Below, in pieces: positions 1-22,351 of a stretch of DNA of 22,351 nucleotides. This DNA comes from a virus. Numbering within the stretch: position 1 is the first letter of the stretch; each line of letters begins with the position of its first letter. The notes under the pieces were generated by a model. The model was not told the origin of the DNA. It saw only the letters and a program-made list of their open reading frames with translations, and made no database searches. Position numbers and translations under genes: made by a program. The DNA lies in UHGV virus genome UHGV-0193089. The stretch is one strand, 5' to 3'.

Positions 1-166
1 GATTATCAAGAGCCTCCATGATTTCATCCATGCGGCGTAGGTCATACAGGTAAATGCTTTTATCGCCAATGGTGTAAAAACCAATTTTTTTCGGTGATGG
101 GCAGCGATCAAGAACGTCCTGTAATTCGCTCAACCATGCTTGTTCTTTTTTTGTCAAAGTTGCCAT
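1..166 (-). CDS. hypothetical protein, N-terminal fragment (gene continues past the window start)
   Basis: ATG at 166-164 on the minus strand preceded by an AAGGAGAG SD; frame open to position 1 (55 codons, MATLTKKEQAWLSELQDVLDRC...). Absent from the ORF track because truncated. Confidence 0.4.
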   Translation of the reverse strand, partial: MATLTKKEQAWLSELQDVLDRCPSPKKIGFYTIGDKSIYLYDLRRMDEIMEALDN

Positions 167-167
167 A

Positions 168-746
168 TCACTCTCCTTTGATGCCAATGCCAGCGGCGCG
201 GGAATCATCCCATCGCTTTACTTCTTCACGAATTACGTCAATGCATTCTTTCGAATCCATTAGGTAATCTTCATCAAAAAGACGTTCCTGTTCGTTTTCT
301 ATCGCAACAATGATTGCTTCAACTAACTTTTGTGCCTGAGAACCACTTTCTAACTCTGCTATGCGCTTACTCCCATCAGAGATAACACCTTCGTAATACT
401 CACGCTGCTCGTTGAGTTTTGATTTTGCTGCTTCCAGCTCAACGCGCAACTTCCCTACCGTTAGTGCAATATCCTCGTTCTCCTGGTCGCGGGATTTGAT
501 GTATTGCTGGTTCCTTTCCCGTTCATCCAGTAGTGCCAAAGCAATCTTTGGATTAAAGGCAGCAATAAATTCAGCGTTGTTTTTCAGAACGTGTTGCGCA
601 ATGGCCTGACTACTTAGTCGGACCTCATAACCACGTGCGCCACGGTGTGGTTTATATGAGTCCCAGTCTCCCCACGTTGCTTTTTCTGCCGCCTCACGCA
701 GTACCTGATAGTCAATCTTGCTCACTGGTTGCCTCCTTTGCGCCAC
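168..746 (-). CDS. Ead/Ea22-like coiled-coil protein (tentative family call)
   Basis: 192-codon track ORF; acidic, heptad-rich sequence typical of Ead/Ea22-like proteins of lambdoid early-left regions (recalled, not searched); packed tightly against neighbouring minus-strand genes. Confidence 0.6.
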
Positions 747-889
747 ATCGCATTCAGATATTTGTTTTGATTCACTGAAGGAAAAGAATTTCTCTTAAGC
801 AATTCCTCTCTCGATGGCATTGGCTTTACGCGTTGGCGAATAATCATTTCTGCCGGAAGAATGCCGGGATTGTATGCACGTCCTCTCAT
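722..889 (-). CDS. small hypothetical protein (55 aa)
   Basis: Internal Met51 of track ORF 722..1039; GAGGA SD 7 nt upstream of ATG at 889-887; the longer track ORF would overlap the upstream gene by 140 nt. Overlaps the Ead-like start by 25 nt. Confidence 0.3.
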
Positions 890-899
890 GGTAAATTCC

Positions 900-1193
900 T
901 CAGTCATTACTGATAGCGCCATAGCGTGAGCGGTAATTACGCAGGCGCGGGTCAATTTCAGGGAAGTGGGTATATGTGGCTTTGCGGAATGGTCGGATTG
1001 ATGTCTGGTAAATTCGCTCGCGTTCTTCTTTCTCTGCAAGCCATATACAGTGGCGAAATTCCTTTTCCTCTTTCGTTTCCTGCGGTAGAGACATTATTCG
1101 ATCGTAGTTTTTTCTGAATTTATCCAGCACCTCCGATACGGAATTGCCGGAACAGCGGCGCGCGTCATCCGCACCATACAAAGGCGCTGGCAT
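900..1193 (-). CDS. hypothetical protein (97 aa)
   Basis: Track ORF in the same orientation and packing as the early-left operon; no family recognised. Confidence 0.55.
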
Positions 1194-1216
1194 AATGGAA
1201 TCCTTATTTTGCTAAT

Positions 1217-1600
1217 CTAGAAGGGAATTGAATCGTCGTATTCAGGATGATTTTGATGATTGCTACTTTGTTGCTGTTGGTTGTTTCCTGAAGTTGCAAA
1301 TCCAATCTTTGCATTCAGTAATTCAAGAGTGATTGATTGACCATTTTGCCCCTGATAAACATCAACCCTGATGTTTTCTCCGGTAATTTCTACAATGCCA
1401 CCTTCAACCAGAACGCTACGGTAGTAATCCGCTTGCGCTCCCGGCTTGGCAAATACAACGGCGCTGTAGTTTGTCCATTCTTTCTTTTTTGTCTGGCGAT
1501 CGTAATACTGAACGCCAGCACGGATGTTGAATCCGATATTTTCCCCGGCCTGAAACTCTCTTGCGGGCTTGTTTAGTCTTACAGTAATCGAATGTGCCAT
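1217..1600 (-). CDS. ssb: single-stranded DNA-binding protein (phage SSB)
   Basis: Start set to Met31 of track ORF 1217..1690, giving a TAATG stop/start overlap with erf; Gln/Asn-rich linker and C-terminal acidic tail ...EYDDSIPF as in bacterial SSB (E. coli ends DDDIPF). Confidence 0.85.
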   Translation of the reverse strand: MAHSITVRLNKPAREFQAGENIGFNIRAGVQYYDRQTKKKEWTNYSAVVFAKPGAQADYYRSVLVEGGIVEITGENIRVDVYQGQNGQSITLELLNAKIGFATSGNNQQQQSSNHQNHPEYDDSIPF

Positions 1601-2205
1601 TAAGCAGCCGCCCCTTCTAATTCGTCTCGTCTGATGTTGTAAACGTCCTGCGCTTTTTGCTGCTCCGGTGTGCCTTCGAGCATCTTCCACGCTTTGGCGA
1701 ACGCCTGTTTAAGCTCTTCCACGGTGTTTTTCTGCAATGCTGCGTCAGTGAATGCTTTTAGAACCTGTTCAGGTGTAGGTGATGGTTTTGATTGCTTTGC
1801 TGCTGCGTTCTGCTGATGTTTATGCTCGTCTGTATCTGCATCTTTCGCATCATCAATGCCGAACAAACCATTGAGGCAATACTTGCGTGCATAAGAGCTT
1901 GTAGCTCCCGTAACTTGTGCAGAATCCATTCCTTTCTTGCTTTCTTCCTCTCGTGCAAGAGCGGTTGCCGTATGGCTGTTTTCGCCATCGGTAATAGTTG
2001 CCGTGGCTTTCACGTAATACCGATCACCAATCAACACAACTTCATCGCTGATTGATAAAAACAGACCATTCAGTAACGGCTTAACGCCTTCAAGAATATC
2101 TTCGCAGCTTCTGTATTTATATTTACCGAATGAGTTGTACTGATTCTTTGGCGCGTTCAGATTCTCCTGAATGGCTGCCAGCCTTGCATAAAATTCTTTG
2201 CTCAT
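1600..2205 (-). CDS. erf: Erf-family single-strand annealing recombinase
   Basis: 201 aa; N-terminus MSKEFYARLAAIQENLNAPKNQYNSFGKYKYRSCEDILEGVKPLL matches phage P22 Erf as recalled. Confidence 0.9.
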   Translation of the reverse strand: MSKEFYARLAAIQENLNAPKNQYNSFGKYKYRSCEDILEGVKPLLNGLFLSISDEVVLIGDRYYVKATATITDGENSHTATALAREEESKKGMDSAQVTGATSSYARKYCLNGLFGIDDAKDADTDEHKHQQNAAAKQSKPSPTPEQVLKAFTDAALQKNTVEELKQAFAKAWKMLEGTPEQQKAQDVYNIRRDELEGAAA

Positions 2206-2215
2206 ATGTTTGTTC

Positions 2216-2386
2216 TCAGAATGGACATGGCCAAAGGAAATAACGCTGATTTAATACTTCGACTCGGGACAAATTAAGGCATACCCGCATTCCTTCGCGG
2301 TCGCCATTATGGCGATACCAGAGAGCTTTCTGCGTGTACATGCGTCTCTGTAACTTGCTCTCCTTTACTGTGGTTGCAAGTGACAT
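2216..2386 (-). CDS. small protein (56 aa) at the arf position upstream of erf
   Basis: ATG at 2386-2384 with an AAGGAGA SD; MSLATTVKESKLQRRMYTQKALWYRHNGDREGMRVCLNLSRVEVLNQRYFLWPCPF; stop is 10 nt upstream of the erf start. Below the track size cut-off. Assignment is positional only. Confidence 0.4.
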   Translation of the reverse strand: MSLATTVKESKLQRRMYTQKALWYRHNGDREGMRVCLNLSRVEVLNQRYFLWPCPF

Positions 2387-2465
2387 GAATATCTCCTTCG
2401 TTACCGATTAATTCTTTCATCTGACGAATGAATTCTTCGTCTGACCAGTTATCTGTAAAACTCAT
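2307..2465 (-). CDS. small protein (52 aa) at the kil position downstream of cIII
   Basis: Met11 of track ORF 2307..2495; ATGA overlap with the cIII stop; overlaps the previous feature by 80 nt in another frame, so one of the two may be spurious. Confidence 0.35.
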   Translation of the reverse strand: MSFTDNWSDEEFIRQMKELIGNEGDIHVTCNHSKGEQVTETHVHAESSLVSP

Positions 2466-2632
2466 GGACGGCCTTGTTGTTTCAAAATATCCCAAAGCTT
2501 TTCGAGCAAACTTTTCATTCTTGGTTGTTTAAAGTCTGCTCCGGTTAAAATGTTTTTTCGTGAATGCTGTACCGATAAAATCGGGTTGAAAGGGCGAACC
2601 GATGCCGCCCCTGCAATAGCGAACTGTTGCAT
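2462..2632 (-). CDS. cIII: CIII-like protein (protease-inhibitor/regulator family of lambdoid phages)
   Basis: Met50 of track ORF 2462..2779 with AAGGAG SD 6 nt upstream; MQQFAIAG...LWDILKQQGRP resembles lambda CIII (MQYAIAG...LIDILNQPG). Confidence 0.8.
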   Translation of the reverse strand: MQQFAIAGAASVRPFNPILSVQHSRKNILTGADFKQPRMKSLLEKLWDILKQQGRP

Positions 2633-2694
2633 AGGATGCTCCTTCTGTTTGATTGCATAACGAAAACGCCTCGAGTGAAGCGTTATTGGTATGC

Positions 2695-2723
2695 ATATAA
2701 AAAGGCCCCCCACATCGGAGGGC
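2695..2723 (-). terminator. intrinsic terminator in the cIII leader (N-sensitive tL-type)
   Basis: Minus strand reads GCCCTCC-GATGT-GGGGGGC followed by CTTTTTATAT; 7-bp GC-rich stem with one mismatch. Confidence 0.5.
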
Positions 2724-2785
2724 AAAGAAGATTTCCAATAATCAGAACAAGTCGGCTCCTGTTTAGTTACGAGCGACATTGCTCC

Positions 2786-2813
2786 GTGTATTCACTCGTT
2801 GGAATGAATACAC
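2786..2813 (-). repeat. perfect 9-bp inverted repeat (hairpin) just downstream of the 67-aa gene stop
   Basis: GTGTATTCA (2786-2794) and TGAATACAC (2805-2813) with a 10-nt loop; no U-tract on either strand, so not a classic terminator. Confidence 0.5.
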
Positions 2814-2818
2814 AGTGC

Positions 2819-3022
2819 TTATTCGCGAGCTTTGAGCATTGCGTCTGCAAACTTATATGCAGCGCTTGCTGCATAATTAACAACTCCATCAGAATCATTA
2901 TCGATAATCGATGGATTGCTAATCATTGCTTGCATAGCCTTTGCCGCGAAGTAATCGCGTAATGTCGCATCACTTGCCATTTCTGGGCGTTTGATATCTG
3001 CTTCATAAAACTCGCACATCAT
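2819..3022 (-). CDS. hypothetical protein (67 aa)
   Basis: Track ORF; ATGATG start with GGGAGGTGA SD; ATGA overlap with the stop of the upstream 98-aa gene (translational coupling). Confidence 0.6.
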   Translation of the reverse strand: MMCEFYEADIKRPEMASDATLRDYFAAKAMQAMISNPSIIDNDSDGVVNYAASAAYKFADAMLKARE

Positions 3023-3315
3023 TCACCTCCCAGAGCCTTGCTGATTGCTGCAAGACCTTTATTAACAGCTCCATACCATTCTGGATATGTTGTCGTTGTT
3101 CTATTTTTGGATTGCTTAAGTAATAACTGAAGTGCTTCGAGAAGGTCAGGTGCTGCCGCTATTAGATTGGCATCTTCAATACATTGAACTACCTCACAGA
3201 TTGCAATATACGAACGCCAGCCTGCGCCATTTTCAAGTGAGTCTGCCTGGATTATTTTAATCTCATCGCCATCCATCATTATTTCCCACTTGCCTTCAGT
3301 ACCTTTAAATTCCAT
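3019..3315 (-). CDS. hypothetical protein (98 aa)
   Basis: Track ORF; AGAGG SD upstream of ATG at 3315-3313; no family recognised. Confidence 0.65.
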   Translation of the reverse strand: MEFKGTEGKWEIMMDGDEIKIIQADSLENGAGWRSYIAICEVVQCIEDANLIAAAPDLLEALQLLLKQSKNRTTTTYPEWYGAVNKGLAAISKALGGE

Positions 3316-3336
3316 GTTAGCCTCTGTTGTTTATGC

Positions 3337-3362
3337 CAAAAATAAAGGCCGACTATGCGGCC
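3337..3362 (-). terminator. intrinsic terminator downstream of the 156-aa gene
   Basis: Minus strand: GGCCG-CATAGT-CGGCC followed by TTTATTTTTGG; hairpin abuts the stop codon at 3362-3364. Confidence 0.55.
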
Positions 3363-3832
3363 TAGTAGAATACCCAATTTTCTGTTTCTTGGTTGTGTCC
3401 AAAGTTATATTCAATATCTGGTGTTGATGTATCAATATTCTTCATCCCATCAACAAGAGTTGATACAACAGCCAAATCTTGTTTGATTCTCATTAAATGG
3501 TATTTCTTCCGGCGCAATAAACTTTCAATGGCAAGTTTCTTCGTTGGGAATGCAAAAGATCTTTCTGCATTTTTTGCTACTTTCTTAATTGCATATCTAT
3601 TTCTCCTTTGTTTCCATTCCTGTAACCACTGATTTGGTGCTGGTTTAAAATTAACAATCCAATGCGCAGGAACCAACCATGCATAATGCTCTGTCTGATG
3701 AAAAGCTATATATTGAAGTGCGAATATTTTTATCCCATCTTCTTCAACTGTCGCCTGGAATCTCCAGAAAACAGGCATTCCATCATGTTCAGTTTCTGAT
3801 TCAGGAAAAGGTACGCTCCATGATTTTGTCAT
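3362..3832 (-). CDS. hypothetical protein (156 aa), unknown function
   Basis: Track ORF; ATG at 3832-3830 with GAGGTGAG SD; no TM segment; basic central region (KQRRNRYAIKKVAKNAERSF...); no family recognised. Confidence 0.7.
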   Translation of the reverse strand: MTKSWSVPFPESETEHDGMPVFWRFQATVEEDGIKIFALQYIAFHQTEHYAWLVPAHWIVNFKPAPNQWLQEWKQRRNRYAIKKVAKNAERSFAFPTKKLAIESLLRRKKYHLMRIKQDLAVVSTLVDGMKNIDTSTPDIEYNFGHNQETENWVFY

Positions 3833-3886
3833 ATCTCACCTCAAATAAGTGGTTTGCTGCGAAAGTAAATACGCTTAAGTTACCTG

Positions 3887-4024
3887 TTATTTATCCCACC
3901 AAGTTCCGTATCTATCTATCCAGTTACACCAATCATCGACACTCCATTTTGTCGTGTCGCATTTTGGCAACTGGCATGAATATCTACCTTCTTTGTAAAG
4001 TCGACGTTTGACTTTCTTGAGCAT
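3887..4024 (-). CDS. small Trp/Cys-rich protein (45 aa)
   Basis: Translated by hand: MLKKVKRRLYKEGRYSCQLPKCDTTKWSVDDWCNWIDRYGTWWDK; ATG at 4024-4022 with the same GAGGTGAG SD as the neighbouring gene. Below the track size cut-off. Confidence 0.4.
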   Translation of the reverse strand: MLKKVKRRLYKEGRYSCQLPKCDTTKWSVDDWCNWIDRYGTWWDK

Positions 4025-4140
4025 GGCTCACCTCAATCGTAATAAGCTGGAATTGATTTTCCGCGTTGCTTCTGGCGACCAACACAAGTCACACCCATTT
4101 CACTGCGTGGCTTGCTGTAATAAATTCGGTTAGTTCAGAC

Positions 4141-4163
4141 AATAAAAAACCCACCGAAGTGGG
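4141..4163 (-). terminator. intrinsic terminator immediately after the 112-aa gene
   Basis: Minus strand: CCCAC-TTCG-GTGGG followed by TTTTTTATT; stem abuts the TAG stop at 4164-4166. Confidence 0.6.
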
Positions 4164-4502
4164 CTATGACCATTTTTTATTTGGATTTCGTTGGTGAGCG
4201 TGATTAACAACTCTGTGCATTACATCCTCATATTTTTCATCTTCAATTTTTTCGACATCGCGAGGAAATGGTGTTGCTAATGCTTTGTCAACTTTATCCA
4301 TTGGGTCTTCATTAATCTTATATTCAGGACCGTCATCTATAGCATTAAATCCAGGTGTTACACCGTTTTTTAATGCATATGCTATCCTCTTTTCCCATCT
4401 CGCTATTCTCCTCCTGTCTCGAGATGTAAGACCTCTATCAGATACTTTTCTGTTTTGTCCGCGGTCAGGATTAACATAAATAGTCTTTTTCACCATAAGC
4501 AT
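4164..4502 (-). CDS. hypothetical protein (about 112 aa), Arg-rich N-terminal half
   Basis: Track ORF 4164..4508 begins at a TTG overlapping the N stop; the first ATG is at 4502-4500. No family recognised. Confidence 0.6.
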   Translation of the reverse strand: MLMVKKTIYVNPDRGQNRKVSDRGLTSRDRRRIARWEKRIAYALKNGVTPGFNAIDDGPEYKINEDPMDKVDKALATPFPRDVEKIEDEKYEDVMHRVVNHAHQRNPNKKWS

Positions 4503-4504
4503 AC

Positions 4505-4810
4505 TCAATAAGCACCGTACGGTAGTTTACTGTACAATTTTATTTTTTGGACTGCATGTATTTTGTTTCCTAATGGGTTTGAATCTTTGTAATAAATACT
4601 TCTATTTTTTCGAACAACTTCTTCTTTCTTCTTGCAGCAAAGGATTCCTAGTGATGCTGCTTTGTCTGCTTTGACGCAACCAGAGAGCTTTAGCGCAATT
4701 TTTCGCGCCAGTGCTTCATTACTGCGTCGCTCGGCAATAAGTTCTGCTCTGCGAGCTTTGTAGCGGCTTTTTGCCGTACCTTTGGATTCTTTCCAGACAA
4801 TGGTTACCAT
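4505..4810 (-). CDS. N: N-type transcription antiterminator with a phage-21-type arginine-rich motif
   Basis: Met11 of track ORF with AGGAGA SD; GTAKSRYKARRAELIAERR matches the phage 21 N ARM peptide as recalled; first gene downstream of pL/nutL. Confidence 0.8.
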   Translation of the reverse strand: MVTIVWKESKGTAKSRYKARRAELIAERRSNEALARKIALKLSGCVKADKAASLGILCCKKKEEVVRKNRSIYYKDSNPLGNKIHAVQKIKLYSKLPYGAY

Positions 4811-4920
4811 GATGGTCTCCTTTAAGTGGCTTTGGCGCATGACGCGTCGAGGTGCTTATCTTCTCGATCGCTGTCTTGCAGCTGCAATTCGCGCCATCCC
4901 CAAAACCACTCAAGTTCTGG

Positions 4921-4962
4921 TCTCAACGGTTAGGTTGAGAGTCCGTCGATGTTAAAGAGCCT
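4921..4962 (-). promoter_or_regulatory. nutL (boxA plus boxB)
   Basis: On the transcribed (minus) strand: boxA GCTCTTTAAC (4952-4961), then boxB hairpin TCTCAAC-CTAACC-GTTGAGA (4921-4940); same CUAACC loop as the nutR hairpin. Confidence 0.55.
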
Positions 4963-5006
4963 GCCAATCTGTTCCGTTTGGCTTCCAGCGTCCTGCTGAT
5001 GGCTTA

Positions 5007-5060
5007 AATTTAAGACTTCTTAATTTATTGGTCAAGTGCATTTTTGAAGAAAACTTAATT
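5007..5060 (-). promoter_or_regulatory. OL operators and pL promoter
   Basis: 18-bp sites ATTTAAG-ACTT-CTTAATT (5008-5025) and TTTGAAG-AAAA-CTTAATT (5043-5060) resemble the OR half-site pattern; leftward -35 TTGACC (5035-5030) and -10 TAAATT (5012-5007) with 17-nt spacing. Confidence 0.5.
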
Positions 5061-5100
5061 TTATGGGCGTGAATTTAGTTTGTCTTTGATTTTTAACGGG

Positions 5101-5124
5101 AAATAAAAAAGGGGCGAAAGCCCC
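5101..5124 (-). terminator. intrinsic terminator of the repressor transcript
   Basis: Minus strand: GGGGC-TTTC-GCCCC followed by TTTTTTATTT, starting directly after the c2 TAA stop (5125-5127). Confidence 0.6.
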
Positions 5125-5775
5125 TTAAGGAAGGTTTGCTAGCTTGGCATCAACGACAACGCCAATGATTTTACAGTTCCCATTGATTTCAATCATTGGG
5201 TATTGTGGATTGAGTGGTTTCAGGAATTTTCTACCGGCATCAATAACTAACTTTTTGAATGTCGCCTCGTTTTCCCCTTCAAGTTTGGCGACTACCAGCT
5301 TTCCATTACGTGGTTCGACTTCTGGGTCGACGAGAATAATCATCCCCTCAGGAATACTCAGTCCTGCCGGGGCAGTCATTGAATCGCCTTTAACGTCGAG
5401 CCAAAAAGAGTCTTCAGAACAATCTACCGTTGTGTCGTACCAGTTATCTATTGCACGCCTATGATATGGCTCTACAGCTTCCATCCAACATCCTGCGCTT
5501 ACCCAACTAATTAGAGGATACGAACCTCTTGGATCATGCCTGCTGTGATAGGCAATGTTTGAAAGACTATCCTCTCCTTTCAATAGGTAATCAGGGGAGC
5601 ACTGCAAAGCCTTGGCTAAGGCCAATAGGTTTTCGCCATTGGGCTCAGTTTCAGATCGCTCCCATTGGGAAATAGCAACATTAGACACGCCAACCATCTT
5701 GCCAAGGGCAGCCTGCCTAATCTTGAGTTCTTTTCTGCGAGCGCGAATACGCTCACCCATCAGTTGTGTATTCAT
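5125..5775 (-). CDS. c2: prophage repressor, P22 C2 type (HTH N-domain, LexA-like self-cleaving C-domain)
   Basis: 216 aa; MNTQLMGERIRARRKELKIRQAALGKMVGVSNVAISQWERSETEPNGENLLALAKALQCSPDYLL... matches P22 C2 from memory over its whole length. Confidence 0.95.
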   Translation of the reverse strand: MNTQLMGERIRARRKELKIRQAALGKMVGVSNVAISQWERSETEPNGENLLALAKALQCSPDYLLKGEDSLSNIAYHSRHDPRGSYPLISWVSAGCWMEAVEPYHRRAIDNWYDTTVDCSEDSFWLDVKGDSMTAPAGLSIPEGMIILVDPEVEPRNGKLVVAKLEGENEATFKKLVIDAGRKFLKPLNPQYPMIEINGNCKIIGVVVDAKLANLP

Positions 5776-5855
5776 AGTTAAGACATCTTAAATAAACTTG
5801 ACTTAAGATTCCTTTGGTGGATAATTTAAGTGTTCTTTAATTTCGGAGCGAGTCT
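5776..5855. promoter_or_regulatory. OR operators with divergent pRM/pR
   Basis: Three 18-bp operator-like sites: AGTTAAG-ACAT-CTTAAAT (5776-5793), ACTTAAG-ATTC-CTTTGGT (5801-5818), ATTTAAG-TGTT-CTTTAAT (5824-5841); rightward -35 TTGACT (5798-5803) and -10 GATAAT (5820-5825); GGAG SD before cro. Confidence 0.7.
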
Positions 5856-6041
5856 ATGTACAAAAAAGATGTTATTGACCACTTCGGAACCCAGCGTGCT
5901 GTTGCTAAAGCACTAGGCATTAGCGATGCAGCAGTCTCTCAGTGGAAAGAAGTTATCCCAGAGAAAGACGCCTATCGATTGGAAATCGTTACAGCTGGCG
6001 CCCTGAAGTATCAAGAAAGTGCTTACCGCCAAGCGGCATAA
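5856..6041 (+). CDS. cro: Cro repressor, P22 type
   Basis: 61 aa; MYKKDVIDHFGTQRAVAKALGISDAAVSQWKEVIPEKDAYRLEIVTAGALKYQ... matches P22 Cro as recalled. Confidence 0.9.
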   Translation: MYKKDVIDHFGTQRAVAKALGISDAAVSQWKEVIPEKDAYRLEIVTAGALKYQESAYRQAA

Positions 6042-6047
6042 GCAAAT

Positions 6048-6090
6048 TGCTCTTTAACAGTTCTGGCCTTTCACCTCTAACCGGGTGAGC
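6048..6090 (+). promoter_or_regulatory. nutR (boxA plus boxB)
   Basis: boxA TGCTCTTTAACA (6048-6059); boxB hairpin TCACC-t-CTAACC-g-GGTGA (6071-6088) carrying the same CUAACC loop as nutL. Confidence 0.55.
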
Positions 6091-6156
6091 AAACATCAGC
6101 GGCAAATCCATTGGGTGTGCCGCTATAACTCAATATCAATATAGGAAAATTAACAA

Positions 6157-6453
6157 ATGGCACAAGCAAGCTACAGCAAGCCAACACAGCGAGAAATTGA
6201 TCGCGCTGAAACTGATTTACTCATCAACCTGTCAACGCTTACCCAGCGCGGTCTGGCAAAGATGATTGGCTGTCATGAATCGAAGATAAGCAGAACGGAC
6301 TGGAGATTTATTGCTTCGGTCTTGTGTGCTTTCGGAATGGCATCAGACATCAGTCCGATTAGCAGGGCTTTTAAGTATGCGCTTGATGAAATCACAAAGA
6401 AAAAATCCCCGGCCGCCACCGAGGATTTTAAGCAAATTGATATGCAATTCTGA
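6157..6453 (+). CDS. c1: CII-type transcriptional activator (P22 C1-like)
   Basis: 98 aa directly downstream of cro/nutR; HTH-like segment LTQRGLAKMIGCHESKISR; position and size fit the cII/c1 family. Confidence 0.8.
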   Translation: MAQASYSKPTQREIDRAETDLLINLSTLTQRGLAKMIGCHESKISRTDWRFIASVLCAFGMASDISPISRAFKYALDEITKKKSPAATEDFKQIDMQF

Positions 6454-6485
6454 GGGAATTACTGGATCAATCCACAGGAGTAATT

Positions 6486-6554
6486 ATGACAAAACGTCGT
6501 AAGAAATACCAGGAAAAGAAGAGATTCGACACCCTGATTCACCTGAGGGATTAG
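6486..6554 (+). CDS. possible 22-aa highly basic peptide
   Basis: ATG at 6486 preceded by CAGGAG with 5-nt spacing; MTKRRKKYQEKKRFDTLIHLRD (9 of 22 residues Lys/Arg). Coding status unproven. Confidence 0.3.
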   Translation: MTKRRKKYQEKKRFDTLIHLRD

Positions 6555-6632
6555 TGGTAGCCGCAGCAAATAACAGGGCGTTCGCAGAGCGCCTTGTTGG
6601 TGTTTACAGACTAGCCAAAGCAGGAGTGAAAC

Positions 6633-7523
6633 ATGGGCGTCGTTAAGTTAGCTGATTACAGGCATAACCCTGTACAACATCAGGAGGCATCCAGTATGGG
6701 GTATGTCTCTATACATCGCCAGTTTATGGACAGCAGGCTCTATAAGGACTCTCAGGCAGTACATCTTTGGCTTCACTTAATCCTCAAGGCTAATCACGAA
6801 TCTACTGTCGTCAATACGGATATCGGTCCGATAACTGTTGATCGCGGTCAGATGATAACTGGACGCCCGTCGCTGGTCAGAGAAACATTCATCCCCGACA
6901 ACAAAGTTCGGAGCTTATTACGGACTTTTGAGTCGAAAGGTATGCTTAATATTTGCTCGATGGGGAAGAAATTTAGCCTGTTTACAATCGTTAAATATGA
7001 CGATTTTCAGGCAAAAAATTGTCCAACGGTTGTCCAACAGTTGTCCAACGCAAACACCAGTAATGGTGCGGCTCTCAGCGGAGATTGTCCAACGGTTGTC
7101 CAACGGTTGTCCATAAACAATAATATAAATAATATCTCTAATACTGACGTATTAGAGAGTGCTACAGCAGACAAAAAGTCTGACAAGAAAAAACCTTCCG
7201 TTAGCTGTCAGGATGTTGTCGATGCTTACCACGAAATCCTTCCTGAAGCGCCAAAAATCCGCGCACTGAATGACAAGCGTAAAAACCAGATCCGAACGTT
7301 CTGGCGCAAAGCCGGAGTGATAACCCGCCAGCTTGACGGGCATGGGTTCACGATGCAGGACTGGAGAAATTATTTGAGCTACGTAGGCGAAAATTGCCGA
7401 TGGATGTTCGAAGAGCGCCCAAACCATCAGCGCGGAACCGTCTGGCACAAAAAGGGATTTGATTTCCTGCTTAACGATAATACCTACCTGAAAGTTCGTG
7501 AGGGTGAACACGATGACCGATAA
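6633..7523 (+). CDS. replication initiation protein (lambda O / P22 gp18 functional class) containing the origin iterons
   Basis: 296 aa; AGGAG SD; internal 11-bp direct repeats and an AT-rich tract typical of ori-within-initiator genes; followed by a DnaB-like helicase. Confidence 0.8.
   Translation: MGVVKLADYRHNPVQHQEASSMGYVSIHRQFMDSRLYKDSQAVHLWLHLILKANHESTVVNTDIGPITVDRGQMITGRPSLVRETFIPDNKVRSLLRTFESKGMLNICSMGKKFSLFTIVKYDDFQAKNCPTVVQQLSNANTSNGAALSGDCPTVVQRLSINNNINNISNTDVLESATADKKSDKKKPSVSCQDVVDAYHEILPEAPKIRALNDKRKNQIRTFWRKAGVITRQLDGHGFTMQDWRNYLSYVGENCRWMFEERPNHQRGTVWHKKGFDFLLNDNTYLKVREGEHDDR
7019..7117 (+). repeat. origin iterons: six copies of an 11-bp repeat (TTGTCCAACGG consensus) in two triplets
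   Basis: Copies at 7019, 7030, 7041 and 7085, 7096, 7107 (last degenerate, TTGTCCATAAA), separated by a 33-bp spacer; followed by an AT-rich stretch 7118-7160. Translates as the repeated CPTVVQQLSN/CPTVVQRLS motif. Confidence 0.75.
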
Positions 7524-8949
7524 TTTTTATGCGCCGCCCCATAGCATCGAGGCAGAGCAGGCGGTGATTGGTGGATTGCTTCTGGATGATGACAGCAGTG
7601 AGCGCGTCCAGAAAGTTCTGGCGATGCTGAAGCCTGATTCATTTTACAGCCGACCACACAAAATCATTTTCGAAGAAATAACCAGAATGCACCGGGAGCA
7701 AAAGCCAGTAGATGGCCTGACGCTTTTCGATGAACTGGAGCGTAAATCGTTAACGGCGTCTGTTGGCGGTTTTGCTTATATCGCTGAGATCGCAAAGAAC
7801 ACGCCAAGCGCCGCAAACATCGTTGCCTATGCAATGCAGGTTCGCGAAACCGCAATGGAACGCTACGCCATCAACCGCATGACTGAAGCGACGGAATTGC
7901 TCTATTCCCGCAACGGAATGACTGCAACGCAGAAGTACGAAGCTATTCAGGCGATTTTCACGCAACTGACAGACCATGCAAAAACCGGATCGCGTCGCGG
8001 CCTTCGCTCATTTGGTGAGGTCATGGAAGACTGGGTTAGCGACCTTGAGAAGCGATTTGACCCGTCAGGCGAACAACGAGGAATGAGCACAGGGATCCCA
8101 TCGCTGGACAGGATGCTGTCACCGAAAGGTCTGGTGAAAGGCTCTCTGTTTGTCATTGGCGCTCGCCCTAAGATGGGGAAAACGACGCTATACAGCCAGA
8201 TGGCAATCAACTGCGCAGTGCATGAGAAAAAGCCCGCTCTGATGTTCAGCCTTGAAATGCCCGGTGACCAGATACTGGAAAAACTGGTAGGACAGAAGTC
8301 AGGTGTTAACCCGAATATTTTTTACCTTCCGGCGACAAATGACGCTGATGACGGCTATCAGGGTGATTACGATGGTGACTTCAACAGGGCGATCGAAACA
8401 GCCAATCGCTTAAGTGAAATCGACCTGCTTTACATCGACGACACGCCGGGATTATCTCTGGCTCAAATCGTCAGCGAAAGCCGTCGAATCAAGCGAGAAA
8501 AAGGATGTGTTGGCATGATTCTGGTCGATTACCTGACACTAATGACCGCTGAAAAGGCCGATCGCAACGACCTTGCTTACGGCATGATCACCAAAGGACT
8601 GAAGAACCTTGCCAAAGAGCTTGATTGCGTTGTTGTGCTTTTGACACAGCTTAACCGCGCACTGGAAAGCCGAACCAATAAACGCCCATTACCAAGTGAC
8701 TCGCGAGATACAGGGCAGATTGAACAGGATTGCGATTATTGGGTGGGGATCCATCGGGAAGGTGCTTTTGATGACAGCGTTCCTCCTGGTGAAACCGAAC
8801 TAATCCTTCGTCTCAATCGTCATGGCAATACCGGCACGGTGTATTGCATTCAGGCAAATGGCGCTATTTATGACACAGACCAACAGTCTGCTGAAATGCG
8901 CCGACGTGAACGCGAGGAACCGCAGTCCAAGAAGAAAGGAGGATTCTGA
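7513..8949 (+). CDS. replicative DNA helicase, DnaB family (P22 gp12-like)
   Basis: Start set to ATG 7513 (Met6 of the track ORF, which begins at a GTG) with GAGGGTGA SD; Walker A GARPKMGKT; DnaB-like N-terminus HSIEAEQAVIGGLLLD. Confidence 0.9.
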   Translation: MTDNFYAPPHSIEAEQAVIGGLLLDDDSSERVQKVLAMLKPDSFYSRPHKIIFEEITRMHREQKPVDGLTLFDELERKSLTASVGGFAYIAEIAKNTPSAANIVAYAMQVRETAMERYAINRMTEATELLYSRNGMTATQKYEAIQAIFTQLTDHAKTGSRRGLRSFGEVMEDWVSDLEKRFDPSGEQRGMSTGIPSLDRMLSPKGLVKGSLFVIGARPKMGKTTLYSQMAINCAVHEKKPALMFSLEMPGDQILEKLVGQKSGVNPNIFYLPATNDADDGYQGDYDGDFNRAIETANRLSEIDLLYIDDTPGLSLAQIVSESRRIKREKGCVGMILVDYLTLMTAEKADRNDLAYGMITKGLKNLAKELDCVVVLLTQLNRALESRTNKRPLPSDSRDTGQIEQDCDYWVGIHREGAFDDSVPPGETELILRLNRHGNTGTVYCIQANGAIYDTDQQSAEMRRREREEPQSKKKGGF

Positions 8950-8977
8950 TGACCATCTACATCACTGAGCTAATAAC

Positions 8978-9009
8978 AGGCCTGCTGGTAATCGCAGGCC
9001 TTTTTATTT
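8978..9009 (+). terminator. intrinsic terminator after the helicase gene (tR2-like position)
   Basis: AGGCCTGC-TGGTAATC-GCAGGCCT followed by TTTTTATTT; 8-bp perfect stem. Confidence 0.65.
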
Positions 9010-9024
9010 GGGGGAGAGTAAATC

Positions 9025-9231
9025 GTGGTTGAGTTGATTTTCTCTGCATTGAGGATTCTCGGTGCTATGTGGATGGTGGCGACGTTCATTGTGGTTGCCA
9101 GCAGTTTTGTCCGGTTGGTAGGCGAAGGTAAAGACCTGGTTGGTGTGCTTTTCGGTAGCATTTTCCTGTGGGTGATTATCGGTGTTATGCCTGTTGTCGT
9201 AGCAAAAGTGGCGTGGCGTTTTGTTAGTTGA
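9025..9231 (+). CDS. small hydrophobic membrane protein (68 aa, two predicted TM helices)
   Basis: GTG start at 9025 with GGGGGAGAG SD 6 nt upstream; sequence almost entirely hydrophobic (MVELIFSALRILGAMWMVATFIVVASSF...). Confidence 0.5.
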   Translation: MVELIFSALRILGAMWMVATFIVVASSFVRLVGEGKDLVGVLFGSIFLWVIIGVMPVVVAKVAWRFVS

Positions 9232-9238
9232 GGTGACA

Positions 9239-9649
9239 ATGAAGCAAACAATCTTCCTCCGAACTAAGCAACAACAGCAAGCCGCAATAAATGCCATCCT
9301 CGCAACACCACTCGATAAAGACAAGCCAGTCACCATCCGCATTACTGACTACAAGCGCAACCTTGACCAGAACGCAAAATTTCACGTGATGCTAGCGGAT
9401 ATCGCTCGTCAGGTTCAATGGTGCGGAAAATGGTTAAAACCAGAACAATGGAAGGTTTTGTTGATTAGCGGTCATGCAGTGGCAACAAAGCAGGAAGCTG
9501 ATGTTTTGCCCGGCCTTGAAGGCGAATACGTCAACATTCGCGAAAGTAGCGCGCAGATGAGTGTGAAGCGTATGGCAAGTCTGATTGAGTACACGACAGC
9601 ATGGGCTATTGGTCAGGGCGTCAGATTTACCGACAGGAGGTACGAATGA
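9239..9649 (+). CDS. ninB: NinB (Orf-family recombination mediator)
   Basis: Met7 of track ORF with GAGGTGA SD; motifs [32 protein letters not shown] parallel lambda NinB as recalled. Confidence 0.85.
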
Positions 9650-9822
9650 GACGACAGCGACGAAGTATCACCGACATAATCTGCGAAAACTGCAAATACC
9701 TTCCAACGAAACGCTCCAGAAATAAACCCAAGCCAATCCCGAAAGAATCTGACGTAAAAACCTTCAACTACACGGCTCACCTGTGGGATATCCGGTGGCT
9801 AAGACATCGTGCGAGGAAATGA
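9646..9822 (+). CDS. ninE: NinE
   Basis: Met16 of track ORF; ATGA overlap with the ninB stop; [23 protein letters not shown]...[15 protein letters not shown] matches lambda NinE as recalled. Confidence 0.8.
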
Positions 9823-10226
9823 CAATGCTTTTAATTCAACCTGGATTTGGCCTTAGCATCCAAAAAGGCCACATGTTTGGCGAGAAAGAGTCACAACGAA
9901 AAATGGTGTCTATCCGGTTGCCATTTATCAGTATTTATTGGCTAAACAGGGAGGCAACAAATTATTGGTATACATGCGCCAGAGCAGCATTTAACGACCC
10001 TGACTGGTTTGTTAAAAACCACCACGCAGTTCGTCAGGCAAAGAGAAAGGCCAACATGACATACATGAAGGCGTATCAAAAAGCATGGAAAGAACACCGC
10101 GATCGATACCAACAAGACATGGAAAAGCTTGAATCAGAAAACATGGAATTAAGACGAAAGCTCGGTGAAGCAAAACGAGACATTGATGCTTACAAGCGAC
10201 TTTTTAATGGTGAAAGCCATGCTTAG
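9819..10226 (+). CDS. hypothetical nin-region protein (135 aa), coiled-coil C-terminus
   Basis: Met13 of track ORF with GAGGA SD and ATGA overlap with the ninE stop; no family recognised. Confidence 0.6.
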
Positions 10227-10395
10227 CCCATCCCAAACCCTTCAATACCAGAAAGAAAGCGTCGAGCGAGCTTTAACGTGCGCTAACTGCGGTCAGAAGC
10301 TGCATGTGCTGGAAGTTCACGTGTGTGAGCACTGCTGCGCAGAACTGATGAGCGATCCGAATAGCTCAATGTACGAGGAAGAAGACGATGAGTGA
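10219..10395 (+). CDS. ninF: NinF
   Basis: Met19 of track ORF; [51 protein letters not shown] matches lambda NinF as recalled; CxxC...CxxC motif. Confidence 0.8.
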   Translation: MLSPSQTLQYQKESVERALTCANCGQKLHVLEVHVCEHCCAELMSDPNSSMYEEEDDE

Positions 10396-10657
10396 TTTCT
10401 CTGAGCTTATTTCCTTCAAAAAAGACAGAGAAGAAATGCGGACTGAATCTGTCTATTACGTTCAACACCGGAATAAACGCTCGGTGCTTGATCAGGAGTT
10501 GGTTATTACCGGAGACCTGGCATTCAGAACATATAAGGCCAGCATGGAAATGAAGGATTTCCCTAAATGTGGTTCTGAAAGAGAAGCCGCGTTAAAGCTG
10601 GCTGAGTGGATGCAGAGAATGGCTGCTGCAATTGAGAATTACTGGAGTGAACCATAA
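10388..10657 (+). CDS. hypothetical nin-region protein (89 aa)
   Basis: Track ORF; ATG overlaps the ninF stop; no family recognised. Confidence 0.65.
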   Translation: MSDFSELISFKKDREEMRTESVYYVQHRNKRSVLDQELVITGDLAFRTYKASMEMKDFPKCGSEREAALKLAEWMQRMAAAIENYWSEP

Positions 10658-10947
10658 TGGCTAACCTACGCAAAGAAGCGCGCGGCAGAGAATGCCAGGT
10701 ACGTATTTACGGCGTATGCAATGGCAATCCTGAAACTACAGTTCTGGCACATTACCGGATGGCTGGAATTTGCGGAACTGGAATGAAGCCTGACGACCTG
10801 ATCGGCGCATGGGCTTGTAGCGCGTGTCACGATGAAATCGACCGACGCACCCATAATCTCGACAACAAAGACGCCAGACTTTACCACCTCGAAGGCGTGA
10901 TCAGGACGCAGGCGATACTGCTGAAGGAGGGGAAGATTAAGTCATGA
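10657..10947 (+). CDS. hypothetical Cys-rich protein (96 aa), possible zinc ribbon
   Basis: Track ORF with TAATG overlap to the upstream gene; cysteines at RECQ, GVCNG, GICGTG and ACSACH. Confidence 0.65.
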   Translation: MANLRKEARGRECQVRIYGVCNGNPETTVLAHYRMAGICGTGMKPDDLIGAWACSACHDEIDRRTHNLDNKDARLYHLEGVIRTQAILLKEGKIKS

Positions 10948-11339
10948 AAACCTACCGAATAAAATTGCCGTGGCCTCCTTCAAACAACCGATATTGGCGA
11001 CACTCAAGAGGGATCCACTACATCAGCGACTGGGGGAAGAGATACCAAGAAGAAGTAATCGAATTAATCCAGCAACAACAGCTAGACATCAAAATCACAC
11101 CTCGCATCAGAATAACCATCCACGCAGCACCTCCCGATAACCGCAAACGAGATTTGGACAATCTGCCAAAAGCCGTTTTTGACGCACTCACCAGTGCGGG
11201 CTTCTGGCTGGATGACGGTCAGATAGACGATATGCGCGTCATTCGCTATCAGGCGATTAAAGGTGGAATGCTTTTGTTGGTTGTGACTGAAACATGCGGC
11301 AGTTTGCCAATGATTACAGAGCTACTGGAGGCCGCATGA
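10944..11339 (+). CDS. rusA: RusA-family Holliday junction resolvase
   Basis: 131 aa; LPWPPSNNRYWRH...RDLDNLPKAVFDALTSAGFWLDDGQIDD matches the RusA catalytic motifs as recalled. Confidence 0.9.
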   Translation: MKTYRIKLPWPPSNNRYWRHSRGIHYISDWGKRYQEEVIELIQQQQLDIKITPRIRITIHAAPPDNRKRDLDNLPKAVFDALTSAGFWLDDGQIDDMRVIRYQAIKGGMLLLVVTETCGSLPMITELLEAA

Positions 11340-11542
11340 CGTTCTCAGTAAAAACCATTCCAGACATGCTCGTTGAAGCATACGGAAACCAGACAGAAGT
11401 AGCACGCAGACTGAAATGTAGTCGCGGCACGGTCAGAAAATACGTTGATGATAAAGACGGGAAAATGCACGCCATCGTCAACGACGTTCTTATGGTTCAT
11501 CGCGGATGGAGTGAAAGAGATGCGCTATTACGAAAGAATTGA
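11336..11542 (+). CDS. ninH: NinH
   Basis: Met15 of track ORF with ATGA overlap to the rusA stop; [39 protein letters not shown] matches lambda NinH as recalled. Confidence 0.8.
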
Positions 11543-12185
11543 TGGCAGCAAATACCGAAATATTTGGGTAGTTGGCGATCTGCACGGATGCTACACGAAC
11601 ATGATGAAAAAACTGGAGACGATAGGATTCGACACCAAAAAAGACCTGCTTATCTCGGTTGGCGATTTGGTTGATCGCGGTACAGAGAACGTCGAATGTA
11701 TGGAATTAATCACATTCCCCTGGTTCAGAGCTGTACGTGGAAACCATGAGCAAATGATGATTGATGGCTTATCAGAGCGTGGAAACGTTAATCACTGGCT
11801 GCTTAATGGCGGTGGCTGGTTCTTTAATCTCGATTACGACAAAGAAATTCTGGCTAAAGCTCTTGCCCATAAAGCAGAAGAACTTCCGTTAATCATCGAA
11901 CTGGTGAGCAAAGGTAAAAAATATGTCATCTGCCACGCCGATTATCCTTGTGACGAATACGAATTTGGAAAGCCAGTTGATCCTCAGCAGGTAATCTGGA
12001 ACCGCGAACGAATCAGTAACTCACAAGACGGGATCGTGAAAGAAATCAAAGGCGCGGACACGTTCATCTTTGGTCATACGCCAGCAGTGAAACCACTTAA
12101 ATTTGCCAACCAAATGTATATCGATACCGGCGCAGTGTTCTGCGGAAACCTCACATTGATTCAGGTACAGGGAGAAGGCGCATGA
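11520..12185 (+). CDS. Ser/Thr protein phosphatase (lambda PPase type, calcineurin-like metallophosphatase)
   Basis: Met26 of track ORF; GDLHGCY, GDLVDRG and GNHE metallophosphatase motifs; matches the lambda 221-aa phosphatase from memory. Confidence 0.9.
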
Positions 12186-12805
12186 GACTCGAAAGCGTAG
12201 CTAAATTTCATTCGCCAAAAAGCCCGATGATGAGCGACTCACCACGGGCCACGGCTTCTGACTCTCTTTCCGGTACTGATGTGATGGCTGCTATGGGGAT
12301 GGCGCAATCACAAGCCGGATTCGGAATGGCTGCATTCTGCGGTAAGCATGAACTCAGCCAGAACGACAAACAAAAGGCTATCAACTATCTGATGCAATTT
12401 GCACACAAGGTATCGGGGAAATACCGTGGCGTGGCAAAGCTTGAAGGAAATACTAAGGCAAAGGTACTGCAAGTGCTCGCAACATTCGCTTATGCGGATT
12501 ATTGCCGTAGTGCCGCTACGCCGGGCGCAAGGTGCAGAGATTGCCACGGTACAGGCCGTGCGGTAGATATAGCAAAAACAGAGCAGTGGGGGAGAGTTGT
12601 TGAGAAAGAGTGCGGAAGATGCAAAGGCGTCGGCTATTCCAGGATGCCAGCAAGCGCCGCATATCGCGCTGTAACGATGCTAATCCCAAACCTTACCCAA
12701 CCCACCTGGTCACGCACTGTTAAGCCGCTGTATGACGCTCTGGTGGTGCAATGCCACAAAGAAGAGTCAATCGCAGACAACATTTTGAATGCGGTCACAC
12801 GTTAG
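12182..12805 (+). CDS. Q: late-gene antiterminator Q (lambda type)
   Basis: 207 aa; [27 protein letters not shown]... and the CRDCHGTG...CGRCKG zinc motif match lambda Q as recalled; followed by a pR'-like promoter. Confidence 0.92.
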
Positions 12806-12847
12806 CAGCATGATTACCACGGATGGCAACATATTAACGGCATGATA

Positions 12848-12884
12848 TTGACTTTTTGAATAAAGTTGGGTAAATTTGACCCAA
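12848..12884 (+). promoter_or_regulatory. late promoter pR' with overlapping Q-utilisation region
   Basis: -35 TTGACT (12848-12853), 17-nt spacer, -10 TAAATT (12871-12876); flanking sequence resembles lambda pR'/qut as recalled. Confidence 0.65.
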
Positions 12885-12912
12885 CGATGGATAAATGCAC
12901 TCGTTAAATAAA

Positions 12913-12946
12913 GCCCTGAGTTAATATCTCGGGGCTTTTTGCGTTT
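12913..12946 (+). terminator. intrinsic terminator about 30-60 nt downstream of the pR' start
   Basis: GCCCTGAG-TTAATAT-CTCGGGGC (one G-U pair) followed by TTTTTGCGTTTT. Confidence 0.5.
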
Positions 12947-13083
12947 TAAGCACGGCCTTTCTGAAAGCACATCAAACCAAATACCAGACAGACAAAAATA
13001 ATCACCTTATCCGCTGTGGCTACGGTGCGGTGTGCTTTGCATAAAAGAAAACCAGCGCAATGGCTGGCTTCGTGAAAGCGGGT

Positions 13084-13119
13084 GGCATGAGGTTGCCCTA
13101 ACAACCTCCTGCCGTTTTG
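13084..13119 (+). terminator. second terminator-like hairpin (lambda tR'-like)
   Basis: GGCATGAGG-TTGCCCTAACAA-CCTCCTGCC (one mismatch) followed by GTTTTG. Confidence 0.5.
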
Positions 13120-13238
13120 CCCGTGCATATCGGTCACGAACAAATCTGATTACTAAACACAGTAGCCTGGATTTGTTCTATCAGTAATCGACCTTATTCC
13201 TAATTAAATAGAGCAAATCCCCTTATTGGGGGTAAGAC

Positions 13239-13562
13239 ATGAAGATGCCAGAAAAAAATGACCTGTTAGCCGCCATTCTCGCGGCAAAGGAACAAGGCAT
13301 CGGGGCAATCCTTGCGTTTGCAATGGCGTACCTTCGCGGCAGATATAATGGCGGTGCGTTTACAAAAACAGTAATCGACGCAACGATGTGCGCCATTATC
13401 GCCTGGTTCATTCGTGACCTTCTCGACTTCGCCGGACTAAGTAGCAATCTCGCTTATATAACGAGCGTGTTCATCGGCTACATCGGTACTGACTCGATTG
13501 GTTCGCTTATCAAACGCTTCGCTGCTAAAAAAGCCGGAGTAGAAGATGGTGGAAATCAATAA
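13239..13562 (+). CDS. S: holin S (class I), dual-start MKM motif
   Basis: 107 aa; [36 protein letters not shown]... matches lambda S as recalled; Met1/Met3 antiholin/holin starts. Confidence 0.95.
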
Positions 13563-14022
13563 TCAACGTAAGGCGTTCCTCGATATGCTGGCATGGTCAG
13601 AGGGAACTGATAACGGACGGCAGAAAACCAGAAATCATGGTTATGACGTCATTGTAGGAGGAGAGCTATTCACTGATTACTCCGATCACCCTCGCAAACT
13701 TGTCACGCTAAACCCCAAACTCAAATCAACAGCCGCCGGACGCTATCAGCTTCTTTCCCGTTGGTGGGATGCTTACCGTAAACAGCTTGGACTGAAAGAT
13801 TTCTCTCCGAAAAGTCAGGACGCTGTAGCTCTGCAGCAGATTAAAGAGCGTGGTGCTTTACCGATGATTGACCGCGGCAGTATTCGTCAGGCAATCGACC
13901 GTTGCAGCAATATCTGGGCGTCGTTACCTGGTGCAGGTTACGGTCAGTATGAACATAAAATCGGTGACCTGATTGCCCGATTTAAAAAAGCTGGTGGGGT
14001 AGTAAATGAAGCTGAGATATAA
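13546..14022 (+). CDS. R: endolysin R (lytic transglycosylase)
   Basis: 158 aa; [49 protein letters not shown]... matches lambda R as recalled. Confidence 0.95.
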
Positions 14023-14398
14023 GCTGGTTATTGTTGCCTTCGTTGTTACCGTCATTGGTTCCTTCATCTGGTCTGCTGGGCATTACTACAGCAAATATCA
14101 GCACGAAAAGGAGCGTGCTGATGAGGCTGTACGAAATGCTGAATCAGCAACTGCCATTACCCGTAACGTTCTGCAATCACTGCAAATCATCAATACAGTT
14201 ATAGAGGCTAACCAGCATGCAAAAGAGCAGATCGCACTGGACGCATCGGGAGCCTCGGCTGATATCCGGGTTGCTGTTGCGAATGATGATTGCACTAATC
14301 GCCCTGTCCCTGCTGGCGCAGTTAAGCGGCTGCAACAATTCGCGAACGGTCTACGTCAAAGTGCCGGTAGTCCCGTTACCGGCCAGCCTGACGGCTGA
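14006..14398 (+). CDS. Rz: i-spanin (Rz-like): N-terminal TM helix plus coiled-coil periplasmic domain
   Basis: 130 aa directly after R; hydrophobic LVIVAFVVTVIGSFIW segment then a charged helical region; contains the start of an out-of-frame lipoprotein ORF. Confidence 0.8.
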   Translation: MKLRYKLVIVAFVVTVIGSFIWSAGHYYSKYQHEKERADEAVRNAESATAITRNVLQSLQIINTVIEANQHAKEQIALDASGASADIRVAVANDDCTNRPVPAGAVKRLQQFANGLRQSAGSPVTGQPDG

Positions 14399-14540
14399 CA
14401 CCCCGCAACCGGAAATCCCTGACAACCTGACGTGGGGCCAGAGCCTAGATTTAAACGTCAGTCTCCTATCAGCGCTTGGGCAGTGCAACCGGGATAAGGC
14501 AGATATTAGGCAAGCTGTAAAGAAACAAGCGGGCCAATAA
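14283..14540 (+). CDS. Rz1: o-spanin (Rz1-like outer-membrane lipoprotein)
   Basis: +1-frame ORF starting inside Rz; signal peptide MMIALIALSLLAQLSGC with lipobox LSGC; Pro-rich mature part. Start uncertain (track ORF begins at 14217). Confidence 0.65.
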   Translation: MMIALIALSLLAQLSGCNNSRTVYVKVPVVPLPASLTADTPQPEIPDNLTWGQSLDLNVSLLSALGQCNRDKADIRQAVKKQAGQ

Positions 14541-14546
14541 GCCCGC
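14529..14546 (-). terminator. candidate terminator hairpin for the antisense moron transcript
   Basis: GCGGGC/GCCCGC 6-bp stem with a 6-nt loop containing the Rz1 stop; on the minus strand followed by UUGUUUCU; sits 21 nt past the ClpP-like stop. Confidence 0.35.
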
Positions 14547-14567
14547 ACTTATGGAGGATTCAAAATG

Positions 14568-15248
14568 TTACAGAACCCACCACCTGATCGAATCTGTGGG
14601 TATGGTTGCAGCCTCGACATTCTGGATCATACCCAACTCGGTGGCCCTTCCCGGATCAATGATGGTTGCAGAAGTGATCAAATTAGCCCAGTCAATTTGC
14701 TCATCTGGGGCTACAGCGAGAGCCTCGATATTCATCACCTGCACAAATCTTTGCAAGTCGTCATCCAGACATGCCGCCCATTCCCTAAGCCTGAGGTGAT
14801 CTGCTTGTGGGGCGGCAAATCCCCAATGTAAAGGATGTAATAAAAATCGCGAGAGAGGATTAGCAAACCGCTCAGATCCAGCCATGAAAATAACATTTGC
14901 TATAGATTCCACGTTACTAAGGTTATGTGTCTTCACCTTTACAGGAAGAGACTTAAGAAAGTTGTATGCGGTAAAACCTGCAACGGTATCTCCACCTTTA
15001 CTAGAGATGTAAATCCTGATCTCAGAGGCTGGTTGGTTAGGGCTTGATATCGCTTTGAGGCAAACATCCATAAGGCTGGATACAGAAGCAACTGTCACAT
15101 CTGTCATGAAGTGTACGGTATGGATCATTTCAGTTTCCCAGAGATATGCCGCAATTGGCATTTTCATAATGCACATAAAGTGAAAGGTTTTCTGCGTAAA
15201 CCCGGATGAAATAATTTCATGAAGTAAGGCATTACAGAAGCCCTTCAT
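14568..15248 (-). CDS. ClpP-fold (S14/S49-like) serine peptidase homolog encoded antisense to the late operon
   Basis: 226-aa track ORF; by-eye alignment to ClpP: IRIYISSKGGDTVAGF vs IYLYINSPGG..TAG, and AGSERFANPLSRFLLHP vs [20 protein letters not shown]; candidate Ser (VESIA), His (LLHPL), Asp (QIDWA). No clear SD at 15248; true start may be Met25-30. Confidence 0.75.
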   Translation of the reverse strand: MKGFCNALLHEIISSGFTQKTFHFMCIMKMPIAAYLWETEMIHTVHFMTDVTVASVSSLMDVCLKAISSPNQPASEIRIYISSKGGDTVAGFTAYNFLKSLPVKVKTHNLSNVESIANVIFMAGSERFANPLSRFLLHPLHWGFAAPQADHLRLREWAACLDDDLQRFVQVMNIEALAVAPDEQIDWANLITSATIIDPGRATELGMIQNVEAATIPTDSIRWWVL

Positions 15249-15590
15249 TGAGGGGCTTCGATAATGAAACCGGAATTTATTCTGGGTAACCAGTTACGGC
15301 AGTACAGCGAAACAACCCAAGCCAGTAAGTGGGGAAATAACACTGGCAGCCACTGAAAGATGAACCTCCTGCCTTATGGCAAAAAAGATTCTTTGTGGTG
15401 GCGGACTGATGGAAAGACATCGGTTATTGCAGAGACCATTCAATGAGTGGTCTCGACAATGGCTTATACCCTACACGGGATAACTTAACTGATATCCCCA
15501 CAAGCGGATAAAGAGATTCTCAATGTCAGGAATCTACTTTTAGTCCTAGTAATGATGAACTAGATATCAGCTGAGTCGCTTGGGTGGTGA

Positions 15591-15827
15591 TTACGATTCT
15601 GCTTCAAACTCAGAAATTAGTTGATGAACACGTTCAGTATATGATGGGTTAGAACCTAGAAACTCTTCCACTGTCTGAATGGTTTCATCACCCTCCCATT
15701 CAAAATGGCTCACAGGTGACGAATGACCAGCCCTGACTTGGTAGGAGCCATTGTCCAATTTGTCCAGGAATATATAAGTTTCATTATCATGACCTGTATT
15801 TCGGTAAAAAATTTGCTTTGAGTTCAT
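15591..15827 (-). CDS. small acidic hypothetical protein (78 aa)
   Basis: Track ORF; ATG at 15827-15825 with GAGGAT SD 8 nt upstream; AT-rich like the neighbouring moron; start only 24 bp from the divergent terS ATG. Confidence 0.45.
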   Translation of the reverse strand: MNSKQIFYRNTGHDNETYIFLDKLDNGSYQVRAGHSSPVSHFEWEGDETIQTVEEFLGSNPSYTERVHQLISEFEAES

Positions 15828-15851
15828 TAAAGAAATCCTCTAGAGAAAACT

Positions 15852-16403
15852 ATGGCACTCACCGACAAACAAGAGATGTTCTGTCGCGAGTACCTCATCG
15901 ATTTAAACGCCACACAAGCGGCTATTCGGGCGGGGTACAGCGCAAAGACAGCTAACCGTACCGCATCCGAAAACATGTCAAAACCTGACATCCAATTCAG
16001 AATCGCCGAACTGAAAGCGCAACGCAATGATCTTGTTGGTATTAATGCAGAATATGTGCTTAATCGCCTTATTGAAATCGACCAGATGGATGTGCTCGAC
16101 ATTCTCCTGCAAAACGGTGAGCTAAAGCCCATTAAAGACTGGCCTAAGGTATGGCGCACAACGCTATCAGGAATGGATGTCGTGGAGATGGTATCCGCAG
16201 ATAGTGCTGCTCTCCTGAAGAAAATCAAATGGCCTGATAAGGTTAAAAACCTTGAGTTGCTTGGGCGTCATGTTTCTGTTCAGGCGTTTAAAGACAACGT
16301 CAAAAATGAAGTGACTGGCGCTGATGGAGGACCAGTCAGAACAGAAATTACCAACTTAACGCCGGAGCAGGCTGCAGAGGCGTATAGAAAAATGATGGGC
16401 TAA
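15852..16403 (+). CDS. terminase small subunit (Terminase_2/P27-type)
   Basis: 183 aa; [34 protein letters not shown]... is the characteristic N-terminus of this TerS family as recalled. Confidence 0.85.
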
Positions 16404-16405
16404 GT

Positions 16406-18028
16406 ATGCCGTTACCATTCCCCTTCGATTTTAAACATCCTGATTACCAGATGGTTTTTGAATGGCGGATGGAACGCCTACAGCGCATTCGCCAGAATCC
16501 TGAAATATTGCCTGCACTAAAACAGTTTTACCGAACTAATCCGGCTCAGTTCATCATCGACTGGGGCATGACAACGGACCCACGTAATATTGATTATGGC
16601 CTGCCGGTGACCATTCCGTTTTTACTCTTCCCTAAGCAGGAGGAGTGGATCCACTGGATTATGGAACGCTGGGGTAATCGGGAGAATGGTATTACCGAAA
16701 AATCCCGTGAAATGGGGCTCAGTTGGACCGCGATCGGACTGGCCTGCTCGCTTTGTCTCTTCAACAAAGAAATGGTTATCGGTTTCGGCTCCCGTAAAGA
16801 GGAATACGTCGACAGCACTGGTGACCCGAAAGCATTGTTCTGGAAGGCACGCAAGTTCGTGGAAACACTGCCCATCGAGTTTCGCGGTTCGTGGGACGAG
16901 AAGAAGCATGCGCCTTATATGCGCGTTGAGTTTCCAGATACTGGCGCGGTTATCAAAGGCGAGGCTGGCGACAATATCGGTCGTGGTGACCGTACCACGC
17001 TCTACCTGGTGGATGAGGCTGCATTCCTCCAGCGTCCTCTGCTGATTGACGCGGCGCTGTCGCAAACCACCCGCTGCCGTATCGACCTGAGTTCGGTTAA
17101 CGGCATGGCGAACCCGTTCGCGCAGAAGCGTCACGGCGGGAAGATACCGGTATTCACATTCCACTGGCGGGATGATCCTCGCAAGGATGAAGAGTGGTAT
17201 CGCAGGGAATGCGAGAAAATCGATAATCCGGTGGTGGTGGCACAGGAACTTGATCTGAACTACAGCGCATCAGCGGAAGGCGTCCTGATTCCATCCGAAT
17301 GGGTACAGGCTGCCGTTGATGCGCATATCAAACTGGGTATCCAGCCAACAGGCAAACGACTTGGCGCGATGGATGTCGCTGATGAAGGCAGGGACAAAAA
17401 TGCCTTTTCCACCCGTCATGGCTTCCTCCTGGAAAATGTGCGGGAATGGTCTGGTGTGGGTAGCGACATTTATCAGTCCGTCGAGAAGGTCTTCGGTTTT
17501 TGCGAACAGGACAACCTCGAAGAGTTTCGCTTTGACGAGGACGGGCTGGGCGCTGGCGTTCGCGGCGATGCACGCGCTATCAACGAACTGCGTAACGCTG
17601 CGCGCCGACCGTCAATACTCGCCACACCGTTTCGAGGTAGTGGCGCGGTATTTGATCCGGACGACGAAGCGGTGCGCGGTGACAACGGACAGGCCGCCCG
17701 CCTGAACAAGGACTTCTTCGCTAACGCCAAAGCCCAGAGCTGGTGGCGGTTACGTAAACTTTTTCAGAATACCTGGCGCGCCGTGGTTGAAGGTATGGAT
17801 TACAACCCGGACGAAATCATCTCAATCAGCAGTAGCATGGCACTCAAAGATAAACTCATCATCGAGCTTTCGCAGCCGACCTATTCCATTAATGGTGTGG
17901 GGAAAATCGTTATTGATAAACAGCCTGATGGAACCCGGTCGCCAAACCTTGCCGACTCGGTGATGATCAGCTACGCGCCAATGAATTCAGCCCTGAATAT
18001 CTGGGAGCTGCTAGGGAGACAGGCCTGA
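16406..18028 (+). CDS. terminase large subunit
   Basis: 540 aa immediately after TerS; Walker-B-like LYLVDEAAF; size and position typical of TerL. Confidence 0.9.
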
Positions 18029-19497
18029 TGGCACGAAACAAACAAGCCACGCGGCGAACGGCACAGGCCACCGCTGATGGATATGAGAACTTTGTCGCCC
18101 GCGTGGGGATGCAGACGCCTAACCAGCACTCAGCATCGACCTACCGGGCTAACTTCACCAGCCGCAACCGCATGCTGGTGGAATGGTCCTATCGTTCGTC
18201 CTGGATCATCGGCGAAGCGGTCGACGCTATCCCGGATGATATGACCCGCAAAGGCATTCGCATCACTTCGGAAATTGATGCAAAAGATCGCGGCATTCTC
18301 GAATCACAACTTGATGAGTTGCAGATCTGGGATGCGCTGAACGACGTGCTGAAATGGTCTCGCCTCTACGGCGGCGCGGTCGGCTTCATCATGATCGAGG
18401 GGCAGGCACCAATGACCCCGCTGCGGCTCGAAACCATTGGAGAAGGCAAGTTTAAGGGCATTCTCCCGCTCGACCGCTGGATGATTAACCCGGCCCTGAC
18501 CCGCCGCATTAAAGAGATGGGGCCAGATCTCGGCAAACCTGAGTTTTACGACGTGGTGACCACTGCAACGGGCATCCCGGCTTGGCGCATCCATCACAGC
18601 CGCCTGATTCGCTTCGACGGGGTGACGCTGCCATTCCAGCAGAAGATGACCGAAAACGAATGGGGAATGTCGGTTGTAGAGCGTATCTGGGATCGGCTTA
18701 CTGCGTTCGACAGCGCCACTGTCGGCGCGGCGCAGCTGGTCTACAAAGCGCATTTGCGTACCTACAGCGTGGAGAAGCTACGCGAGCTTATCGCACTTGG
18801 TGGTCCTGCGTATGAAGCGTTGCTGAAGAATATCGACCTGATTCGACAGTTCCAGAGCAATGAAGGCATGACGCTCATGGACTCGCGGGATAAGTTTGAA
18901 ACCCATCAGTACAGCTTCAGTGGTCTGGATGACATTCTTTCGCAGTTTGCAGAACAGATTAGCGGCGCTGTTGGTATTCCACTGGTGCGGTTGTTCGGAC
19001 AGTCCCCGAAAGGATTTTCTACCGGTGATGCAGATCTTGCCAACTATTACGACCGGGTGAGCTCATTGCAGGAGCGCCGCTTACGGATGCCGATGCGCCG
19101 GATACTGGACATTATGCACCGCTCGGAACTCGGTAAGCCGCTGCCGGACGATTTCACGTTTGAGTTTAACCCGCTCTGGCAAATGTCTGATGTCGATCGC
19201 TCAACGGTGGCGTTAAACACTACCAACGCAATCAGTACGGCGCTGGGTGATGGTCTGATGACACTGAAAGCCGCTATGACCGATTTGCGCGAAAATTCTG
19301 ACGTAACCGGCATCGGGGCATCCATTACCGACGAGGACATAGAGAATGCCGAAGACGAAGCGCCGCCAGGCATCGGCGAACTTGGCGACAAACCGCCAGA
19401 GTCGCCAGGCGGAGATCCGATATCGAACGAGCCTACGGCAGATAGCGCGGGCGGTCGGGGATATCGTAAATGGGCGCTACGATGGTTCAAACGATAG
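18028..19497 (+). CDS. portal protein
   Basis: 489 aa following TerL with a TGATG junction; acidic disordered C-terminus; call by position and size. Confidence 0.8.
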   Translation: MARNKQATRRTAQATADGYENFVARVGMQTPNQHSASTYRANFTSRNRMLVEWSYRSSWIIGEAVDAIPDDMTRKGIRITSEIDAKDRGILESQLDELQIWDALNDVLKWSRLYGGAVGFIMIEGQAPMTPLRLETIGEGKFKGILPLDRWMINPALTRRIKEMGPDLGKPEFYDVVTTATGIPAWRIHHSRLIRFDGVTLPFQQKMTENEWGMSVVERIWDRLTAFDSATVGAAQLVYKAHLRTYSVEKLRELIALGGPAYEALLKNIDLIRQFQSNEGMTLMDSRDKFETHQYSFSGLDDILSQFAEQISGAVGIPLVRLFGQSPKGFSTGDADLANYYDRVSSLQERRLRMPMRRILDIMHRSELGKPLPDDFTFEFNPLWQMSDVDRSTVALNTTNAISTALGDGLMTLKAAMTDLRENSDVTGIGASITDEDIENAEDEAPPGIGELGDKPPESPGGDPISNEPTADSAGGRGYRKWALRWFKR

Positions 19498-20119
19498 CGT
19501 AACCGAAATAATGGATGCGCTGGAGCGCTACAGCGAAATCATCACCCCCTGGGCGACGAAGGTAGCTGAGAACTTTACCGCAGACATAGCGCGCCAGAAT
19601 GAAAAGCAGTGGCGTCAACACAGCCGGAACATCAGTGCAGAGCTGCGCAACATGGTTGACTGCGCCCCGGTAGGCCAGGTGATGAAATCCATCGTTGCCG
19701 AGCAGATTAAGTACATCAAATCGCTACCTCTTGAGGCCGCCGATCGGGTGTATGACATTCAGAACAAAGCCATCGAGGCAGTTGTGACTGGCGGGCGGGC
19801 TGAGTCATTCGCGAAAGAGATAGCGGCGTCAGGTGACGTGTCACGCTCGCGAGCGAACCTTATCGCCCGTACCGAACTTGGACGCGCAACCGGCGCGCTC
19901 GATCAGGCGCGTGCGCTGTCAATTGGTTCGAATGGTTATATCTGGCGTACAGCCGAAGATGGCGATGTCCGGCACTCTCATTGTGAGATGGAGGGCAAGT
20001 TTGTCGAATGGGGCCGACCTCCAACGCTTGACGGTATGACCGGTCACGCTGGTGAGCTGCCGAACTGCCGCTGTTACAAAGAAATCGTCTTCCCCAACCC
20101 TCATTCTTATCTCGCCTGA
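19346..20119 (+). CDS. head morphogenesis protein, Mu F / SPP1 gp7 family
   Basis: C-terminal motif WRTAEDGDVRHSHCEMEG...PNCRCY typical of the family; track start 19346 overlaps the portal by 152 nt in another frame; first internal ATG beyond the portal stop is 19511. Confidence 0.8.
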   Translation: MPKTKRRQASANLATNRQSRQAEIRYRTSLRQIARAVGDIVNGRYDGSNDSVTEIMDALERYSEIITPWATKVAENFTADIARQNEKQWRQHSRNISAELRNMVDCAPVGQVMKSIVAEQIKYIKSLPLEAADRVYDIQNKAIEAVVTGGRAESFAKEIAASGDVSRSRANLIARTELGRATGALDQARALSIGSNGYIWRTAEDGDVRHSHCEMEGKFVEWGRPPTLDGMTGHAGELPNCRCYKEIVFPNPHSYLA

Positions 20120-20133
20120 ATCGCAGGTAAACC

Positions 20134-21354
20134 ATGAAATATTTTTTCAATACCCGGCTGGGGGAAACCCGCTATCAGCTGGCTGACGGCTCGCTGCTGT
20201 GCAAAGACGTGCCGATAGGTCGAACGGGTAAGCAGCTCTACGGCGCTGCCGATCTGCCAAACCTCAAACCCGACAAGCTCGGTGAGATAGTCGTAACGCG
20301 TTCTCCTGAGCAGGTATTCAATCCGGCCACGCTCGCCTCATTCGAAGGGATGAGCATCACGATCCTGCATCCTGAAGATGAAAACGGGAATGTGCGGCTG
20401 GTAAATCCCGAGAACTGGAAAGAGCTTGCTGTCGGGCATCTTCAGAATGTGCGGCGCGGGACTGGTGACCAGTCTGATTTGATGCTGGCTGACCTTATCG
20501 TCAAAGACGAAAACGCCATTCAGCTTATCGAAGATGGCCTGCGTGAAGTGTCGTGCGGCTATGACGCGGAGTACGAGCAGACCGAGCCAGGTAAAGCCGA
20601 GCAGGTCGATATTACCGGAAACCATGTGGCTCTTGTCCCCAAAGGCAGAGCCGGAAATCGTTGTGCAATTGGAGACAGAGACACAATGGCAAATCAAAAG
20701 AAAAACTGGTGGAACCGCATGCGTGCAGCCATCAAGACAGGAGATGCCGACACCATGAACGAACTGGTGGAGTCGGCTCCCGCATCGGTTACAGGAGATG
20801 AGGGGGATTTGCCGCAGGGCGTTAATCTCAACATCAACCTGTCCCCGCAGCAACCACTACCGGACAAAGCACCAGAGATGGGTGGAGGTCCAACCGTCGA
20901 CAGTGATGATGACCTCAAAACATTACTGAAAGCCCTGCTGGCTAAGCTGGAAGGAAATGCCACGGGCGATAACGATAATAAGCCTGACGATAATCCGACC
21001 GGTGACGGCGAGGATGATGAAGAGGAAACCACGATTACTGGTGACTCAGCCTGGCGTGCCGAAGTTATCGTTCCGGGTATCGATCTGAGCCGTAAGATGA
21101 AACCGACCGCGTTCAAACGCGAGGTTCTGGCTTCCGCTGACAAAACGCTGGTTCGCCAGATAGTCGGTGATGCGGATATCCGCAAATTACCGAAACAATC
21201 GGTCAACATGGCGTTTAATGCCGTGTCTGAGATTGCCAAAGGGCGAAACACCCGCGCCACCACCGGCGATGCACAGCGCCCAAACATGGGCATGACCAGT
21301 ATCGCTTCCCTGAACAAACAAAACGCTGAATTCTGGGCAAACCGTAAAGGGTAA
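20134..21354 (+). CDS. putative head scaffolding / maturation protein (acidic low-complexity C-terminal half)
   Basis: 406 aa after the MuF-like gene; structured N-terminal ~190 aa then a D/E/G-rich segment (GDNDNKPDDNPTGDGEDDEEE); function inferred from position. Confidence 0.6.
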   Translation: MKYFFNTRLGETRYQLADGSLLCKDVPIGRTGKQLYGAADLPNLKPDKLGEIVVTRSPEQVFNPATLASFEGMSITILHPEDENGNVRLVNPENWKELAVGHLQNVRRGTGDQSDLMLADLIVKDENAIQLIEDGLREVSCGYDAEYEQTEPGKAEQVDITGNHVALVPKGRAGNRCAIGDRDTMANQKKNWWNRMRAAIKTGDADTMNELVESAPASVTGDEGDLPQGVNLNINLSPQQPLPDKAPEMGGGPTVDSDDDLKTLLKALLAKLEGNATGDNDNKPDDNPTGDGEDDEEETTITGDSAWRAEVIVPGIDLSRKMKPTAFKREVLASADKTLVRQIVGDADIRKLPKQSVNMAFNAVSEIAKGRNTRATTGDAQRPNMGMTSIASLNKQNAEFWANRKG

Positions 21355-21357
21355 AAA

Positions 21358-21570
21358 ATGAATAATGTATTTCTGTACCGGATGCCTGTTGGCATTGCCG
21401 GGGCTGTCTCTCGCCCGCAGGACTTAACCGTCGAACCGGTGGTCCTTAAATCCGATAACGCCTTTGCTGCCTATGGGCTGGCTGGTAAATACGATGCTGA
21501 CGGTTTTTTCGTACCGCTGGCAGATGGTGATACCGCAGACAAGGTGAAGGGGATCTACGTGCGTCCTTAA
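21358..21570 (+). CDS. small hypothetical head-module protein (70 aa)
   Basis: Track ORF 4 nt after the previous stop; may be the 5' part of a frameshifted gene with the next ORF. Confidence 0.45.
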   Translation: MNNVFLYRMPVGIAGAVSRPQDLTVEPVVLKSDNAFAAYGLAGKYDADGFFVPLADGDTADKVKGIYVRP

Positions 21571-21577
21571 CCAGGAC

Positions 21578-21811
21578 ATGACGATATCGGTCTGGGTCTT
21601 TCCTGATACTGATATTTCAGATGTATCGCGTGAGTTAATTGCGGCAATTAAACAGGGGTATCTCACAGTAAAAGCCGCCGGGGTATGGGCGGGGGGCATT
21701 GAAACTCCTTCGGTGGAAACCCCATCGGAAGGCTCAAAATTTTTTGGTTTTGATATGGATAACGAATTCATCAGTGGTTTTGATGTAGGAGCATGGGGAG
21801 TATTACTCTGA
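21578..21811 (+). CDS. small hypothetical head-module protein (77 aa)
   Basis: Track ORF; its frame is open from 21548, overlapping the end of the previous ORF; SD spacing poor (GGA-c-ATG). Confidence 0.45.
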
Positions 21812-22351
21812 TGGCGAAAAATGACTTTAAAGCGTTTGCAACTGATCGAAATGCCAATGTTATGTCGCAGGAGGAATGGGAAGCGTTGCCTGCGCTTTTA
21901 TCCGGATTTACAGCAGGGAAAGCATCCAGTGCGCAGGTGAACAAAGCCATTCGACAGGCCAGCTTTATTGCTGCAGCTCTGGCCCAGTTTGTAAGTGACA
22001 AAACGCAACGGGATGTGCTTGATAATGGTGATCTGCCCGGATTTGTTGAATTGCTGGGATCGGGGTTTGCTGTTGAATACCTGAGCCGCAAGAATCCGTT
22101 TGGCGATATCAAATCGGATGGCACTGTGCAAACGGCTCTCGAAAACCTTGGTTTGGTGGATGATTCCGGTGTAGTAGGCCGTTTGCTTAATACTCAAGTG
22201 ATTACCTCATCTGGTACTTACACCCCAACACCGGGTACCCGGAAAATTAAGGCAATTCTTACCGGGGGAGGTGGCGGTGGTAGTTCTGTCATCGCCACAT
22301 CATTTTCTCAGACGGCGTTTGGAGGTGGAGGTGGCTCTGCCGCAACCTGCA
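21811..22351 (+). CDS. structural protein, N-terminal fragment with Gly-run linkers (gene continues past the window end)
   Basis: ATG at 21811 overlapping the previous stop (TGATG); hand translation open for 180 codons to the window end ([33 protein letters not shown]...TGGGGGGSS...[11 protein letters not shown]). Confidence 0.5.

Follow-up and report, generated by a model that had tools for sequence, protein, structure and literature searches.

Organization of the early-left operon

The window, i.e., the whole stretch of 22,351 nucleotides that was analyzed (virus genome UHGV-0193089), carries a variable accessory slot between nun and the structured cIII leader, within the early-left (pL) operon of a lambdoid phage of E. 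coli. The slot genes are four minus-strand open reading frames (ORFs), each preceded by a Shine-Dalgarno sequence, and pL, nutL, N, nun, the terminators and cIII all lie on a single strand. The features considered here are the following:

6048-6090, plus strand: nutR, matching nutL
5007..5035, minus strand: pL-like promoter from the promoter scan (TTGACC, 17 nt spacer, TAAATT)
4998-5019: operator-like palindrome, overlapped by the pL-like promoter
4921..4961, minus strand: nutL, with boxA GGCTCTTTA (4953-4961) and boxB hairpin TCTCAACCTAACCGTTGAGA (4921-4940)
4505..4840, minus strand: N-like antiterminator with an arginine-rich motif (phrog_271, E 7.6e-31)
4164..4508, minus strand: nun, HK022-type transcription-termination/exclusion factor (phrog_5632, E 4.8e-71)
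4148..4165, minus strand: tL1-like intrinsic terminator right after the nun stop codon (-10.3 kcal/mol, z -2.7)
3887..4024, minus strand: module 1, 45-aa Trp-rich basic protein (DUF5484, phrog_1871)
3362..3832, minus strand: module 2, 156-aa protein, annotated L0079 in 933W (phrog_1636)
3346..3363, minus strand: intrinsic terminator beginning at the stop codon of the 156-aa gene (-9.6 kcal/mol)
3019..3315, minus strand: module 3a, 98-aa acidic protein, PF27050-type (phrog_1273)
2819..3022, minus strand: module 3b, 67-aa acidic protein, translationally coupled to module 3a by an ATGA overlap
2781..2818, minus strand: 17-bp hairpin without U-tract, the conserved right-hand edge of the slot
2705..2723, minus strand: intrinsic terminator before cIII (-13.5 kcal/mol)
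2665-2684, minus strand: fourth terminator candidate (-9.9 kcal/mol)
2462..2632, minus strand: cIII, 56 aa, ATG with GGAG Shine-Dalgarno at 2632

The hairpin pattern of nutL had an expectation of 0.02 chance occurrences. The N-like ORF reached 18.1 bits against PF25694 (N_peptide), under the cut-off, and its arginine-rich motif (ARM), read off the sequence, is GTAKSRYKARRAELIAERR, which we take to be of the phage-21 type. The ORF at 4164-4508 shares 109 of 110 aa with HK022 Nun, an identity that extends to its arginine-rich motif and the KKWS at the C terminus, and the start of nun is likely the ATG at 4496. At the other end of the slot, the 105-aa ORF at 2462-2779 was rejected as an over-extended version of cIII, phrog_550 covering its residues 50-105 only. 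Further genes of the same pL operon are erf, ssb and abc2. A preliminary description of this DNA had reported four ORFs of 45, 156, 98 and 67 aa, the last two overlapping by ATGA, between N and cIII. These ORFs are real and were placed correctly, and they do belong to the pL operon, on the same strand; however, the abutting gene is the HK022-type nun, and N lies farther upstream (4505-4840). A sieB-like gene hidden on the plus strand was also considered and rejected, five antisense ORFs being without PHROG match. A search of the entire window against Rfam gave zero matches.

Such an architecture is textbook lambdoid biology. The N-to-cIII intervals of lambda (ral, sieB, ea10) and P22 (ral, gene 17) occupy the same pL position, after an antiterminator gene and a terminator, and likewise hold small, dispensable, mosaic cargo behind intrinsic terminators, through which N-modified polymerase reads. 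In contrast to these phages, nun is located here between N and the slot, and the four proteins show no homology to Ral, SieB, Ea10 or gp17. The nun region of HK022 has a Nun that is 99% identical and an equivalent terminator layout, but HK022 lacks an N gene, and nothing apart from IS903 occupies its slot, whereas in the present phage, as in mEp235 and mEpX1, nun is preceded by a 21-type N.

Modular composition of the slot

The slot is made of three independently moving modules, namely the 45-aa gene, the 156-aa gene and the 98-aa/67-aa pair. It had been described as one cassette, a view that is not supported because its parts occur independently of one another. Parts of the interval were found in 2154 of the 5426 complete E. 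coli genomes (~40%), while just 3 of the 5426 had at least 80% of it. In most of the 80 IMG/VR loci with an identical 156-aa gene, the other three genes were missing; a pattern with all four genes, in the IMG/VR (plus-strand) orientation, was found at a single one of the 84 tabulated loci. At 66 loci, the stop codon of the 156-aa gene lies within a few bases of the sequence that is found here after the 67-aa stop codon. In HK022, the nun terminator leads almost directly into the block that here follows the 67-aa stop codon, with IS903 adjoining; hence, the HK022 slot is empty. The 17-bp hairpin at 2781-2818 comes directly after the 156-aa gene in Stx phages, and after the nun terminator in HK022. 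That this is a variable lambdoid slot, as had been proposed, is borne out by its content elsewhere, which includes ral, Nmad5 and a P22 gp17-like gene annotated as “superinfection exclusion,” the latter in the same slot of PA28 and BUCT2930. The 156-aa gene is found elsewhere behind Nmad5 or ahead of the gp17-like gene, and in BUCT2930 the 98-aa/67-aa pair stands behind ral with the same linker.

The joints between modules consist of recurring linker, ribosome-binding-site and terminator sequences. The 45-aa gene is an insertion with GGTCGCCAGAA on one side and GCAGCAAACCACTTATTTGAGGTGAGAT on the other. As for the terminator at 3346-3363, its 3' arm, T-run and the linker TTTTGGCATAAACAACAGAGG move together with the 98-aa gene: in strain BUCT2930, the same terminator 3' half and linker stand between ral and the 98-aa gene, and the terminator is missing wherever the 156-aa gene has no 98-aa gene behind it. 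The module junctions are thus a clean example of gene shuffling via conserved terminator/linker sequences in the pL operon. Like the morons of HK97-like and lambdoid phages, which are organized as promoter-gene-terminator units, the modules are small independent insertions with terminators at gene junctions. They share with morons the downstream terminator and the insertion between conserved neighbors; unlike morons, they showed no promoter of their own in the consensus scan, and they are co-oriented within the early operon.

The slot genes and their families

All four genes are already catalogued as hypothetical proteins. The statement that they belong to no recognisable family did not hold, since the 45-aa protein is a DUF5484 member, homologues of the 98-aa protein are labeled PF27050.1, and all four match PHROG families, each without known function. 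The number of public contigs with the exact sequence ranges from 17 to at least 1000, and comparison with diverged homologues indicated purifying selection on the slot genes (pN 0.18-0.27 versus pS 0.73-0.89). Databases have listed these exact genes ever since the sequencing of 933W and Sf6, so that they do not represent a new kind of system.

The 45-aa protein scored 46.7 bits against PF17583 (DUF5484; cut-off 27, E 2.6e-12), is the exact sequence of the gene 36 protein (gp36) of Shigella phage Sf6, without any difference, and occurs in that form on 998 contigs. The identification of DUF5484 with the K-12 Rac protein YdaG was rejected, as the two gave no alignment and YdaG matches UBA-like models. 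For the 156-aa gene, megablast found 99.4% DNA identity across the gene and its flanks with L0079 of the Stx2 phage 933W, which is also 471 bp long, directly follows N and is annotated as hypothetical. However, L0079 stands alone in 933W, followed by ssb/ea10, whereas here the 45-aa gene and the 98-aa/67-aa pair flank the gene. The exact 156-aa sequence occurs on at least 1000 public contigs. This protein had been singled out as the largest unexplained gene and the prime candidate; since genes such as L0079 and Sf6 gp36 were already catalogued, it is an old orphan and not a new object.

The 98-aa protein is characterized by the motifs FKGTxGxW, DAxLIAAAPDLLEALQ and AAISKALGEE, between which variable N-terminal and central segments are swapped within the family. 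A precomputed PF27050.1 label is attached to its homologues down to ~58% identity, among them P0034, the representative of its own 90% cluster. The family is also found in prophages of distant phyla. A relationship with Ead/Ea22-like proteins (PF13935), raised by the xLIAAAP motif, was rejected: BLASTP gave no alignment, hhalign aligned the motif with a probability of 0.3%, and no Pfam match was obtained. The 98-aa and 67-aa proteins have neighboring accessions (EOU4490690 and EOU4490691), a pI near 4.6 each, and net charges of -6.5 and -4.5, respectively. A toxin-antitoxin reading of the pair was rejected because the pairing is not conserved, a 67-aa-like neighbor being present at just 2 of 20 loci on one-genome-per-species contigs, with the order reversed at 1 of these. 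Besides, both proteins are acidic and neither gave a Pfam toxin-antitoxin match.

Terminators and transcription of the slot

Three minus-strand intrinsic terminators had been predicted at 4141-4163, 3337-3362 and 2695-2723, and hairpins followed by T-runs were recovered at 4165-4148, 3363-3346 and 2723-2705. The first of them, distal to nun, has an identical sequence in mEpX1, and a rho-independent terminator is annotated in mEpX1 just upstream of cIII, in the stretch matching 2705-2723. Over positions 2000-6200, the terminator scan detected 12 sites, as compared with 4.1 +/- 2.4 in shuffled sequences. The leader upstream of cIII (2690-2830, 141 nt) is strongly structured (MFE -50.6, z -5.2), the 17-bp hairpin being its first element.

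Expression of the slot genes had been attributed to N antitermination or internal promoters. The components required by the former are present (pL, nutL boxA/boxB, the N gene and the terminators), whereas no internal promoter was detected: between the scan hits at ~2459 and 5007 on the minus strand there was no sigma-70-like promoter, hence none in the interval, in a scan that relies on the sigma-70 consensus and is blind to weak, non-consensus or other-sigma promoters. Expression from pL via N antitermination, i.e., as delayed-early genes, is therefore most likely. The nun gene of HK022 must be expressed in lysogens, and read-through from the cI transcript is thus possible, which could reach the slot genes despite the terminator.

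The 156-aa protein family

A first AF2 model of the 156-aa protein, based on 20 close homologues, had a pLDDT of 59.5. Addition of 55 distant relatives retrieved by exhaustive HMM search raised the pLDDT to 95. The predicted fold combines a beta-sheet and a long helix, and a fold search with this model returned no PDB neighbor. In the resulting 75-sequence superfamily, A101 alone is invariant, with G33, T47 and K87 nearly so, and no conserved catalytic residues were found. The protein has a conserved basic core, residues 61-120 having a net charge of +13, and K87, R91, R107, K109 and R115 are among its conserved residues. Sequence or fold comparison identified relatives in phages infecting Pantoea, Erwinia, Achromobacter, Delftia and other hosts. 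In the neighborhoods that were read, small early genes surround these relatives, and two of the three neighborhoods have DNA methyltransferases at a distance of 2-4 genes. Homologues in three other genera share the early-left strand, at differing positions. Taken with phrog_13631 and phrog_25384, phrog_1636 extends from lambdoid prophages to phages of Pseudomonas, Pantoea, Vibrio, Erwinia, Rhizobium and Bacteroidota.

Possible functions of the slot genes

An anti-restriction, anti-defence or superinfection-exclusion function had been suggested for this interval, and profile and structure searches gave it no support. Pfam, NCBIfam and PDB sequence searches with the 156-, 98- and 67-aa proteins yielded zero matches, and thus none to Ral or another anti-restriction family in Pfam or NCBIfam; PADLOC defence families gave 0 matches for all nine pL-operon proteins scanned. 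No transmembrane segment was detected in any of the four proteins (top Kyte-Doolittle 19-residue window <=1.41). The supplements of an anti-restriction accessory-gene screen contained none of these sequences, and literature searches on L0079, DUF5484, PF27050 and the PHROG families returned no experimental phenotype for any of the four families.

Taken as a whole, the slot genes are reasonably likely to be shuffled pL-slot cargo, expressed as N-dependent delayed-early genes and encoding binder proteins with a host-modulating or counter-defence role. A phage-21-type N would load at nutL, and RNA polymerase modified by N and coming from pL would pass the three intrinsic terminators, making the slot genes delayed-early. 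As small, soluble and apparently non-enzymatic proteins, their products would act as binders instead of catalysts. During lytic growth, the most likely ligand of the 156-aa protein would be nucleic acid or else a conserved host factor; for the acidic 98-aa and 67-aa proteins, host or phage proteins would be the most likely partners. The class that best fits these genes would be dispensable host-modulating or counter-defence cargo, and neither core functions nor prophage-expressed exclusion.

A sub-case of this explanation, which we consider rather unlikely, is that at least one protein serves as a dedicated inhibitor of host defence (e.g., Ral/Ocr-like anti-restriction), the acidic 98-aa and 67-aa proteins acting as protein or DNA-mimic inhibitors. 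It would agree with the presence of ral in the slot of other prophages, where the 98-aa/67-aa pair even adjoins it in BUCT2930, with the pI near 4.6 of both proteins, with the segment swapping in the 98-aa family, as expected of an arms race, and with the DNA methyltransferases near distant relatives of the 156-aa protein. However, neither Ral nor any other Pfam/NCBIfam family was matched, and the sequences are absent from the anti-restriction screen supplements that were searched. At -6.5 and -4.5, the net charges are modest beside those of known DNA mimics, and the occurrence of the 98-aa family in prophages of distant phyla argues for a general, not a strain-specific, target. Still less probable is a semi-housekeeping role of the 156-aa protein as an auxiliary nucleic-acid-binding factor of phage DNA metabolism (support of recombination, replication or packaging). 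The gene is missing from the related lambdoids HK022, mEp235 and mEpX1, is tied to no single recombinase type, being found with Erf, RecT or Bet, and encodes a fold unlike known SSB or annealing proteins, although the conserved basic core, the operon shared with erf, ssb and abc2, the family's spread across many phage types, and the proximity of ssb/ea10 in 933W and, in Pectobacterium, of a co-directional RecT gene at ~5 kb would all be compatible with such a role.

Prophage-expressed exclusion or defence guarding the lysogen, in the manner of nun, sieB or rexAB, appears the least probable of these explanations. Position speaks in its favor, as the gene immediately upstream is nun, known for its role in exclusion, the unit formed by the 45-aa and 156-aa genes is bracketed by terminators like a moron, and the gp17-like “superinfection exclusion” gene occupies the slot in PA28 and BUCT2930. 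Yet a strong terminator separates nun from the slot genes, the interval has no promoter-like site, and PADLOC gave 0 matches. Exclusion proteins of the SieA/SieB type are membrane proteins, whereas the slot proteins have no membrane segments. Furthermore, relatives of the 156-aa protein are found in Erwinia phage phiEa2809 and in the N4-like Achromobacter phiAxp-3 and Delftia RG-2014, all of them virulent phages, so that prophage defence would make no sense there.

We tentatively raise one further possibility, a doubtful one, that the 156-aa protein stands at the head of a phage family that has gone unrecognised (phrog_1636, 13631 and 25384) and, with its conserved basic surface, is a new kind of factor for early host takeover or counter-defence, with nucleic acid or some universally conserved host machinery as its target. 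The practical value of the locus is that of a pointer to this gene, which is carried by Shiga-toxin phages, is under purifying selection and belongs to a cross-phylum family. With a high-confidence predicted fold that has no solved counterpart, its product is a cheap and well-defined experimental target. In Sakai Sp5, an 83-aa ORF is found in place of the 156-aa gene.

Organization of the pL operon

The window derives from a lambdoid E. coli phage or prophage, whose early region is closest to those of phiv205-1, mEp235, HK106 and HK022. The four accessory genes belong to the pL operon, which has pL, nutL and N, and are placed behind three intrinsic terminators.

Features of the pL operon and of the accessory interval (coordinates, strand, feature)
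5125-5775, repressor gene, from which the pL operon elements run leftward
5035-5007, minus, pL-like promoter (promoter scan)
4953-4961, nutL boxA GGCTCTTTA
4921-4940, nutL boxB hairpin
4505-4840, minus, N-like gene (phrog_271, E 7.6e-31)
4164-4508, minus, nun (HK022 Nun, 109/110 identical)
4165-4148, minus, terminator hairpin and T-run (terminator scan; RNA fold -10.3 kcal/mol)
3887-4024, minus, 45-aa ORF, good Shine-Dalgarno sequence
3362-3832, minus, 156-aa ORF, good Shine-Dalgarno sequence
3363-3346, minus, terminator hairpin and T-run (terminator scan; RNA fold -9.6 kcal/mol)
3019-3315, minus, 98-aa ORF, good Shine-Dalgarno sequence
2819-3022, minus, 67-aa ORF, good Shine-Dalgarno sequence
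2723-2705, minus, terminator hairpin and T-run (terminator scan; RNA fold -13.5 kcal/mol)
2684-2665, minus, further terminator hairpin and T-run (terminator scan; RNA fold -9.9 kcal/mol)

The preliminary description had reported four ORFs, the last two joined by an ATGA stop/start overlap, and three minus-strand intrinsic terminators, all of which were confirmed. The terminator scan returned 12 sites in 2000-6200, versus 4.1 +/- 2.4 in shuffled sequences. The accessory genes are real: non-synonymous differences from diverged homologues amounted to 0.18-0.27 per site against 0.73-0.89 for synonymous ones, the latter being near saturation. The cassette had been placed between N and cIII, but the adjoining ORF is HK022 Nun. 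Hence, the gene abutting the cassette is nun, and the hairpin at 4148-4165 is its terminator. In mEp235 and mEpX1, too, N and nun are annotated in this arrangement. Downstream of the cassette follow a structured leader, cIII (2462-2632), two small ORFs, erf, ssb, abc2, a DUF2737 gene and ead/ea22. The two small ORFs match PHROG families labelled ‘recombinase’, and related phages annotate kil at about this position.

The 141-nt leader that separates the 67-aa stop codon from cIII (2690-2830, minus strand) was unusually structured (MFE -50.6 kcal/mol, z -5.2) and opens with a 17-bp hairpin (2781-2818) devoid of a U-tract. It possibly serves for RNA processing or for the regulation of cIII. The comparison covered its first ~70 nt, which in Stx phages bound the slot on the right as a constant block; HK022 has the beginning of this block, with IS903 sitting inside the hairpin. 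Besides, a 105-aa ORF at 2462-2779 (minus strand) is an over-extension through two terminators, cIII proper being 56 aa long, and the mEpX1 record likewise annotates a ‘cIII’ that is too long and contains a terminator.

Modular composition of the accessory interval

Of the 5426 complete E. coli genomes, 2154 contained pieces of the 1384-bp interval, yet only three had 80% or more of it, and the search of phage records gave none with as much. The parts thus occur separately, and the description of the interval as a single cassette had to be abandoned. It is made of three modules: the 45-aa gene, the 156-aa gene (L0079 in 933W) and the 98/67 pair. Among the 80 IMG/VR loci taken, which were those encoding the identical 156-aa protein, most were without the other three genes, and all four genes together made up one pattern, met once in 84 tabulated loci (IMG/VR, plus-strand orientation).

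This mostly separate occurrence is explained by the junction sequences. For 66 loci, among them the Stx-phage type (N, L0079, ssb, cIII in 933W), the 156-aa gene ends within a few bases of ...AATAAGCACTGTGTATTCATTCC..., which in the window is the sequence after the 67-aa stop codon, while ...GGTCGCCAGAAAATGAAATTAGGCAGCAAACCACTTATTTGAGGTGAGAT lies upstream of the gene. In the window, the 45-aa gene is inserted between GGTCGCCAGAA and GCAGCAAACC... and has a ribosome-binding site, TTGAGGTGAG, that is nearly identical (repeat D5). In HK022, the nun terminator gives way almost directly to the same ...ACTGTGTATTCATTCCAA block, which is interrupted by an IS903 end, so that the slot is empty. In strain BUCT2930, the 98/67 pair follows ral; GGCCTTTATTTTTGGCATAAACAACAGAGG again stands in front of it, with the end of ral providing the hairpin's 5' arm. 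The 3346-3363 terminator is therefore a joint used in common, and its 3' half travels with the 98-aa gene.

The GGCCTTTATTTTTGGCATAAACAACAGAGG linker, comprising the terminator 3' arm, the T-run and the ribosome-binding-site region (window 3330-3363; comparison locus L116 2040-2075, both minus strand), was found at several module junctions, where the 5' arm came from differing upstream genes. It looks like a recombination joint doubling as a terminator. Other fillings of the slot were Nmad5, the 156-aa gene and a TolA-like gene, or a nun fragment, the 156-aa gene and a gp17-like ‘superinfection exclusion’ gene. In the Sakai prophage Sp5 of E. coli O157:H7 (comparison locus L115, 4721-4972), an 83-aa hypothetical ORF, ECs_1180, occupies the place of the 156-aa gene of 933W.

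Such an architecture is ordinary: it matches the lambda ral-sieB-ea10 and P22 ral-17 intervals, as well as the moron concept except for the promoter, which is missing here. Identical proteins stand in public records (the L0079-annotated gene in 933W, Sf6 gp36, and E. coli contigs by the hundreds to thousands), so that the cassette is already known in kind.

Families of the four proteins and predicted fold of the 156-aa protein

The statement that none of the four proteins had a recognizable family proved wrong, since all four match PHROG families of unknown function, even though the 45-aa protein gave the only match in Pfam, NCBIfam and PDB sequences. This basic protein (5 Trp, 3 Cys) passes DUF5484 with 46.7 bits for a cut-off of 27 and is the exact Sf6 gene 36 protein, present on 998 contigs; the idea that YdaG is a DUF5484 member was refuted. 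The 98-aa protein matches phrog_1273 and has 240 homologues, nearly all labelled PF27050.1. Its family conserves the motifs FKGTxGxW, DAxLIAAAPDLLEALQ and AAISKALGEE, the variable segments between them being swapped, and extends at 28-49% identity to Flavobacterium, Stenotrophomonas, Dyella, Sphingobacterium, Planctomycetes, Eubacteriaceae and other genomes. A likeness of its motifs to Ead/Ea22 was not significant. The 67-aa protein matches C-terminal parts of phrog_2201 and phrog_37111 and has more than 1400 homologues, none with a Pfam label; the phage Sf101 copy differs by one residue. Both proteins of the pair are acidic (pI near 4.6). The pair and its 4-nt overlap are kept in strain SC407, phage CurroJimenez and strain BUCT2930. 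Beyond close relatives the pairing is not conserved, a 67-aa-like neighbor being found in 2 of 20 loci, one of them in reverse order. On CACSKA010000001.1 (comparison locus L094, 3001-3548), labelled Chryseobacterium sp. 18061, a 71%-identical 98-aa gene is followed by a 67-aa-like gene, an arrangement typical of enterobacterial prophages; this assembly could be mislabelled or contaminated. Public names of the four proteins are only ‘hypothetical’ or ‘prophage protein’, except for the Sf6 ‘gene 36 protein’ and a single 74-aa cluster member labelled ‘Transposase’, and literature searches on these gene families returned nothing.

The 156-aa family is the one feature with upside: it is found widely among phages, evolves under purifying selection and has a confidently predicted fold. 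A word-indexed search gave only 33 relatives, without Pfam label, the named ones all from Enterobacterales, and an exhaustive HMM search with their alignment yielded 87 cluster representatives, mostly of 130-160 aa and ~20-25% identity, among which no Pfam family recurred. The pattern that most have in common is YR...G...HETxC...K(K/R)VxK...RFAFxTKxxAxxxLxxRKxxQxxHLKR, and distant relatives fall in phrog_13631 and phrog_25384, both of unknown function. With the deeper alignment, the pLDDT of the AlphaFold model rose from 59.5 to 95.0 (pTM 0.82). The predicted fold has three long strands (residues 19-30, 33-46 and 50-55), a short helix (66-74), a strand (83-86) and a 33-residue helix (98-130); searches found neither a solved structural relative nor a Pfam model, and an AP2-like idea was a dead end. 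Across the superfamily A101 alone is invariant, G33, T47 and K87 nearly so, and so few invariant residues argue against an enzyme. The net charge of residues 61-120 is +13, whereas the termini are acidic. Where context was readable, the family genes lie among small early hypothetical genes, and in two of three cases DNA methyltransferases were found at a distance of 2-4 genes. The homologue is co-stranded with early-left genes just upstream of xis-int in Pectobacterium and Brenneria prophages, and between N and cIII in Cronobacter.

Expression and possible functions

Expression had been proposed to depend on N antitermination or internal promoters. The pL, nutL, N and terminator elements agree with the former; for the latter, the promoter scan listed no minus-strand sigma-70-like site between those at ~2459 and 5007. 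The accessory genes would hence be delayed-early, transcribed only by N-modified polymerase, and their products small soluble binders. We consider it reasonably probable that they are dispensable host-modulating or counter-defence cargo, with the 156-aa protein using its conserved basic face to act on nucleic acid or a conserved host factor; any specific target would be much less probable. A specific anti-restriction or anti-defence activity, which is a sub-case of such cargo, appears unlikely. An auxiliary role in DNA metabolism is still less probable, and slightly below it stand exclusion genes expressed from the prophage: the scan showed no promoter in the cassette, no transmembrane segment and no PADLOC match was found for any of the four proteins, and relatives occur in virulent phages, all of which disfavors this explanation.

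The operon encodes both an N that we take to be of phage-21 type, from its arginine-rich motif GTAKSRYKARRAELIAERR and the nutR boxB TTCACCTCTAACCGGGTGAG, and an HK022-type Nun (99% identical), its own nutL and nutR boxB being 21-type. Nun acts at lambda-type boxB and would therefore exclude lambda-type phages, leaving the own N system unblocked. The nun gene lies downstream of N and of a terminator at 5109-5126. As established for HK022, Nun must be made in lysogens, so that some transcription should enter this part of the operon in the prophage state and could pass the 4148-4165 terminator. At the left end of the operon (168-1193, minus strand) lie the P22-type anti-RecBCD gene abc2 (900-1193), the DUF2737 gene and an Ead/Ea22-like gene (168-746); with abc2, one counter-defence function is thus already accounted for outside the cassette.

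What the first reader, a model, noticed from the sequence alone, without database searches (positions are those of the whole stretch)
4505..6090. Mosaic control region: phage-21-type N/nut with P22-type c2/cro/operators
The N protein carries the phage-21-type ARM, and both nutL and nutR boxB hairpins share a CUAACC loop, which differs from the lambda and P22 boxB loops as I recall them. The repressor, Cro and the 18-bp operators are P22 type, and Q/S/R downstream are lambda type. That gives three specificity systems from three reference phages in one prophage.
Basis: partly seen in the sequence, partly recalled or inferred. Interest (0 to 1): 0.4.

Follow-up and report, generated by a model that had tools for sequence, protein, structure and literature searches.

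The report
Phage 21 immunity region, already known
This stretch is the ordinary, long-known immunity and early-control region of coliphage 21 sitting in a lambda-like prophage, not a new three-way mosaic; its P22-like repressor and operators are phage 21's own.

Summary
N carries the phage-21 arginine-rich motif. Both boxB hairpins have CUAACC loops. The repressor, Cro and 18-bp operators resemble P22. Q, S and R resemble lambda.

The "three phages" interpretation fails. Window 4588..6493 is one colinear block matching phage 21 itself at 97.5%. Between 4650 and 6399 there are only 8 mismatched columns. The repressor (216/216) and Cro (61/61) are identical to phage 21's. Every nut and operator element annotated in phage 21 occurs exactly and in the same order. 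P22 matches only 4946..6059 at 83.5%, and that homology stops between boxA and boxB on both sides. The P22 likeness is therefore a property of phage 21's own immunity region.

The imm21 plus lambda-type Q/S/R combination already exists in the lab hybrid lambda imm21 and in natural phage mEp235 (99.4% over 4100..6495). About 179 of 5426 complete E. coli genomes hold this region.

The real junctions lie inside N (about 4620..4650) and inside cII (about 6385..6400). The N C-terminus, an HK022-type nun gene and its terminator form a cassette, and a dead fragment of an older N 3' end lies downstream. Verdict: ordinary and already known.

The parts
4070..4131 (-). Dead 3' fragment of a phage-21/lambda-type N gene. 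It reads NRIYYSKPRSEMGVTCVGRQK... with no start codon and lies downstream of the nun terminator.
   Evidence: 96.8% identical to phage 21 33672..33733, which is inside N21.
4148..4165 (-). Intrinsic terminator hairpin after nun
   Evidence: Terminator scan and fold at -11 kcal/mol. It lies within the HK022-homologous block.
4164..4496 (-). nun gene: an HK022-type Nun transcription-arrest (lambda exclusion) protein
   Evidence: 108/109 identical to HK022 Nun, PDB 6ALG. The arginine-rich motif is 26/26 identical to the 1HJI peptide. Matches PHROG 'Nun-like' at 2e-69.
4529..4557 (-). nun promoter (-35 ATGCAG, -10 TACAGT), embedded in the N C-terminal coding sequence
   Evidence: Identical over 51 nt to the stretch that carries the annotated nun promoter in phage O276. 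Function is inferred from that annotation.
4505..4810 (-). N antiterminator, a chimera. Residues 1 to about 55-64 are phage-21 type (boxB-binding ARM and central region). The C-terminal 37-45 residues are of the type found next to nun in HK022.
   Evidence: AAGGAG ribosome-binding site 7 nt upstream of the ATG at 4810.
4921..4940 (-). nutL boxB hairpin with CUAACC loop
   Evidence: Exact match to the annotated phage 21 nutL stem-loop. Fold.
4950..4961 (-). nutL boxA (GGCTCTTTAACA)
   Evidence: Exact match to annotated phage 21 boxA-L.
5007..5035 (-). pL promoter (TTGACC-17-TAAATT), overlapping OL1
   Evidence: Promoter scan. Position relative to the annotated phage 21 pL start and OL1.
5008..5089 (.). 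OL1 (5008..5025), OL2 (5043..5060) and OL3 (5072..5089), each an 18-bp operator
   Evidence: Each is an exact match to the annotated phage 21 operators.
5109..5126 (-). Terminator hairpin at the end of the repressor gene
   Evidence: Annotated as a terminator in phage 21.
5125..5775 (-). cI (c2-type) LexA-like repressor, 216 aa
   Evidence: 216/216 identical to the phage 21 reading frame and 202/216 to P22 c2. Pfam HTH_3 plus Peptidase_S24. The N-terminal domain matches PDB 1ADR with 2 differences in residues 1-68.
5776..5841 (.). OR3 (5776..5793), OR2 (5801..5818) and OR1 (5824..5841)
   Evidence: Exact matches to phage 21. Four differences from P22 across the whole OR region.
5798..5825 (+). 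pR promoter (TTGACT-16-GATAAT), overlapping OR2 and OR1
   Evidence: Promoter scan, 10 of 12 matches.
5856..6041 (+). cro
   Evidence: 61/61 identical to phage 21 Cro and 60/61 to P22 Cro. Pfam P22_Cro at 6e-28.
6048..6059 (+). nutR boxA (TGCTCTTTAACA)
   Evidence: Exact match to annotated phage 21 boxA-R.
6071..6088 (+). nutR boxB hairpin with CUAACC loop
   Evidence: Exact match to the annotated phage 21 nutR stem-loop. Fold.
6157..6453 (+). cII activator. It is phage-21 type up to about codon 77, with a different C-terminal tail; the right-hand junction of the imm21 block lies at about 6385..6400.
   Evidence: 88/98 identical to phage 21 cII and 24% to P22 c1. Mismatch profile. Pfam Phage_CII.
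6402..6429 (-). Terminator-like hairpin on the minus strand inside the cII 3' end. I read it as a likely oop terminator from its position, by analogy with the annotated P22 oop terminator at the 3' end of c1.
   Evidence: Terminator scan, 12-bp stem. Function is inferred.
12182..12805 (+). Q late antiterminator (lambda/P22 type)
   Evidence: 206/207 identical to lambda Q, 202/207 to P22 gp23, 207/207 to mEp235 Q and 18% to phage 21 Q.
12848..12940 (+). pR'/qut (12848..12876) and the late terminator (12910..12940). In sequence detail these are P22/mEp235-like; the lambda 6S leader is absent.
   Evidence: Alignment A3. Coordinates.

Best explanation
Window 4505..6090 is the natural immunity and early-control region of coliphage 21 (imm21), carried by a lambdoid prophage closely related in this region to phage mEp235.

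**How it works (established lambdoid logic).**
- In the lysogen, the LexA-like repressor binds the 18-bp operators OL1-3 and OR1-3 and shuts off pL and pR.
- After induction or infection, pL and pR fire, Cro turns the repressor promoter down, and N is made from pL.
- The phage-21-type arginine-rich motif of N binds the CUAACC-loop boxB hairpins in the nutL and nutR transcripts.
- Together with boxA and the host Nus factors, N makes RNA polymerase read through downstream terminators towards cII, the replication genes and Q.
- Q (lambda/P22 type) then acts at qut/pR' to switch on lysis and head genes.

**Why it looks P22-like.** The repressor/Cro/operator set is not a separate import. Phage 21 and P22 share a homologous immunity core from OL to boxA-R, while their N proteins and boxB hairpins differ.

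**Where the real recombination joints are.** They lie just outside the functional core.
- One joint is inside N, at about codons 55-64. Beyond it the C-terminal part of N, the nun promoter, nun and its terminator form a cassette of the HK022 type.
- The other joint is inside cII, at about codon 77.

**What is shown and what is inferred.** The sequence identities and the positions of all elements are shown. Regulation, immunity specificity and N/Nun activity are inferred from identity to characterised proteins and sites.
For: - Window 4588..6493 aligns colinearly to phage 21 33718..35626 at 97.5%. There are 8 mismatched columns between 4650 and 6399.
- cI is 216/216 and Cro 61/61 identical to phage 21.
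- boxA-L, nutL boxB, OL1-3, OR1-3, boxA-R and nutR boxB as annotated in OL657228 all occur as exact strings in the same order.
- N residues 8-29 are identical to the phi21 N peptide solved with its boxB RNA, PDB 1NYB.
- P22 aligns only over 4946..6059 at 83.5%. Mismatch density jumps to about 50% immediately outside boxA on both sides.
- mEp235 matches 4070..6495 at 99.4%, with N 98/101, cI 216/216 and Q 207/207 identical.
- The lambda imm21 hybrid has the same imm21 block plus lambda Q/S/R.
- 179 of 5426 complete E. coli genomes hold at least 80% of 4000..6500.
- pL and pR consensus promoters overlap the operators.
Against: Nothing in the sequence argues against this explanation. Four limits apply.
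- No experiment here shows that the prophage is inducible or that the chimeric N works.
- The C-terminal 40-odd residues of N differ from phage 21 (76.5% identity overall). Full equivalence to N21 is therefore not shown.
- Functional cross-immunity with phage 21, and cross-recognition with P22 c2, is inferred from sequence identity and from my recollection of the 1970s-80s literature. I could verify those papers only as citations.
- No complete E. coli genome or phage record holds 80% or more of the whole 22-kb window. The prophage as a whole is a new assortment of known modules.
Confidence: 0.95

Rival explanations
1. The control region is a recombinant that joins a phage-21 N/nut module to a P22 c2/cro/operator module, with 21/P22 junctions between nutL and OL and between cro and nutR. 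Adding lambda Q gives three independent sources.
For: The repressor is 93.5% and Cro 98.4% identical to P22, and OR1 and OL1 are identical. P22 homology ends between boxA and boxB on both sides. Without the phage 21 sequence to hand, that pattern looks like a pair of junctions.
Against: Across those same supposed junctions the window stays about 99.5% identical to phage 21. The repressor, Cro and all six operators are closer to phage 21 (100%) than to P22. DNA identity to P22 is only 83.5%. Any 21/P22 exchange is an old feature of phage 21's own lineage and not of this prophage.
Confidence: 0.03
2. N and the boxB hairpins are really of the P22 gene-24 type, making the whole region a P22 immC region.
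For: None beyond the P22-like repressor and Cro.
Against: N is 29% identical to P22 gp24 and has the phi21 ARM 22/22. P22 boxB loops are GACAA while the window has CUAACC. cII is 24% identical to P22 c1.
Confidence: 0.01
3. The window is a laboratory construct or contamination (lambda imm21, or DE3 from BL21(DE3)) and not a natural prophage.
For: DE3 and lambda imm21 match 4617..6493 at 98.1% and carry lambda Q/S/R.
Against: - The window has nun, a different N C-terminus, a DnaB-type helicase in place of lambda P, an Erf/Abc2 recombination module and a non-lambda head module.
- Lambda imm21 shares only scattered blocks with the window.
- The same nun-N-imm21 arrangement is present in 179 complete E. 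coli genomes from animals, humans and water.
Confidence: 0.01

Closest known systems
Immunity region of coliphage 21 (imm21; GenBank OL657228 33718..35626; also present in lambda imm21 and DE3)
   Same: Same gene order: N, nutL, pL/OL1-3, cI, OR3-1/pR, cro, nutR, cII. cI and Cro are identical. All nut and operator elements are identical. N is identical for residues 1-55 except for one substitution.
   Different: The last 40-odd residues of N and the last 20 or so residues of cII differ. A nun cassette follows N here, where phage 21 has ral. Phage 21 has its own Q21/pinholin late region, whereas this prophage has lambda-type Q/S/R.
Phage mEp235 (JQ182731 / NC_019708), and for this region also Kapi1, mEpX1 and phiv205-1
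   Same: 99.4% identity over 4070..6495, including nun, the chimeric N, imm21 and cII. Q is 207/207 identical. The pR'/qut/terminator region is of the same type. mEp235 is annotated with Nun, N, a P22-like repressor and Cro, and lambda-like Q.
   Different: The early-left genes, part of the replication and nin region, and the whole head module differ. Only 39% of the window is covered.
P22 immC region (gene 24, c2, cro, c1)
   Same: Homologous repressor (93.5%), Cro (98.4%), 18-bp operators and boxA. The lambda-type Q also equals P22 gp23 at 97.6%, and the pR'/qut/late terminator region is P22-like.
   Different: N (29%), the boxB hairpins (GACAA against CUAACC loops) and cII/c1 (24%) are unrelated in specificity. 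DNA identity is only 83.5%, and only over 4946..6059.
HK022 nun locus
   Same: Window 4147..4622 is 96.6% identical to HK022. Nun is 108/109 identical. The stretch carrying the annotated nun promoter is identical over 51 nt, and the terminator is shared.
   Different: HK022 has no N and uses putL RNA. The stretch upstream of nun that encodes the N C-terminus here is an ORF-less remnant in HK022, with no start codon and the stop codon changed to TGG.

Membership tests
Phage 21 immunity region (imm21) | N protein with the phi21 arginine-rich motif (GTAKSRYKARRAELIAERR) | tested here: met
   22/22 identical to the PDB 1NYB peptide. Residues 1-55 have one substitution against N21.
Phage 21 immunity region (imm21) | nutL and nutR boxB hairpins with a CUAACC hexaloop, each preceded by boxA GCTCTTTA | tested here: met
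   Exact matches to the annotated phage 21 elements. Folds.
Phage 21 immunity region (imm21) | Phage 21 repressor and Cro sequences | tested here: met
   216/216 and 61/61 identical.
Phage 21 immunity region (imm21) | Operators OL1-3 and OR1-3 of phage 21, in the same order and spacing | tested here: met
   Six exact matches and identical alignments.
Phage 21 immunity region (imm21) | Functional homoimmunity with phage 21 / lambda imm21 | not testable with these tools
   Needs plating of lambda imm21 on a lysogen. It is expected from the identical repressor and operators.
P22 immC region | c2 repressor, Cro and 18-bp operators of the P22 type | tested here: met
   93.5% and 98.4% protein identity. 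OR1 and OL1 are identical, and there are 4 differences across OR. The family is shared with phage 21.
P22 immC region | Gene 24 antiterminator and GACAA-loop boxB | tested here: not met
   29% identity to gp24. The boxB loops differ.
P22 immC region | c1 activator | tested here: not met
   The window cII is 24% identical to P22 c1 and 90% to phage 21 cII.
Lambda/P22-type ('type 1') Q late antitermination | Q protein of the lambda family | tested here: met
   206/207 to lambda Q and 202/207 to P22 gp23. Pfam Antiterm at 1e-57.
Lambda/P22-type ('type 1') Q late antitermination | pR' with a qut/Q-binding element between -35 and -10 | tested here: met
   TTGACTTTTTGAATAAAGTTGGGTAAATT is identical to P22 and mEp235, with 2 differences from lambda.
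Lambda/P22-type ('type 1') Q late antitermination | Lambda 6S leader and tR' | tested here: not met
   The lambda leader beyond about +20 is replaced by the short P22/mEp235-type leader and terminator.
HK022 Nun exclusion protein | Nun sequence with a lambda-boxB-binding ARM and a C-terminal ...KKWS | tested here: met
   108/109 identical to PDB 6ALG and 26/26 to the 1HJI ARM peptide.
HK022 Nun exclusion protein | Exclusion of lambda-nut phages by the lysogen | not testable with these tools
   Needs a plating test with a lambda-nut phage heteroimmune to imm21 (for example lambda imm434) on the lysogen.

The most novel reading that the evidence does not exclude
The only mildly new angle concerns the left edge of the region, not the control region itself. 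The C-terminal (RNA-polymerase-contacting) part of N, the nun promoter embedded in it, nun and its terminator appear to travel as one cassette.

- The cassette was dropped into the 3' end of a 21-type N gene. It left a dead copy of the original N 3' end at 4070..4131.
- A DNA match to the same stretch (about 92% identity) is present in Stx1a phages and PA28, whose repressor and Cro carry different annotations. I did not check the N sequences of those phages.
- The same N-tail sequence survives as an ORF-less fossil upstream of nun in HK022. This would imply that the N-less, put-RNA-using HK022 descends from an ancestor that had both N and nun.
- It would also mean that N and its antagonist-like relative Nun coexist by having different boxB specificities (phi21-type for N, lambda-type for Nun).

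I could not establish whether this has already been pointed out in the HK022/HK97 genome literature.
Probability: 0.3. Interest if true: 0.25.

Novelty: already known. Interest (0 to 1): 0.07.

Why it matters
It matters little for discovery. The region is a textbook module (imm21). Its N-boxB complex has been solved (PDB 1NYB), and papers on the operators of P22 and 21 (1980) and on the N/nut determinants of lambda, phi21 and P22 (1985) are cited. The combination with lambda-type late control already exists in lambda imm21 and in mEp235.

The useful outcome is a correction. The prophage should be annotated as imm21-type, with predicted immunity to phage 21 and lambda imm21. It carries an HK022-type Nun, which predicts exclusion of phages that use lambda-type nut sites.

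The case also shows a trap for sequence-only reading. Similarity to a famous reference (P22) can hide identity to a less remembered one (phage 21).

Tried and rejected
- **Looked for a 21/P22 recombination junction inside 4505..6090.** None exists.
- **Tested whether N and boxB could be P22 gp24 type.** Rejected.
- **Tested whether 'lambda-type' Q distinguishes lambda from P22.** It does not. Identity is 99.5% against 97.6%, and qut and the late terminator are P22-like.
- **Considered DE3 or lambda imm21 contamination.** Rejected on nun, the replication genes and the head genes.
- **Rfam scan of the whole window at gathering thresholds.** No hits.
- **PADLOC scan of nun, the reverse ClpP-like ORF and the small early-left ORFs.** No hits.
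- **Tried to read the primary papers.** Poteete et al. 1980 and Cilley & Williamson 2003 are not held in the library. Only their citations could be verified. Text searches for an explicit statement that phages 21 and P22 share immunity specificity found none.
Full report
**What is there.** The minus strand of 4505..4810 encodes a 101-aa N protein, MVTIVWKESKGTAKSRYKARRAELIAERR....
- Upstream of N on that strand lie a boxA (GGCTCTTTAACA, 4950..4961) and a hairpin, UCUCAAC-CUAACC-GUUGAGA (4921..4940).
- Next come a pL-like promoter (5007..5035) and three 18-bp operators (5008..5089).
- A 216-aa HTH plus S24-peptidase repressor follows (5125..5775, minus strand).
- Three more operators (5776..5841) overlap a strong pR-like promoter (5798..5825).
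- A 61-aa Cro (5856..6041) comes next.
- A second boxA (6048..6059) follows Cro, then a second hairpin, UCACCU-CUAACC-GGGUGA (6071..6088), then cII (6157..6453).
- Both hairpins fold with a 6-nt CUAACC loop.

**What it matches.** A megablast of 4100..6500 against 50,697 phage records gave mEp235 at 99.4% over the full length. Phage 21 itself, lambda imm21 and DE3 matched at 98.1% from 4617 to 6493.

I then aligned the window against the complete genomes of phage 21, P22 and lambda.
- The window aligns to phage 21 as one colinear block, 4588..6493 against 33718..35626 at 97.5%.
- It aligns to P22 only over 4946..6059, at 83.5%.
- It does not align to lambda in this stretch except for a short piece at the cII/O border.
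- A 50-bp mismatch profile shows only 8 mismatched columns against phage 21 between 4650 and 6399. Sharp rises occur to the left of about 4650 and to the right of about 6400.
- Against P22, mismatches run at 4-34% per bin between 4950 and 6050. They jump to about 50% immediately outside that interval.

**Proteins.**

| Protein | vs phage 21 | vs P22 | vs lambda |
|---|---|---|---|
| Repressor (cI/c2) | 216/216 (full reading frame) | 202/216 | not compared |
| Cro | 61/61 | 60/61 | not compared |
| cII (c1 in P22) | 88/98 | 24% | 37% |
| N | 76.5% overall; residues 1-55 have one substitution | 29% (gp24) | 28% |

- N residues 8-29 are 22/22 identical to the phi21 N peptide whose complex with boxB RNA is PDB 1NYB.
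- Residues 1-68 of the repressor's DNA-binding domain differ from the solved P22 c2 N-terminal domain at two positions, both outside the SNVAISQWE helix.

**Sites.** All ten regulatory elements annotated in the phage 21 record occur in the window as exact strings, in the same order and spacing. These are boxA-L, nutL boxB, OL1, OL2, OL3, three OR operators, boxA-R and nutR boxB.
- P22 has identical OR1 and OL1.
- P22 shows four differences across OR and a diverged OL3.
- The P22 boxB hairpins carry GACAA loops, and lambda's carry GAAGA/GAAAA loops.

**Consequence for the interpretation.** The N/nut system and the repressor/Cro/operator system were not brought together in this prophage. They sit together, base for base, in phage 21.

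The 'P22 type' of the repressor set is real at the family level, but it is a feature of phage 21's own immunity region.
- The two phages share a homologous core from OL to boxA-R.
- They diverge completely in boxB, N and cII/c1.
- Two papers bear on this. [quoted passage not shown] - I could verify both only as citations; the papers themselves are not held.
- That the 21 and P22 repressors recognise each other's operators is my recollection of that literature. It is consistent with the near-identical DNA-binding domains and operators seen here.

**Late control.**
- Q (12182..12805) is 206/207 identical to lambda Q. It is also 202/207 identical to P22 gp23 and 207/207 to mEp235 Q.
- The phage L genome paper states that lambda Q and P22 gp23 are very similar and interchangeable (PMC8022706).
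- The pR'/qut string is identical to P22 and mEp235, with two differences from lambda.
- The leader and terminator beyond about +20 are the short P22/mEp235 type, not lambda's 6S RNA.
- S is 105/107 and R 145/158 identical to lambda.

'Lambda type' is therefore acceptable for Q/S/R, but it does not add a third independent source in any sharp sense. The pairing of imm21 with lambda-type Q/S/R is exactly that of the classical hybrid lambda imm21 and of the natural phage mEp235.

**Prevalence.** 179 of 5426 complete E. coli genomes hold at least 80% of 4000..6500 at 98-99.6% identity.

**Where the real joints are.** The left joint lies inside N.
- Window 4147..4622 is 96.6% identical to HK022.
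- That block contains the last 37 or so codons of N, the stretch carrying the annotated nun promoter (identical over 51 nt, window 4529..4557), and nun itself (108/109 identical to HK022 Nun, PDB 6ALG).
- It also contains the nun terminator.
- In HK022 the N-tail sequence has no start codon and its stop codon reads TGG, so there it is a remnant.
- Downstream of the nun terminator the window keeps a second, dead N 3' end of the 21/lambda type (4070..4131). It is 96.8% identical to phage 21 and reads NRIYYSKPRSEMGVTCVGRQK.
- The simplest reading is that an 'N-tail plus nun' cassette was recombined into the conserved ...NR.IYY... part of a 21-type N gene.
- A DNA match to 4070..4620 at about 92% also occurs in Stx1a phages and PA28, whose repressor and Cro carry different annotations. 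I did not compare the N sequences of those phages.
- A comparable swap of the C-terminal 25-35 residues between the functionally interchangeable gp24 proteins of P22 and L is on record.

The right joint lies in cII, at about codon 77.

**Mechanism.** I commit to standard lambdoid control, with imm21 specificity for repression and phi21 specificity for N antitermination.
- Lambda/P22-type Q drives late genes.
- Nun, made from its own promoter in the lysogen, arrests polymerase on incoming phages that have lambda-type boxB. The Nun mechanism and its lambda-boxB specificity are described in PMC5386594.
- Because the resident nut sites carry the phi21-type loop, I infer that Nun spares the prophage's own transcripts.

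All of the functional statements are inferences from identity to characterised parts. None was tested here.

**Verdict.** The feature is already known and ordinary.

Noticed in passing
window 4164..4496 (-), promoter 4529..4557 (-), terminator 4148..4165 (-): An HK022-type nun gene sits immediately downstream of N. Nun is 108/109 identical to the solved protein and its lambda-boxB-binding ARM is identical. The stretch carrying the annotated nun promoter (identical over 51 nt to phage O276) lies inside the N coding sequence. N (phi21 boxB specificity) and Nun (lambda boxB specificity) therefore coexist in one prophage.
   Followed up: partly
window 4505..4650 (-) and HK022 locus L005 1830..1976: N is a chimera. 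Residues 1 to about 55 are phage-21 type. The C-terminal tail is the sequence found as an ORF-less remnant upstream of nun in HK022, where it has no start codon and the stop is changed to TGG. This suggests that HK022 descends from an ancestor carrying both N and nun.
   Followed up: partly
window 4070..4131 (-): A dead fragment of a second N 3' end of the phage 21/lambda type (NRIYYSKPRSEMGVTCVGRQK...) lies just after the nun terminator. It looks like a scar left by insertion of the N-tail plus nun cassette.
   Followed up: partly
L001 (phage 21, OL657228) 34255..34971: The phage 21 reference record annotates the repressor as 190 aa starting at MVGVSN. The 216-aa frame starting MNTQLMGER is intact and matches the solved P22 c2 N-terminus. 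The three right operators in that record are labelled OR2, OR2 and OR3. This looks like an annotation slip in the reference and is not biology.
   Followed up: partly
window 6385..6453 (+) with minus-strand hairpin 6402..6429: The last 20 or so residues of cII differ from phage 21, and the imm21 block ends inside cII. By position, this is where I would expect the oop antisense terminator.
   Followed up: no
window 12848..13070: The late promoter/qut and the short leader with its terminator are P22/mEp235-like. Lambda's 6S RNA leader (about 400 bp) is absent, although Q, S and R on either side are lambda-like.
   Followed up: partly
window 14568..15248 (-): A 226-aa ClpP/head-maturation-protease-like ORF lies on the opposite strand between the lysis genes and the terminase, outside any head module. 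It has no PADLOC hit and its role is unknown (Pfam CLP_protease 7e-12, PHROG 94 1e-22).
   Followed up: partly
window 15500..22351: The packaging and head module (small terminase, 540-aa TerL, Phage_portal_3/DUF1073 portal, Mu-F-like protein, DUF2213) resembles vB_EcoM-606R2 and Salmonella phage SEN34. It does not resemble lambda, HK97 or P22. No phage record or complete E. coli genome covers 80% or more of the whole window.
   Followed up: partly
window 14006..14540 (+): Lambda homology ends at 13997, inside the 3' end of R. The spanin pair that follows (DUF2570-type i-spanin of 130 aa with an embedded LysC/Rz1-like ORF) is not the lambda Rz/Rz1.
   Followed up: no

Follow-up and report, generated by a model that had tools for sequence, protein, structure and literature searches.

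A putative prophage accessory gene encoding a short, N-terminally truncated ClpP-family peptidase antisense between the lysis and packaging genes

Introduction

ClpP1 of Pseudomonas plecoglossicida (PpClpP1; PDB 9UXT) is the only studied member of a clade of short ClpP proteins. It forms a homo-tetradecamer with a 42.7 Å pore and low peptidase activity (PLoS Pathog 2026, PMC12900304), ClpX was not pulled down with it, and its combination with the housekeeping ClpP gives a stable and more active hetero-tetradecamer; when ClpX was absent, casein was degraded neither by PpClpP1 alone nor by PpClpP1 together with ClpP2 (PMC12900304). Mixed assembly by which an accessory ClpP paralogue alters Clp function is also known from ClpP1/2 of Listeria, ClpP1/2 of P. 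aeruginosa and the Streptomyces variants. In canonical ClpP, mature residues 1-25 provide the axial gate and the contact with the ClpX pore-2 loop. In phage lambda, bor lies antisense in the slot between Rz and the packaging genes.

In the present study, we analysed a minus-strand clpP-like gene in the lambda-like prophage genome UHGV-0193089 (22,351 nucleotides, the whole of which is referred to as the window). A preliminary description, made from the sequence alone, had proposed a stand-alone ClpP-fold peptidase at this locus. The protein resembles PpClpP1 most closely among characterised proteins, with 33% identity, and its gene occupies the slot in which lambda carries bor, in the antisense orientation and with Rz1 and terS as flanks, as had been proposed.

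Results

The open reading frame of 226 codons lies on the minus strand at 14568..15248 between Rz1 and terS, in agreement with the preliminary description (Table 1). The length of 226 aa given there is most likely to be revised to 186 aa, starting from Met41 (15128), because the homologues are 178-187 aa long and have the Met41 equivalent as their first residue. The 40 codons upstream of Met41 are probably untranslated, considering these homologue starts, the lack of conservation of the extension as protein in copies encoding 78-79%-identical products, and the position of the first ATG of the 226-codon frame (15248-15246), which is the loop of the strong hairpin I1. This segment is, hence, probably non-coding, representing 5' untranslated or promoter DNA. 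In RefSeq, a 100%-identical copy is annotated from Met28.

Table 1. Positions of the clpP-like gene, its active-site codons and the surrounding elements in the window.
Feature	Position	Strand	Remarks
Mobile cassette	14204..15266		3' half of Rz, Rz1 and clpP-like gene; blastn against prophage L001
Rz1	14217..14540	+	Flanks the clpP-like gene
Intrinsic terminator of clpP-like gene	14519..14546	-	GCGGGC-UUAUUG-GCCCGC, then UUGUUUCUUU
clpP-like coding sequence, 186 aa + stop	14568..15128	-	Most probable coding sequence; N-terminally truncated peptidase
Ala154 codon	14669-14667	-	Canonical Asp position (ClpP Asp171)
His98 codon	14837-14835	-	His of LLHP; aligns with ClpP His122
Ser75 codon	14906-14904	-	Ser of VESIAN; aligns with ClpP Ser97
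In-frame upstream extension, 40 codons	15129..15248	-	GC 0.38; holds the palindrome and half of hairpin I1
Perfect 15-bp palindrome	15206..15220		ATGAAAT-T-ATTTCAT; 78 bp upstream of the Met41 start
Hairpin I1, upstream cassette edge	15230..15266	+	Inverted repeat; -21 kcal/mol on the + strand, z -6.9
terS	15852..16403	+	Pfam Terminase_2, E=3e-39

The similarity to ClpP, which had been noticed by eye, was borne out by profile searches and by structure prediction. The Pfam CLP_protease profile (PF00574) matched with 46 bits (E=7e-12; gathering score 20.2), the match spanning only profile positions 43-123 of 182, and the best sequence match in the PDB was 9UXT (E=4e-30), covering ORF residues 43-225. 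The AlphaFold model had a pLDDT of 90.7 and was superposed by Foldseek on 9UXT with a TM of 0.89 and on the S. aureus and E. coli ClpP with values of 0.70-0.75, indicating that the protein has the ClpP fold. All NCBIfam ClpP equivalog scores were well under their cut-offs, for example 25.6 against 308.6 for TIGR00493 and 34.9 against 249 for PRK00277, and Peptidase_S49 (SppA/lambda gpC type) gave no match in Pfam or NCBIfam at E ≤ 1. The relatives are 178-190 aa long and the similarity to 9UXT extends over the full length, placing the protein among the short, N-terminally truncated ClpPs.

Active-site positions were mapped to E. coli ClpP by hhalign and MAFFT and are numbered from Met41. The catalytic Ser, His and Asp had all been thought to be retained, and this holds for the first two. 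Neither Ser75 nor His98 varies among 32 close relatives or among 32 broader ones, with identities as low as 27%, a pattern that speaks for retained catalysis. The oxyanion Gly is conserved. The position of ClpP Asp171, on the other hand, is occupied by Ala154 in this protein and by Ala, Ser, Thr or Gly across the family, being variable and mostly non-acidic among 32 clade representatives; the protein has, thus, a Ser/His dyad only and not the Ser-His-Asp triad. The oligomerisation-sensor residues beside the canonical Asp are not conserved either. The dN/dS of the gene was about 0.08, indicating strong purifying selection.

The protein begins at the residue equivalent to residue 40 of the E. 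coli ClpP precursor, and mature residues 1-25 are missing, together with the N-terminal axial loops. In addition, most of the hydrophobic positions of the docking cleft, six in number, are polar in the family: F49, Y60, F82, I90, L114 and L189 of E. coli ClpP, which we take to be its ClpX/ClpA docking residues, are replaced by K/Q, R/N/K, S, H, N and E/A, respectively. Direct pairing with Clp ATPases or their poisoning, as suggested in the preliminary description, therefore seems unlikely, given the missing axial loops, the polar cleft and, by analogy, the lack of ClpX pull-down by PpClpP1. PpClpP1, which is only 33% identical, need not predict the partner choice of this protein.

With regard to transcription, the gene has its own intrinsic terminator, which lies partly within the 3' end of Rz1, encoded on the opposite strand, and folds with -14.7 kcal/mol (z -2.5) according to terminator scanning and folding. 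The perfect palindrome upstream of Met41 occurs once in the window and is a candidate operator. It is kept as CATGAGAATATTTCATG in loci encoding a 79%-identical protein, in which the flanking upstream DNA has diverged and a good sigma-70-like promoter (TTGAAT-N16/17-TATATA/TATAAA) comes after the palindrome. A consensus scan of 14400-16000 found no sigma-70-like promoter in the present copy, for which manual inspection gave weak candidates only (TTTACG-N17-TATGTG). Rfam gave no match at the gathering threshold for the whole window and none at E ≤ 1 for 14400-15900. A two-gene operon with orf78 was considered and rejected because orf78 has no homologues and is missing in other copies of the cassette, and a terminator-like hairpin separates both genes. 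Apparent same-strand upstream ORFs were likewise rejected as partners, as they arise from the antisense strand of terS and other genes.

The AT-richness of the 5' part of the ORF, from which separate acquisition had been suggested, is real but modest: its GC content is 0.43, compared with 0.50 in the lysis cassette and 0.52 in the terminase genes, but the adjacent intergenic DNA (0.43) and orf78 (0.39) are equally low. Separate acquisition is nevertheless supported by comparison of genomes. The cassette of 1063 bp recurs with 98.9% identity in an E. coli prophage (L001) whose head module, of the lambda type, differs from that of the window, as does its packaging module, and the closest related prophage does not have the clpP-like gene. 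Hairpin I1 represents the junction, the cassette shared with L001 extending to 15266 and an HK97-like non-coding segment starting from 15221. The same Rz1-clpP-like arrangement is found in Klebsiella prophages with several types of terS. Among 5426 complete E. coli genomes, at least 161 (~3%) contain the gene in one of three variants, and it is common in Klebsiella.

To describe the genomic contexts of the family, 103 closely related loci were surveyed. Both nearest large ORFs are on the opposite strand in 78 of the 99 loci having both flanks, and 91% of the flanking coding DNA in the 103 loci is opposite to the gene. Three slots recur: after Rz/Rz1, as in the window (28 loci); directly downstream of the gene for a Mnt-like repressor in immI modules, with a TAATG stop/start overlap (43 loci); and the end of Mu-like tail modules beside the tail-fibre invertase (11 loci). 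There is no conserved partner gene in the post-lysis or Mu-tail contexts, and distant relatives (28-44% identity, from uncultivated bacteria) have no conserved neighbour in common. The pair formed with the ribbon-helix-helix (RHH) gene was considered as a toxin-antitoxin system and rejected, as the RHH protein is homologous to Mnt over its DNA-binding part as well as its C-terminal part and is absent from two of the three contexts. The translational coupling to the Mnt-like repressor gene in 43 relatives makes expression of the clpP-like gene in the lysogen plausible. Relatives at more than 45% identity are prophage accessory genes, and the gene described here has its own terminator, is inserted in a foreign transcription unit and is variably present among related phages. 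Taken together, the purifying selection, the own terminator and the recurrent antisense sites indicate that the clpP-like gene is a prophage accessory gene (moron) and not a prohead protease gene.

Discussion

The explanation that best accounts for these results, to which we assign a probability of roughly 0.5, is that the gene specifies a gateless short-ClpP peptidase as a prophage accessory function, a mixed complex being its most likely mechanism. That it is a functional accessory gene of the short-ClpP type is very likely. That its product acts via a hetero-complex with host ClpP is a tentative proposal drawn from the behaviour of PpClpP1. In the explanation as a whole, the product is a ClpP-family serine peptidase of ~186 aa that has the Ser75/His98 dyad, misses the canonical Asp and belongs, within the short ClpP clade, to an enterobacterial branch carried by prophages. 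The gene would be transcribed independently, as suggested by its terminator and upstream palindrome, most likely from the resident prophage and with silencing by convergent late transcription in lytic growth. The protein would assemble into ClpP-type heptameric rings unable to dock ClpX or ClpA themselves, and such a ring, stacked with a host ClpP ring in a mixed tetradecamer, could alter host ClpXP/ClpAP output in favour of the prophage; possible targets would be replication, repressor or antirepressor proteins, or proteins of incoming phages. We only infer that the gene is expressed in the lysogen, which oligomer its product forms, that host ClpP is the partner and what the biological pay-off would be. 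The gain from a mixed complex may also be small, because PpClpP1, with or without ClpP2, was inactive on casein in the absence of ClpX.

A doubtful alternative is that the protein works by itself, as an ATP-independent open-pore peptidase serving as a superinfection-exclusion or abortive-infection effector without involving host ClpP, for example, by degrading those proteins of incoming phages that are unfolded or disordered, ejection proteins or small early proteins among them. The stand-alone nature of the gene, without a conserved partner in the post-lysis and Mu-tail contexts, would fit such a role, as would the conserved dyad under strong purifying selection, the 42.7 Å open pore of the homologue PpClpP1 and the location in P22-like phages, where the gene is found in accessory-gene islands adjoining candidate exclusion genes (a toxin-antitoxin-like pair and a membrane protein, as judged from sequence). 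However, no defence model in PADLOC-DB v2 matched the clpP-like protein at E ≤ 1 (nor did any match orf78), no literature was found that ties ClpP-like proteins to phage defence, and PpClpP1 is weakly active and does not degrade casein alone. Even less probable is a decoy subunit that would poison host ClpP or titrate Clp ATPases, that is, inhibit rather than re-tune, and could thereby shield phage proteins such as an O-like replication protein. The loss of the canonical Asp and axial loops and the precedents of mixed assembly in Listeria, Pseudomonas and Streptomyces would suit a decoy, but Ser and His would not be expected to stay invariant down to 27% identity, the ATPase-loop cleft is not conserved, PpClpP1 does not bind ClpX, and the mixed PpClpP1/P2 complex gains activity rather than losing it. 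A stand-alone homologue of the ClpX zinc-binding domain, which a few phages encode within the same modules (immI), could also be read in favour of a decoy, but in five of seven loci it occurs without the clpP-like gene, and the link between the two genes appears weak.

The remaining reading, in which the gene encodes either a ClpP-type prohead (head-maturation) protease that was displaced or inverted, or what is left of such a protease in decay, has hardly any chance of being correct. It derives from the top PHROG match, phrog_94 'head maturation protease' (E=1e-22), weak matches to NCBIfam Clp_rel_HeadMat and one phage record in which a homologue is labelled as a head maturation protease. Against it, the score for NF045542 was 47.5 bits with a cut-off of 120, the protein stops at the end of the ClpP core and has no C-terminal scaffold or capsid-targeting extension, and the gene is accompanied by at least three unrelated types of head module. 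The head module of the window itself, with portal_3, Mu-F-like and DUF2213 proteins, was found to contain no ClpP-type protease, which confirms the separation of the gene from the head module noted in the preliminary description. The possibility raised there that homologues might be found only as late-strand prohead proteases did not materialise, as the late or structural genes around it almost always run on the other strand in the 103 loci, and in none of them does the gene lie inside the head module on the late strand; the context survey already contradicts this reading. A decaying remnant is excluded by the dN/dS of ~0.08.

Beyond the accessory-peptidase explanation that we prefer, a wider reading would be that enteric prophages reprogram host ClpXP/ClpAP by donating a gateless, ATPase-blind ring stacked on host ClpP, that this serves as an immunity, exclusion or induction-timing device, and that in some immI modules the ring is opposed by a ClpX zinc-binding-domain decoy from the antirepressor operon. 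All of these together are unlikely to be true. If they were, they would represent an unrecognised class of lysogenic conversion that targets the regulated proteolysis of the host.

ClpXP and ClpAP determine how stable the replication, repressor and transposition proteins of phages are, and likewise the stress regulators of the host. A ClpP paralogue delivered by a prophage, if the proposal is true, would be a means of tuning ClpXP/ClpAP directly or, alternatively, an unrecognised single-gene exclusion function. If the protein is merely a weak housekeeping peptidase, the gene would be an ordinary accessory gene, slightly mis-annotated as "ATP-dependent Clp protease proteolytic subunit". Public annotation already names the product as a Clp protease subunit, and its lysogeny context appears to be undescribed: literature searches on ClpP-like proteins with prophages or defence, immI with Clp protease, phage-encoded ClpP and lysogenic conversion gave the PpClpP1 paper as the only relevant one. 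The family is spread by prophages among enteric bacteria and is little studied, and the recently solved short "ClpP1" clade gains an ecological setting, as mobile-element cargo.

In comparison with known systems, the clpP-like protein and PpClpP1 belong to the same length class (~183-186 aa), have the same N-terminal truncation with the axial loops gone, share the motifs THNL..VES and F(L)LHP.HW, and keep Ser and His with a non-acidic third residue, which is Pro in PpClpP1 and Ala in the present protein. The oligomer, activity and hetero-complex are established for PpClpP1 only. The description of PpClpP1 is that of a chromosomal paralogue and mentions no prophage context, whereas the gene in the window is prophage-borne; the gene of one related protein (P0075, not PpClpP1 itself) is on a short contig, adjoins tig and is not among phage genes. 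The accessory paralogues of Listeria, P. aeruginosa and Streptomyces provide the analogy, suggested by PpClpP1, of a second subunit possibly working only with the housekeeping ClpP, but they are chromosomal and full-length with the N-terminal loops present. To our knowledge, none of them is delivered by a prophage.

Canonical E. coli ClpP (MEROPS S14) has the same fold, catalytic Ser and His, and oxyanion Gly; the clpP-like protein differs from it in lacking mature residues 1-25, in the replacement of Asp171 by Ala and in the six polar cleft positions, and its gene, unlike canonical clpP, is not beside clpX. The head-maturation proteases (NF045542, PHROG 94) are similar in being phage-borne ClpP folds without the canonical N-terminal gate, but the clpP-like gene is outside the head module, on the other strand and independent of the head-module type, and its product has no scaffold or delta-domain extension. 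Bor of lambda is an outer-membrane lipoprotein of unrelated sequence, whereas the product of the clpP-like gene would be a cytoplasmic ClpP-fold peptidase. In its position, however, the gene is like bor and other lambdoid morons, lying antisense downstream of Rz/Rz1 in the gap between Rz and the packaging genes, and it shares with morons the possession of an own terminator and a variable presence among otherwise related phages.

Results

Gene boundaries within the prophage

The window is a lambdoid prophage with genes for an Erf recombinase and a DnaB-type helicase in addition to the features listed in the table, and terS is followed, in this order, by genes for TerL, a portal_3 protein, a Mu-F-like protein and a DUF2213 protein. 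As the preliminary description had noted, a minus-strand ORF, here called the clpP-like gene, is present between Rz1 and terS. The length of 226 aa claimed for it, however, did not hold up, because homologues are 178-187 aa long and begin with M(I/L)HT(V/I)HF, the equivalent of Met41 (counted from the first ATG), the 40 codons 5' of Met41 are AT-rich (GC 0.38) and unconserved in copies encoding a 78-79%-identical protein, and the first ATG (15248) sits in the loop of a strong hairpin. The RefSeq start of an identical copy is Met28. We take Met41 as the start. The 5' part of the gene, described as AT-rich, indeed has a GC content of 0.43, below the 0.50 of the lysis genes and the 0.52 of the terminase genes, but the adjoining intergenic DNA and orf78, a small ORF near terS, are equally low.

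Features of the window in and around the clpP-like gene
Feature	Position	Strand	Remark
S24/HTH CI-type repressor	5125-5775	minus	
Q antiterminator	12182-12805		
Holin	13239-13562		lambda-type; lysis cassette
Endolysin	13546-14022		lysis cassette
Rz-like DUF2570 protein	14006-14398		lysis cassette
Mobile cassette	14204-15266		3' half of Rz, Rz1, clpP-like gene
Rz1	14217-14540		embedded in Rz-like gene
Intrinsic terminator	14546-14529	minus	U-tract to 14519; overlaps end of Rz1
clpP-like ORF	14568..15248	minus	226 codons; between Rz1 and terS
clpP-like gene, Met41 start	14568..15128	minus	186 aa
Aromatic C-terminal tail	14571-14588		(R/N)WWV
Perfect palindrome	15220-15206		ATGAAAT-T-ATTTCAT; 78 bp 5' of Met41
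Non-coding segment	15221-15512		common to HK97-like phages
Hairpin I1	15230-15266		-21 kcal/mol; z -6.9
Terminator-like hairpin	15365-15386	minus	U-rich tail; -12.6 kcal/mol; z -3.8
Paralogue of I1	15426-15460		-24 kcal/mol; z -6.1
orf78	15591..15827	minus	78 codons
terS	15852-16403		Terminase_2

A short ClpP-fold protein with a Ser/His dyad

The product of the clpP-like gene has the ClpP fold. It matched Pfam CLP_protease with 46 bits (E=7e-12; gathering score 20.2) over the central 80 residues only, and its top PHROG match was phrog_94, "head maturation protease" (E=1e-22). Every score against the NCBIfam ClpP and ClpP-related head-maturation models was far under the cut-off, and a PADLOC scan gave no match. 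Among solved structures, 9UXT, a 183-aa "Clp protease" that is ClpP1 of Pseudomonas plecoglossicida (PpClpP1), stood apart (E=4e-30, query residues 43-225), and canonical ClpPs came next at E ~1e-6. An AlphaFold model built with 32 homologues as input had a pLDDT of 90.7 and superposed on 9UXT with a TM of 0.89 and on S. aureus and E. coli ClpP with a TM of 0.70-0.75. When 1.84 billion cluster representatives were searched with a profile, 51 matched at E<=1e-30 and 1781 at E<=1e-10. Nearly all of the top-scoring ones were 180-195 aa long, and these numbers and lengths indicate that the short ClpP clade is broad and single-domain.

The complete catalytic triad proposed earlier was confirmed with respect to Ser and His but not Asp. 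In concordant hhalign and MAFFT mappings onto E. coli ClpP, Ser75 (in VESIAN) and His98 (in LLHP), counted from Met41, correspond to Ser97 and His122, and the oxyanion Gly is retained, but the position of Asp171 is taken by Ala154 (in TS-A-TII). This column holds Ala, Ser, Thr or Gly in the close family and is variable (A, G, P, S, E, D and others) across 32 wider short-clade representatives; Ser and His are invariant in both sets. The N-terminus corresponds to residue 40 of the E. coli precursor, so that mature residues 1-25 (the axial loops) are absent. Six E. coli ClpP positions, which we take to form the hydrophobic cleft receiving the IGF/IGL loops of ClpX/ClpA, are polar in the family (F49 to K/Q, Y60 to R/N/K, F82 to S, I90 to H, L114 to N and L189 to E/A).

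The aromatic C-terminal tail, a predicted terminal beta-strand, is kept across the family, with W183 and W184 nearly invariant. Its equivalent is QWSV in PpClpP1, whereas canonical ClpP is without it, and it may substitute for structural contacts lost with the N-terminal truncation.

Placement, mobility and selection

The cassette is mobile between phages. It is 98.9% identical to a stretch in L001, an E. coli prophage with a lambda-type packaging/head module (gpW, portal, S49 peptidase), in which the clpP-like gene is likewise antisense with Rz1 and terminase genes on either side. In Klebsiella, a 99%-identical gene, whose cluster has 206 members, occupies the same slot, its copies preceding at least three terS types (Terminase_2, DUF2280 and PhageMetallopep+DUF2280), and the E. 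coli prophage most like the window overall is without the gene and carries Rha and HNH genes in the slot. L001, from strain ECCTRSRTH03, has IS1A directly 5' of its lysis genes (18204-18901) and an apparently rearranged early region, and is probably defective.

Many unrelated temperate phages carry the clpP-like gene as an independent antisense accessory gene, as found in a survey of 103 loci encoding proteins 45-100% identical to that of the window.

Classes of surveyed loci
Class	Identity	Loci	Placement
A	78-100%	28	convergent with Rz/Rz1
B	56-57%	43	directly 3' of an 82-aa ribbon-helix-helix gene; divergent from arc and antirepressor gene
C	52-53%	11	end of Mu-like tail modules, beside tail-fibre invertase, near prophage end
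Other	45-89%	21	assorted late-gene sites, e.g. 5' of holin gene

Both flanks were present in 99 loci, and in 78 of these the closest ORF of 120 aa or more on each side was on the opposite strand. The opposite strand held 91% of large-ORF coding DNA within 4 kb, and none of the surveyed loci had the gene in a head module. Class B modules, found in P22-like phages and some lambda-like tail regions, have overlapping stop and start codons (TAATG), and the best solved relative of their ribbon-helix-helix protein is the P22 Mnt repressor (1MNT, E=2e-6, C-terminal part included). Of 5426 complete E. coli genomes, 7 carried class A, 128 class B and at least 26 class C. Every copy was chromosomal and annotated "ATP-dependent Clp protease proteolytic subunit". 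Pairwise dN/dS was ~0.08 where dS was unsaturated. The gene is functional and under selection; its product is a short ClpP-family peptidase that lacks the gate and has a Ser/His dyad.

The slot 3' of the mnt-like gene varies, holding the clpP-like gene, a 69-aa ORF or nothing, and other accessory genes nearby, whose sequences were read by eye rather than by profile search, include a ~189-aa membrane protein and a 149-aa and 164-aa pair resembling a toxin-antitoxin module (L144 3283-3492; L142 1830-2399; L144 2209-3082, also L002 5590-6467). Some P22-like prophages have, in their immI modules, a gene for a 60-aa stand-alone protein homologous to the N-terminal zinc-binding domain of ClpX, placed between arc and the antirepressor gene (L050 2506-2688, minus; L141-L146 4001-4180). 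Its best PDB matches are 1OVX and 2DS5 (E ~6e-6), it is absent from every enterobacterial phage record of the GenBank phage collection, and the clpP-like gene lies alongside it in only one of seven IMG/VR loci. Such a protein could serve as a decoy in the recognition of adaptors or substrates by ClpX.

Transcription unit and upstream DNA

The palindrome is kept in loci with a 79%-identical protein despite diverged DNA around it, and is followed there by a good promoter (TTGAAT-N16/17-TATATA/TATAAA). A promoter scan of the window copy reported none, and only weak -35/-10 candidates were seen by eye. Going by the order of the genes and the lambda model, Q-dependent late transcription would have to traverse the gene in antisense; lambda bor is known to have the same arrangement.

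At I1, its upstream end, the cassette meets the non-coding segment, which spans ~290 bp and is ~89-98% conserved 5' of packaging genes in HK97-like phages and phage-like plasmids. I1 and its paralogue, both inside this segment, are ~37-nt hairpins with their best folds on the plus strand, and the three pair differences between their 10-bp inner stems are all compensatory. Rfam gave no match for them, and they could be an RNA element of the late transcript or a protein-binding site.

The start of orf78, which is co-oriented with the clpP-like gene, lies 24 bp from that of terS on the opposite strand. No match was found in Pfam, PHROG, NCBIfam or PADLOC, or by tblastn in 50,697 phage records, and two IMG/VR contigs (L062 and L064) have it in identical context. 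This ORF may represent another orphan accessory gene, or it may not be coding. The terminator-like hairpin between the two suggests that they are separate transcription units.

Discussion

The accessory-gene anatomy suggests that the gene is expressed in the prophage state. In 43 relatives it is fused into an operon with mnt-like genes, which lends further support, as P22 lysogens produce Mnt as their maintenance repressor.

The nearest studied relative, PpClpP1, is an N-terminally truncated ClpP with a Ser-His-Pro "triad", of which Ser and His are essential and the third residue is not decisive (PMC12900304). It forms a homo-tetradecamer with an axial pore of 42.7 Å, and its peptidase activity is low; by itself it does not degrade casein or GFP-ssrA, and it does not pull down ClpX (PMC12900304). 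With the housekeeping ClpP2, it forms a stable hetero-tetradecamer, which has higher peptidase activity and slightly boosts ClpX-dependent degradation (PMC12900304).

The preliminary description had envisaged a lysogen peptidase that pairs with host Clp ATPases. The stand-alone antisense accessory gene agrees with this, but direct pairing with, or titration of, the ATPases is unlikely because the protein lacks the axial loops and the docking cleft, and because PpClpP1 fails to bind ClpX. The phage protein may instead form rings that stack on the host ClpP ring, as PpClpP1 does on ClpP2, and such mixed rings would alter ClpXP/ClpAP output, a reading to which we assign a probability of roughly one in three (0.3-0.35). 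We rank it slightly ahead of a lone open-pore peptidase acting on unfolded or disordered targets, for example in exclusion, because stacking is the sole behaviour demonstrated for a homologue; the lone peptidase is itself rather unlikely. The invariant Ser and His argue against a catalytically dead decoy, and a misplaced prohead protease is excluded by the genomic context, the missing scaffold extension and the sub-threshold family scores. If host ClpP stacking is the mode of action, it could amount to prophage reprogramming of host Clp proteolysis, which we consider improbable at present.

The fold assignment is not new, since public pipelines already label the protein a Clp protease subunit; prophage-borne short ClpPs, the three recurrent antisense slots and the Mnt-like coupling were undescribed in the open-access papers and preprints searched. 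Its Pfam match and fold place the protein in the ClpP superfamily, loosely defined, and it departs from canonical ClpP in its triad, gate, docking surface and equivalog-level scores. It fits the PpClpP1-type short clade, sharing with PpClpP1, at 33% identity, the truncation, the Ser/His dyad and the motifs THNL..VES and F(L)LHP.HW.

Follow-up and report, generated by a model that had tools for sequence, protein, structure and literature searches.

The window analysed here, a 22,351-nucleotide stretch of DNA from the virus genome UHGV-0193089, covers the late genes of a temperate phage of the lambda-like kind, and its segment at about 15221-15519 is a conserved, non-coding, sense-strand part of the late operon that is found in lambda-like (lambdoid, P22-like) enterobacterial phages. 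The element is made up, in order, of a hairpin (hairpin A), a dead remnant of the 3' end of rha (the B block), a constrained block of 130 nt (the C block), a second hairpin (hairpin D) and the leader of a packaging gene (the D-tail). Sequence comparison across loci indicates that hairpins A and D belong to one family of RNA hairpins that is under selection for pairing, and this family appears to be undescribed, both in the searchable papers and in Rfam.

On the + strand, the holin and endolysin genes and a gene for a DUF2570-type protein (13239-14540) lie to the left of the element, and the small terminase gene terS (15852-16403; Pfam Terminase_2, E = 2.7e-39) lies to its right, followed by a 540-aa ORF (16406-18028) that is assigned as the large terminase by its position only. 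Two minus-strand ORFs bracket a 342-bp segment at 15249-15590. The left-hand ORF (14568-15248) is ClpP-like, with residues 71-150 aligning to positions 43-123 of the CLP_protease profile in a Pfam scan, and its nominal ATG (15246-15248) falls within the loop of hairpin A. The right-hand ORF (15591-15827) encodes 78 aa with no match in Pfam or PADLOC, and is carried by a 339-bp minus-strand insertion (15513-15851) that parts the packaging leader from terS; in relatives, junction sequences show that terS comes directly 3' of the D-tail.

The initial annotation had described the 342-bp segment as an apparently non-coding spacer inside one moron. It was right that the segment holds no ORF of 60 codons or more, only short ones (21-49 codons), but its placement within a single moron fails when the window is compared with related phages. 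In a coverage profile of window positions 13200-16500 against about 200 fetched related loci, the holin and endolysin genes are common to about 70 loci, the stretch at 14000-15200 with the ClpP-like gene to none, the conserved element to up to 198, the stretch at 15550-15840 with the 78-aa ORF to one (L049) and terS to 17. The one locus that shares the 78-aa ORF lacks the ClpP-like gene, and this pattern, taken with the coverage profile, identifies the two minus-strand genes as separate insertions flanking a conserved backbone island: the ClpP-like gene is an insertion to the left of the element, and the 78-aa gene an independent one inside its right end.

All or part of the sequence at about 15221-15519 is present in 220 phage records at 80-97% identity, including those of HK97, HK022, mEp234, P22, Sf6, Sf101 and BTP1, with Stx2 phages matching only its 3' part, and 2279 of 5426 complete E. 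coli genomes match it at least in part. Across IMG/VR and the phage, plasmid and E. coli collections covered, the carriers are phages of Escherichia, Shigella, Salmonella, Klebsiella and Citrobacter. At every annotated locus checked, the element lies in the sense of the late operon between lysis/accessory and packaging genes, coming after the lysis genes and Rha, KilA-N or another small gene and preceding HNH, DUF2560 or terminase genes; every annotated copy examined is likewise in a phage late region, beside Rha, KilA-N, Gp49 or terminase genes. A degenerate 16-nt pattern searched in genome contigs proved uninformative, as the matches listed included chance hits in unrelated phyla.

Hairpin D (15426-15460, + strand; ATTGCA-GAGACCA-ttcaatgag-TGGTCTC-GACAAT) contains the 7-bp inverted repeat reported initially, in which GAGACCA (15432-15438) is separated by 9 nt from TGGTCTC (15448-15454). 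The repeat is present as described and is followed by the tail GACAATGG, which has no U-tract. It is the centre of a more extensive inverted repeat whose arms are 17 nt long (15426-15442 and 15444-15460). Hairpin A (15230-15266, + strand; CATTACA-GAAGCCC-ttcattgag-GGGCTTC-GATAATG) is likewise an inverted repeat and a second copy of this hairpin, and it was missed initially, its start at 15230 preceding the 15249 boundary of the segment then considered. A perfect 7-bp inverted repeat with a loop of 3-20 nt arises at least once in 22.5% of shuffles of the 342 bp, a chance level at which the repeat is nevertheless taken as real because of the longer core with 17-nt arms, the second copy and the compensatory conservation described below.

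The two hairpins are predicted to fold with identical dot-bracket structures, at −21.0 kcal/mol for hairpin A and −19.5 kcal/mol for hairpin D. In hairpin A, a lower stem of 4-5 A/U base pairs is separated by a 2x2 internal loop (CA/GA) from an upper stem of 7-10 bp. When the 300-nt region is folded and compared with shuffles, z is −6.3 for the + strand, compared with −3.5 for the − strand. The pattern ATTRCA-N15-35-GAYAAT matches only hairpins A and D in the 22 kb of the window, both on the + strand, where 0.39 matches are expected by chance. The covariance model R1, built from the hairpin family with both window copies in its training set, scores hairpin A at 51.8 bits and hairpin D at 59.8 bits, and finds only these two in the window, the next best score being 16 bits. 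No Rfam 15 family matched the whole window at gathering thresholds, and nothing relevant was found at 15100-15700 with E up to 10; the sole overlap with the hairpins at that cutoff is sar RNA over hairpin A, at a chance-level 13.9 bits against a 43-bit threshold. A scan for tRNA and tmRNA genes found none. The hairpin also occurs by itself: a near-identical copy of hairpin A stands alone in Klebsiella phage ST16-OXA48phi5.2, and a hairpin A-like copy with a compensated stem stands alone in phiP27, the lone hairpin in each case sitting between the last gene of the lysis region and the first packaging gene.

Comparison of the hairpin across loci separates constant from variable parts. The feet (ATTRCA and GAYAAT), the 2x2 internal loop CA/GA and the apical stem with its U·G wobble are constant, while the middle of the stem varies on both sides, as in GAGACCA/TGGTCTC, GAGGCCA/TGGCCTC, AAGCCCA/TGGGCTT and AAAGCCA/TGGCTTT, and in the further alleles GAAGCCC/GGGCTTC, GCAGCCC/GGGCTGC and GCAGGCA/TGCCTGY. 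Among 56 distinct hairpins, chosen by a pattern with fixed feet, 99.0% of cells are paired, compared with 30-54% when partners are slid; six pairs are changed on both sides, and none of 500 shuffles attains the observed score. Because the feet were fixed in that set, the count was repeated on sequences anchored by the downstream D-tail only, and here 98.3% of cells are paired in 41 distinct sequences (31-57% when slid), with five pairs changed on both sides and again none of 500 shuffles attaining the score. The lower stem is less strict in this D-tail-anchored set, which includes ATCACA and ATTCCA variants.

When IMG/VR was scanned without fixing the stem positions, 121 hairpins with 37 stem alleles were recovered, in which 196 of the 222 free stem positions are Watson-Crick pairs, 22 are G·U, two are A·C and two are other mismatches. 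The selection patterns of two of the three hairpin sets fixed the feet or the loop, and the covariation counts ignore phylogeny. Since descent and recombination link the sequences, the shuffle statistics overstate independence, which the many stem alleles partly offset. RNAalifold applied to 35 full-length copies gave almost no covariation, because sequences within a type hardly vary; the signal emerged only when hairpins were compared across contexts. Compensatory changes keep the hairpin paired in hundreds of phage loci. The view of the repeat as an RNA structure and not an intrinsic terminator is borne out by this covariation and by the missing U-tract.

The single-sided changes also point to one strand. 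In the upper stem they give G·U on the + strand and essentially no A·C. As transitions should yield G·U and A·C equally, the excess of G·U indicates that the selected molecule is the + strand. From the sequence pattern, this molecule would most simply be the late transcript; it could also be a DNA hairpin, as single-stranded DNA tolerates the G·T wobble as well.

The position of the hairpin relative to genes is similarly regular. In the IMG/VR set, 97 of the 121 hairpins start 0-19 nt past the stop codon of a same-strand ORF of at least 60 aa, and the sequence 3' of the hairpins is highly diverse. The 87 distinct proteins encoded upstream are unrelated (9% mean column identity); by Pfam they comprise DUF2560 (20), Acb2/Tad1 (6), Rha (5), DUF826 (5), ORF11CD3 (3) and Gp49/66 (1), with no match for 44. 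Two or three hairpins occur on one strand at 24 of 119 loci, spaced 210-990 nt apart. In other phages the C block and the D-tail are parted by inserts of 100-600 bp, each closed by a hairpin of its own; among these inserts are one with a Gp49/66-family gene in Sf6 and, in phage Huey, one with a gene that is annotated as anti-CRISPR. Breakpoints of homology between phages cluster at the hairpins (15220-15230, 15253, 15266, 15421-15445 and 15461), and one stem allele occurs both ahead of the B block and directly ahead of the D-tail.

Between the hairpins lie two blocks of different character. The B block (15267-15295, + strand) is a dead remnant of the last 30-35 nt or so of rha (Phage_pRha), as seen in its alignment with the 3' ends of P22 and Sf101 rha up to the stop codon. 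It occurs as two haplotypes, and its diversity of 0.16 per site is the highest in the element. A gene conserved in homologous loci and decayed in this copy had been named as the finding that would overturn the non-coding reading; this holds for the approximately 30 nt of the rha remnant and does not hold for the remainder. The C block (15296-15425, + strand), a highly conserved non-coding sequence of 130 nt homologous to most of the P22 RNA P22G, begins immediately past the rha stop codon wherever rha is present and is retained in phages without rha. Its diversity is 0.027-0.034, with that of the adjacent B block 5-6 times higher, and its divergence is about 3% whether the upstream 320 nt differ by 0.5% or by 26%. 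This flat divergence implies that the C block is more constrained than either the neighbouring coding DNA or the dead B block, and the low diversity and divergence, with the B block as a neutral neighbour for comparison, indicate that it is under purifying selection. Alone, it folds modestly (z = −1.9) and shows no covariation because it hardly varies; a predicted internal loop exposes an unpaired ACCUCCU at 15364-15370. About 30% of the phages with a D-tail are without the C block.

The D-tail (15461-15512, + strand; GGCTTATACCCTACACGGGATAACTTAACTGATATCCC...GGATAAA) continues at the insertion-free loci L116, L067, L105, L279 and L288 through ...GGATAAACGGAGCACAAATA to the terS ATG, and in insertion-free phages it proceeds as ...TATCCCTTTTAACGGATAAACGGAGCACAAATA-ATG of terS, while in Sf6 it leads into a DUF2560 gene. 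This continuity into terS or DUF2560 marks the D-tail as the conserved leader of the first gene of the packaging module. It is present in Stx2 phages and in phages whose packaging genes are of the lambda-Nu1, HK97 and P22 types. Position 15502 is T in 88 of 91 sequences; the D-tail of the window has lost the usual TTTT run after TATCCC, which is kept in 88 of 91 copies.

Coding by small ORFs in the element was rejected, as all short ORFs are hit by variants that remove the start codon, introduce a stop or change the frame, and the non-coding reading of the region is upheld. For example, 15362 G>A removes the start of a 28-codon ORF, and 15377 T>A introduces a stop into that 28-codon ORF and abolishes the start of a 35-codon ORF. 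Frames are shifted by an extra A in an A-run and by an indel near 15292, and the variable sites show no third-position bias. On the same variants and indels, P22 'orf25' and the minus-strand CDS of Chlobot were rejected as genes.

An RNA from this place has been seen in P22. P22G is a 204-nt + strand RNA from small-RNA sequencing of P22 infection, found in infected cells and in vesicles and given there as of unknown function, and it reaches from the last part of rha across the C block as far as the 5' arm of hairpin D (PMC13397905, 2026). P22 positions 40180-40368 are 93% identical to window positions 15296-15482, and the published P22G sequence contains this stretch (PMC13397905). The earlier suggestion that the segment might hold a small RNA thereby gains some outside support, as far as the 5' arm of the repeat. 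The evidence for P22G is one small-RNA-seq study, and the RNA could be a decay intermediate without function. A full-text literature search for the sequence returned no other paper besides PMC13397905, and a study of the BTP1 prophage transcriptome names no ncRNA at the place of the element (PMC7067206).

A sigma-70 consensus scan of 14400-16000 on both strands gave no promoter-like site, where 3.0 are expected in shuffles, and consensus scans of HK97 and Sf6 gave no promoter in or upstream of the element. The absence of a promoter from the element and upstream of it makes it most likely that the RNA would be processed from the long late transcript. A terminator scan made no + strand call in 14400-16000 and none at the hairpins of HK97 or Sf6. 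Several described RNAs were ruled out as the RNA of the element by their location: svsR is within cI, STnc6030 belongs to the BTP1 tail region, and both the Pas sRNAs and STnc100 map upstream of the lysis genes. By eye, an enrichment of CsrA-type GGA motifs was dropped (6-7 GGA compared with about 5 expected), as was a Chi-like site, since TGTGGTGG is not Chi. The sequence GAUAAUGAAACCGG resembles the 3' handle of type I-E CRISPR repeats, a resemblance judged to be coincidental.

The favoured explanation, held tentatively at a little short of an even chance, is that the hairpins act in cis as post-transcriptional signals in the late transcript, serving its processing or stability. Being very stable stem-loops that lack a U-tract, they would halt 3'-to-5' exonucleases, flag sites of processing, or both; in this role they would determine how stable and how strongly expressed the gene immediately upstream is, and would keep accessory cassettes apart from the packaging genes. 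A specific binding partner may recognise the conserved features of the hairpin (feet, internal loop and apical stem), and the structured stretch between the hairpins may persist as a stable RNA fragment, such as P22G in P22. The stabiliser or processing role is proposed on the model of REP elements and similar intercistronic hairpins. Several points count against it: conserved feet, an internal loop and an apical U·G would be unnecessary in a pure exonuclease barrier, the lower stem is not always kept, and the C block folds only modestly. The constraint on the sequence of the C block suggests a further function of its own.

The hairpins could instead be insulating terminators, a fairly unlikely reading in which they and the D-tail hairpin would stop polymerase that is unmodified by the late antiterminator, so that transcripts from accessory promoters in a lysogen would be kept from the terminase and head genes, while polymerase modified by Q/gp23 would read through in lytic growth. 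The element does lie directly upstream of the first packaging gene, and selection on the sense strand is compatible with a terminator hairpin too; neither hairpin of the window, however, has a U-tract (tails GAUAAUGA and GACAAUGG), and the + strand terminator scans were negative in the window interval and at the HK97 and Sf6 hairpins. An A-run and a short U-run border some stem alleles (AAAGCCA...UGGCUUUGAUAAU), and the consensus D-tail folds as GGGAUA...UAUCCC followed by UUUU (−9.4 kcal/mol), although this hairpin is weak, is absent in variants of the P22 and ST64T types and has no TTTT in the window copy. Phage L offers a precedent in the terminators of unknown role predicted in its late operon (PMC8022706). 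Also unlikely, and compatible with the favoured processing or stability role, is a small RNA acting in trans, in which the C block, alone or together with hairpin D, would be freed from the late transcript and would regulate host or phage mRNAs through base pairing or protein titration. Such an RNA would fit the 204-nt P22G of infected cells and vesicles (PMC13397905), the conservation of the C block beyond that of neighbouring coding DNA and in phages without rha, and the predicted unpaired ACCUCCU. It sits poorly with the lack of a promoter-like site upstream, of an ncRNA here in the BTP1 study (PMC7067206), of an Rfam match and of a known target, with a fold that beats shuffles only modestly and with the roughly 30% of D-tail phages that do without the C block.

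A role in DNA exchange, with the hairpins as recombination linkers (homology patches, or single-stranded DNA hairpins recognised by an enzyme) through which accessory cassettes are exchanged, is improbable; the conservation of the hairpins would then stem from that role instead of one in RNA. Homologous recombination favours identity and not covarying stems, the invariant blocks are only 6-9 nt long, the hairpins are not linked to a dedicated recombinase gene, and the simplest reading of their tight coupling to stop codons, and to the strand that is transcribed in a highly expressed operon, is an RNA feature. On the other side are the clustering of homology breakpoints at the hairpins, the stem allele shared between the B block and D-tail positions, the 100-600 bp inserts that each close with their own hairpin, the cassette-like arrays, and the tolerance of G·T in single-stranded DNA. 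It is very unlikely that the segment is a private moron spacer with a promoter or operator for the ClpP-like gene of the minus strand, as had been suggested initially. The region does lie upstream of that ORF on the minus strand, some promoter must exist, and a consensus scan could miss a weak or non-sigma-70 one. The sequence rightward of 15221 is nevertheless common to about 200 loci without the ClpP-like gene, the promoter prediction that had been proposed as a check gave no promoter-like site on either strand of 14400-16000, and the hairpin structure is selected on the + strand, the sense of the late operon, and not on the strand of the ClpP-like gene. The chance is equally slight that the element is a functionless leftover, a young and decaying 3' UTR or pseudogene remnant hitch-hiking with its neighbours. 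The B block truly is a gene remnant, and identities of 90-97% are common in recently exchanged lambdoid modules, but the 5-6-fold excess of B-block over C-block diversity, the approximately 3% divergence of the C block despite 26% divergence upstream and the covariation over at least 37 stem alleles, which requires selection for pairing, all argue against it.

A broader and rather doubtful proposal is that the hairpin is the signature of a cassette system of temperate enterobacterial phages, in which each small accessory or anti-defence gene of the late region would carry a 3' hairpin, with its conserved feet, internal loop and apical stem, that a protein would recognise either as RNA for expression control or as single-stranded DNA for attC-like capture and shuffling, and in which the constrained C block would be a late-expressed regulatory RNA. 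About 42% of complete E. coli genomes contain the element wholly or in part, as do the long-studied P22, HK97, HK022, Sf6 and Stx2 phages; despite this spread, it has no Rfam family, and its only sequence-level match in the literature is one RNA-seq table of 2026. The hairpin offers a simple marker, in sequence and structure, for the ends of small accessory genes of the late region, which could aid the mining of anti-defence genes such as Acb2/Tad1 and the gene annotated as anti-CRISPR, and it gives a testable handle on the expression of cassettes inside a 20-kb antiterminated transcript. There is also a correction to annotation, as the nominal start of the ClpP-like ORF, P22 'orf25' and several 'hypothetical proteins' at this place are probably not genes. 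Its wide distribution and link to accessory and anti-defence cassettes make the element one of moderate interest.

Among known systems, the REP/BIME-type intercistronic hairpins of E. coli act as barriers to mRNA decay; REP elements have a GTAG foot, many chromosomal copies and an associated RAYT transposase. The phage hairpins resemble them as imperfect palindromes of about 35 nt within operons, just past stop codons and without a U-tract, with selection on the transcribed strand and a conserved 'foot' beside a stable stem, and a palindrome near the upstream stop codon on the transcribed strand is indeed what was found. They differ in that their sequence is unrelated, with feet ATTRCA and GAYAAT instead of GTAG, and in that the annotated copies examined keep to the late accessory region in temperate phages and prophages instead of being spread chromosome-wide. 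Integron attC sites have RYYYAAC/GTTRRRY cores and are linked to the integrase IntI. The likeness to attC lies in an imperfect inverted repeat, with conserved outer boxes and a variable middle, that ends each small promoterless cassette in one orientation, and the phage hairpins do occupy the 3' end of cassettes in a single orientation. They lack the RYYYAAC/GTTRRRY cores, and no integrase is found among the annotated neighbours, which are lysis, Rha/KilA, HNH and terminase genes.

The intrinsic terminators of late operons, like hairpins A and D, are G+C-rich stem-loops on the sense strand between genes, and a short U-run together with an A-run is seen in some alleles of the phage hairpin. A U-tract is missing from most alleles and from the two copies in the window, and the terminator scan made no call at the hairpins of the window, HK97 or Sf6. 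The pid moron of P22 (PMC3573128, PMC8835761) is comparable to the right-hand insertion of the window, as the 78-aa ORF also lies just right of the conserved element and is transcribed against the late operon, but the inserted gene is a different one and pid itself is outside the conserved element. The closest counterpart is P22G. Window positions 15296-15439 are about 93% identical and homologous to its portion past the rha stop codon, and the two sequences agree in strand and in location, with the lysis/rha region on one side and the packaging genes on the other. P22G starts about 60 nt inside rha, of which the window phage keeps only the remnant of about 30 nt, and it was defined by read coverage in a paper from which the hairpin family, its covariation and its wide distribution are absent (PMC13397905). 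In kind, the hairpin family is an intercistronic structured RNA element, a category that is not new.

The left-hand unique DNA of the window looks like a self-contained insertion. In ~70 related phages, homology to the window ends at 13997. None of ~200 related loci carries the DUF2570-type protein, the ClpP-like gene or the rest of the stretch as far as 15200, and 14000-15200 gave no long match to the phage collection. The stop codon of the ClpP-like ORF (14568-15248, minus strand) is followed by a strong terminator-like hairpin on the same strand (14546-14529), as expected of a self-contained moron.

At its other end, this ORF overlaps the conserved non-coding element, with its nominal ATG (15246-15248, minus strand) in the loop of hairpin A, the first hairpin of the element, and its first ~9 codons antisense to the conserved sequence. 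Because the Pfam Clp_protease match begins at residue 71, aligned to profile position 43, translation probably starts instead at an internal methionine, M25, M28 or M30 (minus strand; 15176, 15167 and 15161 respectively). None of the three candidates has a clear Shine-Dalgarno sequence in front of it.

A second, right-hand insertion (15513-15851) lies between the conserved leader and the small terminase gene, terS, and carries a 78-aa ORF on the minus strand (15591-15827) that has no match in Pfam or PADLOC and, of the other loci fetched, is shared with L049 alone. The window's terS lacks the ACGGAG ribosome-binding region that is usual in its relatives, a loss attributable to this insertion. 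In another related locus, L030 (reverse strand, ~11990-12640), the ORF 3' of the D-tail, the leader segment that follows hairpin D, opens with ~11 terS-typical codons (MAKLTDKQELF) and then differs from terS, and a terS-like start (KQLTPKQELFCREYL) occurs ~570 nt further on; judged from its sequence, this locus looks like an insertion with a captured terS start.

Several phage records place small 'hypothetical proteins' on the conserved non-coding sequence, namely P22 orf25 (NC_002371.2, 40329-40406), Sf101 38187-38261 and Chlobot 45779-45967. The start of orf25 falls within the loop of hairpin D and its ATG is missing from hairpin alleles with other loops, which argues that these calls are probably not genes.

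The C block, between the two hairpins, contains ACCUCCU (15364-15370) in a predicted unpaired internal loop, a heptamer that is also present at the 3' end of 16S rRNA. Any given heptamer is expected by chance ~0.02 times in 300 nt, and the match may be coincidental or may represent a seed resembling an anti-Shine-Dalgarno sequence. A terminator scan also found a weak minus-strand terminator-like hairpin in this block (15365-15386; UUUUUUGCC-AUAA-GGCAGGAGG, then UUCAUCUUUC), which is kept in HK97 (locus L001, 1644-1665) and could stop leftward transcripts of morons inserted on the right side.

Among the IMG/VR loci (L330-L448), 44 of the 87 small proteins encoded upstream of the hairpins had no Pfam match, and the ORFs directly upstream include those for 20 DUF2560 proteins and six anti-defence proteins of the Acb2/Tad1 type. 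Searching for the hairpin could help to find further accessory and anti-defence genes in temperate enterobacterial phages.
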